A DNA stretch of 63,987 bases, the filler included, from Reclinomonas americana ATCC 50394 (lineage: Eukaryota), in the NCBI GenBank assembly GCA_048213135.1. It is 11 parts of 11 records of this genome, joined end to end, with 100 filler letters (N's around TTAATTAATTAA, not from the genome) between each part and the next. Parts side by side here need not be neighbours in the genome. Positions count along the whole stretch, not along the records: positions 57,371 to 60,025 come from AFZH01017653.1; 10 more parts are not named here. One strand, 5' to 3'. Numbering within the stretch: position 1 is the stretch's first letter; every line of letters starts with the position of its first letter. Position numbers and translations under genes: made by a program. Positions 1 through 63,987 of this stretch are shown one piece after another. The notes beneath the pieces are model-generated. The model was not told where the DNA came from. It worked only from the letters and a program-made list of their open reading frames with translations, and did no database searches.

Positions 1-1
1 C

Positions 2-3000
2 ATGTCACCCGAGGCCACGCCCTCACGGCATTTCGTGGGTCGCGGCAGTTCTGGTGCTGCAGCGGCAGCAGCGTCAGCAGCAGCGTCGTCCGCCCTGCAA
101 CCGCCCACTCCATCGCCAGTGGTCGCTCGACGCAAGGCCTACTTTGACAATGACGGAATCCTCGCCGACGAAGACGAGAGTACAGAGGTGGAAGCCTCAC
201 GGGTGCGTCGCCTTTGTTGCAGTCTTTTTTTGATTTGAGTTTCTCTGTTGCTGATCGTGGCAGCAGCAGCCCGAGGAGGACGAAAACGAGGACGACGATG
301 TCGATGCGGCGCGTGATCTGGTGGCCGACGAAATCGTTCGGCCGCCAACGCCACCGCATAGGTCTCGCGAGGAACGAACAGCACAGTTGTCACCGCCGCC
401 GACTGCGCATGACGATGCTCTGGCGTCGGCACGTGTGGTTGCCGCGCGCCGAGACGCCGAAATCAGAAGGCTGGAGAGCGAGCTGCAACATGCCCCCGCA
501 GTTCGCGCGTACATGCCACCTCCGGACGAGGCACTCGACGACCGTGCTCGGTGGCGCAACTCGCTCTCACCGCGAAGCCCGCGTGCGGCCACCGCCATTC
601 CTGTGCCAGTGGTTCCACGTAACAGCTCGCCGCCACAACGGCCGTGGAGTCCGCGTTCAGCCGCCGCCGCTGCCGATGCGACTACCGCCAAGCCGGTGGT
701 GGTGAAACCGGCGGAGGACACACGACGCCGGTTGCTGTCCAATCGGCGACCCCCGTCGGCGTCGGCGTCGGATGCCGACGGTGCCTCCAGCCGCGTGGCG
801 GAGGTGCTCAGTCGCGCCGAGGCACGTCGCGCGCAGGCACGCGAGACGTCGCCGCCGAGTACCGTCGAGGCCACCTCAGTGCCAAAGGCAGCGGCCATGA
901 GGATCGAGCCGCCTGCCGATCGCGTCCTGTCAATGTCGCTGCGGCCGGCCAGCGATGGCAGCACAGCGGCCAAACCAGCATCACTTTCCTTGGCTGCCAC
1001 CATGCCCACCGTCACCACCGTTCCAGCCACCACCGCTGGCGCTGGCGCACCTGCTGCTCCGGTGGCCACTGGTAGCCGAGGACTCGGCGCCCGTCTGGCC
1101 GATTATTCGGCAGCTGGTGTGTGTTTGTATGCACAGGGTGGTTGTTGTGTGATCTCCGTGGTTGGCTGACGACACTCTCTGTCATTTGTGTGTGCCAGGT
1201 CTGTCATCCTGGTCGCCAGACAAGCCAGGGCGCATCGGTGCTGTACCGACAGTGCCTCGCTCTCGTTGCGTTACTCGCTTTTTATGTCTGGTGTCTTACT
1301 CGCGTGCTGACCGATCGCTCTGCAGCCGAGCAAATCCGCGAGTACAGTTTCGGTGGTGCATCACGTGCGTTTGTGGATGCTTGCTTTGGCGATCGGTGTT
1401 GCATTCTGTCTGTAGCTGACTGCGTTTTTCCCGCAGCCGATGTGCATGGTCTCAACGCCAACTCGGTTGCTTCACGTGAGTGCACCACCGTGTGTGCCGT
1501 GTAGCCGCTTCCTTCGTCAGTTGCTGATCTCGTCACCCCGCAGCCGACATTCGCGACTTGAGATTACTGTCGCCGGCGCCGTCAGAGCGTTCTCGTGACG
1601 ACTTCAAGGATCTGTCTCCGATCCGCACGAGCGAGCCGGAGGCCAGTATGCAGAGCTTTAGCTCCATGAATCTGGACGAATCACTCAGCCGTTCACAGCG
1701 TGGCGTGCTGCGCACCGTGTCACCTCCTCGTGCCGGTTCGTGCGCATCTTGAAACGCCCAGTAGCGATCTGTGTGTGTTTGTACTGACGTGTCGAGCAGC
1801 TGCCGCAGAGGCTCTGGACGACCCCGACCACGTGATTGCGGAGCTGCAGGCCACTATCGAATCGCAGAACGACCAGATGCGACACTTGGAGAGCATGATT
1901 AGCCGCATTTTGCAGCAGGATAACGAGGACGAAAAGGCTGCGGTGAGTCGCAAGTCTGTCACTTTTTTCCTGCACCGTGTTCATTCGTCTCACGGAAAAC
2001 AACGTCGATGCACGGCAGAGCGTCGATGAGCCGCGCACCATGTCTGCTCCAGCGTCAATGTCGCTGCCGGATTACCGTCGTGGTCTCCCTCCACCCATGG
2101 CTGCCATGCTGGCCTCGTCCTCGGTCGCCAATAACAGCAACAGCAGCAACAATAGCGGCAACAGCGGCAGTGGCAGAGCGGGCAGTGCCAAGCCAGCGTC
2201 ACTGCCGACCTCTGCCATGCGTCTCACACCACAGCAGCAGCAGCTGGCGGCACCGCAGAGGAAGACCTTTGAAGGACCTCCACTGTCGAGTTCCGCTCTG
2301 TCCAATCGGTCGCATTCACCCGAACGTGGATCCGGGTCGATGGCCAATCGCCGACCGGCCAGCAGTGGCAGTGCACGACGTGCGGTGTCACCAGAGGCCG
2401 TGGTGGATCGTCCTCCGTCTCGCGGCTTTGGTGTCTCCTCCTCGCGGACGCAGACAACTCGGCGTCTCTCTGCCGATCAGTTCGGCAATAGCGGCTCATC
2501 ATCCGCCGCTGCTGCTGGCAGCGGGGCGGGAGTGGCAGCTGCGGCCGGCGCCGGAACGGCCACGGCCAAACCAATGCGCATGCAACCGATGGAGCTGAGT
2601 CATCGCAACATGGTGTGGATGCAGCAGCAGCCCGTGCGCAAGGAGTACATTGACTCGCCGTCGAGTTTTGCTGGCCCCGATGCCGTCGATGGAATCACCG
2701 AGGTGTGTGAGGCATGCAAGAATGGGCAAGAGATGTTGACTGACGTGTGTGTGTTGCGTGTTTTGCAGTCACCGTCGGAGGCGGGCGATGACATGGAGCC
2801 GTCACCGCGGGATGCAGGCGCTGGTGTCGGTGCGCGTGAGTCAGCAGGAGCGGGCGTGGGAGGACCGCGACCTGTCCCTGGTCAGGCCACGTCGGCACGG
2901 AAGCTTGTGTGGGATGTTGCGTTTGTTGTTTGAGTGCGTGCCGCTGCCGAAGGAGCGGTCGCTGACTGTGCGCGTGTTCGTGCCGATTCCTCAGGAGAGC

Positions 3001-4570
3001 AAGCGTTTCTTGCAAGACGAAGACGAGGTGTATGTCATGTTTGCTGTGGGTGATCGCGTGACGGTGACCAACGAGCACCATCTCGGCGTGGTGCGGTACA
3101 TTGGGCGCAGCCGTTTTGCTCCCGGAGTGTGGGTTGGCGTGGCACTCGAGGAGCCATGTGCGTCATTTTCTCTGCTACCTCAGTGTGTGCAGCCAACAAT
3201 GACTCACTTCTATCTCCTTGCAGATGGCAAGAACGATGGCACAGTGCAGGGTATCCGCTACTTTACTTGTCCACAAGGACATGGTCTGTTCACTCGGCCG
3301 TCGCGCGTGATTCCATACTGGGAGGACGTACCACAACTGGCCAAGCACACGCGACGTGAGGGCCGCGACAGCACCGATCCGCTGGCACCGTTGCGTCGCT
3401 GGCTTTTTTGTTTTGCATTTCGTCCATCGTGAGACGACACTCACCAATGTGCCGAAATGCAGACGACGTGGAGCTCGGTCGGTGACACCGACATCGGTCG
3501 GCACACACGGTCACTGGCAACCACGCGGTGCTCCAGTCGACACAGAAGTCACAGTGGGTCGCTCGGGACGGTCGGTCTCGCCCCAGGGTCGCCGTACTCC
3601 ACGCGGTGTCTCGCCGGTGCATGTGGTTGGCGGCGGGGAGAAGACCTCGGCTCCCAACAGTCGCTCCACGACTCCTCGTGCACGATCGGCTGGTGTGTAT
3701 CTGTGCGAGTGCGCCACTTTCTGTGAAACGTGCTCACACTGCGTACAGGGCGAGCGCCGTCACCACGTGCCACTCGTGCCGTGTCGCCAGCCACTCGTGA
3801 CCACGCTCGTGACCAGTACGGAAGGTCGCCGTCACCAGGAGCGCGTGGCGTGTCAGGGTTGCGTTGCTGGAGTACCGCTCGCTTTGAATTTCATCTCCCC
3901 TGCGAGGCTGACACACACCGCATCGATGCAGTTCTCGACCACGGAGTGCCGGACGCTCTCGTCCCTCGTCCAATGGGTACGTCTCTGCAACAGGGGGCGA
4001 TCGGTGCTCAACCCTCTTCTCACCTTTTCCTTTATTGTGCTCAGGCGCGGGGCGACAGTCAGCTCCACGGCCACGGCCACGGCCACCACGCGCCGTGCAG
4101 TACCCGCGGCCTCCACTACCGCCTCCCGTCGACCGTTCTCCACCGCCCCCACATCACCCGCTGGCACCACCGGCACGGCTGCTGGCGGTAGTACTGTCGG
4201 TGGCATGGGTGGCGTGGCAAGTGCCGTGTCGGCTGGCATGATGGAACCGCCCAACGGCGGCGTGGCAGCCCATCGACGCACCAGCGCCTCGTCCACCACC
4301 ACGAGGTGAGCACGATAGAGAATGAGAAAATAGGGCGCGATGAACTCATTCGGGCCGGCACACAGTGGTGTCAAGCGGAGCTCTCGGTCGTCTGCCGGCA
4401 GTCGCAAGGGTTCTGCGAGTCCCGCAGCAGCGACCGCCGGCATTCCACTGGCCGCCGGGATTACAGTTGTTGCGAATGGTGGTGGTGGCAGTGGTGGTGG
4501 TGGAAGCGAACCGAATAGCAGATCAACCACACCAAGCGGCGCAGCGTCAAGACGGCGAGGCGGGTACTGA
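2..4570 (+). CDS. Multi-exon low-complexity (Ser/Pro/Arg-rich) protein with a CAP-Gly domain; may be 5'-partial
   Basis: Spliced exons at ~3040-3310 give GDRVTV...[37 protein letters not shown]..HGLF, the CAP-Gly GKNDG signature. Introns are GT-AG. The last exon ends ...SRRRGGY* at 4570. Confidence 0.8.
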
Positions 4571-4750
4571 TAAGAATGTTGTTGTTTTTTTCCTCCGCGT
4601 TTCGTGTTCCCAAATGCCCCCCCAAAGTGTACATCCACCGTAAATGCGTACTTGCGGCCCGTACGCTGTGATCAAAGGTGCTTGATCGCGAAGGGAGGTC
4701 GAACGTCACGACCGGTCCCACGCAACGGTTCCCGCAGCACCATCGCTCAA

Positions 4751-7700
4751 ATGTACGCCTCTCCGACAGGGAACGGTGCCTCCTCTGGCGCAGCATCCGC
4801 CTCAGGCGGTGGCAGTGGCGGCGGAAGCGGAGGCGGAGGCCCGTCGGCGGGTTCGGGGTCGTCAGTTGAGGCCGATGTGGTGGCCATGTTGCCGGCGGCG
4901 GTGCGACGCCGTGGCTTTGCGTCGCGCCAGTCGCGTGAGTTCCTCGATGTGGAGTACTTGGTGCGACAGGCGCTGCATTCGTCATCGGCACGTGTATTGG
5001 CACTCGTGCCCATTGGTGGTCCGCACTTGCTGACTCGCTTCGAGAAGCGTGCAAAGGTACGCACGCACGCACACAGCACACACAGTGAGAGATCGAGTGA
5101 GTGAGCGTCAGTGTGTGTGTGTGTGTATGTGCCTCGCTCGAGTCGTGTGCGGATTGTGCGCTGACGAAATCGGGCCCGCACGCACACAGGGTGCTCTGAC
5201 ACTGGATTCGCTGGTGGAGGTGTCGGCATTGAGTGACAGTGGCAATGCGTTGGATACGGTGGTGGAGCGCGGCTTCAAGTTGGCGCCGCAGGGTGGTCTC
5301 TTTCCCGTGGGCGAGTTGCCGCTGCGCAACACCACACGATCGGGTCGGCACGAGTATCTGGTGTGCCGGGCCGCGGTCGGACGTGCCTTCCCGGTGGAGC
5401 AGTCGGTGTTGACTGCGGAGACTCGACGTTGCGCGCACACTCATCTCTGTCGCTTCTGTGTGTGTGCGTGTGTGTCTGACACCTGGATTCGTGCAGCACC
5501 GGCCGGGTACGACTCGGTCTATGTGTTTTCGAGTGAGACGGAAGAGACGGTGGACAGCAGTGCGATTGCGGCACCGGATGGCACACCGAGTCGCGGTGCT
5601 GGCTCGGGGTGAGTGAGAGAGAGGGAAAGACCTCGTTTCGTTGTGTGGCTGATTGCTGTGCGCAGCATCTCGCGAGGTGGCGGTGCGGCAGATTCGGCCG
5701 GCAGCAAAGTACCGTCGTTCCTCTCGCACTATCCCTCCGATGGACTGTTGTACTATCACCGCTACGCGATGTATGACGATGCACAAGTGCTGCCGCTGTT
5801 TTATGTCATGTTTGAGTACGATCCGCTGGCCGATGAGTTGACCAAGGTCAGTTGTGCGTCGCCCTGTGGGGGGCATGTGGAGTGGGGATGTAAGTGCTAA
5901 CGATTGCTGAATCTCGTAGATTGAAGATGAGCTGAATGTGGCTCGAGGCATGTATGAGACACTGAAGCGAGAGGACCGGCTGGAGGACGCGCTGGCCCTC
6001 CGCGAAGACATTCGTCTCCTGGAGCGATCTGTGGAACAAACGCGACTTGGGTGCGTCCCCTCGATGGTTGCCGGCGTGTTGTCTCTCTCTGTCTGCTAAC
6101 CATGGTTCATTCGTCTGTAGTGTTGGGCGGGGTGAGAATGCGCAAGTGGCGCTCGCCACCACTCGGCAAGCGGTCGATCGTGTGCGAAACTCGCTACAGA
6201 CACGCATCGGTGGCGACAAGCAAGTTGAGTTGGGGGCAGCGGCTATTATCTCGTATTCTCTTGAGTTGCTCACGTGCTCGCCACTGTCGCAGCCTCGCTT
6301 CTTCGGCTACTGCCCGTCGCATCCGCAAATGGCGCTAGAGTTCTGGGATCCAGTGTGGAACCAGGCGATCTGTGTGTACGACAAGATGGTCGGCTCGCAC
6401 TCGTCGGGCGAGGGCGCGACGCACAAGCTGATACCCATCTCGCAAGCCTACGATCAAGCACTCATGACGTCGAAGAAGGAGGACCCGGGTGTGGAAACAA
6501 GACGGACAGCCATTGTGCAACACCTGGGCAAGATCGACGAGCGACTGGAGCAGGTTTGTCGGGGGAAGCACTGGCGGAGAGAGAGACTGTGTGCGAGACT
6601 CATTTGCGTGCTGGCGACACAGATCCACCGCAACTCGGCCGAGGTGCAAGAACAGTTGTACAGCTTGCTGCAGGAGGCCATGTTGAGGTTGCAGGAGAAG
6701 ACGCAAAACAAGGTGTGCAGTTGTTTTTTCCTACCAGCGATGCATCGCGGTCAGTGCGCTGACATGATGAGTTGTGCACAGTTGAGTGTGTTGCTGGGCG
6801 AGGAGGCTGAACTGCGACGACAATTGTCGCAGCTGGACTGGATGGAGGGTTTCTTGGACTACGAGCGCAAGATGCTTCCGCCACTTGAATTTTTGAATGT
6901 TGCGTTTGCGGACCTGCTCTCATTTCCGATGTGATTCCGCGACTCACACGAATCACAAACAGGCGTGGACTCGTCACTCGGCCGCGCGGACCGAGGTACT
7001 GAGGCGGCCACCCATGTCACGGCCGCAGCTGGATGTCGCTGCCGACCTGAAAGTGGCCGGTCAGTTGTCGGTGGTGGAGGAGGGTGCAGGTGGCGCAGAT
7101 GGAGGAGCCAGTGGATCGTTGCGTTGCAGGCGTCTCGTCGCTCTTGCTTGCTCCACTGCGTACGAAAAAAATAACACGCGCGCACAACAACAGTCGACCA
7201 GCAGGATCCGGTCTGCTGTCGTCCTCGTCAGGCCCGGGTGGCTTTGCGTCGGCGTTGGGCAACAGTTTTGCCACGGGCATCCGCTCGGGTCAGAATTTCT
7301 CGCTGCTCGGCATGTACCCGTCGCAGCCGTCGGCGGGCGGCGGCTCTGGATACGACGCGATGATGGCGGCGGGTATGACGCCGTCGGGTGGACAACCAGT
7401 GAGCTACGGCACACCGTACGACGGCGGCAGCGGTGGTGCGGGCGCGGGTGCCGGTGGATTCGGCCTGCAGTCGTACGATCCTGCCATGGGGTCGGCCGCA
7501 GCTGCCGGTGCACCACCAGGAGTGTACGGGTACGATACCGGTGTGGTCGGTGGAGGTGGCAACTATCGCGTGCCAACAGAGGTGAGAACGTTCATGCCAC
7601 GGGTGGGGAGAGAGACAGCGAGAGGGAGGAGCAATGGGAAGGGGAAGCGACAAGTGCGGGACAACCAAAACCAGCGTGGTGGGGAGGAAATAGAAGAAAG

Positions 7701-7884
7701 AGTGTGACGTCGACAGGAGGAATAGAGAGAGGGGGGGAGAGGAGGAGTGGAGGGAGAAGTCTCGCTCTTTTGTGAGAAGAAACTCATCGCCGTCTGTCTT
7801 GCTTCACAGTCAATATGGCGTGAGTCGCTGGCCCAGCATTTGGACGACGCTCGACGTGCACAAGGCAACGGGAGCGCCACGTAA
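4751..7884 (+). CDS. PARP/ADP-ribosyltransferase-like domain, degenerate B-box and coiled-coil protein
   Basis: Exons encode LVCRAAVGRAF..PAGYDSVY...YAMYDDAQVLPLFYVMF (PARP-like C-terminal strands), then GYCPSHPQMALEFWDPVWNQAICVYDKMVGSHSSGEGATHKL (B-box-like), a coiled coil and a Gly-rich tail. Stop at 7882-7884. Confidence 0.65.
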
Positions 7885-8059
7885 CGAGCGCCACCCACAC
7901 TCTTTTTTTCGCATAGCCGGCGCCCTGTTGTACGATTTTTTACCTTGTTCTCCTCTCTCTCTTTCCCTTCCCCTGATTATCCACCTTGATCTTGTTTCAA
8001 TCATGATGATCCACAACCAAAAGTATACCGCATCAACAACAACAACTCATCCACCGTCG

Positions 8060-8411
8060 TCATCTCATGGGACTGCGCGGCAATCGACGCGATGCAGTCG
8101 AGTCGGCATCGCCCAACTCCACACGCACAGCCGGCAATGCCGATGCTCCCTGTCCACCACCCACTGCTGCCGAGTCACCTGCACCTCCACCTCCACCACC
8201 GCCGCTGACACTCAACAGTTTGCCACCTGGCGACGCCGTTCCCACTGTCACCATGGCCGCATGTTGATGATGCTGATGTTGGAGATGACCGGCGGCAGCG
8301 CGGCGGCTGTGCTGTCGCTGCGAGGTGAGCATGTAGAAGGGGAAGAGAACGCCGGCGGCCACCACCAGCAGGCCAATCATGTAGGTGAAGAAGGAGAACG
8401 ATTCAATGCCC

Positions 8412-8445
<34 letters not shown>

Positions 8446-8489
8446 TGAGGGAAGAAGAAGAGAGACGCGACACTTGTCGCCGTTACCAT
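8060..8489 (-). CDS. Small single-pass membrane protein, or last exon of a longer gene
   Basis: Exon 8410-8060 follows a CAG acceptor and encodes GIESFSFFTYMIGLLVVAAGVLFPFYML (a TM helix) plus a His/Gly-rich tail. A possible ATG|GTAACG start lies at 8489. The 5' structure is uncertain. Confidence 0.4.
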
Positions 8490-9041
8490 TGTCGTCTCTG
8501 GTTCGTGAGGTTGACTGCTCGATCGCCACCAGGTGTGATCGTCTTTGCTTTGTGTGTGAAGAGTGAAGAGTGAAGGCCAGTGAAGAGGACAACTCATATC
8601 ATGTTTTGGAACTCTCCTTTTGTTCACTCAAGATCCACAAGTCGTCAGAGAAGGAGAAGGCTTGCATGCATACTCGGATGCAAGCGAGAGGCTCCTCGTT
8701 GTGGCCGCGGGAATGGGGGATTAAAAAATGCGAAGGGAAGGAAAAAACTGGAAGCAAGATGCAGAAAGGTGACCACGGCGCAACGCGAAAAAGGCGATCG
8801 CGAAAGTGTGCGAAACGCCAGGCGAGCGGTGGTCGGGAGGGGAGGGAAGGGGAAGGGTGCGAAAGAGACTGCAGAAGCGATCCCAGCGCAGGCATCAGTT
8901 CTAGCCGTGCGCTGCAAGATGCCGTCCACGTCTTCGATCGCGTCGACGCCGTTGACGTCGTGCGTGGGGGGTGGCGGATGTTGAGCCGCTGTAGGTGGTG
9001 GTAGGCGGCGGAAGGCGCTTACTGCTCCTCGTCGCTGTCGG

Positions 9042-9141
9042 NNNNNNNNNNNNNNNNNNNNNNNNNNNNNNNNNNNNNNNNNNNNTTAATTAATTAANNN
9101 NNNNNNNNNNNNNNNNNNNNNNNNNNNNNNNNNNNNNNNNN
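9042..9141. other. Artificial 100-nt linker (N44-TTAATTAATTAA-N44), first of ten
   Basis: Identical linkers occur at 9042-9141, 19402-19501, 27502-27601, 29938-30037, 34523-34622, 37332-37431, 45246-45345, 57271-57370, 60026-60125 and 61860-61959. The core places stop codons in all six frames. Confidence 0.98.
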
Positions 9142-9909
9142 CTCGGCTGCGGCCGTCGCGATGACAGTGTTGCGGTTCTCACGGTTGCGCTGCATGGAGT
9201 CGGTTCTAAAAGAGCACTACAAACACTGAACTAAGAAAAGGGGTGTGTTCTTCTGCTGAAGAAAAGAGGCAGGAGATGACGATTGCTCGAGAAACGAGAT
9301 GAATGAGAAATGAAGGCCGAAACCAGGCTATTTATACCCTCGGAGGAGCCATTCTCGGCCCCCTGCTCTATTTCTGGCCTCTGTAACGGCGGAGGGAAAC
9401 GGAGGTGGTCTACATTAGTGTGTGGTGGGGTGTGCATACGGGGGCGAAAGAGTATGTGTGTGTGTGTGGAGACGTGCGGTACGGTCATGGGACCTCGAGC
9501 GCGCTGCGTGCGGGTGCATGATCATGATTGCAGAAAATAGAACCCACCGTGCGCGACCGCGAGACTCGGATGCAGGTGGATGCACGAGCGGGTTGCAGTT
9601 TCCTTGTGGCGCCAGGCATGCTCAGACAATGGAAAGCCTTCCAGCACGGCAAATTTGAATACCCAGTATTGATATCTCACGATCGGAAATACTCATGTCA
9701 GCATCGCCTCCACCGACCTGCCACACGCAAGTACGCATGTAGGTCATTCTCCTCCGTTGCACTCAAATCGCCAGCTTGCACGAAAACCACACCACACTGA
9801 AAACGCATTTGTTCGGTCGCGAGTGGTGTGTACAGATAAGATTCTCTCTCGCACTCAACAACACCCACGCACGCTTCTGCACCTGCTGCTGCTGTCAGCT
9901 GCTGGGAAG

Positions 9910-12891
9910 ATGATAATGGAGCCGCCACCGGTGCCGCGCTCCCTCTTGCAGCAATCACCCGGTTTGCACTCTCACTCTCCCTCCATCGCATCACGCTTCA
10001 CTGCCCACTTGTTCTCTCTCACACACACACACACACGCACACACTCTTGCAGAAGGCCGAGTGCCATCGGTCCTCGCCTCTCGCGAGGCATTCGCACAGG
10101 CAGTGGCACCGCCATCGCCCACTCACTCATCGCCAGGTTTGTGCCATCGTGTTGTCAGTTTGCATGCATGCACTCACAAACACGCACTCTCGGGGAGTAC
10201 AGGCACCGGCAGTGCCGCCTCCATGGTGCGCTCGCCCACCACCTCCAAGCTGGCCATGCGCAAGAGCATGGGCGGAGCAAGTTGCGCTCTCTTTGTTGTG
10301 TGTTCTACCTATCCCTCACTCACTGCGAGATGTCAGGCCTGCCTCGCCTACCCGTGTATGTTTCGTCGCAAGACGTCGCCGCACTGCCCGTGCGACTCGA
10401 CACGGCGAGTTCCTCAAGCAGTCCGACCACCGCAGCGGGCTTCTTGACGCTGACGGTGGAGGATCGGGATGGGCCGGACGCATTCTTGCGACGAGTTGTC
10501 TCGCCGATGCAGTCGCCGCTCTCTCGTTGCGTGCCTCTCCCTCTGTCTGTCTCTTTGTGCATGTGAGTGCAGCCGCTCATTCATCGCGCGCACGCAGCTA
10601 TCGGAGACCACGTGGTTTCTGCATCACCACCACGACCATTGCAACAGTGTTGCGTGTTCTCTCTCTCTCCCCCCCATGTCACTCATTCATGCGCGCCACT
10701 CACTGGCTGGAGCAGTGGTGGAGGCCGGCCTGGTACACGCAGCGTGTCAGACAGGCGATGCTGCCTTCTTGGAGACCGTGTTGCGCGACCACGCGGACGC
10801 CAAGGCCGCCATTCTCGCACGTCGTGATGGATACAGTTTTCCCGAGGTTTGTGCTGGCAATCTCGCCATCGAGTGCGCGTCTCTCACGCCACCGTTTCGT
10901 CTGCAGGAGGGTGACATCCGCACCGCCAAGTCGGCATTCTCGCTCGCCTGTCGCTACGGTCACGCCGATGTGGTGGAGGTTTTGTTGCGGCATGTCGGCC
11001 CCGACGAGGCCACCGATAAACCTGGTCGAGCCACAGGTGCGCTCGCTTCTCACTTGCCCGTTTCCCTCTCTCTCTCTCTGTCTCTCTATCGCTGCCCAAC
11101 AACTGCCGCTGCTGGCAGGTCTGATGCACGCCGCAAGTGGCAACCATTTCTCCGTCATGCACCTGCTGCTTTCGGCCGGCGCCAATCCCGTGCACACTCT
11201 ACACGCTCCGTTCGCCTCCTGGACGCCGCTGCTGCGTGCGTGTCAGATGCGAGCGTCGCTGGTGGTTTTCGCTCGCCTGCTGCAGTCGGTGGCTCCCGGA
11301 CTGCAACAGCATGCCCTCGCCGAGGCGGTGCTGACGCCCACGGGCCTCAGCGACACGCTGGCTCTGGATGCGGCCGGCTACACTGCACTGCACTTTGCCG
11401 CGGTGGAAGGGCACGCCGATAAGATCCAATACTTGGTCGAGTGCGGCTGTCGGCTCGAGGCTGCCACCAAGGCTGGTGCGTGTGATTGCGCGTCCTAGCC
11501 GTGTACGTGTTCTCTTGTGATTCATTCATTGTGTTTTGCGTTGTTGTCGGCAGGCGAGAGTCCATTGCTGTTGGCGGTTCGTGCCGGTCGTCTGGTCGCA
11601 TGCGACGAGCTGCTGCGACACGGCGCCGATCTGGAGCATGGAGACTCTCACGGACGCACGCCGCTCATGACGGCCATTGTGCAGCGCGATGCGACTCTCG
11701 CGTCCCGCCTCCTCCGCTCCGGAGCGAATCCATTGGCAGTCGATCACGATGGTGCGTTGTGTGTTCCTTGCGGTTGCGTGGGGCGTGGTGCTGAATTGGC
11801 GGCTTCTTCTCAGGTGTCCACGCGTTGCTGCTGGAGATTGCGTACAGTGGCCCGCAGCCATCGTCGCTCTTTGGCGACATGCTGGCCGCCAGTCCCGAAG
11901 ACAACTACTTTGATTTGACGGAGAGTTGCGTACCAGTTGATCGGTTCGACAGCCCGTCATATCAACCTCACAGTGTCTCGTTTTGCCTTGCAGATATCAG
12001 CCTGTTGCACTGGTGCGCCGCCACGGGACAGTACTCGGCCATGGCAGCGGTACTCGATCGTCTGCGAAGGCTGTCGGACGGGCACACCCTCATCTCGCAG
12101 CTGGCCAATGCCCCTGTCGTTGAGTGTGGCAACTTCACCCCACTGGTGTGCGCCCTGTGTGCACCCGTCGACGGTGACCCAGGTCTCCTGCCTGTGCTGT
12201 TGGAGGTCGGTGCGAATCCCAGCATCGCTGTGCGTGTCGGCTCCGAAGGTCCGTCACACATGACTTGCTCGCCTGCTTCTAGTGCCTCACCTGGTGGGAG
12301 CAACGTGCAGACGGGGTGACGCCACTCATGTTTGCTGCGGCGAGTAAGAACACAGCTGCCGTGTGCGAACTGATGCGACACGGTGCACGCATGTGTGACA
12401 AGACAAGTGGAGGGTGGACGGCGCTGCATTTCGCGGCGGCCGCCGGAGCCTCGAGCCTCCTGTCGGTCCTCATCGAGTGCGGCTGTCACGGCGACATCGT
12501 GGACAATCGTGCGTATGATGGGCAGGTCGGCCCACTCCCCCAGACGCTTTCTCACACTCGCATAACAGGCAATCGCGATGCGGAGGAAGTGGCCACGCAG
12601 TCGCGCAACATGCTTTCGGTCGCGATCCTGGAGTCGCATCGACAGAGACGCAAGAGTCGGAGGCGGTGAGTCGTCATTCTGCGCATTCCCTCTTTACAAA
12701 GGTGTGCTTGTGCTGACGCCACTCGCAGGCGAAGACCTGAATCGGAGTCGGTCAGTCTCCGCGAAGTGGTGGCGCCACTCGCGGCCATTGTGGAACTGCT
12801 GAATGGTGGCGCTGCGCGCATGCTGCACCGTGTGCTGCAGGACGCCGTGCATGTGCAGCCGGTCGGCGGCGCGCCAGTGACTGTACAGTAG
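9910..12891 (+). CDS. Ankyrin repeat protein (multi-exon)
   Basis: Repeated ankyrin motifs: SAFSLACRYGHADVVEVLL, GYTALHFAAVEGHADKIQYLVECG, GRTPLMTAIV..LLRSGANP, GWTALHFAAAAG. Start is approximate. Confidence 0.85.
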
Positions 12892-12940
12892 CGATGCACG
12901 CCGATCGCGAAAAGAGTGTAACATGAAATGGTGAGTTGTT

Positions 12941-13787
12941 TCACTCGTCGTGCTCCTTGCCAACGGCCGGGTACAGATACACCAGTGCCACCTGCACACT
13001 GGACATGAGCAGACCGACCACGCACGGCAGCTGCATCCAAAAGTTGGGGTACAGAGTGCCGTAGAGACCCCACACAGCGTTGACGGCCAGGCTGATGGCG
13101 GTGCCTGTGAGTGAGATCGACGACGCGTCGCGCATGCGAATGATTGCCAGCTGCAGCGCCACCCGCACAAATAGGTGAGAGGAGTTGCATGCATGGAGGT
13201 GGCCGTGGGGAAAATGACGCACGAGCTGTGAGAGCGGCGTGAGGTTGAGGGCCAGCGTCACGGCCGAGGCCACCATGCCCAGCGCAGCGGTTGGCTTCGC
13301 CTGCCAGCTGGCCACGACGAGTGCCGCAATCCACACTGCCCACACCAGCAGAGCGCCGACGCCAGTGGGTCGCTGTGCACACCACACAACACGAAAGGAC
13401 GCATGTAAGGCATCGGAAAATACGGGCCGGGTGTGATGCTCGGATTTCACCTTTCTCTCTGCGCCGCGCCAGTACAAGTAGAGATAGTAGGCGGTGGAGA
13501 GTGCACCGATGGCGTTGCTGAGGATGACCACCGGATCGCGCAGCCACACACTTGTCGTCAAAGCATGAGATTGAGGCATTTGACGAGAGAAGAGCGATCC
13601 AACTCACTCACCCAAACGATGTCCACAGCAGAGTCATCAGGTGCATTACGGCCCACGGCAGGAGAGGAGTGCGCTGTTCGATCCTACCATGCTGGCTCCA
13701 CTGCTGCATGTCGCGACTGTGGTGACGATCGGTGTGTGTGAGAGAGAGGGTGGGGCGAGAACGGCTCTCGCAATTGGACAGAGCACA

Positions 13788-13823
<36 letters not shown>

Positions 13824-13903
13824 CGACACGTGTCGTACCATGGAGAGAGGAACGAGGTGACGGAGAGCGTCGTGCCAACCACCGTGAGTGTGGACTGCAA
13901 CAT
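12941..13903 (-). CDS. SWEET (MtN3/saliva) sugar transporter
   Basis: Two MtN3-like halves: FLSP...LPWAVMHLMTLLWTSFG..DPVVILSNAIG and TPLSQL..IIRMRDASSISL..NAVWGLYG..NFWMQLPCVVG..VQVALVYLYP. Confidence 0.85.
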
Positions 13904-14473
13904 GGTGGCGTTCTCTCGACGTGCTGCTGAGGACGAGTCGACGGAAGAATTGCCGGGACGAGGTCGAGACACCAATCGTTGCGAAGTCCTCGGATCACCC
14001 GGCGTGAATTGTTGGTGATAAACAAACAACGGTGGTGCGTGTATCGCCAGCATTCCGTGATGTTGGTAGAAGTCGTGCACAAACTGCATAAGCTTTGAAT
14101 TCGATTACGGTGCCCGTTTCGCAGTCCTGTCCTCGCAAAGCCAAGATCGGCAGCTGCAATCGCGGCCAGAATTCGACTATTTAGTTGCCGTGCTTGTGGG
14201 ACCATAAGGACCGGGCACAGACCTCACCTTGGACCGTTGACGAACTTGGCGATCGATATTGGCCATCGAATTTCTTCTCCTTCTTCGCTCCAAACACGCA
14301 TCGGATCGGCTCCTGTTCTCGGATCCCCATGGAGGTGGCATTCTCAGAGCAGCTAGTACTGCCATACGGGCTGGGGGAGTCGTCGCTGTTGCTTCCGATA
14401 TTCGCGGTCCGCTGATTGAACCGACGATCTGACGTCACGCCCGCCCTTTACTTGTCACTCTCCTCGCGCAGCA

Positions 14474-15443
14474 ATGACCGATCGCATCTCTCGCGTTCTC
14501 CTCATTCTGGCCTACGTCAACCTCGGCTTTGCGGTCGCCGAGTCGCTAGCTCGATTCGGTGAGTCGCACAGAGAGGCGACAGAGATCGTGCTGGCACGCA
14601 CACGTATCCGAACACGCACGCACGCACTCCTCCCTCCCTCCCTTCACCCATCGCTCTCTTGCCCTCTGTTGCGCTCTGTCGTCTACGCGCACAGACGCTA
14701 CATCACAGTGAGCATTCGTTGACTGATGATGTGCGTTTTTGCCTTGGATAAGATCCGGTTGCCATCATTGCCGTCGTCGGCATCTTGGCCATCAAGCGAC
14801 GGTACGCTCTCTCTCTCTTGCACCCCTCTCACTATAACACACGCTCTCTCCAAAGTGTCTCACTCCGTCATTGCGACCACGTGTGCTTGCGCAGAGACAA
14901 GGATCTGATGTTTTGGGTGCGCTCGCTCACTCCCTCCCCCTCATGATCAGCCACCTGGCACTCGCTGCGATTGACTGACCACGTGTGTTGACTTGGGATC
15001 ACAGTTCTGGAGCTTCCTCTTTGGCAACATGGTGTTTGGTGAGACGACGCAGACCTCAAATCAGTTCTTTGTGTGTTGTGTGTATTCTTATCCTTTCTTC
15101 GTTGCAGACATTGCGTGGCTCTCTGTGTACGGCTGCTCGTTCAGCTTCGAGACGCAGTGTGTGGTACGCGTACTTTGTCCACATGCGCGTTCGTCTTCAT
15201 GGCGAACCCACCGCATGCGATGCACAGGGCTCGGATAATGTCATCCGCACCTTCCAGTTCGTCGAGGTCATCTCCATCATCAATCTAATCATCAAGGCCG
15301 CCACCGGCGCACTCGGCGTTGTCGCCTGGCGTGCCATCCCGGCGGGTGGTGGCGAGCCAGTCCCGTATCAGTCACAAAAGGACTCGAGGACGACCATCGA
15401 GTACAATCCTGGCGATGCCTCGATGCAGCCGACGCAGATCTAG
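14474..15443 (+). CDS. Small multi-pass membrane protein, AGTRAP-like, with micro-exons
   Basis: Spliced product has hydrophobic helices ...FWSFLFGNMVFDIAWLSVYG...FVEVISIINLIIKA and a polar tail. Micro-exons at 14895-14916 (22 nt) and 15005-15038 (34 nt) keep the frame. The family call is tentative. Confidence 0.55.
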
Positions 15444-15573
15444 TACCACCACCCTGCCTCCTCCCACAGCGGCGCACCCTCTATCGCTCGTCAAGTAAAC
15501 ACACTTTTCTTCTCTTTTTTCACACGTGCAACACAACACTGCTTGCGATCGATCGGTCGGCAGTCTCGCTCGC

Positions 15574-18500
15574 TCACTCGGTGCCGGTGGAATCGGCTGC
15601 ATCCGTGGAGACCGGCGACGCGGCGGCCAGTTCGGTGAGGTTGGTCCGCGAGGCGCGCAGCTCGCGGTTGTGATTCAGTACTGACGAGATGGCCTTTGTC
15701 CACATGCACTTGGCGTGATGTGAACGCGTGGCGTCGCCAAAGAACGACATCGACAGCGTGTTGCTCAGGCCGGCCAAGTCAGTGATGCCGGCGCACCTTT
15801 TTTTCACATAGTCAGTCATGCGGGTTCATGTTGCAAACGCGAGAGGTAGCGTACCAAACAATCGGATCCTGCTCCTGCAGCAGGTGACGCGCACGAATGG
15901 CCTCCTCGGCACGGAAGAGCGACTCGTCGACTGAGGTGCTCGGAGCCACCAACACTGGACGATGGAGGGTGACAATGAGCAGAGAATGGCATGACTTACT
16001 GTTGTTGTTGTTGCTGCTGTAGGACTCACCTGGATACAGGGACCAGTACAGAGCACATCGATTGTAGAGATGCTCGTCGCACAGCACCGGAATGACAGGG
16101 CACGTTGGCTTGAGCTTGGACAAGTGCGTCGCCGTCACGCCCTTGGCCGAGAAGCACACAATGGCCGCGTTGCACGGCGGGCTGGTCCACGTACACGAGT
16201 TGTCAGCAGCAATCGATATGAATCACTGGTCAGCTGGAGGACGGACTCACGAATGCGCGGCAGCATACGCAGCACGGGTGATGCTCTCACGAAAGTAGTC
16301 GCTGGAGTGGTGCACAAAACGCGTCTGCACGCGCCAACAGGTTAGCAAAGTGACAATCTCCTGACTGTGATCTTGCACAAACCGGCTCAATCTTGTGCAC
16401 AGACAAGCGCCACTGGTCGAGATTGGCCTCCACCGCCAGCGCAATGCGATTCATCTGCCGCACACGTCAGTGCACCACAAACTAGCTGTGGTTGATGAGG
16501 TGTGCTGCGCACGCAACCGCTTCGACGGCAGCAATCGGGTACTTGCCGGTGGCCGACTCGGCCGACAACATGACGGCGTCGGTGCCATCGAGCACCGCAT
16601 TTGCCACATCGCTGACCTCGGCGCGCGTCGGCGACCCGTGCTCAATCATCTTGAGTGCCGCGTACAGTGAGTACTCGTGTAAACGACTGATGAAGTGCAC
16701 GCATATGGCTTCAGCGTACCGATTCGAGCATCTGTGTGGCAGTAATGACGGGCTTGCCGGCACGATTTGCACGCGAAATGAGCATCTTTTGCGCCACTGG
16801 CACCGACTCGAGTGCACACTCGACGCCGAGATCTCCACGCGCCACCATGATGCCGTCGGTCAGCGCCATGATTTCGTCAATCACATCCAGAGCCTGCACG
16901 ATTATGTGTGACAAGCAGCAGCAGCATCGCCACGCGTGCACGCACTCACCTGTGGCTTCTCGATCTTGGAGATGATGTGCGGCCGCTGCTTCCCGGCCGG
17001 CAGTTTCTCCTGGATAAAGTCCAACAAATCCTGCACGTCTTCCGGACCCTGTTACACATTGTAAGTGTCGTGCACCTCACGCCAGGTGTGAATGCGCCGC
17101 CACTACACCTGCACAAACGACAGCGCAATGTACTCAATGTCGTACTGCAGCAGGAACGCCGCGTCGCGCTTGTCCTTTTCTGCACTTACACACACACCTC
17201 AACAGTGAGACACTTGCTTCTTCTCTCATCCCTTCTCCCACGAGACTCTCACCTGTGAGAGCGGCCATGGCGACCTTCATGTCGGGCACTGCGACGCGAG
17301 TGAGTCTCGGAGAAAAAAAGCGCGCACAGCAACACTTCCTCCACCGCACCATTGATGCCCTTGCGATCCTTCAGCACTCCCGGCTGCACGACCAAACACC
17401 GCACCAGCGTTTCGTCGACACGCTCCGTCACGCGCAGCACAATGTTGCCGTCGTCGATCATGACGCGCTGTCGGAAGGCACGCGAAATTAGCACAGAGGG
17501 AGGCGGAAAAAACGTGCTTGCTGTCGCACCTGGCCGACAGTAAGATCGCGCACAACATCGCGCAGTTTCGTGGTCACACGGATCGGAGCGTCGGCCGCCG
17601 TACGACCACCGTGCTCACGAGAAAACGCGAATTCGACAGTCATGCCGACCTCCAGCGGCACCGGCTGATGGTCGATCATCTCATTCGTACGCATCTTTGG
17701 TCCACACAGATCGCCTATTCCACACACACACACACCATCAGCAACGGTGGTGTACATACATGTGAATGCCTGGTATACACAAACCGAGAATGGCCACGGG
17801 CACCGCCAGTCGCTTGGCCATTTGCCGAATGTTGAGAATGTGGTCGTGGAACACTGTGGGATCGTCCGTGTGCGACATGTTGAGACGAATGACGTTGGTG
17901 CCGGCCAGCAGCAACTCGTCGACGCGATTGAAGGTGGCCGGACCCAGTGCTGCATCACAAGTCAGTCGGAGAGACAACTCGCCGAGTTTAAGTGACAAGG
18001 AGCAGTGCGCAACTGGCCACGATCTTGGTCAGTCGGTGACGCGGCCGCGTGGGCAGAGCAACGCCACCAGCCGGATACACCGCCGTGCTGGCATACTCCG
18101 ACGGCAGTCCCGATCCTCCACTGGCAGCACGGTACTGCGCATAGGTCTCCGGATGATGCAGCTCGCGTGGCGACGGCAGCTGCGTGGCAGTCACAGCCGC
18201 CGACACCGCCGAGGCAATGTGGTCACTGCTGACAGAGAGCGGCAGCGAGAGGTGCACTCGGCGCTCGTGCTCATGTCGGTAGTGTGAATGCACATGCGCG
18301 TGAAGAGTCTGCGGCAGCGCGTCTCCCGGATGCGCAGCGGCTGCGGCATTGGCGGCGGCCAGGGCCAGCGTGGAGGTGGAGGAGGCCACGAGAAGAGGGC
18401 GCTGTCGCGCGGGAGACTGCGAGTTGGAGCGCGAGCTGCCGCGCAGCAGCTGATACGAGACCTCATTGGAGGCATTCACGGTGGCGGGCTCGGCGACTGT

Positions 18501-18584
18501 CGGTGGCACCTGGTCGCGGAACGCTGTTGCCTCGTCGGCGGCAATCGAGTCGCGAGTGAGCTGGCGGGCATTGCGCTCCTCCAT
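15574..18584 (-). CDS. PYK: Pyruvate kinase with a long N-terminal low-complexity extension
   Basis: Motifs [89 protein letters not shown]. Confidence 0.95.
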
Positions 18585-18712
18585 TCTTTGAGTTGAATTG
18601 CGTCGAAGAATCTCCGACGCGCGCAGCGGGACGGACGACGAGACAAGGAAGTTCGTTGTTTTTCCTTTGAATGTATACATTGCGGCGTGCTACAGTGGCT
18701 TCCGACTGCTCC

Positions 18713-19791
18713 TCAAATGGCCGGTGCAAGCAGCTGCTCCTGCACGTATCGATCGTCTTCTGTTGGCGTGAGATAGAGATCGTGAATTCGGGAAATCTCC
18801 TCGGCCACTTGCGGGTACGAGTCGGCCAGCTCGCGGCAGAACTGTCGCATCCTGTCTTGACGTTCTCTCTACACACGCGCGGAGACAGCAAGTTAGCAAC
18901 GAGTAGCTTTTCCGGCGTGGAAAAGATACAGGAAAAATCGCGCAACTGTTCGTTCCAACTCGCGATCCAGCTGCGCCTCTGGTGTCTTGTACTCGTAGGC
19001 ACCCTCGTCGGCCTGGCGCACCAGCTCGGCCACCTTTTGCGATCGTGACTTGGCATCAATGATGCGTGTCCTCTGTTCACGTGTGTGTCAGTCTGGGAGG
19101 CAGGAAGAGACAAAGAGGTGTTTTTGTTTGTTTTTCTTGTTACGTACCAGCGCCTGCACCTCCATCAACTCGTGTCGCTCGCGCTTGCTCTCGGTGCGCA
19201 GCTGATCCACCTCCTTGGCACGCTCACGCATGCGCACGCCGAGTTCGCGCTGCAGTCTGTAGCCCTCACGAATGTCTGCGCGCAACAAAGAGCACAGACC
19301 GTCAGCATTCTCATCAAGCACACACACATGGAGGGCGACACGAGCAAACCTTGATCGTACTTGGCCGCCTCCGACTGCACTCTTTGCAGCTCGGCTGTAC
19401 GNNNNNNNNNNNNNNNNNNNNNNNNNNNNNNNNNNNNNNNNNNNNTTAATTAATTAANNNNNNNNNNNNNNNNNNNNNNNNNNNNNNNNNNNNNNNNNNN
19501 NACGAGTGCCGACCAGTCGCTTGAGATCCTCACTCTACGCAAGTCGTTCAAAATCAATCAGACACTCTCGCTCACTCACGAGAGAGAGAGAGACAGAAAC
19601 ACGCACCTTCTCGCGTGCATCAAGCACCACGCGATCAATCTCCTCATTGAGATGACTCTCAATCGACTTTTGCACCCTCTCGGGGAACATCTGTGTGTGT
19701 CGCGCAAACATGAGTACCTTCGCGAGAGACAGAGTGTGTGTGTGAGTGTGCGCACCGCGAAGGGATGATCATCGTCGTCTGAGTCGCCCAT
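18713..19791 (-). CDS. Coiled-coil protein of unknown function spanning the 19402-19501 gap
   Basis: Starts MGDSDDDDHPFA at 19791. ...LKRLVGTR|gap|RTAELQRVQSE is in frame. Ends ...QEQLLAPAI* at 18713. Confidence 0.55.
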
Positions 19792-19938
19792 GATTAATGA
19801 TTGCGCGTCACAACTGCTGACCGCGAGCCACGCACAGTGCATTGCATCTGTCCCACATCGCCTTCGCGCGCTTTTTCGTGTGTTTCCATTGTTCCGCGCG
19901 CGTTCGTGCCTGTGTTTGAGTGCCAAGCGAACCTCATC

Positions 19939-22428
19939 ATGGGCCTCGTCAAAGCACTGGTGTGGCTCATCATTCTGGGCGTGACTGCGTTGCTGGGAGT
20001 GTCGACGTACTTTGCGCTCACAGCCTCGCCCCCTGCGTACAACACAGTTGAGTGTGTGTGTGTGTGCCCCCCCCCTTGCCTCATAGTGTCTGCTCTCTCC
20101 ATGTGTGCGTGCGTGCGCGTGTGTGTGCGTGCGTGTGTGTGTGTGTCATGTCTGAGACATGCTTGCACAGGCGGTGTCGCAGCGCTCACTGTCGGCGCCG
20201 TTGGATGGACTCGACAGTCGGCAACTGGCGGAGCGACTGGCCAAGGCGTGCTCGTTTGAGGTGCGTGCTGCATGATCGGATTTGCAGGAAAACGAAGTTG
20301 AGGTGTGATGGTGATGATGATGGTTAACGTGTTGCACAGACGGACAGCTCGGCGCCGGGGCCGGAGCTGGACGCCAAGTTCGACAGTCTCTTGCAGTGGA
20401 TCAAGGAGGCGTTTCCGCTGGTGCATCAGACGCTGCAGCGTGAGTTGCCGCTGCGCGGCAAGCACTCGATGATTTACAAGTGGAACAGCATTCGTGGAGG
20501 TCGTTTTTTCAAGTTGTCTTGTCTCACGTTGCACCTGTGTGTGGTCGTGGTGGCTCACGTTGTTGCTGTGGCTTGCGCAGCTGGCAAGAAGCCGGTGCTG
20601 CTCATTGCGCACTTGGACACTGTCGCGGTGGCCAGCGAGACGCTGCATCAGTGGGAGGGCTCGCCGCGTGGCGAGGTGAAGAATGGCAAGGTGTACGGAC
20701 GCGGTGCGTTGTTTTCGCCTCTCTTCCTCTTCGTCGCGCCCCCACTCACATTCGTCTTCGCGCAGGCACGCTGGACGATCTCGGCAGCGCCATTGGTCTG
20801 CTGGAGGCCGTCGAGCACCTGCTGTACCGCTCGCCAAACTTCGATCCGGCTCGCACCATCTACCTCGCCTTTGGTCACGACGAGGAGGTGAATGGCTCCG
20901 GAGCCAAGGAGATGGCCGACTTGTTCGCGTCGCGCGGCATCGAGTTTGAGGTTTGCCTGTTCCGCCATCCACAACCATGTTCCCCGCCCATGATCTCACT
21001 CCGCGTGTAGCTCGTGCTGGACGAGGGTGGTGCGGTGTCTACCGATGGGTTCCCTGGCGTCAGCCAGCCGATTGCAGTGGTCTCGTTCACGGAAAAGGGA
21101 TTCGTCACGGTCGCAGTGTCGGTGGTCACCGAGGGCGGTCACTCGGCCCAACCGCAGGCGGTGACCACCATCGACATGTTGGCCACGGCTGTGCGTGCGG
21201 TGCGCGGTGATCAGTTCCCGTCGACGGTGCATCCGTTGATGGAGCAGCTCCTCTCCACGGTCGCTATGGTGTCGTCGCTGCCGAAGCGTGTCATTATGGG
21301 CAATCTGTGGTGGACTGACCCGCTCGTGCGTGGCATGTTGGCCAAGAACAAGTTGCGTGTGCCTGTCAACTCGCTGGTGGACGACGCCCTGGTTGCGACT
21401 CACGCGCGCGGAAAAAATCGTGCACAGTGTGTTGAACGCCATGATCCGCACCACTTGTGTGCCGGTGCAGATCCAGAGTGGCTTCGCGTACAACGTGGTG
21501 CCGCAGACGGGCAAGGTGATTTTCAACTGCCGTCCCATTCCGGGAGAGACCATCAAGTCGACTCTGGCACACATTCGTCACAGCCTCGACCGCTACGGTC
21601 TCACCTCCGCCACTGTGGAGCTGGTGCCGGAGAGTTGCGAGATGTTGACTCCTTATTCCTTTTCATTTTGGGTCCCGTGACTCACCAGATTGAGTTGCAG
21701 GCATGAGCAACGACCCGCCGGCGACGTCGCCCGTGGACTCGCCAGCATTCCTCTATCTGGCGGGCCAGATTCGCTCGCAGTTCTCGGATGCACTTGTCGT
21801 GCCGTCGTTCACTGTGGGCGCCACCGATGCCCGCTCCTACCACAAGGTCTGCGCCAATGTGTTCCGCTTCATGCCGGCCAAGCTCTCCAGCGCCGACCTC
21901 AAGCTGATGCACTCGTTGCGTGTGGCGACTGTGTGTTCGACTCGTGTGTGTGTGTGTCGCTGAAACTCACAGCTCTCGTGCAGAGCCAATGAGCACATTG
22001 ACATTGAGAATTACACCGGCCAGGTGCGCTTCTATGTGCGCTTCATGCACAGCCTCGAAGAGCTGCAGAACAGCCCGAGCCTCGCCGAGCGCAAGGCCGA
22101 GAACGAGGCCAAGCTGCGAGCGGCTGTTGCTCCTCCGCCACCGCCGCCACCACCTCCTCCACCACCACCACCAGTGCAGCAGCAATACGAGCGCTATCAG
22201 CCTCCGACTCCGCCACCACCACCGCCACCGCCACCGCCACCACCACCAGTGGCAGAGCCGGAGCCGGAGCCGGAGCCAGAGTCAGTGCCAGAGCCGGTGC
22301 CAGAGGTCGAGCCTGAGCCCGAATGGCCGCAAGCACAAGAGCAGCAGTGGCAGCCGGAGCAGCACTACGATCCCACACAGCAACACCAGCAGTACGAGCA
22401 GATGCATGCGCCTACGGACGAACTCTGA
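19939..22428 (+). CDS. M20 family metallopeptidase (carboxypeptidase S/PM20D1-like) with N-terminal signal anchor and Pro/Glu-rich tail
   Basis: Motifs LLIAHLDTV, GRGTLDD, FGHDEE, LDEGG, EKG, GGHS, NVVP, GATDAR, MHSANEHI. Hydrophobic N-terminus. Confidence 0.92.
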
Positions 22429-22475
22429 GCTGTGCATGCAGTGCGTGACAGAAGTGAACCGCGCGAGGTGCATTA

Positions 22476-23431
22476 TTATTTCTTCTTCCACATGAGATGA
22501 GCGCGATCCATGTCCTTGGCGAGAATGGCGTACACCCACATATCGTCGAGTTGCGATCCGATATAGTACGCCTCGCGATGAATGCCCTCCAACAGGCATC
22601 CGACGCGCTGCAACAAACAACAGCAAGCAGCATGAGGCTTCATAAAACGGAACACAGAAATAGACCCCACATGCACGGAACCGTGGCGACGCCCTTTGAC
22701 TTGTGATTATCGCAGTGAATCTGCACACGGGGGCGGCGGCGGCAACTGAGCGATGCACGAACAACGGCACAGAGAGGGAGAAAGGGCAAAGCACCTCAAA
22801 CACCAGGCGATTGAGCGACACCTCCGGCAACAGCGGCGCCGGTGTTCCATCGTCATCGCCCACACAATCGACCGCCTGCAGCTCACTGCGACGCCCAAAC
22901 GCCAGCTGGACCATGCACTGCACGGCACGCGTGGCCAGCCCACGGCCCACACAATCCGTACGCAGCCAGTAGCCAACAAACGCGCTGCGATTGAGCGGAC
23001 TGATGGAGAAGAAGGCCACTGCGCCCAGCACTCGGCCTCCAACCGCCGCCGACCCACTGCCACCTCCAACCTCCTCCTGATCACCCTCAATGATCACGTA
23101 CGTGTATGCAGTGCCTGCTGCTCGTCCATCTGTGGCGCGTTTCACCCATGCAAGACCCGACTCTTCTCCTGCGTGTGCGCGTGTCAGCGATGCAAAGGGG
23201 ATAAGAGAAGTACACAAAGCGCCTGCGCAAACCGTTAAAGGTGGCAGCCCACGTGATCCACCGTTGCATTTGCTCCTTGGAGAACATGATGCTCTCAGTG
23301 ACGCGCGCAAGATGTCGCTGCATGACGGGTTCCAGTCGCACACCGCAGTCTTCCAGCTGTGCTCCCACAGTAAGTACACATCTCTCTCACTCCCCAACAG
23401 CAACAGCAAGACGCACCTTGATCGCCGACAT
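22476..23431 (-). CDS. GNAT N-acetyltransferase, RimJ/RimL family
   Basis: Spliced product contains AFVGYWLRTDCVGRGLATRAV..LAF..LNRLVFEIHCDNHKSKGVATRVGCLLEGIHREAYYIG..DDMWVYAIL. Confidence 0.85.
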
Positions 23432-23522
23432 TCGTACGCAAAAACGAGCTTTCGTCCACCCAATGACCTCTCCGATCACACTCCGCTCTCGTTCTTTGTG
23501 TCAGTGTGAGCACGCGCAAACC

Positions 23523-23891
23523 ATGAAGTTGCACTTTGGTGGAGGCGCAGCGATTGAGGTTCAACTGAGGGAAGCCGACGAGCCGCTCTTGTCGCTTTGC
23601 GCGCGCGCGTTGCGTGTGGATCCGACCTCGGCTGCCGCGCAGTCCTTGGCGCGCATGCAGTTGACACACTCTGGTCTCTGCGCGCGCGTGTGTGCGTGGG
23701 AGAGAGAGCGAGCGAGTTGGAGAGAGCTCACATGTGTTCTGTGTTCAGGCACATCGTGGACTGTGGGTCAGAGCACGGTGCGACAGGCGGCGCTCACCGA
23801 AGACTCGCAAGTGTGGCTGTCGATGCCGCCACGACCGGCCTCGGCTGCTGCCTCTGATGAGTCGTTGCGACGATCAGTGTCTGAGTCAACG

Positions 23892-23931
<40 letters not shown>

Positions 23932-24612
23932 CGACAACGACAGATGAGGTTGTTCGTCGCTTGCAGGCCAGTGCCTTGTCGTCGCCGACGCGAGAGGATC
24001 GTGTGTCGGCGGTGGAGCAGGGCGTGATGACGCAGATGGAGAGTGAGGCGCAGGGTTCGGGTGCGGCGGCTGGAGGATCGTGTGCCGACGATGGCGACGT
24101 GCAGAGACCGCTGATCATGGAGTTGTCCCCGGATGCGTGTCTCACTGAGGGTTTGTGTCTGTTGTTATTGCTGTTGGTTGGTTAGGTGGCTGGCTGGTTG
24201 GTGTGTGCTGATGGGCGTGGGAGCAGGTGGAGTGCGGGTGCGGATCATTGGCGAGAACTTGCGCATGTCGCCGGCCGATCGCATCAGCATTCGGTTCGGG
24301 CAGCTGCTGGTGATGCCGCGAGCGGCGCAGGCGCACGAGATAGAGTGCGTGGCTCCGTCGCACCCACCAGGGCCTGTGTTTGTGGAGGTGCGTGTGGGGG
24401 TGTGGTAGTGTGTATGTGTCGAAAGATTGTGTAAACGTGAGCGACCGCAGGTCTCCCGCGACGGTGGAGTCACGTGGAGCAACAGCAAAAACATCTTCAC
24501 CTTCTACACCAGGAACCAAGTCGAGGATCTTGTGGCAGTACCCACCGAGCGTCGCATGGCCGACAAGAATGTCACCAAGACCGAGAGTCTCATGCACGAG
24601 TTTGTCAGCTGA
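23523..24612 (+). CDS. IPT/TIG domain protein with poly-Thr tract and possible ubiquitin-like N-terminus
   Basis: PLIMELSPD..GGVRVRIIGENL..IRFG..IECVAPSHPPGPVFVEVSRDGGVTWSN..FTFY is an IPT/TIG pattern. Confidence 0.75.
23889..23942 (+). repeat. (ACA)n coding microsatellite, poly-Thr
   Basis: Run of aca/acg triplets in frame within the IPT/TIG gene. Confidence 0.9.
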
Positions 24613-24694
24613 TCGTGTACGTTTGTTTTTGTTTGCTGCCGCGGAATGCAAGTCGTAAGTGTATCGACATTATGTGTTATTACTACTGCTACTG

Positions 24695-27471
24695 CTATCT
24701 TCGGCGGTCTCTCCGACCCACCCCCACTGCACCGAGCAGCGAGTCGTCGACCGAGGCCGCTCTGACCAGTTGCGGGGCGCCACGATGCATGTCGGCCAGG
24801 TAGCGGAGGGTGGCACGATCGGCGTCGCCAAACAGCGACACATCCTCCTCCGAGACACGCCGTCGATTGCGTGTGTTTGCGGCCGCCGGGGACATTATCG
24901 TTACCACAGGCTCTGCAGTGCTGTTGACGCTTCCGTTTGCTGAGCGCGACGGCGACACTGGCTGCGCCACCACGCGTCGGCGTCGTTCGCCAGCCCATCG
25001 TCGCGACTTGCAAGGCAATCGTGCGATTAGCATTGTTGACTGAGGGAGCATTGCAAGCGAGAAAAAAAGACACCGACCTGTGGACTCTGCAACACGGTGG
25101 TGGCATTGGAGGCGGTGGTCGCCGGCGTGGTCACCGAGGGCGACCGCACATCGGCAAACTCGCTCTCCATGTCACGCTGCTGAATCTCAAGGCGCTCCAA
25201 GATGCCCTCCACACGGCGCAGTCGATCCGAACCGGCCAGTGACCTCGACGATTCGCGCAGAGAGGCGTCGGGTGCTCGCTCACCGATCCCACCACCCGCT
25301 GGAGTCCCGGCAGCTGCGGTTGCAGGTGTGGAGGCAGCGCTCAGCTCGAACACCGACAACTCGCTGCGGTCCTCTGTTTCACGCGCTGTGGTCGTGGTGA
25401 GCATGATAGAGATATCCAAAAGCTCAGGCATCCACTCCAGTGCCAACTCACCAACGGCACTACGTCCGCCCGTCGCAATCGTCTGCATCTGCTCGTCCCA
25501 CAGACGTGCCAGCTCCGAGTAATCACGCTCAAAACTGCTGGCGTGCTGCGGTGGCGCATGTGTTGCCGTCGACGCAGCGCCGCTGGTGATTGTCGACGCG
25601 GTGTTGGTAGCCGTAGCAGAAGCAGCAGCAGCAGCAGCTGAAGCGGCGACGCGAGTTGTCGCAGTGGGAGCAGTTCTCGGTCGAACGCGGTCAGGCTGTG
25701 GAGGCGCGCTTCCGGGTTTGGTAATCTGCTGTCGGACCTCTGCGCCACGTGCAGCACACTCTGTGAGCGCAGACGAAACAAACGACGGGAACAAGCCACC
25801 CGAAACTCGTGTTGGCCTCCTTCAGAGTCCTCTTGGCCACCTCACTGCGTTGATTCGACTGCTGCAACACCTTATGCTCGAGCTTCGCCACATACTTGTC
25901 CTTTTGCGCCAGTACCTCGCGCTGCTTGGTGTTTTCGGTGAGGAGGAACTGAATGCGCCGTGCCGCACCGAGAAGTCGCTGTGCAGCCTCTGCCGCCGCC
26001 CGCCTGCTCTGGAGACCGAGGGCACGCATACGCTCCTCGAGCACACGACATCGATCACGGCTCTCCCTGTTGCCAGTGCTCCGTGTTAGCGGGAGACTGA
26101 TTGTTTTGTACAAAGGGAGAGAGCAAGCGGCGCAACTGTAAGGCGAGTTCCTTTCGCCGCAATTCCTCCAGCAGCTGGCGGTTCTCGCGATCACGATTCT
26201 CGGCCGCAGCAATGGCTGCCGGTGGTGGCACATCCGAGAGGCTGTCACGCGTCGTTTTAGCAACTATAGAGGAGAAAGATAGAACGAAGATGGCGACTGG
26301 CGTGTACGCAACAACTCGCGAGGCGGCTGCGATCGGTGCACCATGCTGGGTGTGATCTCGCGCACGGCGAGTTCATTCAGCTTGCGTTCCACCGGAAAGA
26401 CGACGTTGCTGACGTGCGACTCGAGCTTTGCCGTGGCGACCTCACTCAGCACCATGGTCTCCAGTTGTTGTCTGCGCTTCTCCTGCAAGGAAACGCGGTC
26501 GGACAACTCACGGGTGAGAGAGAAGGAAACAACAAGCGATAGTTACCGATTCCTGCAACCGCGTTCGCAGATGCGTGACATCCTCTTCTGTGGCACGCAA
26601 ACGAATCGCCAAGTCCGCATTCTCGTCGACCAGTCGTTGTACGTACTCACTGCAATCGAGGCACGTGAGTCTCATCGCTCAAACACTGAGCACGAAGCAC
26701 GACCGACGCAACAAGGTCTTCGCAGCCTCATCGGCCTGCGCCTGTTGCGACTCGCTCCACTGCGTCTCCAGTGACGCACAGTACTGCCGCAACTCGGCGT
26801 GCTCTCGCTCGAGAGCCACCAGCATCTCGCGCTGCGCTCGCATGCGACGATCCACATCCTGCACGACAAAATCAGTCACTTCATCTCTCGCCCTCCGACC
26901 GGCCTCCGCACACCTTCTCGTGCACAACGGCCTCGGCGACCTGCACACCATGCTCCTCCACCTGCCTTTGCATGGCTCGCTGCACGCGTTCGCTCGTCGT
27001 GAACAGCTCATCCACCTGCTTCGCCACCGAGTGCTCCCGATCTGCCACAGTCACACGACGCGAGATCAGACTCCCCCCGGTGCATCACCAAGTCGCTTCC
27101 AGCTCAGCACATACTCAACAGTGTCGCTTGGCCTGCTCGTGCAGCGCCTGCTCCAGGTTCTCCATCTCGTCGCGCTCCAAATGCGCCATCCGCAAGATCT
27201 CTCGCTGTTCGTGTAACGGCAATGCTGCGAGATACGACGACGACGACGATGCCAATGTGGCGGTGGCGGAGGCGAGCGATGATGGCAGCGGTCGTCCTGC
27301 TGTTGAAGATGAAGAGGAGGAGGAGGAGCGACGAGGAAGGATGTCTTGTTCGACTTCACTGCCACTCTCCTCGTCGCCGCCATCAAAGGACTTTGGGTGG
27401 CGCGCGGCCACACGCACTGTCACAGGGTCGTCGGCAAAGACAGCGCGTCGCGTGCGCCCTGCTCCACTCAT
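24695..27471 (-). CDS. Coiled-coil protein of unknown function (multi-exon)
   Basis: Starts MSGAGRTRRAVF. Heptad-rich exons (e.g. IQFLLTENTKQREVLAQKDKYVAKLEHK) are separated by GT-AG introns. Confidence 0.6.
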
Positions 27472-27673
27472 CTCTATGATCTTGTTGGTTTTCCCGCCAA
27501 TNNNNNNNNNNNNNNNNNNNNNNNNNNNNNNNNNNNNNNNNNNNNTTAATTAATTAANNNNNNNNNNNNNNNNNNNNNNNNNNNNNNNNNNNNNNNNNNN
27601 NGCTTCCACACACAGCGCACTGCTTCCTCCTTTGCCTCTCTGTCTCTCTCTCTCTCACTCAACCATCGCGCAG

Positions 27674-27772
27674 GTATACGTGATTGTGCAGTTGCTTGGC
27701 ATGGCAACATTCAGCTTCATTGTGCTGTACCTGTACGCCACTGCCACACCGCCGCCCAAGCCACAACAATAG
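27674..27772 (+). CDS. Terminal exon of a membrane protein (5'-partial)
   Basis: A pyrimidine tract and CAG precede VYVIVQLLGMATFSFIVLYLYATATPPPKPQQ*. Confidence 0.45.
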   Translation, partial: VYVIVQLLGMATFSFIVLYLYATATPPPKPQQ

Positions 27773-27946
27773 AGTCATACAACAACAACAGCAACACCGA
27801 CAACATAGGAGACATTCATTCATGTGCAATTCCCTGCTTCTCTATCGCACGTCACAGTGAATTGACTGGTGTGTGTCGGGCGTTTTTTCTTGTTACTTTA
27901 GCTCTACAGACAGACGCCGGGTGTGTCTCTTCTTCCTTCTCTCTTT

Positions 27947-29639
27947 CTAGTTTCCATCGGAGACGCCCCATGTGAACTCTTTCTGCACGATTTGCTCGAT
28001 AATGTCGTCGAGGTTCAGCGTGCGGTCTTTGGGGTCGCTCACGAGCGCGCGGTAGAAGGTGTAGCCCTGGATGAGGAGAGGCAGTGGTGAGTTGCGTTGC
28101 GCTTTTTGAGGGAGCCAGCAGGGCGTGTGCGTGTGTGGAGTACCTCTTCGAATCCTCGCGTGCCTTCGCGGTGCACTGTGTGGTACATGAGTGTGTGGAT
28201 GCCGGTGATGTGGGCGGCCAGGCATTGCAGGGTGGCCATGATGGCCAGGTTGCCGCCAAACGCGCCACAACCCCTGTGTACGAGGGCGAGTCAGTGTCGG
28301 TGAGTGGTACGGAAACAGGAGGGAGTACCAGTTGCCGGTGTGGATGACCACAGGTCCAGGATCTGACACACAACGCAGAGGAATGAGTGAGGTGTGGAGC
28401 AGTGCATGAGTGCACAGACAGTACGGCACCTACACCCTTCTCGGCACAGAGGGTATGTGATTCGGCGACAGCCGCTGCAAAGCCTGCGCCAAGTGTGTGA
28501 GTGACCTAGTCCATCATATTATCTCCCGAGAAGCGACAGGCAGCTCACCGGCCACTGCGGTACGGAGGATCCGTCGAACGTCATCGCGACTGTACACGCC
28601 GTGGCCACCCTGTGCGCACATCCGTGTGGAGTGAGTCGTGCGGTCGCATGCAGAGGAAGCACAGCAGCGGCATGCAACTCCCGGGGCTGCAATGGCCAGA
28701 ATGTTGCTCACTGTCGGCGACTGGAAGACAGTGGTCGCGCGCTGAATCATCTCGAGTGGCGCGGCCGAGAAGGCGTTGCCGTACAGTGAGCGCATGATAC
28801 CTTTGCTGGGGTTTGGATTCGTGTCCACCGTCACTCGCCTGCAAGCACCGCCATCAAATCAGCTGTCCGCGTTGAGTCGCTGGACACACGCAACTCGAGA
28901 CGCACCGCTGAACACCACTGACGAGGCACGGCGTGGGCGATCTCGCAGCCGCTGTCCATGGCGTGAACGCGGGATCGCCCTTGGAGAGTTCCATGGCGGC
29001 CGCCCGGACCGAGGCTGTGATGTGACAGCAGTCTTGAGAAACGACCGAAAAGCGCGCCAGGCAGCCGCAGAACTCACCAAGAATCGGGTGCTCCTGCACT
29101 TGCATCTCGTCTTGTGCGTACAACGAGCCCGAATAGTAGCCAAACAGATCACTGCGCCGCACCAAGTGAGCTGCGCTGCGCACTCACTGGGATCGATCGC
29201 ACAAGCGACGCAACGGATCCGCAAAGTTGAGGTGCCACTCCACGGCACCCTCCACCACGGGTTTGTAGTCAAACACATCCTCTCTGCACACGGGATCAGA
29301 AAACGGAGGCCAACATCAACGATGCAGACGAAAATATCCTCACCTCTGCATGATGATGGTGGACGACTCTGACGGAATGCGCAGGCCGTCGAGCTTCGGA
29401 ACCTCTGTGTACCGTGCATACGTCACCACACCCTCGTATGGACTGTTGCACAAAGACGTGTGTCAAAGATCCACTCGATTGCAAGACAGATGTCAACATG
29501 CAGTGCGACCCAACCTCTCGGAGCTGCGCTCGTACACCCACTGCTTGTTCCGCGTGCGGAACACGGGTGGATATGAGCGGATCAGTGAGGCCGCTTCCCA
29601 TGACTGGCGAGCTGCGGGCGCACCCACGCTGGCCATCAT
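27947..29639 (-). CDS. PARG-like macrodomain protein
   Basis: Spliced motifs DLFGYYSGSLYAQDEMQVQEHP and VVIHTGNWGCGAFGGN..LQCLAA. TGNWGCGAFGG is the PARG diphosphate-binding loop. Start is approximate. Confidence 0.75.
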
Positions 29640-30037
29640 TCAACGAAAGCGGTGTGTCCGAGTTGTCACACACACACGCAGTTGTCCGTCTGCGACTGTC
29701 GAAGGCACGTACGATCTGGACGCTGGCAGCAGGCGACAATACCAACTACTTCTTTTACAACAACAACCATCATTAATAATCATCATACTCGTCCGCGACT
29801 CATCTTCGCAACGCGCCGACGCTTGCCGAATTCCACGGTCCCAACATGACGGCGGACCGTGTGGGATAGCCACCGGCCGGGCCGTACGCCATCGAGCCAC
29901 TGGGTCGCATACCACCGATTTGCAGCGGCACGTAATGNNNNNNNNNNNNNNNNNNNNNNNNNNNNNNNNNNNNNNNNNNNNTTAATTAATTAANNNNNNN
30001 NNNNNNNNNNNNNNNNNNNNNNNNNNNNNNNNNNNNN

Positions 30038-31232
30038 CGCCTGCGCCACACCAACTCCTTTCGACTCCCGTGCATCACCACCACCAGCATCACCACCACC
30101 ACCACCACCACCACCACCACCACCACCACCACCACCACCGTCATCGTCGTCGTCATCGAGAAGCGTCTTGGTTCGCGATTCGAGTTGACGGGCCGAGAGC
30201 GGCCGTCGTTTCCTGCGTGGCCGGGTCGGCGCAGGCTGCATGGCGACCATGGTGGCCGGCACAGGTTCCGGAGTCGGTGCAGGCGCCGGCTTGCGCGCCC
30301 GCGCAGCCATGACCGCCTGCGACTTGGCCGCCTTGAGCTTCTGCTGCATGTCGGCTACCTCGGCCTCCATCGCCATCAACTGCACCAGCCACAACAAGGC
30401 GATGATGAGCACACGACGACCATCTACCTTCCTTCCACGCCATACACGCTCGCTCGCACCTGCTCCTTCATATCTCGCATGCTCCTCTCCGCCTCGCTCG
30501 TCTGCGCCGCCAGGCGATTCTTCTGATCGATGGCTCCACGCAGTGACTTCTTCGCCTGCACCGCCTCCTCGCGCTCCTTCTTGACCTCGCGTTTCAGCGT
30601 GTCACACTGCTCTCGCAGCCACTGTGCATCCACAAGCGCCCCATCGCCTCGCTCCATCGCCTCTTTCGAGTGGATCTCTGCCACGTGACCCGGCGAGAAC
30701 GACACACGCCCGTGACAGAACAAGTGGCCCTGCACAGCAGCACGCAGCAGCAGCAGCGTGAGTGATCCAATCTTCGAGTGTGTGAGCAAAAGAGTGTGAC
30801 CTTGGCAATGCCGGTTCCACAGAAGCATGCTTGTCCCTCTGGCACCTGTTCTCCAGTTCGCATGCCACACACGGCCGTCCACACCACATGCGCCGCATGG
30901 TAACACTTTTTCGGCGTGTGAAGCACCCACGAGTAGCCCTTCTCGTACATGACCTGCGTGCGCGCACAGCACAGCACACTCAGTACACACGTGGTATGCG
31001 CCTTCTCCCACTCTCCCTCTCTCTCTCTCTCTCACGCACTCGATCGCGACAGTAGTTGACATAGACTGCTCCGTCCTCGTCAACGGGCGCCTCGGCTTCA
31101 TCGTTTTCCTTGTCGCTGTTTACCTCGTCGTCCACCACGTCCTCTGTGTACGCTATCAGTGAACACACACACGCGAGGAGGAGAGAGGGAGAAGAGAGAG
31201 AAAGAGAGAGACTGACCAGCGGCAGCTGCCAT
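30038..31232 (-). CDS. Unknown protein with Cys/His-rich segment, coiled coil and poly-Gly (3'-partial)
   Basis: Exons encode an acidic N-terminus, WVLHTPKKCYHAAH..C..CFCGTG..GHLFCHG, then coiled coil. Open into the gap. Confidence 0.55.
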
Positions 31233-31341
31233 TGCGCAAGATTCAAAGAAAAACGCCAGCTTGATTCCACCAATCAACGTTCGATATTCCAGATTAGATA
31301 CACGAATGTACACGGCGTGCCTTTATATTTCACAGAGAGGC

Positions 31342-34300
31342 TCACGTGCCGCCGTTGGCATGGCGCGGTACTGTTGCTGCTACTGCTGGCGGTGGTGGAG
31401 GTGGTGGCTGCGGTGGTGCAGTTCGTAGCGGAGACAAGTGCAGCAGGGGAACACCCGACAGGGAGAATTCGCGACCGCGATGCTGGTACGACTCGCTCAG
31501 GTAGTGATGCGTGGTGACCAGCTGTCGCGTGGCCATCTCCAGCCGTGAGCACACCGACAAGTATTGTGCCGCTGGCGTGGGTCCTGTTTGTCGGCCGCCG
31601 CGTGTGGACGATTCGCCGTTCTCCATGTCTTCGCAGAAACCGTCCACGATTCCGTCGACCATGAGTGCCACCGATGATTCGTCCACGGCACCCTCCATAT
31701 CATGCTGCAAAGGAGCGACACGATGAGCATCGGCGACGGAAACAAGACAAGCGACGGAAAGCAACACACGCACCTGACTGCCGACCAAGAACCGCTCCGA
31801 TTCTGGACTGTGGCTGGCGCCGTGGTGGTCGGCCGACGAGGCCGACGATGCAGCCGAACCGTTGTGTGGCGAGGGAACTGGTACGGGGTGCGCGCGTCCA
31901 TTGACATGCGACGCACCGTCGCCAGCCGCACTGGCCTGTGGACGACACACGCCGGAAGCGTCGGCATAGAGCCTTGCGTGCGTGCGTGTGAGATACAACG
32001 AGTCATGACTTATTCTTCTTGTTCATGTCGCGCAACTTGTGAGGTGGATGCACTCCATCGTGATCCACAATCATTTGCTCAATGTCGAGTTCGACGGGTG
32101 ACGAGTCTCGTGCACGAATGGCCCGACCGCGACCTGCATGGTTGTGCAGGTAGACTGCGAGTGCCATTACAGGAATTATTTGGTGAGTACAACAACAAAC
32201 AAGTCAGTCAGACGACTCTGTTACCGAGGGTGGTGTCGTTGATTAGATCGGCCAAGTGACTTCTCCGTTCTGGCTTCAACAGGTGGGCCAGCGGGCTGCG
32301 CGCCGCATCGGTGTACGCCAGCAGACCGAGTGTCTCCTGCGAACATCACACCACCGTGTGTGTGAGTTGATGCTGTCACAAGACGACACACAGTTGTGGT
32401 CAACACGCAACTTGCACCACCGGATTCCGAATCACAGATTGCAAATGAGCCGCCGCATACCGAATGGCCTCCAACGCATCGCCACGTACAAACAGATCGA
32501 CAAACTGCATGCCATGTCAAGCGACGGAGCGGCGTGTGTGAGTTTTCCACATGACGATTCCCTCCACATTGCGACGATGTGTGTACGAACTCGCTGACAC
32601 CGCAAGATTGCGCGCAGTGGGGTTGCCGGCGAAATCAGGATCGCATTGCTCTCCATCAGGCCCGGTAGTACGCACGAGCATTCGCGTTCCACCAACTGCA
32701 GCTCCCCCGCCATCACCAACTCACGAATACCTGCACCGCGGTCAGCACACACAAGAGAAAGGGTAACGCTCCTCGCGCGCACACTCACGCTTTCTAAACA
32801 GAAGTGTGGACTCTAGTGCCGCAGTGTACGACAGGCCGGTCAGCGGAATCGGTGACGGTGGATGCACGCCATTTGACCCGGCGCCGGCGGCAGCAGCGGC
32901 GGCGGATCGTGACGACGAAGACGCGGTCGGCGACAGTGCACGACGCGTCAGTGTCTCGTAGGTTCCCGCAAAGCCCTGCGCGCACCCGAGTGTGAGGTGA
33001 GCGACATGGGTCGTGTGTGTGCGTTGGAGAACGTGTGTGGAGGGGACAGCACCATGTGGAGAAGGTACTCTTCGACCATCTCACGCAAAATGGTTGCCTC
33101 CTCATTCTTTCCCGCCGACGGTGACCGCGGAGTCTCTTCTGCAGTGTCGGTGATGAGCGCATGCAGGCAGAACACGGGCAGCAGAGAAGAGTATGGAGAC
33201 CCACCAACGTCCATGCCACTGCTGCCCGACTCCAACGACAAGGCTGGCGGTACCAGCGACTCCCGCAGCGCCGACGCCCACACGCGGTCATTCACATCCT
33301 GCGGCAACAGCACGGTGAGTGTGCCTCTCACAGGGCGAGGCAGGGAAGACGTACGCAACAGCAGCAAACGACTCAATGTCGAACACGAGGTTGTTGGGTA
33401 GCCGCAGCTGCTCGCCTCGACTGTGCATGCTGACGGTGGGGAAGAGCGGCTCGCTCAGATTGACATTCTCAAAGGCAATGTCTGCGGGGAACACGTGCAA
33501 TCAGCGAGAAGCAGCAGATGCAGCAACATCACCGCCCACGGAAGACGACGCACCGAGGAACTCTCCATTCTTGGTGAAGAAGATGAACTGGAACGGAAAG
33601 CACACTCCACACCCAATCACAGCTCCCGTCGAGTACGCAGGACCATACGGCTCACCAGCACTATGTAAACAGAAGTGATGAGAGATCCTTTCTCTCACTC
33701 ATCTCCCTCTTCGGCGGTGCTTCTCACCCCGCTTGATGACACTTGGTTCCATCTTCACCCGAGTACCCGTACGAGCTGTGGTCCATCCGCAGTGAGCACA
33801 ACGCCTTACCAGCACACACACACACGCTCACAAAAGAGAGTGAGAGGGAGACCACGCGCAACTTGTCGTGCCCCACTTGCCGCGACAAGTGGAAGTCGAG
33901 GCTCGACACTCCCACGCACATGGTACTGCACCAGACGCACACACATCAGTGCCTGCTCTTCCACCCCACACGCACACACATAGAGAGGAGGAGAGGAAGA
34001 GGAGAAGACTTACCCTTTGCGACCTGCGTCAACAACCTCCACCTCGAAGTATGCCACAACGGAATGCGACGAAAGCGGCTCACTGGTCTGAATGGCGTGC
34101 GCGAGGGAACAAAGCACAAACACAACAGAGAAGAGAGGGGCGAGAGCGCGCGCGCAAAGAGGAATAACACGAGCATCGCACGATCACGCGCGCACACACC
34201 ACACGCGCACAAACAAACAAACAACAACAACAACAACAACAACACGAAAGCAAAGGTTACGAGTCAAGGAAGCTCCTTGGTGTGCGGAGGAAGACTGCTG

Positions 34301-34522
34301 GTCTTTCCAGCAACAAGAACAGTGACAACAAAAAAGGATATCCCCACATCATCAGTGCGCAGGCCGCGGCCTTTGTAGGTGACCGTCTTCCACTGGTCAA
34401 GCACCGCTGTGTATCGCGTGTGCGTGGCCGACCAGCGCAGTTGTCGCTGAGCGGCCTCGAAGACGCGTTGCTCCATGCGATCCTCCGAAAACAGCAACGT
34501 CCTTCGGGACCGACGACGAAGG
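31342..34522 (-). CDS. RanBP9/10-like SPRY-LisH-CTLH protein (5'-partial)
   Basis: SPRY motifs YFEVEVVDAG, SYGYSGEDG, YGPAYSTGAVIGCGV..IFFTKNGEFLG, LFPTVSMHS. LisH motif LREMVEEYLLHMG. CTLH-like IRELVMAG..LRCQ. Confidence 0.8.
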
Positions 34523-34763
34523 NNNNNNNNNNNNNNNNNNNNNNNNNNNNNNNNNNNNNNNNNNNNTTAATTAATTAANNNNNNNNNNNNNNNNNNNNNN
34601 NNNNNNNNNNNNNNNNNNNNNNCCCCTCCTTCTCTCGCGCCCCACACAAGAACCAGCATCCATCACACACTGCGCGCATCCATCTCTGTGCGCCTGCTTT
34701 CGCTGCTGCACACGACGCATCTACTCTCTCTCTCTCTCTCTCTCTCTCCGTTTGCTCTCTCAC

Positions 34764-35067
34764 CTCGAAAATGCGCTTCGGGTCCTTCTCGGGCAGAGTC
34801 AGCAGCTGACGAGCGGCCTTACGGATCTTGGCCAGAGTGAACTGGACGCGCCAGAGCTGAATCATGCGACAGGAGTGCGTGTGAGCACAACATGGCGGTC
34901 ATGACTGGTCACTGTCGACTCCTCCGCTGAGTCTCTCTCTTTCTCACCTCTCGCTTGCAGCGCAGGCCATACTGGCCGACGAGCTTCAGCTCGGAGTCAA
35001 TGCGCTCCTTCTCGAAGGGGCGCCGGGGTGACTTGCTAGTCTTGCTGAAGTTGCGGTAGTTACGCAT
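34764..35067 (-). CDS. RPS9: 40S ribosomal protein S9 (uS4), first two exons; remainder in or beyond the gap
   Basis: Exon 35067-34948 [40 protein letters not shown]; exon 34856-34764 [31 protein letters not shown]. Confidence 0.97.
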
Positions 35068-35443
35068 CCTGGATCCTGTGCGAGTTCGTGTGCAGTGATG
35101 AGCACCTCTTCACATCACTACCACACTCTGCCCTTCCAGAAACACACAGAGAGAGCCAGCGGGGGAGAGGGAGAGAGGGAGGGGCGAGGGCAGCGCACAT
35201 TTGCATGGCCACATGCACCACGCACGCACACACAAACACACACACACTGCGCACGAGACAGAACACGGTGGCACACACTGTACGGCGTGTATATACACAC
35301 TCCAAAAGACAGAGCGATACGCAGAGGAGGAGGAGGGATTGTGTTCTCCTTACCAGCCAACGCGGTTGTAGTGAAATCGACGGTCCGACTCGGCCGACCG
35401 ATGACACAATCAATCATATCACACACCTTCACCACAACACGCC

Positions 35444-36564
35444 ATGCGACCTTTGACAGAAGAAGAGACCCGCGTGTTCTTTGAGAAGCTCGCCAAGTAG
35501 TTGCGTTGTGTGCAAATGAAGCGATGGAAAGAGAGGGAGGGAGAGAGAAGAAAGGGGTACAAGAAAAGATCTTGTGAATGTGCGTGTATCTGTCTGCTCT
35601 GCTGCGTGTGTCAGTGTGTATGTGAGCAAGTGGGAGGGAGGTGAGGGTGCATGCGAGTGAGCGAGAGGGTGGTTTTTGGGGGGCTGGTGGTCTGTGCATG
35701 TGCATGTGCACGAGCGAACACACTCGACACCACCGCCCACTCCTGCGATCTGCCGCGTGTCCTGTGCTCACCGTCGTCACCTGCAGCATTGGACGCAACA
35801 TCAGACACCTGATCGAGAGACCCGACGAGCCATACTGCTTCCGTCTCAACAAGGATCGTGTGTACTATGTCAGGTGTGCAATCACCCTCTCCCTCCCTGT
35901 CTCTCTCTCCCTCCATCAGTGTCGTCCGTCTCTCTCTCGTTGCCTCCCTCCGCCCCTCCCCCACACTGCCTCGATTGCTGAGACACTGGCAATGTGTTGT
36001 CTCCACAGTGAGGCCAACATGAAGCAGGCAGCATCGATTGCCCGCGACGATCTGATTGGCCTGGGCACATGCTTTGGCAAGTTCACCAAGTCGGGCAAGT
36101 TCCGCCTGCACGTCACATGTTTGGACTACCTTGTGCAGTTTGCCGAGGTTCGCACTCTCGGATCTCTCTGTCGTGCTCGGGCATGCACAATTGCTCATTG
36201 CTACTGTTTTGGTCGATAACAACACACACACAGAACAAGGTGTGGGTGAAGCCGTCGGGTGAGATGTCGTTCCTTTACGGCAACCACGTGCTGAAGGCGC
36301 ATGTTGGTCGCATCACCGAAAGCGTACCACAGTTGCGACTCTCTCAATAGTCTCTCTTCCTTGTCACTTGTGTCTCACACGTGGGGCGCTCTCCTCTGTA
36401 GATACGCTGGTGTCGTGCTGCTGTCCATGGGCGACGTGCCGCTGGGATTCGGAGTGGCGGCAAAATCCACACAAGACTGCCGCAAGGCCGAGAGCACCGA
36501 CATTGTGGTTTTCCACCAGGCCGATTGTGGAGAGTACTTGAGAAGTGAAGATGTGCTCTTTTGA
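35444..36564 (+). CDS. NIP7: 60S ribosome biogenesis protein NIP7 (5 exons)
   Basis: [21 protein letters not shown]...[13 protein letters not shown]...[19 protein letters not shown]...[20 protein letters not shown]...[14 protein letters not shown]. Confidence 0.97.
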
Positions 36565-37126
36565 GAGCGTGTTTGTATATGCATATCGCGCGTCACGAGG
36601 CGGGGGAGGGGGCAAGGAAAAGGCCGTTTTCGTGCTGTCTAAAAGTCCCATTCCACCACAATTGTCCCTTTCCTTATTGTGTGAGCGATGGAAGGTGCGA
36701 GCTTTGCTGCGTTTTGCTGCGCTGCGCCGCATGCACCACACAGCGAGAGAGACGGCGAGCATTCAGAGGGGCACGAGAAGACAACCGTTTTTTCCTTTTC
36801 TCCTCTCTCTTGACAAATCGAAAGCAAGTGTGCAATGGCGCCACTTCCTGACACACTTGCCCTCCCACTGCGTCTCCTTCCCCTCATGCATGAGTCATCG
36901 TCTCTTCTCCTCTTCCGTCGTCGTCGTCGCGCGCCCTTGTCTCGCATGCACAGTGTGGAGACAATGAGAAAAAGATCGCACTTGCGTTGCGCGCGTTCTC
37001 AAACTTGTTCGCCTCGTCGTTGTCTTTCCTTTGTGCGACTTGCGTGCGTGTGTGTGTCTAGTGCCTCTCTCTTTGTTTCTCTCACTCACACACATACACG
37101 CTGTGTTTGTGCGTGCGTGCGCAGCC

Positions 37127-37331
37127 ATGGAGGTCGATTCGGCCGTGAGCCACGGTTCCGGCAAGTTGCTGAGCGAATCGGGGGGAGGTGCAGATCCCAC
37201 GATGGACGCCACTATGAATGCAGGTGCGCGCCACATACACGCACTCTCACTCTTCAACACACGCACACATGCTTGCTCACACACACTTTGCACGTGCGCG
37301 CGCGCGCACCCGTTACATTAGGCGAGGACGT
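37127..37331 (+). CDS. 5' fragment of an unknown gene
   Basis: GCCATGG start, MEVDSAVSHG..., a GTGCGC donor, then runs into the gap. Confidence 0.35.
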
Positions 37332-37508
37332 NNNNNNNNNNNNNNNNNNNNNNNNNNNNNNNNNNNNNNNNNNNNTTAATTAATTAANNNNNNNNNNNNN
37401 NNNNNNNNNNNNNNNNNNNNNNNNNNNNNNNACGCAACAACACAGAGAGAGAGAGACAGAGTGAGTTACTGCTGCATACACCGGGGTTGCGCGGCGTCGT
37501 CAGCAAAC

Positions 37509-40043
37509 CTTCGCACGCGAGTCGTTGCCACCAGAGGCAAAGTAGTGCCCTGACGATGAGACGTCGCACGTCATGAGCTCGCCCGTGGCCGCCTCCAGCT
37601 CACGGATCGGGCTGCAGTCGGTGCTGTCCCAGTAGACAACCTTCTTGTCGGTACCGGCCGTGATCAGCTGGCTCTCGTCGGGCAGGTAGCACACTATAAT
37701 GGCAGAGTTGAGTCACTGAGATACATACACATAATGTGGGCACCGCCACGCACCATCTCTGAAGTACGTGTGCTCGTTGAAAATGTTGGCGCGCACATAT
37801 CGTGCCAGATCCCACACAATGCATGACCCATCGTCTGATGCCGACACAGCTTCCGAATCGTCACGGCGCACGCGAATGGCATTCACAGTGGCTGTGTGAC
37901 ACGACGATGAGATGGTGGTCGTGCCCCATTAGCGCCACCGAGACAGTAATCACTCACCCTTGTGCTGATTCAGCGACGCCAACATTGTTTGTGAGCCGGC
38001 TCCAATGCGCCACACGCGGACCTGATGATCCGAACCACCGCTGACGATGCGCGCACCGTCGTTGCAGACGGCAATGGCGGTCACACCCACCGAGTTGCCA
38101 GAGATGCGCTTCTGACCCATGATCCTGTGCGCGTCGTTGATCGTGTACAACAGCTTGCCGCTCTTGGGGCCGAACGCACGGATCTTGCCGTCGCTCCAAC
38201 CTACAAAAAGCGGTTTGGTGAGCCGACGACACAGTTCATGTGCGTGTGCGTGCAAGCTGGAAGTGTGTGCACAAACCAGAAATGACGGCCTTGCCGTCGA
38301 CGCTGAAGGTGACACAGTTGCACTCCACATTCGGCACCTGGATGCGCAGCAGCTCTTCTCCACTCAGCGAGTTCCACAGACGCACGTCACCAATGGAGCA
38401 CGTGGCAAACACTCCCGAATAGTTTCTGTTTGGCACGGCGCGCAGTGAGCGTTGATTGCATAAACACGTCGTGAGTGACAGCAGTGGCGGCGTGCACGAA
38501 ACGGTGGGAAGGCAATGTCGTTGATCTTCTCGTAGTGGCAAGTGGCGAACGGGCTGGCGGTGAGATCTCCACCGCTCACAGTGTAGATGGTGGAGGTGCT
38601 GGTGCCGACAAAGAAGTAGCCGTCGGGATGGAAGGCCACCGAGGTGACGGCGCCCATCACCTGCGTGGTGCTGCCGATGCGGAAGGACTCGGTGTTCAGC
38701 AGTGCAATCGTGCCGTCGCCGGCACCAATCGCCAACTCGCCCGTCGGTGAGAGGGACAGCGAGCAGACTCCGAGCTGGAACTTCTTCCGCTGCGGTGCGC
38801 TGTTCTTGAGGTTCTTCGGCCCACGCAGCTGGATCTGCAACACATCTCCCGAGTTGGTGCCACAGTAGGCGTAGTCGTCGGTGGAGTCCACCAGCACACA
38901 CTTGACCTGCGACGCGCGCGCACGCACACACAAGTGAGCAGGCAAAGCGAAAGAGGGAGAGAGAGAGAAAAGCCGACGTACAATTCGTCTCAAGCCACCC
39001 AGTGCAGCGTCGGTCGGTCGCAGCTTTCGCGTCTCCATGTCGATCTCCCACACACGAATGTTGTAACTGCCGGCGGTCACCAGCATGTCGCTGCGCGTGT
39101 TGAAGAAGCTCACGTCGTTGGTGGTATCATTGGCCGCCACAGCGCCGCACAGAGCACGACCCTCCAGCTGCAAACAAAGAGGGTCAACGCGATGCGCTGC
39201 GATGCGATGCAGAAGTTCCGGCGAGCGAGTGACGCACCACATCCCACACGACCAGCTGCCCATCGTCCTGACCGCCGACCGAGGCCAGGAACTGCTCATC
39301 GGGGGAGAACGACAGCGCCTGCACCACCACCTTGTGCAGAATCAGACGGTGCATGATGCTTCGACTCTCAAAGTCCCAGATGATCAAGTCAGCCTAATGC
39401 AAACAAGTCAGTGCCTGCGCATGCTGCTGCTGTGCGATGGAGTGCGCACTCGCACCTGGTAACCCATGTGAGTGCGCTGACCAGTGGCCACATAGCGGCC
39501 GGACTTGGACACGGCCACCGACATGATCTTGTCGGTGTGGCCGCTCAGAAACTCCTTGTGCGTCGGGTCGCTCACGCTGAGCACGAAACGAAATTGATGT
39601 GAGCGGACCCTACACATAGAGAGAGGGGTGCACTTGTGCGTATGCGCGCACACACCTGCGCACGACAAGAGTGGAGCCGAGAGGGTAGATAAGATGCTGG
39701 CCATCTGCACCCAGCCAACAACAAACAACGTCAGCCCTCCATTGTTGCACGCACTCGCAGCGTGCAGTCTCCTCTCCATCTTATCTCTCACGCACGCACA
39801 TACACAGGCAGGCACAGAGAGCACGGGAGACAAGCACAAGAAGGTGATATTGTCATCAACGGCCAAACAGGTCTCTCAACGGACGCTGATGCGTCACACT
39901 CAAATCGCAACGCACACACACACACACGCAGTGTGGGTGAGAGAGAGAAGCATAGACGCACCAGGATGCAGACGCAGTCCAGCAGGCACAGTGCCCGCAA
40001 AGCCGATCACGGTGGAGAGTTCGAGAGGCTCTGGCTCGGTCAT
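37509..40043 (-). CDS. CFAP52: Cilia/flagella WD40 protein CFAP52 (WDR16), 3'-partial
   Basis: MTEPEPLELSTVIGFAGTVPAGLRLHP..LIYPLGST..FLSGHTD..SKSGRYVATGQRTHMG..LASVGGQDDG..GWSDGKIRAFGPKSGKL..ITAGTDKKVVYWD. Confidence 0.93.
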
Positions 40044-40136
40044 TCTGTGCGAAAAAAAAACTTGATGGGGACAGATATGCGCTCGCGAGCCATGTAGACC
40101 GTTGGCAATCGATTTTCGCGACAGAGGCGAGAGAAG

Positions 40137-43100
40137 ATGTCGCGGCTGGGCCCGTCGGGGGTGTCGTCGGGCTCCACTGATGTGATGAGCACACTGCGAT
40201 CGCAGTTTGCGCTGCGGCTAAAGTCGGCTGTACAGGTGGGCAACACAAAACACTTCCCCTGTTGTCGTGTAAGTGCGGTGGACCCTCACCTGTGTGGCAG
40301 GATATGTCGTCGGTGTTTGAGGCGATTCGTGACGACGAGCTGTTGCGCACGCTGGGACGTGATGTCGAGACGGCACCGCAGATGACGGTGCGTCTCTTTC
40401 TCTCGTCGTCGTGTTGTCACATTCACTGATCGACGACGTCAGGAGCGAGTGTTTGAGATTATTGACACAGCGCTGGCGTCGGAGGCCGAGGCGGAGTGCG
40501 AGCGATTGATGTTGGTGGTGGCGACCCGTGAACAGGAGATCTCTGCGTTGGAGCGAACGAATCTCAATCTGAAACACGAACTGGCCGCACTCAACTCGCG
40601 TCTGAATGCACACGAGGCCACCACACGCCGCGTGCGAGAGCAGGCAGAATCGGCAGCGCGTTCCGTGCCAGAGGCAGAGGAGCGTATTTTTGAGCTGGAG
40701 TCACTGCTGAACAAGTTGAGAATTTGTGTGCTGCTGATGCGTGTGGCGACTACCCGGACTCACACTTGAGTGTGCAGAGAGCGCAAGTCCATGGATAAGA
40801 TGCGACGTTCGCTGCAGGAGCACGAGGAGGAGGAGGGTCAGCTGCGCAAGAAGCTGGCAAAGATCGAGGCCTCACAGCACGACTATCGGCGACTTCGCAA
40901 GGAGCTCAAGTCACAGGCCGCTCAGATGGAGCGCGAAGCCGACGAGGCTCGTGGAACCATCGACCGTGCATTTGCCAAGGTAGCACCGAGAGAGGGAGGA
41001 AGAAGAAGAAGAAGAAGAAGAAGTGACCATGTCGTTGACTCTCTCTGCACACACAGATGGAGGGCACGCTCAACATTGACGGTGGTAGCGTGGACGCCGA
41101 CTGGCACTATGAGCAAATGGTGGACCAACTGTTTGGCGACAATGGGCACTCCCTGTTCGACACTCTGATTCTGTGCGCCGAGCCTGGCATGGTGGAATCC
41201 GCCGCGGCCTATCGCTCGTCGATCAAGGACTTCTTTTCACGCTTCCTCCAGTTCTACAAGCAGGAGGCCGAAGAAAATCGCGCCACTGCCGAGCAGCACG
41301 CAGACCTCATCAATCAACTCAAGGTTAGGAACCAAGCTGCAACGCCTAGTTGTACACGTCTGTCCTTCGGCTTCGCCTCACACTTGTTTTTTTGTTGTGG
41401 GGGGTGTTACAGAACAAGCTGTCCAAGTACCGCTCGCAGTTGCAGACTCGCGAGGCGGAGGTGGCCGACTTGACGTCGATCTTGCAACAAGAGCGACAGA
41501 GCAAGGCGCAGGTGACGGAGGAGCTCAGCAAGGAACAACGCGTGTCGGAGGCTGTCAAGGTGCGAGTTGCGATGATCTCACGCACCCACATTCTTCACTC
41601 ACCACTCCCGCCCTCAGCAAATGATGGTCGAGAAAACAAAAGAGCTGGAAGACCGTGTGCGTAGCACATACGAGGAACGAGTGGCGCTGCTGGAGACGCA
41701 GTTGTGGACGGAGAAGCAGTTGAGTGTCGCTTTGTTGCGTCTTGTGTGAGTATCGTGCTCACTCTGCGCGCGTGCAGAGAAAAAGAGCGCGTGCTGCACG
41801 AACGCAATTCGTTTGCCAGCATGCAGCAGCAATTGTCGCACGTGGAGACCAGTCGCATTCGCAACGAGTTTGAGGACCGACTGTCGGCAGTGACACGAGG
41901 CACCATCACGCAGGAGGCGCACGAGCGCAAGATTCGTGAGCTGGAGCAGCGATTCTTTAATGAGACCAAGCAACTGCTGGAGAGATACGAGCAGGAGAGT
42001 CGCGAGCAGTTGCGCGCCACCGAAGAGCGGAAGAACGACGAGTTTGCGGCCACGATTCAGCAATTGCGCGATGGAGTTGCGTGTGCGCGTGAATGGCACT
42101 CGGTATGTTTTACAATCTCAATTCGATGTCGTTTCTTGTCTGGCGCAGGTGGTCGCCTTGGAGGCTCGATTGACTGCCGAGCGCGAGGCCAATGTGGAGT
42201 TGAGAAAGTCGGAGACGGAGAGTCAGCAAAAGCTGTCGGACTACGAGCGCAATCGACAGTTGCTGGTGACGCACCTGGACGAGGCCGGTCGCAACATTAG
42301 CAGACTAAAAGGTGCGTGGTGGCGGATGGTGATGGATGTAGGAAGTCACACATAGCAGGATACGAAAGAAACAGAGGGGGAACTATAGAAGTATAGACAG
42401 ACAGTAAGCAAGAGATGAATGTGCACCGCCTTGCTCTTCTCGTGCTGGTTGTTGATTGTCGTTGTGTTCTGCCGTGTGTGGCAGGTGTCCTATCAGAAGA
42501 ACGGGAGGCACGCCGTCAGATCGAGGCCGCATACAATAGGCTAAAGGAGTTGCACAGTAACAAAGGTGCCAGTGGCACATCTTGGTGATAGTTGCTGGCA
42601 CGAGTCAATGAATCATCGTCCAGAGTGGTCACTGGCATACACTCCATCTGATTTCCTGTGCGCCATTCGTAGACCGCGTAGTGGAGCTGGAACGCGAGAT
42701 CCGTCAAGTTCGGTCTGCTGGCGAAGGCGACGGCGGGCGCAGCTCATCCTCCATGATGCGCAGTGCAAGAGACCACGCTGCGCAGTCTGACGACCGTGTC
42801 GCCGACTTGGAGAACCAGCTCCAGCGTGAACGCGGCATGCGTGACCAGCTGGTGAGCGAGTGGCAGTCGACGGGACTGTCTCCTTTGTGGAAGCTGTAAC
42901 TCATGAGCATGTGCAGGAGACCAAGTGTCGGCTGTTGGACCACAAGTCCAAGGCACTCCGATCAAGGGTTAGTTACACATGCTCAAATGACAAGAATTGA
43001 TCCGCAGTTCTCCTGAAAACGGTGGGTGTTTGTTTGTTTGCTTGTGCAGCTGGCGACCACAGTTCGTGCCGAAGTCGCATCGCTGCGAGCTATCGCGTCG

Positions 43101-46100
43101 GACGCCAAACAGACTGTAACGCGGGCGCTGCACCACTTTGGACGCGATCAGGAGAAAATCACCAGGGAACTAGCGTCGCGTTCTGTGGGAATGGAGGCGA
43201 TGCAGAGCGAGCTGAGCAATGCCAAGAGGTTGCTGGTGAGAACGGGGATGTACATTGGCAAGTGTTGCGTGCAGTATTGCCACTCACGCAAGTGCGTAAT
43301 GGACACAGGCGGAGACTCGTGAGCAACTGGAGAGCACGGAGACGGCAAGAAAAACACTCGAGGGACGAGTCCGTCGCCTCACCAACGAGCTGGCCAAGGA
43401 CAGTGAAGACGAGTCGGAGCTCACACGCATGAGCACTCGCGTGGACGAGTGCAGCAAGTCGCTCTTGCGCATTGCCTCCATTCTCAATCTCTCGCGAGAC
43501 GTGCAGGTGTGTTTGTGTGTTTGTATGTTTTTCGTTGCGGTGTGCCGCCAAGTGGATCACTTACCGTTACTGCTCGGTGTGGCACAGGATGGTCTGAGGA
43601 GGCCACGCAGCACGCAGTTTGGCACAGTGCTGGTCAAGTTCGAGGAGGCCGTCAAGTCGACACTCCGAGCACAGCAGGCCGAGCACACCAGTCAGGTGAC
43701 TGTGGTTTTCGTCTGGCGAAAGAAGCAAGTGTTTTCGTTTGCTCACCGACACGTGCAGCGACAACTGACGGCCATGGAGCGCAACAATCAGATCCTTCAG
43801 CAGGAACTCGAGAAATTGCGCGAAGAATTGGAGAGCGCCAAGAGACGCTACAAGCGTGCGGCTGCCGAGCGCACGGAATTCGGTGCGTTGGTGAAGACAC
43901 CTGCGTGTTACCATTCGGACGACTCACTGATTTGTGATGCGATGCACGAACAGAGCACCTCTTGACATCGGCGCGCGCAGAGTACGAGAACAGCCTCGCT
44001 GCTGCCCTCAAGGAAAAGGATTTACTAAAGGAGGTTGCAAAGGAGGAGGTGAGCGCCGATTGTGTGAGGATGGAAGTGCCAAAGGCAGCTGTGTTCATGT
44101 GTTATTTCTTTACCGAGCAGATTTTGCGCCCGTACCAAAAGGAACTGCGCTCACTGCGACACGAAGTCGAGGTGCTTGAAAAAGCATACCGCGACGAAGT
44201 GGCCGTCGGCGCCGCCCGCCGTTCGAGTGCCAGCGAAGAGCGAAAGGTTGACGAGGTGCGCGCGAGGTACCGCCGACGCATCGACAACATGTCGAAAGAC
44301 CTGGAGGCCGCGAAGGAGAGGGTATGTGGCTTGCGTGTAACCACACACGCACAGTCGAGCTGATTTCGTCTCGCAGATACACGAGCTGACTGGGGAGCGC
44401 GATCGCCTGCTGGGCGAGCTGGAAGTTGCCAAGGCTAGCATTGATCGCAAGGAGTTGGAGATTGAGCAGCGGAAGCGCGACTTGGATGACATTGCGAGGA
44501 GACGCAGCCGCATGTCGAGCCGCGACGATGGTGTGTGTGTGTGTGTGTGTGTGTGTTGTCTCTATCTGTAGCCTTGTGACATGCAGCCTCACCATCCCTC
44601 GTGCGCATGCAGTGTACGACGAACTGCGCAAGAGTCTGCGCGACCGCGACAAGCAACTGAACGAGGAGCGGCGGCAAAAGTCGCAGCTGCTCAGCCATGT
44701 GACCGAGAAGGACGAAGAGATTCAGCAACTGCAACTGTTGATGGAGCAATCGTACAGCAAGGTGGCCGAGGAGGGCATTGAGACGGCGCGCAAGCTGGAA
44801 GAGGAAACCAAGCGCCTCAAGCACCACCTCTCCAAGGTAATCATGCTCTCTGCCACCGCTCGCATCACCTTTATGGACTGTGCACCCGTTGCTCACTTGC
44901 TCTATTCCACCACAGTCAACGGGAAGTCGGCGCGCCAGCACTGGCACGGCCATGCTTGACTCGGAACACCCGTTCTCTCCCAAGCACGGCGCTGGTCCCT
45001 CGGCAGCCACTGAAAAGCGGCATGTGTCGTCGTCGTCGTCGTCGGTCAGTGCGCGACGATCTCGCTCGTCGGCCATTCTCGGATCGGGATCCACAGCTGC
45101 GCCGCTGAGCAAGGACGATTTGAGCAGCTCGCTGATGGTGACGCGTCATGCCACGGCTCCGGCGCTGACTCGCAGCCGCTCCGTGTCGCCGTCCTCGTCG
45201 TTGGGCCTGTCGAAGACGCACTCGGCGCGCTCCGTGTCGACACGGNNNNNNNNNNNNNNNNNNNNNNNNNNNNNNNNNNNNNNNNNNNNTTAATTAATTA
45301 ANNNNNNNNNNNNNNNNNNNNNNNNNNNNNNNNNNNNNNNNNNNNCCTGCCGTGGTTCCGCGATCACCGCGTCGTGAGGCGTCGTCCGCGTCGGTGGCGG
45401 CCTCGGTCAAGTCGCCAGGCCGTGAACGATCGTCGTCTTCGCTTCGCTCACTCGCACCAGCGCCCGACCGCACCACGTCGTCGGCGTCGGTCGCAAAGCG
45501 CGAGGCGTCCTCGCCCCGTCGTGAGCACTCGTCAGCGTCGATTCGGAGCGATTCGTCGCGCTCTCCACGCCGTGAACGTTCCTCGTCTTCGCTGAAGCAC
45601 GAGTCGCCTCGGCGCGAGCGCTCGTCCAGCTCGTTGCAGCGCGAGACGTCGTCACGATCGGCCGATCGCGACCAGTCACAACTGTCAGTACGGAGCGGCG
45701 AGTCGTCGCACTCACCACGACGTGAGCGTTCCTCCAGCTCGCTGCAGCACGAGTCGCCGCGTCGTGAGCGTTCAGCGTCGTCGCCACCGGTGTCGCCGCG
45801 GAGAGAGCGTTCTTCCGCCTCGCTCAAGCGTGAATCGTCGTCAGTGTCGCCACGCCGCGAGCGATCGTCATCGTCGCTGAAGCCCGCCGCCGCCGAGTCT
45901 TCGCCGCGGTCGCCTCGACGAGAGCACTCGTCGGCCTCGGTGAAGGACGTGTCGCCGCGCAGGGAGCGGTCGTCGTCGTCCATTGCTCGCGAGTTGTCAC
46001 CTCGTCGTGAGCGCTCGTCATCGTCGCTGAAAGACGCGCCATCGCCTCGACGTGAACGCTCGTCGTCGTCGCTAAAGGTGGACGAGTCGTTGGCACGGTC

Positions 46101-47653
46101 ACCTCGTCGTGAACACTCGTCGTTGTCGGTGCGCAGTGCGAAATCATCGTCGTCTGTGGTGGATCACAGTCGCGACCGCCGGTCATCCACCACCTCTGCA
46201 CACGATGTGGAGGACGAGCCGCCACCGGAGCCGCAGTCGTTTCGCGGAAGTCCTCGAAAGCTCTCGACGGATCAACCGCGCCTCGTCTCTCGCCATCGGC
46301 AGCAGCACTCGGTGGGCGACGAGCCATTAGCTGGCATGTTTGGGTCGGACTACTCGAGTGGTTGGAGGAGTACTCGGCGCGGCACGGTGGCATCGATGAG
46401 TACCGTGCAAGCGTCGGTCGCCTCGCTGCCGACCATCACCACCGAGCACAGCGACTCGACATCGCAAGCCACTAGCGCACGCTCGACGCCGACCATGTCG
46501 GTGACGGCGGCTGCACTTGCCGGCGGCGTCGCCCCCATGTCTGCGGCATTCTCACGACACAACAGCACCACTCCTGACTCGGCCTCTCCTCGCGACTCGG
46601 GTGTCTCGCCTCGTGCCACCGAGGTGGCGTCACAGAGCTCGGCGGCGACACGACTGACCATGGCCGATCTCGACTTGCACCGCTCGTTCTCGAACGATCG
46701 ACTGCACGAGCTGGGCAGTGTGGGAGGCAGTCGGCAGGCACTCCCGGAGAGCCACCGCGGTCATCAGCACCATCACCATCATCAGTTCCACCGACATGAA
46801 GTTGTGCGATTGTTTTCTTTCACCATCGAGAGAGCGAAGAGAAGAACTCACGCGTAGGTTTGCTTGTTGTTCGCAGGATGCTGGTCGGCCATTGTCGGCG
46901 TCGGGTGCATCACATGCGGCCTCGATGCCCGCCAGTGTGGCTACCGGCACGCCGTCAATGCACTCGCCGCTTCGGGCCATCACAGAGGGCGCTCTCGAGT
47001 CGGACAGGCGACACTCGACCAGCAGGCGTTCGCTGGCCGCCGGAGCCGATGGCACGACACTGGGCAAGCCCGCTGCCCCCCGCTCTCAGCAACAGTTGCA
47101 GTCGCAGGGGCGGAGCGAGCGTGCTCTGCGACGCGCTGCACGCGGACCGTTGGCCGACATTGGTCAGGCTGACGCGTACCTTTCCGACAACTCGGTGACG
47201 CCCTCGGAGCTGCTCGTGCGCGAGATCTGGGAGGAGAGCTCGGTCGGCGTGGAGAACATTACGAAGCACCTGTCTGGCGACTCGGTCGGTCGCATCATGC
47301 ACACCATTCATCCCGAGGACGACACCACCTCAGTGTCGCGGTCATCGCGCTCCAGCAGCCGCATTACGACCGCAAGGAGTGCGGCCACGGGCAGCAGCAG
47401 CCGGCAGCTGAGCGCCCGCCTTGATCCGGCATCCATCACACCGAGTCTGTCCCCGCGCAGCCTGGGCACCTCCAGTGTTGGTTCCTCGTCGTCGCTGAAG
47501 CGGCGGCCGTCGTCGCGTCAGTCAGGCACCCTCACGCCATCCACGCTGTCGCACGACACCTACTCGAAGACCAGCAGTCGGTCGCACATCCCCTCGTCGG
47601 TGCCGGTCTCCGATGAACGGCGCCCCTTGTCGGCGCCACCCGACCGCTTCTAA
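40137..47653 (+). CDS. Very large coiled-coil protein with Ser/Arg-rich repetitive C-terminus, spanning the 45246-45345 gap
   Basis: Many heptad-rich exons. ...SVSTR|gap|PAVVPRSPRRE joins in frame. Ends ...SAPPDRF* at 47653. Confidence 0.65.
45361..46125 (+). repeat. Coding tandem peptide repeat SPRRE(R/H)SSSS
   Basis: 13 SPRRE copies plus one SPGRE variant, with variable spacers and divergent codons. Confidence 0.85.
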
Positions 47654-47744
47654 CAACCACATGTTCTTTTAACTTTTCTTGCGCTTAACTTGTCTGTTAA
47701 ACAAATGGCTCTTTCCTTCTTTACTTCCTCTATGATCTCCATCG

Positions 47745-48526
47745 TCACATACGAATGCGTCGCTTGGTCTGCTTGCCGTCGCCCGACTTCTTCTTCGGTT
47801 TCGACGGGGTTGAGCGGTGCGAGGACGCGGCGGGCTTCGACAAGCGATGCAAGTCGTCCCGGCTCAGCGTCATGTGCGATCCACGGACGCGGCCAATCAC
47901 GTCTGCCACGCACGCAGTGTGAGCACGAGGAGAAACGATCGCACAGCGTTGTGCACGCACTCTTTGACGGCTTCGGGGCGAATCTCTCGCCAGCCGAGTC
48001 CTTCTCAATTATCGTTGGCTTTGTGGCGCGACTGCCACCCACTCGTTGACCCGGTGCCAGCATGCCAGCCTCGCGGAGCTGCACGTCGTGGCGGTCACGA
48101 CGGGATACACGCAAAGCACACAAGCCTCTCGACCACACATACATACACACGCACCTCCTCCAAGCGCTTCCGCTCTCGCTTTCGCTGCTTATCCACCATG
48201 CCGAGACGAATGTAGGTCGGCATCTTCAGCTTCTTCTTTGGCTGCGGAACGGGGGACGTGAGAGAAGGGCGCGGGGGCGGAGAGAAACGCACACACACAT
48301 GAGCTCCTAACCTGAGCACCCAGGTGCCTCAACAGCTCATCCTCCATGTCCTTTTTGGTGCGATGATCCTCCTCCAGCTGCATGCGCAAATCAAGAATGT
48401 CGTCTGTTTGGAGACCCAGTTGCTGTGTCAGCTTGCGCTTCTTGTCGGCCATGTGCTTCTCTCGGATTCTGTCGTGCTTTTCTTCGCTGGCCTCATCGCG
48501 TCCACGCTTGCGTGTGAGACGGGCAT
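47745..48526 (-). CDS. Faf1/DUF4602-like basic 40S ribosome biogenesis factor
   Basis: LGAQPKKKLKMPTYIRLGMVDKQRKRERKRLEELREAGML...IGRVRGSHMTLSRDDLHRL resembles fungal Faf1. Recognised from memory only. Confidence 0.55.
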
Positions 48527-48814
48527 CCTAAATAAGGGGTGTGAGTGTGTGTGTGCGTGACGAGGTGAACAGGTGGAGACGCAACTCGCTTCTGCGCAAT
48601 GAACCGCGCGTCGGGGTCCTCAAACACAGTGACCTTTGACATGTTGGCGCAGCTCTTTGTTGCCTTGATAACAATGGGACGAAGGACTTTGTTTTTGATC
48701 TCTCTTTACATTCACACACACTTGCGTGGCTCGTTGTTAAGGCACCAAGAACTCGTCTCGACTCCTCATCACAGGCACACACAACAGCCCGGAAGCCGTG
48801 CGCAACGACGAACT

Positions 48815-49790
48815 CTATTCCTGGTGGACGCGGCCACCCTGCACGACCAGGTCACGCAAGTACGGCACCTGGTGGAGGAGGAGAGGGAGTGAGGAGGTCA
48901 GCGTCGGCTATATGACAGAGGGAAAAACAAGGAGACGGCGGCTGATCACCTTGGAGACGACGTTCACGACGTGCGCCTGAGCGAGGGCGTAGAGACCGCC
49001 GACCGTGGTCCACAGACGCTGCGTCTGCACTGGGAAAATGCGCCTCACCAGCGGGTACACAAAGCTGATGACGAACACTGTGTGCGCGGATGTGGTGGTG
49101 CGATGAATACGTCGCTTCCCTCCGCAGCAAGAGAAATAAAAAAACCACGCAACAGATGAAGACCAGCGTCACGGTGCTGATGCAGCTGGTAAAGTGGCTC
49201 AGCAGCGCACAGCCACCGAGAACCTGCCACACCGCAACGAAGACAGAGGAACGCTGTGCGTGAGATTCCGATTCCTCAAACACACCCTCATGCACACACA
49301 GGTGTACAGTACCTGCAGCAGCTGCGACCAGTTCGTGCCGGTCGACGTCACCTGGCGGTACTTCTCCGCGCCCACACGCACCAGTCGCTCCACCGCGCCC
49401 GCCACATCAGCCGCAAACGTATTCGCTCTACCACTCTCTCGAGTCAGCAAAGGCAACACACGATCGTCGTCGATCTACATAAATGCGCAACTGGTCGTCT
49501 TGTGCCACACGCTGCGCACTCTGCCCGACGAGATGATAGACGAGCTTGAGGCAGATGGTGACGGCCACGCGCACCGACACGAACGCCAGCACCAGCGACA
49601 GCGCCGAGAAGCCACCAAATGTCAACAGAATGTACACAAGGGTGCCAAAGGCGAGCGAGAAGGCCGATGTGATGGGATCCTCCCAGGAGAGCAGTCGCGT
49701 GACTCCGCTCACTGCAATGGGCGCTGGAGCCGCCGCCGCCACCGACGAGGAGGAGGAGGAGGATGATGATGACGAGGCGTTTCCGGCCAC
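48815..49790 (-). CDS. Reticulon-family ER protein (start uncertain)
   Basis: LLSWEDPITSAFSLAFGTLVYILLTFGGFSALSLV is the typical start of a reticulon domain; a second long hydrophobic segment follows. Confidence 0.7.
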
Positions 49791-50234
49791 TGTGTGCGCG
49801 CCGACAAACATGTTTTTCGATGTATGTTGTCAGTGACAAGTGTGTGCCACACATCGAGGTCGCGCAGACAACAATCTCTCTCATCAAATTCCTCGCACTG
49901 ATCATCTCTCTGTGGTGCGGCACACACACACACGCGCGCGCAGAGAAGCACACACAGACGCAGACAGAGAGACAGACGTGTGCGCGTGGAGTCCAGTCAC
50001 TGTGACAATGTCACACTTGTTCACACACACACGCGCACACGCGCACAGGCAGAGAGAGAGACTGGGGACGAGAGACGCGCATGTGCGTGTGTGTGTGAGA
50101 GCGATGTTGTCGTGGTGGGCGAAACGCAACACTTGTTCTCCATTCGCGCTGAGTAAGTGTTTTTTTGGTCACCAAATTGCGCGTGATATTTCACATATTC
50201 ATTCATCTTTGCCTCGCTCTCTCTCTCTCTCTTC

Positions 50235-53200
50235 TCATGGCCATCGCTCTACCAGGGCGCCCACCCGCTCCTCCAATTTCCTGAGTACGACCCAATTGGC
50301 GTGCTCGGCTACCACTTCGGCCACCTGCCGGCACATTAGCGGGATTGTGCCGGCCGGTGCGGTCTCCAGCAACTCCACCGCCGATCGCACCATCTTCACC
50401 TCCGTGCGCATCTCCTCGACCTTCTTCTCCCGCGTCAGCACAGCGCGGTTCGTCTGCAGTGCTTCGCCAATGGAGGCCACGGACTCGGCGGGCAGCACTG
50501 TGTGTGCGGGAGAGAATGAGTTGTCCGTTTCCAGCGTGTGTTTTTCCGCGGCGAGGCAATGATATGTTCTTACCGGCACAGCAGCGATCCAGTAGCTCCG
50601 TCAGGTACCGCACCGTGTACTCGTCCATCACGAAGGCCTCGACGAGAGGAACCAGGCTGATCAGCAAGTTGGCCATTCCCTGATAGTCCTCGTCGCGCCT
50701 GTACGCCTCGGCGAACCACGGCAGCAGCAAAATGTACTCGCGCGATCGTGGTCCCAGAGTGGCCAGCTTCCTCTCGCGCACCCACTGCAGCAGTGGCAGT
50801 GCTTCGCGGTGGCGGTCCACGCTGTAGTATGCCTCGCAGAGGCGCACAGTCGCCGTTTGTACCATCTGCGACAAAGTACCGTTCAGCGCAGCTGATGCGG
50901 AAAAAGGGAACGTGTGTGACGCACAGGGTGATCTTCGCCGCTGGCCGTACGGCGTGATGCGAGGCATGCAGTGAGCATGCTGATGCCGTCTTGTTCGCGT
51001 TCGCGTTGTTGCTGTGACGAAAAAAATGAGTGGATCCTCCAGCAGCAATGGACGAGCACGATGAAAGATCAACTCACCACCAGTGCAAGTCCCACTGGCG
51101 AGTCGATAAAAGAGGAGAAGCATGTCAGCTAACAAAAAAGGCTGCACAGAGCATCGCATGCACGTAACGAATCTCCTTGGTGGCCAGTGTGTCGTCGTGA
51201 TCCTTGCCAATGGTCTTTTCGAATGCTGCGGCCGCCGAACTGTGCCATTCACACACACAGTCAGTGTGAATCGACAAACGCTCCTCTCTATCTCTCGCTT
51301 CGACACCACGCACGTCAACAACTCAATCGCCTCGTCCAGTTCGCCATTCTCGCGCAGACAGTTGGCCAAGTTGACCTGCATCGCGAGCAGCAGTGGATGG
51401 TAGTTGCGCAGTACGGCCTTGGCCAGCTTGTAGCCGTCGCGTTGCGCATCAACAGCCTCTCGTCGCCTGTCGTTGGCCAGCGCAATGCCAAAGTTGTTGA
51501 CCGCCTATCGACAACAACAAAGAAAATGTTGAAACACAACAACTCTTCAAAAAACCAGTGCCAGGCACCACGTGCTCACCTCCAGCAGTTGCGTGCTGGG
51601 CGGACCAGCTGCCTCGAGCAGCGGCCGCACCTCGTTCAGTGTGGCCAGTCCTTCATCTATGAGCCCGGTGTACGAGAGCATCATGCAGCGTCGCACGCGC
51701 GCCTGCAGCACCATCGGATGCTCGTCGCCGAGAATGGCCCCGCGTTCCACAATCACCTCGGCCAGCAGTTTTTCCGTGCGCTCGTACCAGCGCGAGGCGT
51801 GGAACGCGTGTGCCAAGCCAAACTTGATGTCGGCCAAGGCCAGCGGATCCTGCAGCTCCGGGTCGAGGTCCAAGTGCAATTCGAGCGTCTCCTGTGACAG
51901 CGCCTCGGTGCGATGCACGTCGGATTTGAAGGCGTAGATGGCCTCAGCGAGCACCACTCGCGCGCGCAGTGTGGTCGGCCGGTTGAGACCAAACACAGCC
52001 ACACGATGCTCCACATTGCGCTCGATAACACGAAGAGCCTCGCCGTAGAGTCCATCCTCCAGATACGCCCTGCTTGCATGCCTCGTGAGTTCCGCGCCAC
52101 ACACAAAGAGGCACATACACGCACACACACACGCAACTGCGCCAAGTACTGCTCCGACCGCATGGTGGCAAAATGGTCGGCGCCGAGTTCTGTTCGCCGG
52201 CCACTCATCACCAGCTGTTGCATGGCGGAGCCGTCGGAAAACTTGCCGCATGCGCACAACACTGCAATAGCGAGTGAGCACGGCAGGAGGCATGAAAAGC
52301 ACACCCCCCTCTCTTCTCTGTCTGCTCTCTCTCTCTCACCAAGTGCGCGTGTCTCCATGACATCCAGCCGCCGCAGCGGACTGGCAATGCTCTGCATCCG
52401 CTGGTACACAAAATCGGAGGCCGCATCGGCCCAGAAAAACTTGCCCGCCACAAACCAAAAGTAGGCCAGGCGATCGAGGGCACACAACACATCCGAGGTC
52501 ACACGTTCCTTGTCGACCGGCTCACAATCGGTGTACTGCATGAGCCGCATGGCCACGACCCGCGCCACCGGTGTCAAGGCCGTCGGCGCACGATCCGGCC
52601 GCACTCGACGCGCCACCAGCAGCACATCGCCCAGCGCAATCAAGGCCTCCATGCGCCGCTCATCCACCGGCCCAAAATGCACGGCGGCTGCGGCCTGCGC
52701 CCTGTCAAAATGCGCAGCTGTGATTTGCCACACGCACTCCTTGCGCATGCACTCGAGACCGGCAGTCATGGTCGTCTTGTGATCCTCGCTGGTCCACGCT
52801 GCAAGTATGATGGCAAGGGGAGAGTGAGGAGTGGGAGTTCCGGGGGTGTAGTGTAGGATGACCAACACACCAGTTGGCACCGTGGTGTCGGACAGCACCG
52901 GCAAGGGCTCATTGGCGGTCAGGTAGGCGGCTTGGATGTGGCATGTTTTGGCGAGGAGGGCCTGGTAGGTGGCGGCGGACTTGCTGTGAGCACCGCCCGG
53001 CGACGACGACTCGGCAATGTGGCTGAGGCGTGCGAACAGATCCTCTGTCGTCGTGTTCGAGAATGTCGGTGAGTTATCGCACACACGTGTGCGTGTGAGA
53101 GGTGTGTGAGAGAGGAGAGGGAAGCACAGATTAATGTGTGTGAGTGTGTGACGAAAAACCCATGTCAGTTGGAGGACATGATGAACGGAGACAGTGTGCG

Positions 53201-53309
53201 TACGAGAATACACACAGAAGAAGAGAGAAGAAGAGAGAGAGAGGAGAGACGAACCATCGTTGTCGATGACCAGGGGGTCCTGTTTCTGGGTGGAGCCTGC
53301 ACTGCCCAT
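50235..53309 (-). CDS. TPR protein (kinesin light chain-type repeats) with predicted N-myristoylation site
   Basis: MGSAGS start. Repeats such as LGADHFATMRSEQYLA, LGDEHPMVLQARV, HPLLLAMQVNLANCLRENGELDEAIELL, IGKDHDDTLAT. Confidence 0.75.
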
Positions 53310-53459
53310 GACGACAACACAACAAAAATGGCAGTTCCTCGCGCGCAAGATCTCTTGGATTTGAATCGGAGAGTGAAGGACAGGACGCGACGAGCTAATG
53401 ACGACGGACTGCGCGGTTCATTGAACATACTGCTCTGCCAGCACAGCGGAGAGGCCCTC

Positions 53460-54524
53460 TTATCTCATCCCGAGTGGCTGCATGCAGCGTCGACCGCGAG
53501 GCGAGCTGATATCGAGAACAATGCAATGAGCATCGCGATCGGAGCAAAGGGGAGGATGCAGGCGCGAGGTGAGGAGGGAGAGAGATGAGGAAGGCATGCA
53601 AGAAGAGGTGAGAAGGGAGAAAAGGAGAGGTGAGTTGGAGAATACAGAGTGTCGGGAGGAAACACGGTAGATCGCACTCTGTGAAGAGAAGAGCGCGTCC
53701 GCAACAGGAAACCTCCGCAATGCTCACCCACACTACGTACGTACGTGCGTAGTGTGGCTTCACACATCATTATCATTCTTCGGGTGTAACAACGCCGGGA
53801 GTTGCATGGAAGAGCAATATAAAAAGACTCCAGCAATCGCAAATCACCCGCGAGAGGGCAGCAAAAAGGAAGCAAAGAGAGAAGGGCGGAGGGGGGGGGG
53901 GGAAAGACTCACCCTTATTTCAGCGTACGCGTCTTGCAGCGGCCTCTGTTGGTCTCCTTCAGCCAGTGTCTGCGTAAGTTTGTTTGTTTTGTAAGAAAAC
54001 AAAATGGACGGCACATATTCCGACACAGTGCAGCACGGTGTAAAGTCCGCGAGGTCTGAGCAAAGAGCGCCAAGTGCATAATCTAGGACCAGCCTTCTCC
54101 ATCGACAAAGGAGGAAGAGAGAGAGAGAGAGAAAGACAAGAAGCGAGAGACGCATTATTATATGCATTTCCCACCTATTCTCTTTTCTCTCCCTCCCCCA
54201 CCCTGCCCTTGTCCCCGTCGTAGCAAGCCACACTCACGCCGAAATAGTGGTGAGTGCGTTGATGCACGGGGTGGGATCCCTTTTTGAAAGAAGAGACAAG
54301 AGAAGAGAAGAGTGACATGTGCACATGTGTGCAACAAACAAACAACACCGACGAGAAGTGACGAGCAAGTGCGAGGTGAGTTGAAAGCGTGCGCGAGGGA
54401 GAGAGAGGCAAGATGTGCGAGAGAGTGTGTGTGCACACGAAAACTAGCAAGACAAAAACATGCAAAAGTGCATCACTCACCTCAGGTCACAGAGAGGGGG
54501 AGATGTAAGTGGGAGAAGGTCCAT
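53460..54524 (-). CDS. Possible multi-exon gene of unknown function
   Basis: Short open segments flanked by GT-AG and CT-rich tracts. No recognisable motif. Confidence 0.3.
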
Positions 54525-54691
54525 GATTCACAGGCGCATCACGTCGGCATGTTCTCGCGCGCAACGACGGAGAGTGCAAGTGTATGAGGGACAATTGCAG
54601 CGATGACGTCGGCGCCATCTGTCCACTTAACTCTTCTGCAAACGCGCGCACTTGTCTTCCCCTCACACCAAAGCAACACCTGAATAGCACA

Positions 54692-55715
54692 ATGGAAGAG
54701 CGTCGTGAGTTCTTTGGCGGTGCGCTCAGCGCCACTCTGCCCACTCGATTCCTCGATTACAGGTCTGCAGTCTCTTGCTCGCTGTCTCTCTCTTGCCCCT
54801 CCTCTCACACACTCACGCACACTGCTGTGACCACAAATGTAGCGACTTTCGTCAGATTCCCGATGCGCAGGTTTGTGTGTTGCAGGATGTCATGAACACG
54901 AGAGAGAGAGAGAGTCCATTTGCTGAGAGCCTCTCTGTGCAGGAAGTGTGGGGCGACGTGTCGCTCGATCAGAGCCTGATCGTGGAGGTGCTGGAGATGG
55001 AGGCACACGTGCCGGCCACTGCTGCACTTGCCGAGTTGCGTGTGTGCTCTGCCTCTTCAAATCGCATCCAAGATACTCATTTTACGCAGGCATCACTTCC
55101 GCGACTTGGCGCACGCCAACGACGATGCGGAGCCGCAAGTGATCTCGTGCTTGGCGGCCACTGCTGAGCAGGCGCCGCATCTTGCGTTGCGTGTTGACAC
55201 ACTTGTCTCTGCGAGTGTGTTCGGTATTCTGATGGATTGCATGCAGTGAGTTCCCCGTCTTCATCTTGCTCGGCTCGCAGCACGTGAGCAAGTATCGCGA
55301 GGAAGCCAAGAACAAAGTCTGCATCTTTCTGGCCGTCATCCGCCTGCAGGCTGTTGCGTGCGCGCGCCTCTTGTTCGTTTTCCGAGTGTCCCGTTTCTAA
55401 TGGCCTCATGTCGTGTAGCATCACACCGACCTGCTGCTGACGCTCAATGCACCGACGTATATCCACCCGCAGTCCAGCTCCTTCCAGGCCATTGATCGTG
55501 ATATCGCCGAGGGCCATCGCGGTGCGTGTCGCTCGACGTCGTCGTCTTCACTGACATGCATGCATTGATGTGCTCATGCCCCTGCAGCCATCGACATGAA
55601 CGAGGCGGAGCAGGTGTTTTTCACTGCGCTGCGCACGCTGCAGATTCACGACTTTTCGCTCTTTGGCGGCGGCGAAGGCGAGGATGCCGACGGAGAGATG
55701 GCCGTGGATCGCTGA
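54692..55715 (+). CDS. MOG1: Ran guanine nucleotide release factor Mog1
   Basis: Spliced: MEERREFFGGALSATLPTRFLDYSDFRQIPDAQEVWGDVSLDQSLIVEVLEM..HHFRDLA...LAVIRLQHHTDLLLTLNAP...TLQIHDFSLFG. Confidence 0.9.
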
Positions 55716-55928
55716 AAATAGAGATTTGACGGTCATCGCTGCCATCCACCAGCCGCGCTGTGCAGGCCAGCGCACAGAGACTTGAATAGCATTTAGTCAG
55801 AAAGAGAGAGAGAGAAGGAGGAACACACTCCTGCTTGTGAGAGAGAAAGAGAAAGAGACCGTGAAGTTCGAAAAAATGAAACGCGTGTCACGTGTCAGTC
55901 TTCTTGTTGCATTCACCAAACCGCGAAG

Positions 55929-57270
55929 ATGGCGTCTCCACCACCACCGCCCTTCGTGCACCCGCAGCTATCACCGCTTCCCTCGGCATCATCACCACCA
56001 CCTCTGTCACCTTCACCACTGTCCGCAGAATCTCCATCCTCGCACACAGTCACCACTCATCACCACCACCACCATCACCATCATCACCACACTGACGGCG
56101 ACGACGATGACCCGTTTGTGCGCATTCCACTGTACTCTCTCAACGGCAGCTCTACGGCACCATACGGCGACGCAGTCGATGGACACTTCCACGCTGATGA
56201 TGATGATGATGGCAGTGATGAGGAGGATGTGCATCGACGAGGCAGGGGGTCGCGTGTGCCACTGATGAGGAGAGAGGAGAGCGATGTGACGATGCCACGC
56301 AGCAATGCGGTGGTGTCGGCCACCAGCAACAGTGCAGCGGCGGGCGTGGTGCATCGCAGCGATAGCACTGGTGGTGGTGGTGGTGGCAATGGCGAGTGGC
56401 CAGCCAGTGTGCAGCATGGGCGCTACATTGGCAACGGTGCCAGCTACAGCACGTCGAGTTGGAGTGTCAGCAGCACGGCGCGGAGGGCTGGCGAGTCGCA
56501 GATGTGAGTGTACCCTTGCCAAGTCGCTTACAACTCCCTTTTCTCTGACAGGCACTCTCTCTGTTTGTGGCAGGATGCGTGAGGCTGGAAGACAGATGGG
56601 TGCGTGATCTGCTTGTCATCCTCCACCGACGGTGACTGACGTGGTTGGTGTGGTGGCAGACCTGTTTGGACGACTGGGCTTTTGGGTGTCGCACTCGTAC
56701 TGTTTGATTGTGCTGCTCACGGTGTCGTACTCGCCGCTGCGCGAGGCCATCACCAAGCACAACGACTACTGGCCACTGCTCATCCAGCTCGTTCTGTTCG
56801 GCCTGACCATGTACTTTCACATTTCCTGCTCGCTGAATCGAAGGCCATACAACAACGAAGGTGGGCGCGTGTCACGCGTGTGGTGGCTCTGTTTCCCTCA
56901 CTCAACACTTCGTGCGAGTGCAGAGCTGGCCGAGTTGGACGTGGATCCGGAGGATGGTGCGTGTTCTCGATGCGAGGCGCCGAAACCGATGCGTGCCAAG
57001 CACTGCCGCATGTGCGGCCATTGTGTTCCACGATACGACCGTTGCGATGTTGTCGTACATGCCACACGCCAGCAACACAATCTCTCACATTGGTTCCGGT
57101 GCAGATCACTGCCCCATTGTCGGCAACTGCGTCAGTGAGCGAAATCACATGCTGTTTGTCGGCTTGCTGTTTGTGGAGATCTTCCAGGCACCGTACACGT
57201 GCTACGAGGTGCGCCATCGACACTTTCGCGTGGTGGCCTTTGGTTTGTGTTTTTCACCAGTGGCGCATGC
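55929..57270 (+). CDS. DHHC palmitoyltransferase (3'-partial)
   Basis: [41 protein letters not shown] after removing intron 57041-57104. TM helices upstream. Confidence 0.93.
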
Positions 57271-57553
57271 NNNNNNNNNNNNNNNNNNNNNNNNNNNNNN
57301 NNNNNNNNNNNNNNTTAATTAATTAANNNNNNNNNNNNNNNNNNNNNNNNNNNNNNNNNNNNNNNNNNNNGAGAGAGAGAGAGATGGGAAGGTCGAAGAA
57401 GAGAAAGAAAAGAGAGAAGAGAGAAAAGGAGAACAAGAACACGAAGAGAAGAGAAAACTTACCACACAGTTTATTTCTGTAGAAACAACGAGTGAGTCGG
57501 ACTTGCAGCAACAAGAGAAGAAAGTGCAGCTGTGACGCAACATGAGTTTGGGC

Positions 57554-60025
57554 TTACTCCTTGGAAAATGAGTTCAAGGGCCTCTTGGGCCGCTTGTTTG
57601 AGTTGGATCGGCACTTACTCGCCGATTGCGACCGTCCAGGTATACGTACAGATGGGGCACTCGAACCCTCACTGCGAACGAAGGGAGACAACAATGAGGA
57701 CAGCCTCAACACAAAAGAGCACAATGCATGGGAGGGATCACATCCAGTGGCACGCACGGTTGCTGTTGGTGCTCGACAAGTGTTCCTGCAGGTCGCGATG
57801 CAGATTGCAATTGAGCTCGACCAGTTCGAGCTGCAATCCTGGCCGATTGCCTCATCCCTGCGGGCGGTGACGGCTCCACGACCTGCGCGAACACGTGTTG
57901 GAATGTACAAGAGAGGAATGAGAGCATTGAGAAGAGTACCTCCTCCTCCTCCCCCCCCTTCCACTCTCCGTCCTCCTCCTCCTCCTCCTCCACCACCTCC
58001 TCCTTCTTGTTCTTCTTCTTCTTCTTGGTCTTCTCCGACGTCGACTTCTTGGCCCGCTTCTTCTTCGGCTCTGTCTCCTCCTCATCCTCCTCGCCCACCG
58101 TTGATCGGGGACGCTTGCAATTGGCGGGCAACTGCAGCGGCACACTCTGCAGCACCAAGCCGCTCAACAGAATGTTCCACGCACCACGAGCGTCACGGAA
58201 CACCGTTTTGCCTTCCAGCGGGCACCCCTCAGTGTTGCACACGATCGTCTTGTCGCTCCCCACCTTCTTCCCTGTTCCGCAACCCGGGCAGTGCATAGTC
58301 GATCCCGCCTCCGAGAGTGATAGCACCAACAGCTCAACGAACGACGCATCCTGTTGAGATAGCACTCTCGTCTTGGCAGCCTGTGCACACACACCGGGAG
58401 AGAGGGAGAGAGAGAGAGAGAGTGAGACAGTGAGAAATCAAGGCAATTTCCGATCGGTCTGTTGATTTACGTACGCACCAACGCTTCCGCCAGCTTCTTC
58501 ACCACGCCAAAGCCAGAGTACTGCATCTTCAGCACAGTGTCGCGTCCGATGCATCTGTCCTGCCACTCTTTGCGATAGTCGACCCACTGCCGTTTCTGCA
58601 TCATGTGCGCCATCTCCTTTGAAAATGGTGGCAGGATGAGAACCGCGTTGACAATGGCCGCCCTGCGTGGTTGACAGGCGCAGGTGAATGAGACACCACC
58701 GCTTGCAATCACCACACCATGCTCATGCACTCACTTGCGCACAAAGGAGACTGCGTTGTTGTACGCAGCGGCCTGCAATCGACGAGTGATGTTCGCCAGT
58801 CGCCGCTCAATCAACTTGCGTGCACGCGCGTCCACAATGCGACCATACGACGCAAGCTTCCGCTGCAGCACGGACTTTTGCTGGAGTAGCGGGAAAATGA
58901 CACGTGCCGCCCAATCCTTTCCATGCTCGTCGATCGCCCAGTTCACGCCAGCACCTGTGCGCGTGACATGGCGTGAGAAATGGTGGAGAACGGGGAGGGG
59001 GAGGGAGGGAGGGGACAGGCCAAGGGGAAAGGAGATGAGGAGAGAACAGCATGAAGAAGAAGAAGAAGAGAGGAGAAGAGGGAAGAAATGATCGATGCCA
59101 TGAGAAGAAACGGAACGGAGGTAAGGCAAGGGAAGAGAGTAGGAGAGGAGAAAAGTGATGAGCGGCGGAGTTAGCAACAAGAAGAGAAAGATGAAGAAGA
59201 GATGAGAGAGATAGAAAGAGAACAGAAAGAGAAAGAAAGCGTATTAATAGATGCATATGAGAGAGAGTAAGGAGAGATGAAATGAGAAAAGGGGAGGAGA
59301 GGAGTGAACGATGAGAGGAAATGAAGAGAGGAAAAAGGACGTCATTCATGCAGTCAATCCTGATACACGTACACACGCAAGAGAGCATGAAACCACTCTG
59401 GTACACACTCCCACATCCACTTTTGCCTCCCTGCCTCATGAGAACAACATACCAACGGTTGCCACTGTGGCGAATCTCCGCACACCATAGTCAACGCCCG
59501 ACGCACAGAGCGTGAGTGCCTTCCAGATCGCTGAACCCACGTCGCACGCTCGATGGCTACCGCCGCACCGGTGAGGCGGCGATCCACACACCAAACACCG
59601 CGATACGTTGCCTTTTGCGTCGACAAAAAACGCAAAGCACATTTCATCGCTGTCAGATGCATCGGCCTCCACCGCCGGCTCCGCATCGCCGCCACCTCCA
59701 CTTCCACTTCCACTTCCACTGCCCTGGTCGTCTCCACCTCCACCTCCACCTCCACCTCCTGCACCACCACCGCTGTGAATGTCGGGTGGTTTCGCGCGCC
59801 TCCGTTTGCGACATCGTCCCTTGTGGCGTGCACGCCGCCGCACTTTCGGCTGTGCTGCGTTCATCGACGAGCGGAGATTCGCCAGCACAGAAAGAAGTGT
59901 TCGCCGGGCCTTTCGCGATTCTGCACGCATGCATCAGCACATCTGATCAGTGAAACAAGTTGTCCCACACGCAGCCAAAGTCAAGCTCACCATGTATTCG
60001 CTGCTGCCGTCGCGCAGCATAGTAA
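57554..60025 (-). CDS. Fanzor (eukaryotic TnpB-like) RuvC nuclease domain, Fanzor2-like, intron-containing, open at the 5' gap
   Basis: Exons 60025-59991, 59920-59453, 58954-58735, 58662-58479, 58380-57940, 57882-57758 and 57671-57554 splice in frame. Motifs: RuvC-I GVDYGVRRFAT, a long basic helix, ILPPF, LSEAGSTMHCPGCG, CNTEGC, and RuvC-III FRDARGAWNIL. Confidence 0.82.
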
Positions 60026-60125
60026 NNNNNNNNNNNNNNNNNNNNNNNNNNNNNNNNNNNNNNNNNNNNTTAATTAATTAANNNNNNNNNNNNNNNNNNN
60101 NNNNNNNNNNNNNNNNNNNNNNNNN

Positions 60126-60379
60126 TGCTGCTTCCACGTAAGCTGATCGCCGCGACGGGGGGCATCTGGATATGACGAGGCATGGGCGCAGCCACTTGCA
60201 AAGGCGACACCGACGTCACCGCCACCGGCACCGCGTCGATCGGCCTCTGTGCGCGGAACTTGGACGAACCGCGTCGCGCAGTCGAGGATGCCACCGACCA
60301 AGTGTGCCATGGCGCCGATTGCATCGCCGGCGACTGTGCACACCCATGCAACACGACATGAGTTTCGCAACAGAGAGAT

Positions 60380-60416
<37 letters not shown>

Positions 60417-61766
60417 TGGTCACCTTCGCCGAGAATCCCATCGGCATCCATTGCCACGCCATCGTGCATCTTGTCAGTGCGACCCCACATTAGAAGCGTA
60501 GAACGTTCACTCTCGATCGCGAGGGCATCTGTAATCGCGGCATTGGATGAGCACAGAGACAGAGGGGAGGGAGAGCGAGAGAGAGGACATGGAGAAGGAC
60601 AAAATGACAACAAGAGTGTGGGGGAGAGAAAGAGAGAGAAAGAGAGAGAGCGCAACTGTTGATCCTGGTTGTTGTGGAGTTATACTCCTCAAGATGAATA
60701 ACGGCAGTTTTGATCGCCGCAAACGACCGCAGGTCCCAGCGATGGGGATTGCGTTCCAGCAATGTCCGCATCCGCTCGGGCTCCAACGCAGCCTTCCGCA
60801 GCGCCAGATCCAACAACCGAAAACTGTCGCGCTCACCGTCGTCGCTGTCGAAACGGAACGGCAACTCGCCGAGTTGTGATTGGAGCACGTTGACCGGTAC
60901 GGTGGACAACACGCCCACGATGCGATGCATTGCGCCGATGATGGTTGTTGACGATGCGAGGAACCCTGCTGGAATCGCTTGTCGCAGCTGCGCGACAGCA
61001 AACTGAACCGGCCACGACTCCGCTGCCCTCGGCACCTGTTGCGACGAACTGGCGGCCGAGGTTGCGGCACCCCGTTCATCGCCATCGTCCGCCTCCATCT
61101 CCTCGGTTGCGCGATTAGCTGCCCAGGACCGGTACCGCAATTCCTCGACAAGAATGCGGACGGCCTCGTCGACGACGTTGCGCGCGTATTGGAGAACCGT
61201 GGCATGGTATGCCGACACACGGGCGCGACACGAAGTTGCAGCAGGCGACTGGCCCTTCTGTGCGTCTCGCATCGCACACGCCATGTCCAGACGGTAGGTG
61301 TTCCACTCTCGCACTACGATGTCGTAATGAGAGGAGAACGACGATCTGCTGAGTTGCTCCAGAACATCGCGATGATCGTCACTCGCGCCCTCCTGGATCA
61401 CTTCTGTCGCCAACGCACGCGCACACGCCAGCACCTTGTAGGTGACAAGCAGGGGGTCCTGCAGCAGCGCCGTCGAATTGTGTTCACAGAAGCCGGACCG
61501 TCCAAGTGCATCCAGCGTCACCAAGTATTGCTGCACCGTCCACTCAGCAGCCTCCGGATGTGAGCGCGGCAACAGGTGCTCGCGAACAACCGGGTTCCAC
61601 AGTGGCGAGTCGTTCAGCTCAAGAGTGGACGGCGGCGAGCCCGGCGGCCGCTCTCGCAATTCACGCTCCAAGGCCGAAGCAACGGGAGTGGCCTGTGCCA
61701 GTGGTATCGCTTGTTTCTCGACAGATTCTGCGCATGGGCGTGAGTCGACGACAGCCAAAAAATATC
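60126..61766 (-). CDS. Internal exons of an unknown protein, probably the upstream part of the Fanzor-like gene
   Basis: Exons 61766-60657, 60528-60424 and 60333-60126 splice in frame with no stop and run open into the gap. Confidence 0.65.
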
Positions 61767-61783
61767 CTGCACTACGAAAGAAT

Positions 61784-61784
<1 letters not shown>

Positions 61785-61859
<75 letters not shown>
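61785..61859. repeat. (CA)n microsatellite at the assembly break, intronic
   Basis: Pure CA run that continues on the other side of the linker (61960-61970). Confidence 0.95.
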
Positions 61860-61978
61860 NNNNNNNNNNNNNNNNNNNNNNNNNNNNNNNNNNNNNNNNN
61901 NNNTTAATTAATTAANNNNNNNNNNNNNNNNNNNNNNNNNNNNNNNNNNNNNNNNNNNNCACACACACACATACACAC

Positions 61979-63987
61979 CTCGCTCAAACTGGTACGTGCT
62001 GTCCTCCAACGCATTCTGCAGGGCCAACGAAAGCGACTGCACAACGGCGCTAGTTGCCCGACGCACACCGCCATGTTCAACCAGCATTCGGAAGGCATCG
62101 TCGCCCTCGCCAAGCAGCCAAGCGCGGGCAGAGTGAAGTAAATCACAGAAGGTCTTCACATTGCCACCAAGGCAATCGTCGGCACTGTGCTGAGCATCTG
62201 TGGCTGCAACACCGGGTGAGCGAACATCATGAAAACCACGTGCACAATTAATGCTTGCACTGCAGGGCGACCACGCACCCCAGAATGATGAAGAGAATGT
62301 GCTCATCACGCTCAGTTGCAGTGTGAGGAATGCATGCGCTACGCGTCGCCGGGACAAGTGATGCTGCTCGTTACGTCGGTGCTCGTCTCCATAGATCGTG
62401 GCCACGTGCGCCAACACTTCCATGAAATCGCACTCGATGAATCGTAGCAGCTCGAAGACGTTACAGCTAGCGCTGATTGAGGAGTCCGCAGCTGAATGTG
62501 TGTGCGCCTGAGCGTGATCAGGATTGCCGGCTCCGCTTGCTGAGGAAGAGAGAGAGAAAATGAAACAAAGAGTGAGACAAGAGGATTGGTTCAATCGCCT
62601 CGAGGTGTGAGCAGATGAAGCAGAACGAGTGAGGGGACAGATCTGGAGTAGGACAGTGTGACAGAATATGATGAGGGAGAGAGAAAAAGACAATGGCGGG
62701 AACGAGAGACGGCATGAGGGAAAGAGGGAAAGTGGGAGAAACCAGAACAGAACAGAGAGAGACAGTACTAGTGCGCAACAGTTGTGAAGAGACTCGGACT
62801 GATAGAAGGAGAAAGAGAGAGGAACAGAGAGACAAGGGGAACGGAGGGAGACATGAGAGACAGTATGCCAGACAGAGAGAGAACGAAGGAGAGTGCGTGG
62901 GACAAATGGAGACAGATGACAGAGAGAGTGAGATGAGTGACAGTGGACTTGTGTGTGCTGGAGAGAGAAAGAAGTAGGAAACAAGTGGGGCGTGCGACAA
63001 ATAGGAGAGCAAAAGAGATAGAAATAGGAAACAAGGGAGACATTGTGAGAGACAGTGTGTGAGAGATGAGAGAAAGAAAGAAGGAAGAGAGAGAGGGGGC
63101 CGGCAGTAGCAGTAGACAAAAATCAGTGTGAGAAAGTCTGTGTGCGATAATTGAAGAACAGGAGAGAGAGAGAGACACGGGCGTGAGACCGAGGGATAAA
63201 GTGATGAATCGAAGAAGCCGACAATGACGAGAGAGAAAAAAGGACAGTACGACATTCGAGTGAAGGAAAAAGAGGGAGACAGCTGCAGAGTGACAAACGA
63301 GAGAAAGAGCAAAAACAATGCCCATGCCACTGCTCACCAGCGCCGGCAATGGTAATCAACGAGCGCAAGTCCGCCAGGGCCTGTGCCAACGACGAGGGTC
63401 GACGGCGACAATCGCCGTCACCAATGTGTGCGCCACCAAGCTCCATGTTTCGCAGCTCCCGAACGTGACTCCACTCAGACGAAGCGTCAGCCAAGCGTTT
63501 GGCGACCTCCGCCAAGCACAGTGTCCGCCCGTCGAACTGCACCGCCAGCTGTGGAACCGTGGCCGGTCCGTCGAGAAAATCGCAGGGCAGAAGAAGAGAG
63601 AGCGCTCTCAGGTCGGCGTCATGGAGTTGTTGAGTCAGCGCAAGCGCACGTGCCATGCCATACAGTTCCTGCATGTGCATATCGATCCGCCGTCGCAGAG
63701 CGTCCTCATAGTTGATGATGAGTAGAACTGGCGGAGTCATCCCTCCGCCGTCGGCCTGCGATCCACCAGCGAGATCGTGGAGCAACTCTGCATACAAGCG
63801 CAGTACGTATACACAAGTGAGACCACAGAAACAATTACATGTAAAACAAACAATTGCAAATTTAAACGCACCCGGCGAGAGCGCGCTGCGCAGCCCAGCG
63901 CAAAACTGAATGACCTTGCCGAGCACAAGGGCACACCGGCCATCCAATTCCGCGCTGTGCTCAAGCATCGGAGGCTGCCGCTTCCCG
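61979..63987 (-). CDS. Exons of an unknown protein, open to the window end, probably the same gene as 60126-61766
   Basis: Exons 63987-63872, 63787-63338 and 62539-61979, all with phase-1 junctions. Includes a 798-nt CT-rich intron at 62540-63337. Confidence 0.6.

Follow-up and report, generated by a model that had tools for sequence, protein, structure and literature searches.

A divergent, 5'-truncated candidate Fanzor gene with host-like introns in Reclinomonas americana ATCC 50394

Results

The locus and its spliced gene model

The window, that is the whole stretch of DNA analysed here (63,987 nucleotides of the Reclinomonas americana assembly GCA_048213135.1, filler included), is composed of 11 contigs joined end to end by N spacers, and the order of any two contigs does not imply adjacency in the genome. 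One of these contigs, AFZH01017653.1, carries an interrupted gene on its minus strand (Table 1), with no second copy of the contig within the window. Splicing of the strand by script joined seven exons across six introns into a single open frame of 1,590 nt (529 codons followed by TAA at 57556-57554) that no single listed ORF covers, which reproduces the claim of the first-pass annotation that six GT-AG introns hide one frame absent from the ORF track. The motifs that it reported (GVDYGVRRFAT, ILPPF, LSEAGSTMHCPGCG, CNTEGC and FRDARGAWNIL) all occur in this frame, and the positions that it gave for the codons of two Asp and one Glu are exact.

Position 60025 is the edge of the contig, where an N44-TTAATTAATTAA-N44 spacer begins, and not the start of the gene. 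The exon 1 fragment has neither homology nor a coding signature, no homology was found for the tail in exons 6 and 7 (57554-57939), and nothing beyond the open frame supports any of these three exons. A GGAGGT/GGAAGT hexamer repeat in exon 2 translates as poly-Gly, and the Lys/Glu-rich tail of exon 5 holds KKKR and KKKKK clusters. A 452-nt contig from three DNA runs was identical to 59509-59682 and 59774-59935, and these runs gave an additional 35-nt repeat match.

Table 1. Features of the gene-bearing contig, with positions counted along the window
Feature	Position	Strand	Description
Gene-bearing contig	57371..60025	.	2,655 bp, GC 0.55; artificial N44-TTAATTAATTAA-N44 spacers on both sides
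Exon 1 fragment (putative, speculative)	59991..60024	-	open frame and GTGAGC donor only; runs off contig end
Intron 1	between 59991 and 59920	-	70 nt, GT...CAG
Exon 2	59453..59920	-	basic cluster (RRR, RKRRR); poly-Gly repeat; then RuvC-I candidate GVDYG
RuvC-I candidate Asp155	GAC 59492-59490	-	within GVDYG, exon 2
Intron 2	58955..59452	-	498 nt, GTATGT...CAG, 75% C+T; size outlier
Exon 3	58735..58954	-	strand and long helical stretch LQRKLASYG...; GC3 0.68 vs GC2 0.44
Intron 3	58663..58734	-	72 nt, GTGAGT...CAG
Exon 4	58479..58662	-	strand VLILPPF, then helices; GC3 0.75 vs GC2 0.35
Leu251, Pro252, Pro253	Pro codons 58631-58626	-	exon 4; site of the canonical RuvC-II Glu in TnpB
Intron 4	58381..58478	-	98 nt, GTGCGT...CAG
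Exon 5	57940..58380	-	strand LLVLSLS, Glu326, zinc ribbon, RuvC-III, Lys/Glu-rich tail; GC3 0.79
Glu326	GAG 58311-58309	-	exon 5
Zinc ribbon CPGC-x13-CNTEGC	58290-58222	-	exon 5
RuvC-III FRDARGAWNIL, Asp365	GAC 58194-58192	-	exon 5
Intron 5 (putative)	57883..57939	-	57 nt, GT...CAG; tail model of the first-pass annotation
Exon 6 (putative)	57758..57882	-	tail model of the first-pass annotation; frame open
Intron 6 (putative)	57672..57757	-	86 nt, GT...CAG; tail model of the first-pass annotation
Exon 7 and stop codon (putative)	57554..57671	-	tail model of the first-pass annotation; frame open
3' flank	57371..57553	-	AATAAA at 57475-57470, then C+T-rich repeat to contig edge

Exon 5 and the C-terminus of TnpB

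Profile comparisons show the predicted product of exon 5 to be homologous to the zinc-ribbon and RuvC-III module of TnpB and Fanzor proteins. The comparison with TnpB profiles that the first-pass annotation had proposed gave a match far above the shuffled controls (hhalign against 11 TnpBs over 55 columns that span profile positions 331-385 of 434: Prob 97.0%, P 9.3e-11). Aligned to a 7-sequence TnpB profile, the core of the spliced product (residues 96-400) scored 57.8 (P 1.8e-7), compared with at most 25.0 for any of 150 shuffles and 14.2 when the sequence was reversed. A 13-sequence profile gave the core a score of 73.4 (P 8.7e-10), with 234 columns in collinear order between query positions 13-295 and template positions 134-405. 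A tblastn search of 7.3 Gb of plasmid sequence returned 73 records, with E values down to 2e-4 and an identity of 39-46% across ~50 residues; among the best 40 matches listed, 33 fall on genes annotated as TnpB or transposase (16 'RNA-guided endonuclease TnpB', 17 'transposase'), six where no feature is annotated and one in an unannotated record. Six plasmid matches that were examined are all TnpBs of 398-420 aa, three of them adjoined by tnpA. Among phages, four of the five distinct places found by tblastn at E<=10 are TnpB C-termini, recognised by NF040570 (H2, H4 and H5) or by a family search (H1), and the fifth encodes an HTH repressor.

All 30 ESM Atlas matches of exon 5 belong to PF07282 clusters (score 0.94). 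The curated models recognised the exon below their cut-offs, with E 0.0031 and 18.1 bits for Pfam PF07282 (cut-off 26.3 bits) and E 8.2e-4 and 18.7 bits for NCBIfam NF040570 (cut-off 100; profile positions 341-387 of 389), and the matched stretch was always the final 50-60 positions of TnpB. The zinc ribbon and the RuvC-III helix D-x-N-A-A-x-N-I (the TNB domain), by which members of the TnpB superfamily (PF07282/PF01385/NF040570) are defined, are both present, here with C-x4-C as the second Cys pair and with Arg where D-x-N-A-A usually has its Asn. An HMM of Sulfolobales TnpBs only, a profile that is too narrow, gave 4 bits; three archaeal-virus TnpB queries had found four loci on contigs and a homologue search 120 near-identical Sulfolobales TnpBs, a set ill-suited to a broad profile. 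The AlphaFold2 model of exon 5 alone, calculated without an alignment, was all-beta and too poor to use (mean pLDDT 65.6), and Foldseek of this poor model against the PDB gave no match at E<=0.001.

No close relative of the gene was found among 240 candidate homologues or in scans of contigs from metagenomes and viruses. Phmmer against 1.84 billion representative proteins listed seven matches, all in multiple stretches, and none of the six that were checked is a TnpB (RCC1, FG-GAP, Ig-like and similar proteins); against the PDB (E<=10), phmmer with exon 5 returned three sequences, all adhesin or antifreeze repeats, and no Fanzor, TnpB or Cas12 chain. The phmmer results, like the curated scores below cut-off, would be consistent with a chance resemblance, arising from an unrelated eukaryotic zinc-ribbon protein or from non-coding DNA threaded into a frame through the free choice of GT-AG boundaries. 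Moreover, a relaxed pattern of the type E-x6-CxxC...C-x(2-4)-C...D occurs about once per 60 shuffled windows, and many windows were scanned, so that the motif string alone would not suffice. Chance is nevertheless disfavoured, and we regard it as very unlikely, given the hhalign P value, a real score that none of the 150 shuffles approached, a best tblastn E of 2e-4 in 7.3 Gb with the listed matches mostly on TnpB or transposase genes, ESM Atlas matches that all come from one family, and an alignment confined each time to the same end of TnpB.

The RuvC-I half

Upstream of exon 5, both HMM and hhalign placed GVDYG on the GxDxG of TnpB, and 8 of 16 residues in this region are common to a phage TnpB hairpin (hand count). 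When the real C-terminal part was combined with shuffled N-terminal parts, none of 120 combinations reached 73.4 (maximum 72.1, mean 66.1). The N-terminal part alone scored 24.1 against a diverse profile, a value equalled in 1 of 100 shuffles, and it misaligned on the haloarchaeal and combined profiles; the RuvC-I piece alone matched the TnpB profile with Prob 1%. Exons 2, 3 and 4 taken singly had no TnpB match in Pfam, NCBIfam or PHROGs, and exon 3 fell under the recognition mark in ESM Atlas. The helix of exon 3 is collinear with the TnpB helix QRKLSRK..GS according to hhalign, and with haloarchaeal TnpBs by eye, and the profile column of the canonical RuvC-II Glu falls on Leu251. These alignments lend modest support to the collinearity of GVDYG and exons 3 and 4 with the RuvC-I to RuvC-II part of TnpB. 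The motif order described in the first-pass annotation (RuvC-I, a non-acidic canonical RuvC-II position, a Glu before the zinc finger, RuvC-III) agrees with that of TnpB. Its description of an intact rearranged RuvC site holds in part: the three acidic positions are present, but the RuvC-I assignment is weakly supported, as the low probability of that piece alone indicates, and the site can be called intact only as firmly as GVDYG can be placed.

The active-site pattern

Read from the alignment, the catalytic triad would be Asp155, Glu326 and Asp365. The available text of PMC10711439 gives as the Fanzor fingerprint a DPG at RuvC-I ('near exclusively') together with an alternative Glu, defined as lying six residues ahead of the zinc finger. 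Here exactly six residues separate Glu326 from Cys333 and the canonical position (Leu-Pro-Pro) has no Glu, as in the alternative-Glu pattern, but RuvC-I reads DYG, and DPG is absent from every minus-strand frame between 58381 and 60025. Both strict forms of the regular expression in PMC10711439, as available, D[P or not P]G-x(120,160)-E-x6-CxxC-x(12,18)-CxxC-x(4,8)-D, fail on the present gaps of 168, 6, 13 and 9, because the first and last of these exceed the published ranges and the second Cys pair is C-x4-C, whereas residues 155-365 agree with a relaxed form. The stretch from the canonical RuvC-II position to the alternative Glu measures 74 residues, compared with ~45-50 in print, which corresponds to ~25-30 extra residues. 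The shifted Glu had been taken as a Fanzor2-type trait in the first-pass annotation; this attribution was too narrow, since the accessible portions of PMC10530073 and PMC10711439 describe it in all Fanzors and in a subset of TnpBs.

Introns, coding signal and host context

The segments between the exons have the appearance of host introns. All six begin with GT and end with CAG, five of them measure 57-98 nt, and they resemble those of a WD40 gene of the host (CFAP52-like) located within the window, whose introns are short, GT-AG bounded and have GTGAGT or GTGCGT donors; the host-style character proposed in the first-pass annotation is thereby borne out. Intron 4 must be removed for the frame to be restored, and removal of intron 3 leaves 57 residues between QRKL and the beta-4 strand, compared with 55 in haloarchaeal TnpB (hand count). 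The third-position GC signature agrees with the frames of exons 3, 4 and 5 (GC3 0.68-0.79, GC2 0.35-0.44). It is lacking in the repeat-rich 5' part of exon 2 and gives no support to the modelled exon 6, where it prefers another frame at 57865-57775. Other contigs in the window carry eukaryotic-type genes (CFAP52-like WD40, DHHC, ankyrin) and share C+T-rich simple repeats with the gene contig.

The best pairwise matches, to haloarchaeal IS200/IS605 TnpBs, could also suggest that the contig is a contaminant bearing a disrupted TnpB pseudogene of a prokaryote, with insertions or frameshifts in the place of introns. This origin is extremely improbable, considering that the interruptions share the boundaries and, in five of six cases, the lengths of host-gene introns, that excision of intron 3 brings back TnpB-like spacing, that the C+T-rich repeats recur on other contigs and the GC content is 0.55, and that identity to archaeal TnpBs is just 39-46% over ~50 residues. 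The locus probably belongs to the nuclear genome of a eukaryote rich in introns and GC and encodes a RuvC and zinc-ribbon (TNB) module, the 5' part of the gene being lost at the contig edge.

Upstream domains, guide RNA and transposon context

The 139 residues that precede the aligned part gave no profile match to WED/REC (nothing before residue 108-140 aligns), and a 455-aa ORF on the next contig of the window matched no family and no TnpB profile. Rfam families were absent from the window, and the 183-nt 3' flank after the stop codon showed no sign of a guide-RNA scaffold, its predicted fold being equalled by 42 of 200 shuffles (z -0.81). Terminal repeats or transposon ends were likewise absent from the 2,655-bp contig, which has low-complexity repeats only. 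With these features missing from the contig, the potentially active RNA-guided endonuclease proposed in the first-pass annotation is too strong a description of the present fragment.

These observations bear on whether the gene could be a TnpB/Fanzor-derived relic or domesticated gene comprising the RuvC and zinc-ribbon half only. Translation would then start at a Met in exon 2 (codon 31 of the model), an in-frame ATG directly ahead of the basic cluster, so that the protein would have no WED/REC and hence no TnpB-style loading of guide RNA, and the gene would represent a copy in decay or else encode a host protein that serves another purpose, for instance DNA binding or unguided cleavage. The ~55 non-repetitive residues between the basic and poly-Gly segment and RuvC-I match nothing in the first ~130 positions of the TnpB profile; the site departs from the norm in its DYG, its C-x4-C, its Arg for Asn and the stretch between the two Glu positions; and the single copy in the window and the lack of terminal repeats and of a structured 3' RNA would also be consistent with a relic. 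Bacterial TnpBs domesticated into regulators provide a precedent, according to the available part of 10.1101/2023.11.30.569447. However, just 105 nt of contig precede exon 2, which places any upstream exons out of view, an open frame with a GTGAGC donor continues to the contig edge, and all three acidic positions are retained, as they need not be in a regulator or a relic. We therefore consider a relic or domesticated half-protein possible but on balance unlikely, and retain the truncated gene as the preferred reading.

Discussion

As a predicted eukaryotic homologue of TnpB, residing among eukaryotic-type genes on other contigs and bearing host-like introns, the gene makes a Fanzor in the broad sense only; as judged from its sequence it is divergent and 5'-truncated, and its activity as a nuclease is putative. 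A full-length protein would have its WED and REC domains encoded upstream of the contig, might bind a guide RNA derived from its own 3' region, and might cut DNA beside a short target-adjacent motif with a single RuvC site, by analogy with the solved Fanzors. The basic clusters flanking the core on both sides could act as nuclear localisation signals. That the frame is open, that codon bias is of the coding type and that the predicted triad is kept, despite great divergence and several introns, suggests that the gene has been maintained by selection and is not a dead copy. It is also conceivable, although we consider it doubtful, that eukaryotes separately captured a TnpB of the D-Phi-G and alternative-Glu type, outside the pro-Fanzor (DPG) lineage, which would later have acquired host introns and nuclear localisation signals and would persist as a single-copy host gene in a protist lineage that has been poorly sampled.

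To our knowledge, Fanzors are the sole RNA-guided DNA nucleases of eukaryotes, and they are attractive as compact genome editors. The main claim made here is not new, because intron-bearing Fanzors with a shifted Glu are already in print. What is unusual is the combination of a DYG, instead of DPG, at RuvC-I with the alternative Glu, a divergence beyond the curated models and a host without close relatives among 1.8 billion representative proteins. Fanzors have been proposed to have originated once (PMC10711439) or several times (PMC10530073), as far as the available sections of these papers state. If the full gene is intact, it would extend the range of sequences known among TnpB descendants in eukaryotes and bear on the question of single or multiple origins. 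If the separate capture were true, RNA-guided nucleases would have arisen in eukaryotes on one more independent occasion, or this gene would be the first of them to be domesticated.

Comparison with known systems

In TldR-type domesticated TnpBs, the catalytic residues have reportedly been lost and RNA guidance retained, whereas the present gene has its acidic residues and its RNA binding would be hypothetical. These proteins are relevant as an example of a TnpB descendant retained as a host gene. No domesticated eukaryotic Fanzor was found described in the titles and abstract openings surveyed.

Fanzor2 proteins are closely similar to TnpB and are encoded beside an IS607 TnpA, and Fanzor1 proteins have a eukaryotic transposon context and REC/WED insertions. 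The present gene resembles the Fanzors (Fanzor1 and Fanzor2, such as SpuFz1 and ApmFz2, the TnpB homologues of eukaryotes and giant viruses) in its eukaryotic host, its spliceosomal introns and its basic, NLS-like clusters; Jiang et al. (PMC10530073) report, in the text available, that Fanzors captured introns, up to ~9.6 per kb, and gained nuclear localisation signals. The position of the canonical RuvC-II Glu is non-acidic in both, being Pro or Gly in print and Leu-Pro-Pro here, and both have a Glu six residues ahead of the zinc finger (PMC10711439, in part) and the order D...E-ZnF-D, with an E-to-D distance of 39 here and 34 in ApmFz2 (triad D324/E467/D501; PMC11832414). The gene differs from Fanzors in having DYG for DPG, the C-x4-C pair, spacings off the published regular expression and the 74-residue stretch between the Glu positions, and no WED/REC, guide RNA or transposon context is visible on its 2.6-kb contig.

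The closest pairwise matches within the plasmid and phage collections, which the pairwise search covered, are IS200/IS605 TnpBs on haloarchaeal plasmids (Haladaptatus, Haloarcula, Natrinema), at E 2e-4 to 0.2 and 39-46% identity over AG(S/T)T..C..CG ... RDA..AWNIL. Comparison by eye adds GxDxG..(K/R)(Y/F)A and the helix with QRKL to the shared features. Unlike the present gene, these TnpBs retain the canonical Glu (VAVE[ND]L), carry Pro at the place of the alternative Glu and CxxC twice, and are intron-less with full WED/REC and tnpA alongside.

The same combination of signatures as in the present gene, namely D-hydrophobic-G, no Glu at the canonical position and a Glu placed six residues ahead of CxxC, characterises the 'Ealt + D-Phi-G' TnpB clade (PMC10711439) or 'TnpB2', for example TvTnpB (PMC10530073), as presented in the accessible parts of both papers. 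These TnpBs are prokaryotic, intron-less proteins of ~400 aa in IS200/IS605-type elements, in contrast to the intron-split gene described here.

Gene model and genomic context

The window consists of 11 separate contigs (1.7–11.9 kb, GC 0.54–0.61) joined by N44-TTAATTAATTAA-N44 spacers, such that features flanking a spacer need not adjoin in the genome. Because the Fanzor/TnpB-like gene sits on a contig of 2,655 bp, the end coordinate 60025 assigned to it by the first-pass annotation is the contig end, 105 nt above exon 2. No second sequence resembling this contig was found within the window. Reading the minus strand and joining the exons by coordinates in a script yielded a spliced frame of 529 codons plus a TAA stop, with six predicted introns (70, 498, 72, 98, 57 and 86 nt, 5' to 3' in the gene), each bounded by GT at its start and CAG at its end. 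The continuous frame hidden by six GT-AG introns, as first proposed, was thus reproduced, and no single ORF in the window's ORF list spans it; all five motifs reported for it were present, and the three putative catalytic codons fell exactly where placed (GAC 59492–59490, GAG 58311–58309, GAC 58194–58192).

Table. Features of the window discussed in the text.
Feature	Position	Strand	Comment
Gene-bearing contig	57371–60025		2,655 bp; GC 0.55
Exon 1	60024–59991	-	predicted; open frame alone
Exon 2	59920–59453	-	predicted
Exon 3	58954–58735	-	predicted; GC3 0.68, GC2 0.44
Exon 4	58662–58479	-	predicted; GC3 0.75, GC2 0.35
Exon 5	58380–57940	-	predicted; GC3 0.79, GC2 0.42
Exon 5 core	58126–58380	-	85 aa; used for library searches
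Exon 6	57882–57758	-	predicted; open frame alone
Exon 7	57671–57554	-	predicted; open frame alone
Inverted repeat, exon 2	59468–59481, 59871–59884		14 nt, perfect; arms 389 nt apart
D-x-G motif, intron 2	59346–59435	-	AKVDVGVCTRVV
CFAP52/WDR16-like WD40 gene	37446–38900	-	other contig; 31–33% identity to three metagenome proteins
DHHC palmitoyltransferase, partial	56608–57138	+	neighbouring contig; PF01529, E 7e-6, match confined to the first 34 profile positions; probably cut off by intron
455-codon open frame	60493–61857	-	next contig in window (1.7 kb); no Pfam/NCBIfam match at E<=1
Ankyrin-repeat ORF, long	9840–11495	+	ordinary host gene
TPR ORF, long	50206–51504	-	ordinary host gene
GNAT acetyltransferase ORF, long	22285–23475	-	ordinary host gene

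The excess of GC3 over GC2 in exons 3, 4 and 5 is a coding-type bias, and GC is lower in the introns than in the exons. With the 72-nt intron 3 removed, the QRKL helix and the beta-4 strand are 57 residues apart by manual count; the corresponding distance in haloarchaeal TnpBs is 55. The GC3 signal of exon 6 contradicts the annotated frame; in exon 2, the 5' part is made up of GGAGGT/GGAAGT hexamer repeats and, read in that frame, lacks a coding signature. The arms of the exon 2 inverted repeat flank a basic and poly-Gly repeat stretch; a rough calculation puts the number of such 14-nt pairs expected by chance in 2.6 kb at about 0.01. The second D-x-G motif, in the frame of exon 2 and just past the stop that follows it, could be due to chance or belong to an alternative or former exon.

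In the WD40 gene, short insertions containing stops, about 60–95 nt each and bounded by GTGAGT...CAG, GTGCGT...TAG and GTTTGT...TAG, interrupt the alignment to its metagenome homologues. This gene with its GT-AG-bounded insertions shows the host to be an intron-rich, probably flagellated eukaryote. To judge from their sequences, the introns predicted in the Fanzor-like gene have the same look, and its derivation from a prokaryotic contaminant is unlikely.

Homology to TnpB

The exon 5 core gave weak, concordant matches in curated libraries, namely Pfam PF07282 Cas12f1-like_TNB (E 0.0031; 18.1 bits, below the cut-off of 26.3), NCBIfam NF040570 guided_TnpB (E 8.2e-4; 18.7 bits, below the cut-off of 100; profile positions 341–387 of 389) and PHROG 506 transposase (E 0.13). 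All 30 ESM Atlas matches to exon 5 were PF07282 clusters (score 0.94). Its closest relatives within the phage and plasmid collections searched by tblastn were also TnpBs. The phage search (E<=10) matched six records at five distinct places; four were C-terminal ends of TnpB genes, in an Acidianus virus, a Nodularia phage remnant (NF040570 E 1.6e-13), a Staphylococcus phage (6.8e-59) and an uncultured phage (8.7e-57), and one was an HTH repressor. Plasmid matches came from 73 records (best E 2e-4; 39–46% identity across about 50 residues). The best 40 rows were all from halophilic archaea by name; the feature hit was annotated as 'RNA-guided endonuclease TnpB family protein' for 16 and as 'transposase' for 17, a further 6 fell outside any listed feature, and the record of the last one carried no annotation. 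The six matches retrieved were all IS200/IS605 TnpBs of 398–420 aa, three of them adjoined by tnpA.

The RuvC/TnpB profile match that the first-pass annotation had named as a check was recovered both for exon 5 against an 11-TnpB profile (Prob 97.0%, P 9.3e-11, 55 columns) and for spliced residues 96–400 by hhalign. The latter scored 57.8 against a 7-sequence TnpB profile (P 1.8e-7; maximum 25.0 in 150 shuffles, 14.2 for the reversed sequence) and 73.4 against a 13-sequence profile (P 8.7e-10), with 234 collinear columns running through the last WED strands, RuvC-I, helical hairpin, beta-4, lEyK helix, beta-5, zinc ribbon and RuvC-III. Alongside these scores, a chance resemblance to TnpB appears unlikely.

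Most of the score lies in exon 5 alone (52.3 and 66.2, respectively). The part upstream of it scored 24.1 against a diverse TnpB profile, equalled by 1 of 100 shuffles, and misaligned with haloarchaeal and combined profiles, and the RuvC-I piece alone reached Prob 1%. When this upstream part was shuffled with the true C-terminal part fixed, none of 120 trials attained 73.4 (maximum 72.1, mean 66.1). Taken together, the whole-segment, part-wise and shuffled alignments indicate that the upstream exons contribute a signal that is modest and correctly placed. Visual comparison shows GVDYGVRRFATVATV of the gene to be similar to GVDLGEKHLAAVATG in a phage TnpB and to GIDVGILKYAHDT in archaeal TnpBs, and Asp155 is likely the RuvC-I residue.

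Phmmer of the exon 5 core against 1.84 billion representatives returned no TnpB among the six checked of seven listed, all repeat proteins, and the PDB search matched only adhesin repeats; the gene is thus distant in sequence from all Fanzors, TnpBs and Cas12 proteins of solved structure. No relatives of the gene were found by homologue search, by phmmer over those representatives, or in metagenome and viral contigs.

Possible function and comparison with known Fanzors

None of the 139 residues preceding the aligned block matched the WED/REC half of TnpB. The 455-codon frame on the next contig is unrelated and matches no TnpB profile. The 183 nt past the stop codon contain AATAAA and a C+T-rich repeat, and their fold is ordinary (z -0.81); no Rfam families were detected in the window and no terminal inverted or direct repeats on the contig beyond low complexity. 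The main rival explanation, a relic or domesticated TnpB/Fanzor derivative without the RNA-binding half, is possible but rather doubtful. A divergent Fanzor-like gene, seen 5'-truncated and long resident in an intron-rich protist, is the most likely reading, and we favor it with moderate confidence. Its RuvC and zinc-ribbon module looks intact and, by analogy, would work as a DNA endonuclease and, we infer, an RNA-guided one.

The predicted spliced protein carries Asp155 (likely RuvC-I, as DYG), Leu251-Pro252-Pro253 at the canonical RuvC-II position, Glu326, Asp365 (RuvC-III) and zinc-ribbon cysteines 333, 336, 350 and 355; DPG is absent from the gene's strand upstream of exon 5. In the sections of PMC10530073 cited here, the canonical RuvC-II Glu is replaced by Pro/Gly in Fanzors and a TnpB subset, 'TnpB2', which rely instead on a Glu lying some 45 residues further downstream; an excerpt of PMC10711439 defines this alternative Glu as six residues ahead of the zinc finger, and one of PMC11832414 gives D324/E467/D501 as the acidic residues of ApmFz2. 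The gene reads Leu-Pro-Pro at the canonical Glu column and places Glu326 exactly six residues ahead of Cys333. The shifted Glu had initially been taken as a Fanzor2 mark, whereas the same sections of PMC10530073 and PMC10711439 attribute it to Fanzors generally and to the TnpB subset. The 405-aa TnpB of uncultured phage LR756508.1 (record L021, 850–2064) has the canonical Glu (VVIGEL) together with a second Glu, placed six residues ahead of its zinc finger; it shares the RuvC-III form RD..GAWNI with the gene.

Both regexes, as printed in the excerpt of PMC10711439, fail on the gene because of its C-x4-C second Cys pair, its G-to-E gap of 168 (120–160 in print) and its Cys-to-Asp gap of 9 (4–8 in print), and only a relaxed form fits. 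Since Fanzors with introns and a shifted Glu have already been published, the gene would be an unusually divergent further example of the Fanzor type. Measured against the cited sections of these papers, its one uncommon trait is the predicted co-occurrence of D-Phi-G (D-hydrophobic-G at RuvC-I) and the alternative Glu in a eukaryote.

Follow-up and report, generated by a model that had tools for sequence, protein, structure and literature searches.

The three contigs at the end of the window (the whole 63,987-nucleotide stretch of DNA analysed) probably, with a chance of roughly 55%, carry one intron-rich, long Fanzor1-type gene, which encodes at least 1,351 amino acids and whose N-terminus is located beyond the window. 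The C-terminal part of approximately 370 residues would form a RuvC nuclease of the TnpB/Fanzor type with an inserted C4 zinc ribbon, followed by a lysine-rich tail resembling a nuclear-localisation signal. The exons, the reading frames and the motifs are read directly from the DNA; continuity across the linker at 60026–60125 is what we infer, and a protein of more than 1,000 residues from one gene, as in the long Fanzor1 kind represented by PPa, DFa and MCi, holds only if this linker hides no stop codon.

Eleven contigs make up the window, connected through ten linkers that are all of the form N44-TTAATTAATTAA-N44. The contigs concerned span 57371–60025, 60126–61859 and 61960–63987, with sizes of 2,655, 1,734 and at least 2,028 nt, respectively. 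The features, with residues numbered along the model, are as follows.

63872..63987, minus strand: exon 1, partial, model residues 1–39, donor CGCCGG/GTGCGT; frame open at the window end
63338..63787, minus strand: exon 2, about 150 codons, without recognisable family
62540..63337, minus strand: 798-nt C+T-rich intron, GTGAGC...CTCAG, C+T 0.77
62279..62539, minus strand: exon 3
61979..62203, minus strand: exon 4, ending ...YQFER-G/GTGTGT
61767..61978, minus strand: intron, mostly (GT)n, interrupted by the artificial linker 61860–61959; acceptor GTAGTGCAG/GA
60657..61766, minus strand: exon 5, 1,110 nt, 369 whole codons, orphan sequence predicted to be all-helical
60424..60528, minus strand: exon 6
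60126..60333, minus strand: exon 7, open to the contig edge, ...GDQLTWKQ-CA
60026..60125, no strand: artificial linker N44-TTAATTAATTAA-N44, the critical join
59991..60025, minus strand: exon 8 fragment, T-YYAARRQQRIH, ending at donor ATG/GTGAGC
59453..59920, minus strand: exon 9, with a basic stretch, a Gly/Ser run, an 'FFVDAKGNVS' strand and RuvC-I
59685–59774, minus strand: Gly/Ser low-complexity run, residues 886–915, in exon 9
59490–59492, minus strand: RuvC-I Asp980, in exon 9
58955..59452, minus strand: 498-nt C+T-rich intron, inside the RuvC domain
58735..58954, minus strand: exon 10, helical part from RuvC-I to RuvC-II, in register with the Fanzor1 profile
58479..58662, minus strand: exon 11, RuvC-II region, with no Glu in either candidate strand, DTVLKMQ or YSGFG
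57709..58380, minus strand: exon 12, with Glu1151, zinc ribbon, RuvC-III, Lys-rich tail and acidic tail
58309–58311, minus strand: alternative Glu1151 (candidate), three residues before S1154-T1155
C1158–C1180, minus strand: C4 zinc ribbon, in exon 12
58192–58194, minus strand: RuvC-III R-D1190, in exon 12
residues 1232–1253, minus strand: Lys-rich NLS-like tail, in exon 12, which also holds the acidic tail
57706–57708, minus strand: stop codon

All three contigs contain minus-strand exon chains with GT...AG introns, in the order right for one gene, and the stop-free, same-strand chains that the first-pass annotation had seen on the two upstream pieces are present. Direct joining of both gaps yields a 4,054-nt, 1,351-codon stop-free reading, which is open at the window end and was closed at the first in-frame stop (57706–57708). 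The RuvC-I Asp, at residue 980, agrees with its earlier placement near residue 1,000; the earlier model, of 4,141 nt, had a further candidate 3' splice to 57554. Exon 1 has a frame still open where the window stops, so that the real N-terminus must be located further out. Every exon is coding-type in composition, GC1 and GC3 exceeding GC2 as in the other long ORFs of the window, and the 798-nt intron is alike in style to the 498-nt intron splitting the RuvC domain.

RuvC-I, with Asp980, and the complete TnpB/Fanzor motif fall within the last 370 residues. The superfamily motif is described as D-X(125,275)-[TS][TS]-X-X-[C4 zinc finger]-X(5,50)-RD (Bao & Jurka 2013, PMC3627910), and here Asp980 is followed by 173 residues, S1154-T1155, C1158...C1180 and R1189-D1190. 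The core of the motif has a single occurrence among the 127,970 residues of the window's six-frame translation and is absent from all of 20,000 shuffles. In Fanzors, Pro or Gly takes the place of the canonical RuvC-II Glu, and another conserved Glu is situated downstream by the [TS][TS] pair, corresponding to E536 in SPu-1-1p and E541 in SpuFz1 (Jiang et al. 2023). The placement of Glu1151 matches the DE[FY]xTS motif in the Data S1 rows (PMC10530073), and hhalign aligns Glu1151 likewise. For the RuvC-II strand, hhalign prefers DTVLKMQ and the spacing prefers YSGFG, both without Glu. A further candidate strand, LILPPF, had been placed by eye, and the profile alignment does not support it. Catalysis would involve Asp980, the 'rearranged' Glu1151, which precedes the Ser-Thr pair by three residues, and Asp1190; if the protein behaves like the characterised Fanzors, it may be a transposon-associated DNA endonuclease guided by RNA.

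In two independent profile libraries, the C-terminal part of a TnpB profile matches the expected stretch of exon 12, both times below threshold: PF07282 (E=0.0084, 16.7 bits; curated cut-off 26.3) and NF040570 (E=0.0024, profile positions 341–387 of 389, 17.2 bits; cut-off 100). Genuine viral Fanzor1 proteins reach only 21–35 bits on PF07282, at positions 16–60 (local Pfam copy). A viral Fanzor1 profile was built from 117 of 120 listed homologues (three outside 550–720 aa were left out), represented at 65% identity by 37 proteins; P0001–P0005, which are unrelated to Fanzor, were removed beforehand. With hhalign, positions 408–634 of this profile align in register with residues 997–1221 (E=0.015). 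The score on the RuvC half is 30.0, whereas 52 shuffles average 15.0 and reach at most 24.0; the match is weak, and an HMMER profile from the same 37 proteins finds no match on the whole model. As judged from sequence, the RuvC half appears weakly to resemble the Fanzor1 profile above chance, and only its layout suggests Fanzor1 rather than Fanzor2. With the last Fanzor exon, no homologue was found among 1,020 candidates, and the 50 pattern matches in viral contigs include no relative. Five metagenome loci matching this exon were rejected: L001 and L002 are bacterial proteins merely starting with MHCPGCG, and L003–L005, having the same 26-residue match and identity, were treated like them.

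The approximately 980 residues ahead of RuvC-I have no family, structure or protein match, consistent with the roughly 1,000 unrecognised residues originally described. Pfam, NCBIfam and PHROGs gave nothing credible on this part; the best PHROGs match, a Gly-rich match to a virion protein, was dismissed. An exhaustive HMMER search with exon 5 over 1.84 billion representatives returned five matches at E<=0.001, all of them repeat proteins (Flg_new repeats or MpPF26) in which a 31–33-residue stretch is matched many times; all were rejected, and pairwise BLASTP alignments were inspected for two of the five (P0001 and P0002). With the same exon, a word-index search among longer proteins retained 0 of 7,999 candidates, 66 pattern matches in metagenome contigs included no relative, and the PDB sequences gave nothing at E<=10. 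Four exons compared with the PDB by sequence produced low-complexity or chance matches only. A fusion to a transposase had been suggested for this region, and recombinase and helicase folds had been named as ones to look for; neither the profile libraries nor the PDB sequence search gave any such signal in the N-terminal part. Single-sequence AF2 models of the 369-residue exon 5 (pLDDT 43.1) and the 149-residue exon 2 (helical, pLDDT 50.4) were too poor for a fold search, in which matches would be meaningless.

A greatly expanded recognition lobe, also proposed earlier, finds no counterpart in the profile comparison, which is at chance level: residues 691–960 score 14.7 against the 37-representative Fanzor1 profile, equalled or passed by 24 of 52 shuffles, and the 369-residue exon gives E=0.74 against the 12-sequence Fanzor1 alignment A1. 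Because the profile derives from one A+T-rich viral clade, this miss of WED/REC is weak evidence. Two local likenesses, of 'AIKTAV...RINN' (residue 701) to the Fanzor1 N-terminal strand and of 'QFAVAQLRQAIPAGF' to the 'LFQ..PLR..IP.Y' motif, are found by hhalign only at chance level and were set aside. The upstream residues may comprise a WED/REC lobe that binds guide and target but has diverged too far to be recognised, together with a mostly helical extension specific to the lineage; this would fit the 'highly variable N-terminal halves' of long Fanzor1 proteins in dictyostelids and Mucorales. It is improbable that the Fanzor RuvC/zinc-ribbon module was captured by a single-copy, host-style, intron-rich gene with a 700–980-residue helical N-terminal region unrelated to WED/REC, yielding a domesticated nuclease with protein-based targeting or scaffolding rather than a transposon nuclease guided by RNA. 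Within the window, the Fanzor-type gene occurs only once.

One long gene is the simplest reading, because the stretch before RuvC-I is short, the frame runs to the contig edge and an open same-strand exon is located upstream. On the Fanzor contig, about 155 residues precede RuvC-I, 30 of them in the Gly/Ser run, versus 382 in SpuFz1, and the reading frame runs through a GTGAGC...TGCAG intron to the contig edge; hence, coding continues upstream. The next contig upstream carries a same-strand exon open right to its edge. The upstream edge at 60126 ends W-K-Q-'CA' and the downstream edge at 60025 starts 'T'-Y-Y-A, 11 codons ahead of the GTGAGC donor, so that the direct join is in frame as first reported, with a chance expectation of one in three. 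The in-frame joins within genes noted at 19402 and 45246 were also recovered, as open plus-strand frames joined in phase 0/0, with both sides Ser-rich at 45246, and same-strand open frames are in phase at 29938 as well. At 61860, (GT)n/(CA)n occurs at both edges of the linker and FER-G-YFL reads across; the repeat on both sides supports the scaffold order and orientation, and adjacency of the two flanking contigs is plausible. The (CA)n intron described around this gap is thus upheld, but its phase match is uninformative, since every second nucleotide of (GT)n begins a potential GT donor and any phase can be matched. The linkers are artificial 100-nt inserts, and therefore 100 nt is no measure of the true gap size. 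Two small sequencing runs gave no read or contig bridging 60026–60125 or 61860–61959; one 485-nt contig mapped, within exon 5 only, reaching no contig edge and differing from 60974–61458 at 8 positions (depth 4.9, from a run of 26 million letters). Elsewhere in the window, a DHHC gene may cross the linker at 57271.

Two transcription units are a possible, if doubtful, explanation of the same contigs. An orphan gene (63987–60126) would end in the gap and a separate Fanzor gene would start there, either of normal size with its WED/REC exons in the gap or as a 5'-truncated transposon copy, and the continuous frame would be an artefact of joining contig ends directly. Such a gap must accommodate a gene end, intergenic DNA, a promoter and no fewer than about 230 further Fanzor codons with their introns, an estimated length of more than 1.5 kb; the linker does not give the gap size, and one direct join in three would be in frame by chance. 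None of the exons upstream resembles any Fanzor profile tested, or anything else, but the unusual long C+T-rich intron style and the codon composition are common to both parts, and on one and the same strand the frame stays open up to both contig edges. A mean Fanzor size of 620 residues (PMC10530073) and the frequent 5'-truncation of Chlamydomonas Fanzor1 elements (PMC3627910) would favour two units, although the Fanzor contig has no in-frame start with an upstream stop before a REC-like helix.

It appears quite unlikely that the contigs are not neighbours and that the chain is a chimera of different loci, perhaps copies of a repeated element, placed side by side. All ten joins carry one and the same artificial linker, the stretch lies in short contigs (2,655, 1,734 and at least 2,028 nt), as assemblers treat repeats, and the 485-nt contig with its 8 differences could represent a second copy. 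Against this, the (GT)n on both edges at 61860 fits one broken microsatellite, same-strand open frames are in phase at 19402, 45246 and 29938, and all three pieces are coding on the minus strand in the order right for one gene.

For a long Fanzor1-type gene, the layout is not new. It had been called undescribed on the premise that TnpB and Fanzor2 proteins are only a few hundred residues long, a premise that omits the printed Fanzor1 proteins of 1,000–1,800 aa; the same size and layout have been in print since 2013 (PMC3627910). In Additional file 1 of Bao & Jurka (2013, PMC3627910), 23 of 111 Fanzor rows have 1,010–1,827 aa, many of them multi-exon with up to 16 exons, and the N-terminal halves are described as highly variable. 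Among them, the Sola2-type Fanzor1 proteins of Polysphondylium pallidum include PPa-4 (1,827 aa, 14 exons), PPa-5 (1,388 aa, 12 exons) and PPa-6 (1,218 aa, 13 exons), in which motif reading of the printed sequences puts the RuvC-I Asp near residues 975, 873 and 877, respectively. With so many long families and such late RuvC-I positions, the claim of novelty fails. Like these proteins, the present model exceeds 1,200 aa, has many exons and carries the D...[TS][TS]xxC4...RD block at its C-terminal end; about 870–975 family-specific residues precede the RuvC-I Asp in them and about 980 here, a likeness in length. However, the PPa proteins reside in defined Sola2 elements with TIRs and TSDs, in 2–3 copies, and RuvC-I is separated from the candidate alternative Glu by 171 residues here versus about 417 as read in PPa-5. 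Six short peptides of the model are absent from Additional files 1–3 of PMC3627910 and from the first 400 characters per cell of Data S1 of PMC10530073.

If the join holds, the locus would be one more very long, intron-rich Fanzor1 and would extend giant N-terminal regions beyond dictyostelids and Mucorales. To our knowledge, all solved and tested Fanzors are compact, at about 480–640 aa, and we know of nobody who has shown the role of the extra 500–1,000 residues in long Fanzors. A well-assembled, expressed example would offer a handle on this role; the locus as it stands adds little, having a layout printed in 2013, an N-terminal part with no detectable relatives and an inferred join.

Shorter Fanzors offer further comparison. 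SpuFz1 from Spizellomyces punctatus, a single ORF of 638 aa with a cryo-EM structure (Saito et al. 2023, PMC10432273), has a RuvC triad with a rearranged Glu (D383/E541/D606, compared with the candidate triad D980/E1151/D1190 here) and an Asp-to-Glu spacing of 158 residues (171 here), and it shares a CCCC zinc finger in the NUC/TNB part. In contrast, its 382 residues before RuvC-I contain recognisable WED/REC, whereas none of the approximately 980 here were matched to WED/REC. In the case of Chlamydomonas reinhardtii, the Helitron2-type Fanzor1 proteins CRe-2 and CRe-3 (906 and 967 aa, 10 exons, EST-supported; PMC3627910) are encoded, like the present model and as compared by layout, by intron-rich genes in a G+C-rich nuclear genome and are well over the 620-residue mean; they are shorter than here and exist in more than 100 copies, often 5'-truncated. 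The giant-virus Fanzor1 family compared here (about 604–638 aa; loci L007–L042, alignment A1, 507 homologues) has an N-terminal 360 residues (WED/REC) with no above-chance counterpart in the model. Its RuvC half is in register, including the DE..TS..C..C...RD..N..NIL block, with none of the 52 shuffles scoring as high as 30.0, and PF07282 is matched only in part in this family, as it is here.

The exon chains, the frames and the Fanzor motif at the end of the window are real; the layout is not new, and the locus would probably fall among the long Fanzor1 proteins, a kind already known. The minus-strand gene model, running from 63987 to 57709, was built by hand from three-frame translations and then verified by script. 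It comprises twelve exon segments, with nine GT-AG introns within contigs, a tenth intron made of (GT)n that contains the 61860 linker, and one exon interrupted by the linker at 60026. Direct joining of the segments, with the linkers left out, yields a stop-free reading of 4,054 nt (1,351 codons), and the frame is open to the window end, so that the N-terminus lies beyond it. In every exon both GC1 and GC3 exceed GC2, as in the other long ORFs of the window, and the introns have in common GTGAGC/GTGCGT-like donors and acceptors of the (C/G)CAG type. Two unusually long introns on the minus strand, 798 nt in the N-terminal part (62540-63337) and 498 nt within the RuvC domain (58955-59452), consist mostly of C+T-rich simple sequence, and the remaining introns measure 70-128 nt.

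The window itself is non-continuous, being divided into 11 contigs by ten identical spacers (44 N, TTAATTAATTAA, 44 N), and the TTAATTAATTAA spacer has stop codons in all six frames.

Spacers of the window and its last three contigs
9042-9141, spacer
19402-19501, spacer
27502-27601, spacer
29938-30037, spacer
34523-34622, spacer
37332-37431, spacer
45246-45345, spacer
57271-57370, spacer
57371-60025, contig with the Fanzor exons
60026-60125, spacer
60126-61859, contig with upstream exons
61860-61959, spacer
61960-63987, last contig, with upstream exons

Because these linkers are artificial and uniform in length, they say nothing about the amount of real sequence missing anywhere in the window. 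The contig at 19502-27501 is exactly 8,000 nt long. The edge sequences read by the first-pass annotation, FER-G-YFL at 61860 and WKQ-'CA' followed by 'T'-YYA at 60026, are present as described. The phase match that it took as evidence at 61860 is void, since (GT)n offers a GT donor in each phase; the same microsatellite on both edges of this linker does support contig adjacency there.

The RuvC half is taken to be a divergent Fanzor-type nuclease domain, apparently intact. The superfamily motif D-X(125,275)-[TS][TS]-X-X-C4-X(5,50)-RD, given in the founding paper (PMC3627910), is found as Asp980, 173 residues, S1154-T1155, four Cys in 1158-1180, and R1189-D1190 (numbering of the model). Across the 127,970 residues of the window's six-frame translation its core appears a single time, and none of 20,000 shuffles contains it. 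Two profiles match on this stretch, both under their curated cut-offs: PF07282 of Pfam (E=0.0084), and NF040570 of NCBIfam, 'RNA-guided endonuclease TnpB family' (positions 341-387 of 389, E=0.0024). A degenerate DNA pattern retrieved giant-virus Fanzor1 genes at 38 loci; an alignment was made of twelve ORFs of full length, a search with this alignment gave 507 homologues, 120 of them listed, and a viral Fanzor1 profile was made of 37 representatives. HMMER found no match between this profile and the model. With hhalign, profile columns 408-634 align with model residues 997-1221 at E=0.015, in correct register over the DE..TS..C..C...RD..N..NIL block, and the score is 30.0, where shuffles (n=52) average 15.0 and reach at most 24.0.

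Glu1151, three residues ahead of the Ser-Thr pair, sits where Fanzors have the 'rearranged' catalytic glutamate, which is placed at E536 in SPu-1-1p (PMC3627910) and E541 in SpuFz1 (PMC10432273), and described for Fanzors generally (PMC10530073). The profile alignment did not bear out LILPPF, picked by eye as the RuvC-II strand. The candidates left, DTVLKMQ and YSGFG, between which placement is not confident, are both without Glu, which is the Fanzor expectation. Residues 1232-1253 are Lys-rich and look like a nuclear localisation signal, a feature frequent in Fanzors according to PMC10530073.

Upstream of this domain, none of the seven exons has a credible match in Pfam, NCBIfam or PHROGs. 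For the 369-residue exon (exon 5, 60657-61766), a sequence search of the PDB gave nothing at E<=10 and an index search of longer proteins gave zero matches; an exhaustive search of 1.84 billion representatives yielded five hits, each a repeat protein matched by chance. For two upstream exons, AF2 run without an alignment gives an all-helical prediction, with pLDDT values (43.1 and 50.4) too low for comparing folds. No internal repeats were found, nor a second copy within the window. The 270 residues immediately before RuvC-I score 14.7 with the viral Fanzor1 profile, a value that 24 of 52 shuffles reach and hence at chance level, and the 369-residue exon against the viral alignment gives E=0.74; as the profile derives from one A+T-rich viral clade, this negative is weak. 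At 60600-60720 (minus strand, residues 701-725), 'AIKTAVIHLEEYNSTTTRINN' resembles the conserved strand-helix at the N-terminus of viral Fanzor1 ('IKTSLKSI...IN'), and hhalign pairs the two at a chance-level score. Given such scores, the two by-eye likenesses to Fanzor1 N-terminal motifs are not evidence; the 'AIKTAVIHLEEYNSTTTRINN' likeness, if real, would put the start of the Fanzor core on the upstream contig. Each of the 120 viral homologues listed (P0006-P0125) has Pfam PF26935.1 as a precomputed annotation, and a Pfam scan of three viral ORFs behind the query alignment returned PF07282 only; PF26935, the newer family, may cover the Fanzor1 N-terminal lobe.

The pertinent comparison group is Fanzor1, rather than the TnpB and Fanzor2 proteins of the first-pass annotation, and its 'undescribed architecture' is not supported: of the 111 family rows that Bao & Jurka 2013 give in Additional file 1, 23 are proteins of 1,010-1,827 aa (ROr-4, PBl-3, MCi-2A to 2D, MCi-3 to MCi-10, DFa-1 to DFa-4, and PPa-1, 4, 5, 6 and 7), many with 7-16 exons (PMC3627910). 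In the sequences of Additional file 3, the RuvC-I Asp, placed by eye on a hydrophobic-strand-DP[GAS] motif, lies near residue 975 in PPa-4, 873 in PPa-5 and 877 in PPa-6, and the DEYNTS and NRD motifs stand at the far C-terminal end; the paper also calls Fanzor N-terminal halves highly variable (PMC3627910). PMC10530073 mentions some Fanzors with extra domains and includes, in Data S1, entries of 1,036 and 1,686 characters, of which at least the former looks like a fused gene prediction. In the literature searched, no explanation of these long N-terminal regions was found.

The most likely reading, with a probability of roughly 0.55, is that the Fanzor exons and the upstream exons form a single gene. 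Followed upstream, the frame passes a good 70-nt intron and then leaves the Fanzor contig within an 11-codon piece of exon, open at the edge, so coding sequence has to extend upstream, and the neighbouring contig terminates in an open exon on the same strand. Two units, a separate upstream gene and a Fanzor gene, perhaps a 5'-truncated copy, are a possible but less favoured arrangement: a direct in-frame join at 60026 is a one-in-three event, a gap exceeding ~1.5 kb could conceal the missing lobe of an ordinary-size Fanzor together with intergenic DNA and the end of another gene, and 5' truncation is common in Chlamydomonas elements (PMC3627910). In favour of one gene, the Fanzor contig has just ~155 residues upstream of Asp980, 30 of them a Gly/Ser run, compared with 382 before RuvC-I in SpuFz1 (PMC10432273), and both parts are alike in composition and intron style. 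The exon chains, frames and motif claimed initially stand, and continuity over the 60026 linker is unproven. A scaffold chimera is improbable, and there is similarly little likelihood in the boldest reading, in which a host-style gene joins a domesticated Fanzor nuclease to a helical region specific to the lineage.

Two small public runs contain some of this DNA, and neither bridges the linker, which counts against one gene; their sole contig lies wholly within exon 5 (485 nt, 60974-61458, 8 differences, depth 4.9; run of 2012, 26 million letters). A word depth of 4.9 is high for such a run, and this segment may have further genomic copies or be expressed, since the run is classed as DNA only by guess.

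Other long ORFs of the window encode CAP-Gly, ankyrin, SWEET, peptidase M20, GNAT, NIP7, WD40, TPR, Mog1 and DHHC domains, and such ordinary eukaryotic domains indicate nuclear DNA of a G+C-rich eukaryote. A DHHC palmitoyltransferase gene (56950-57268, plus strand; Pfam positions 5-34 and 35-66 of 133, in two frames) reaches the 57271 linker, past which its 3' part was sought and not found; it is convergent with the 3' end of the minus-strand Fanzor gene. An AATAAA lies on the minus strand at 57470-57475. Around the 45246 linker, Pfam detects no family in either flanking Ser/Arg-rich frame, and the open plus-strand frames at 44841-45245 and 45346-46854 (135 and 503 codons) are in phase, as initially described, consistent with one low-complexity gene spanning the linker.
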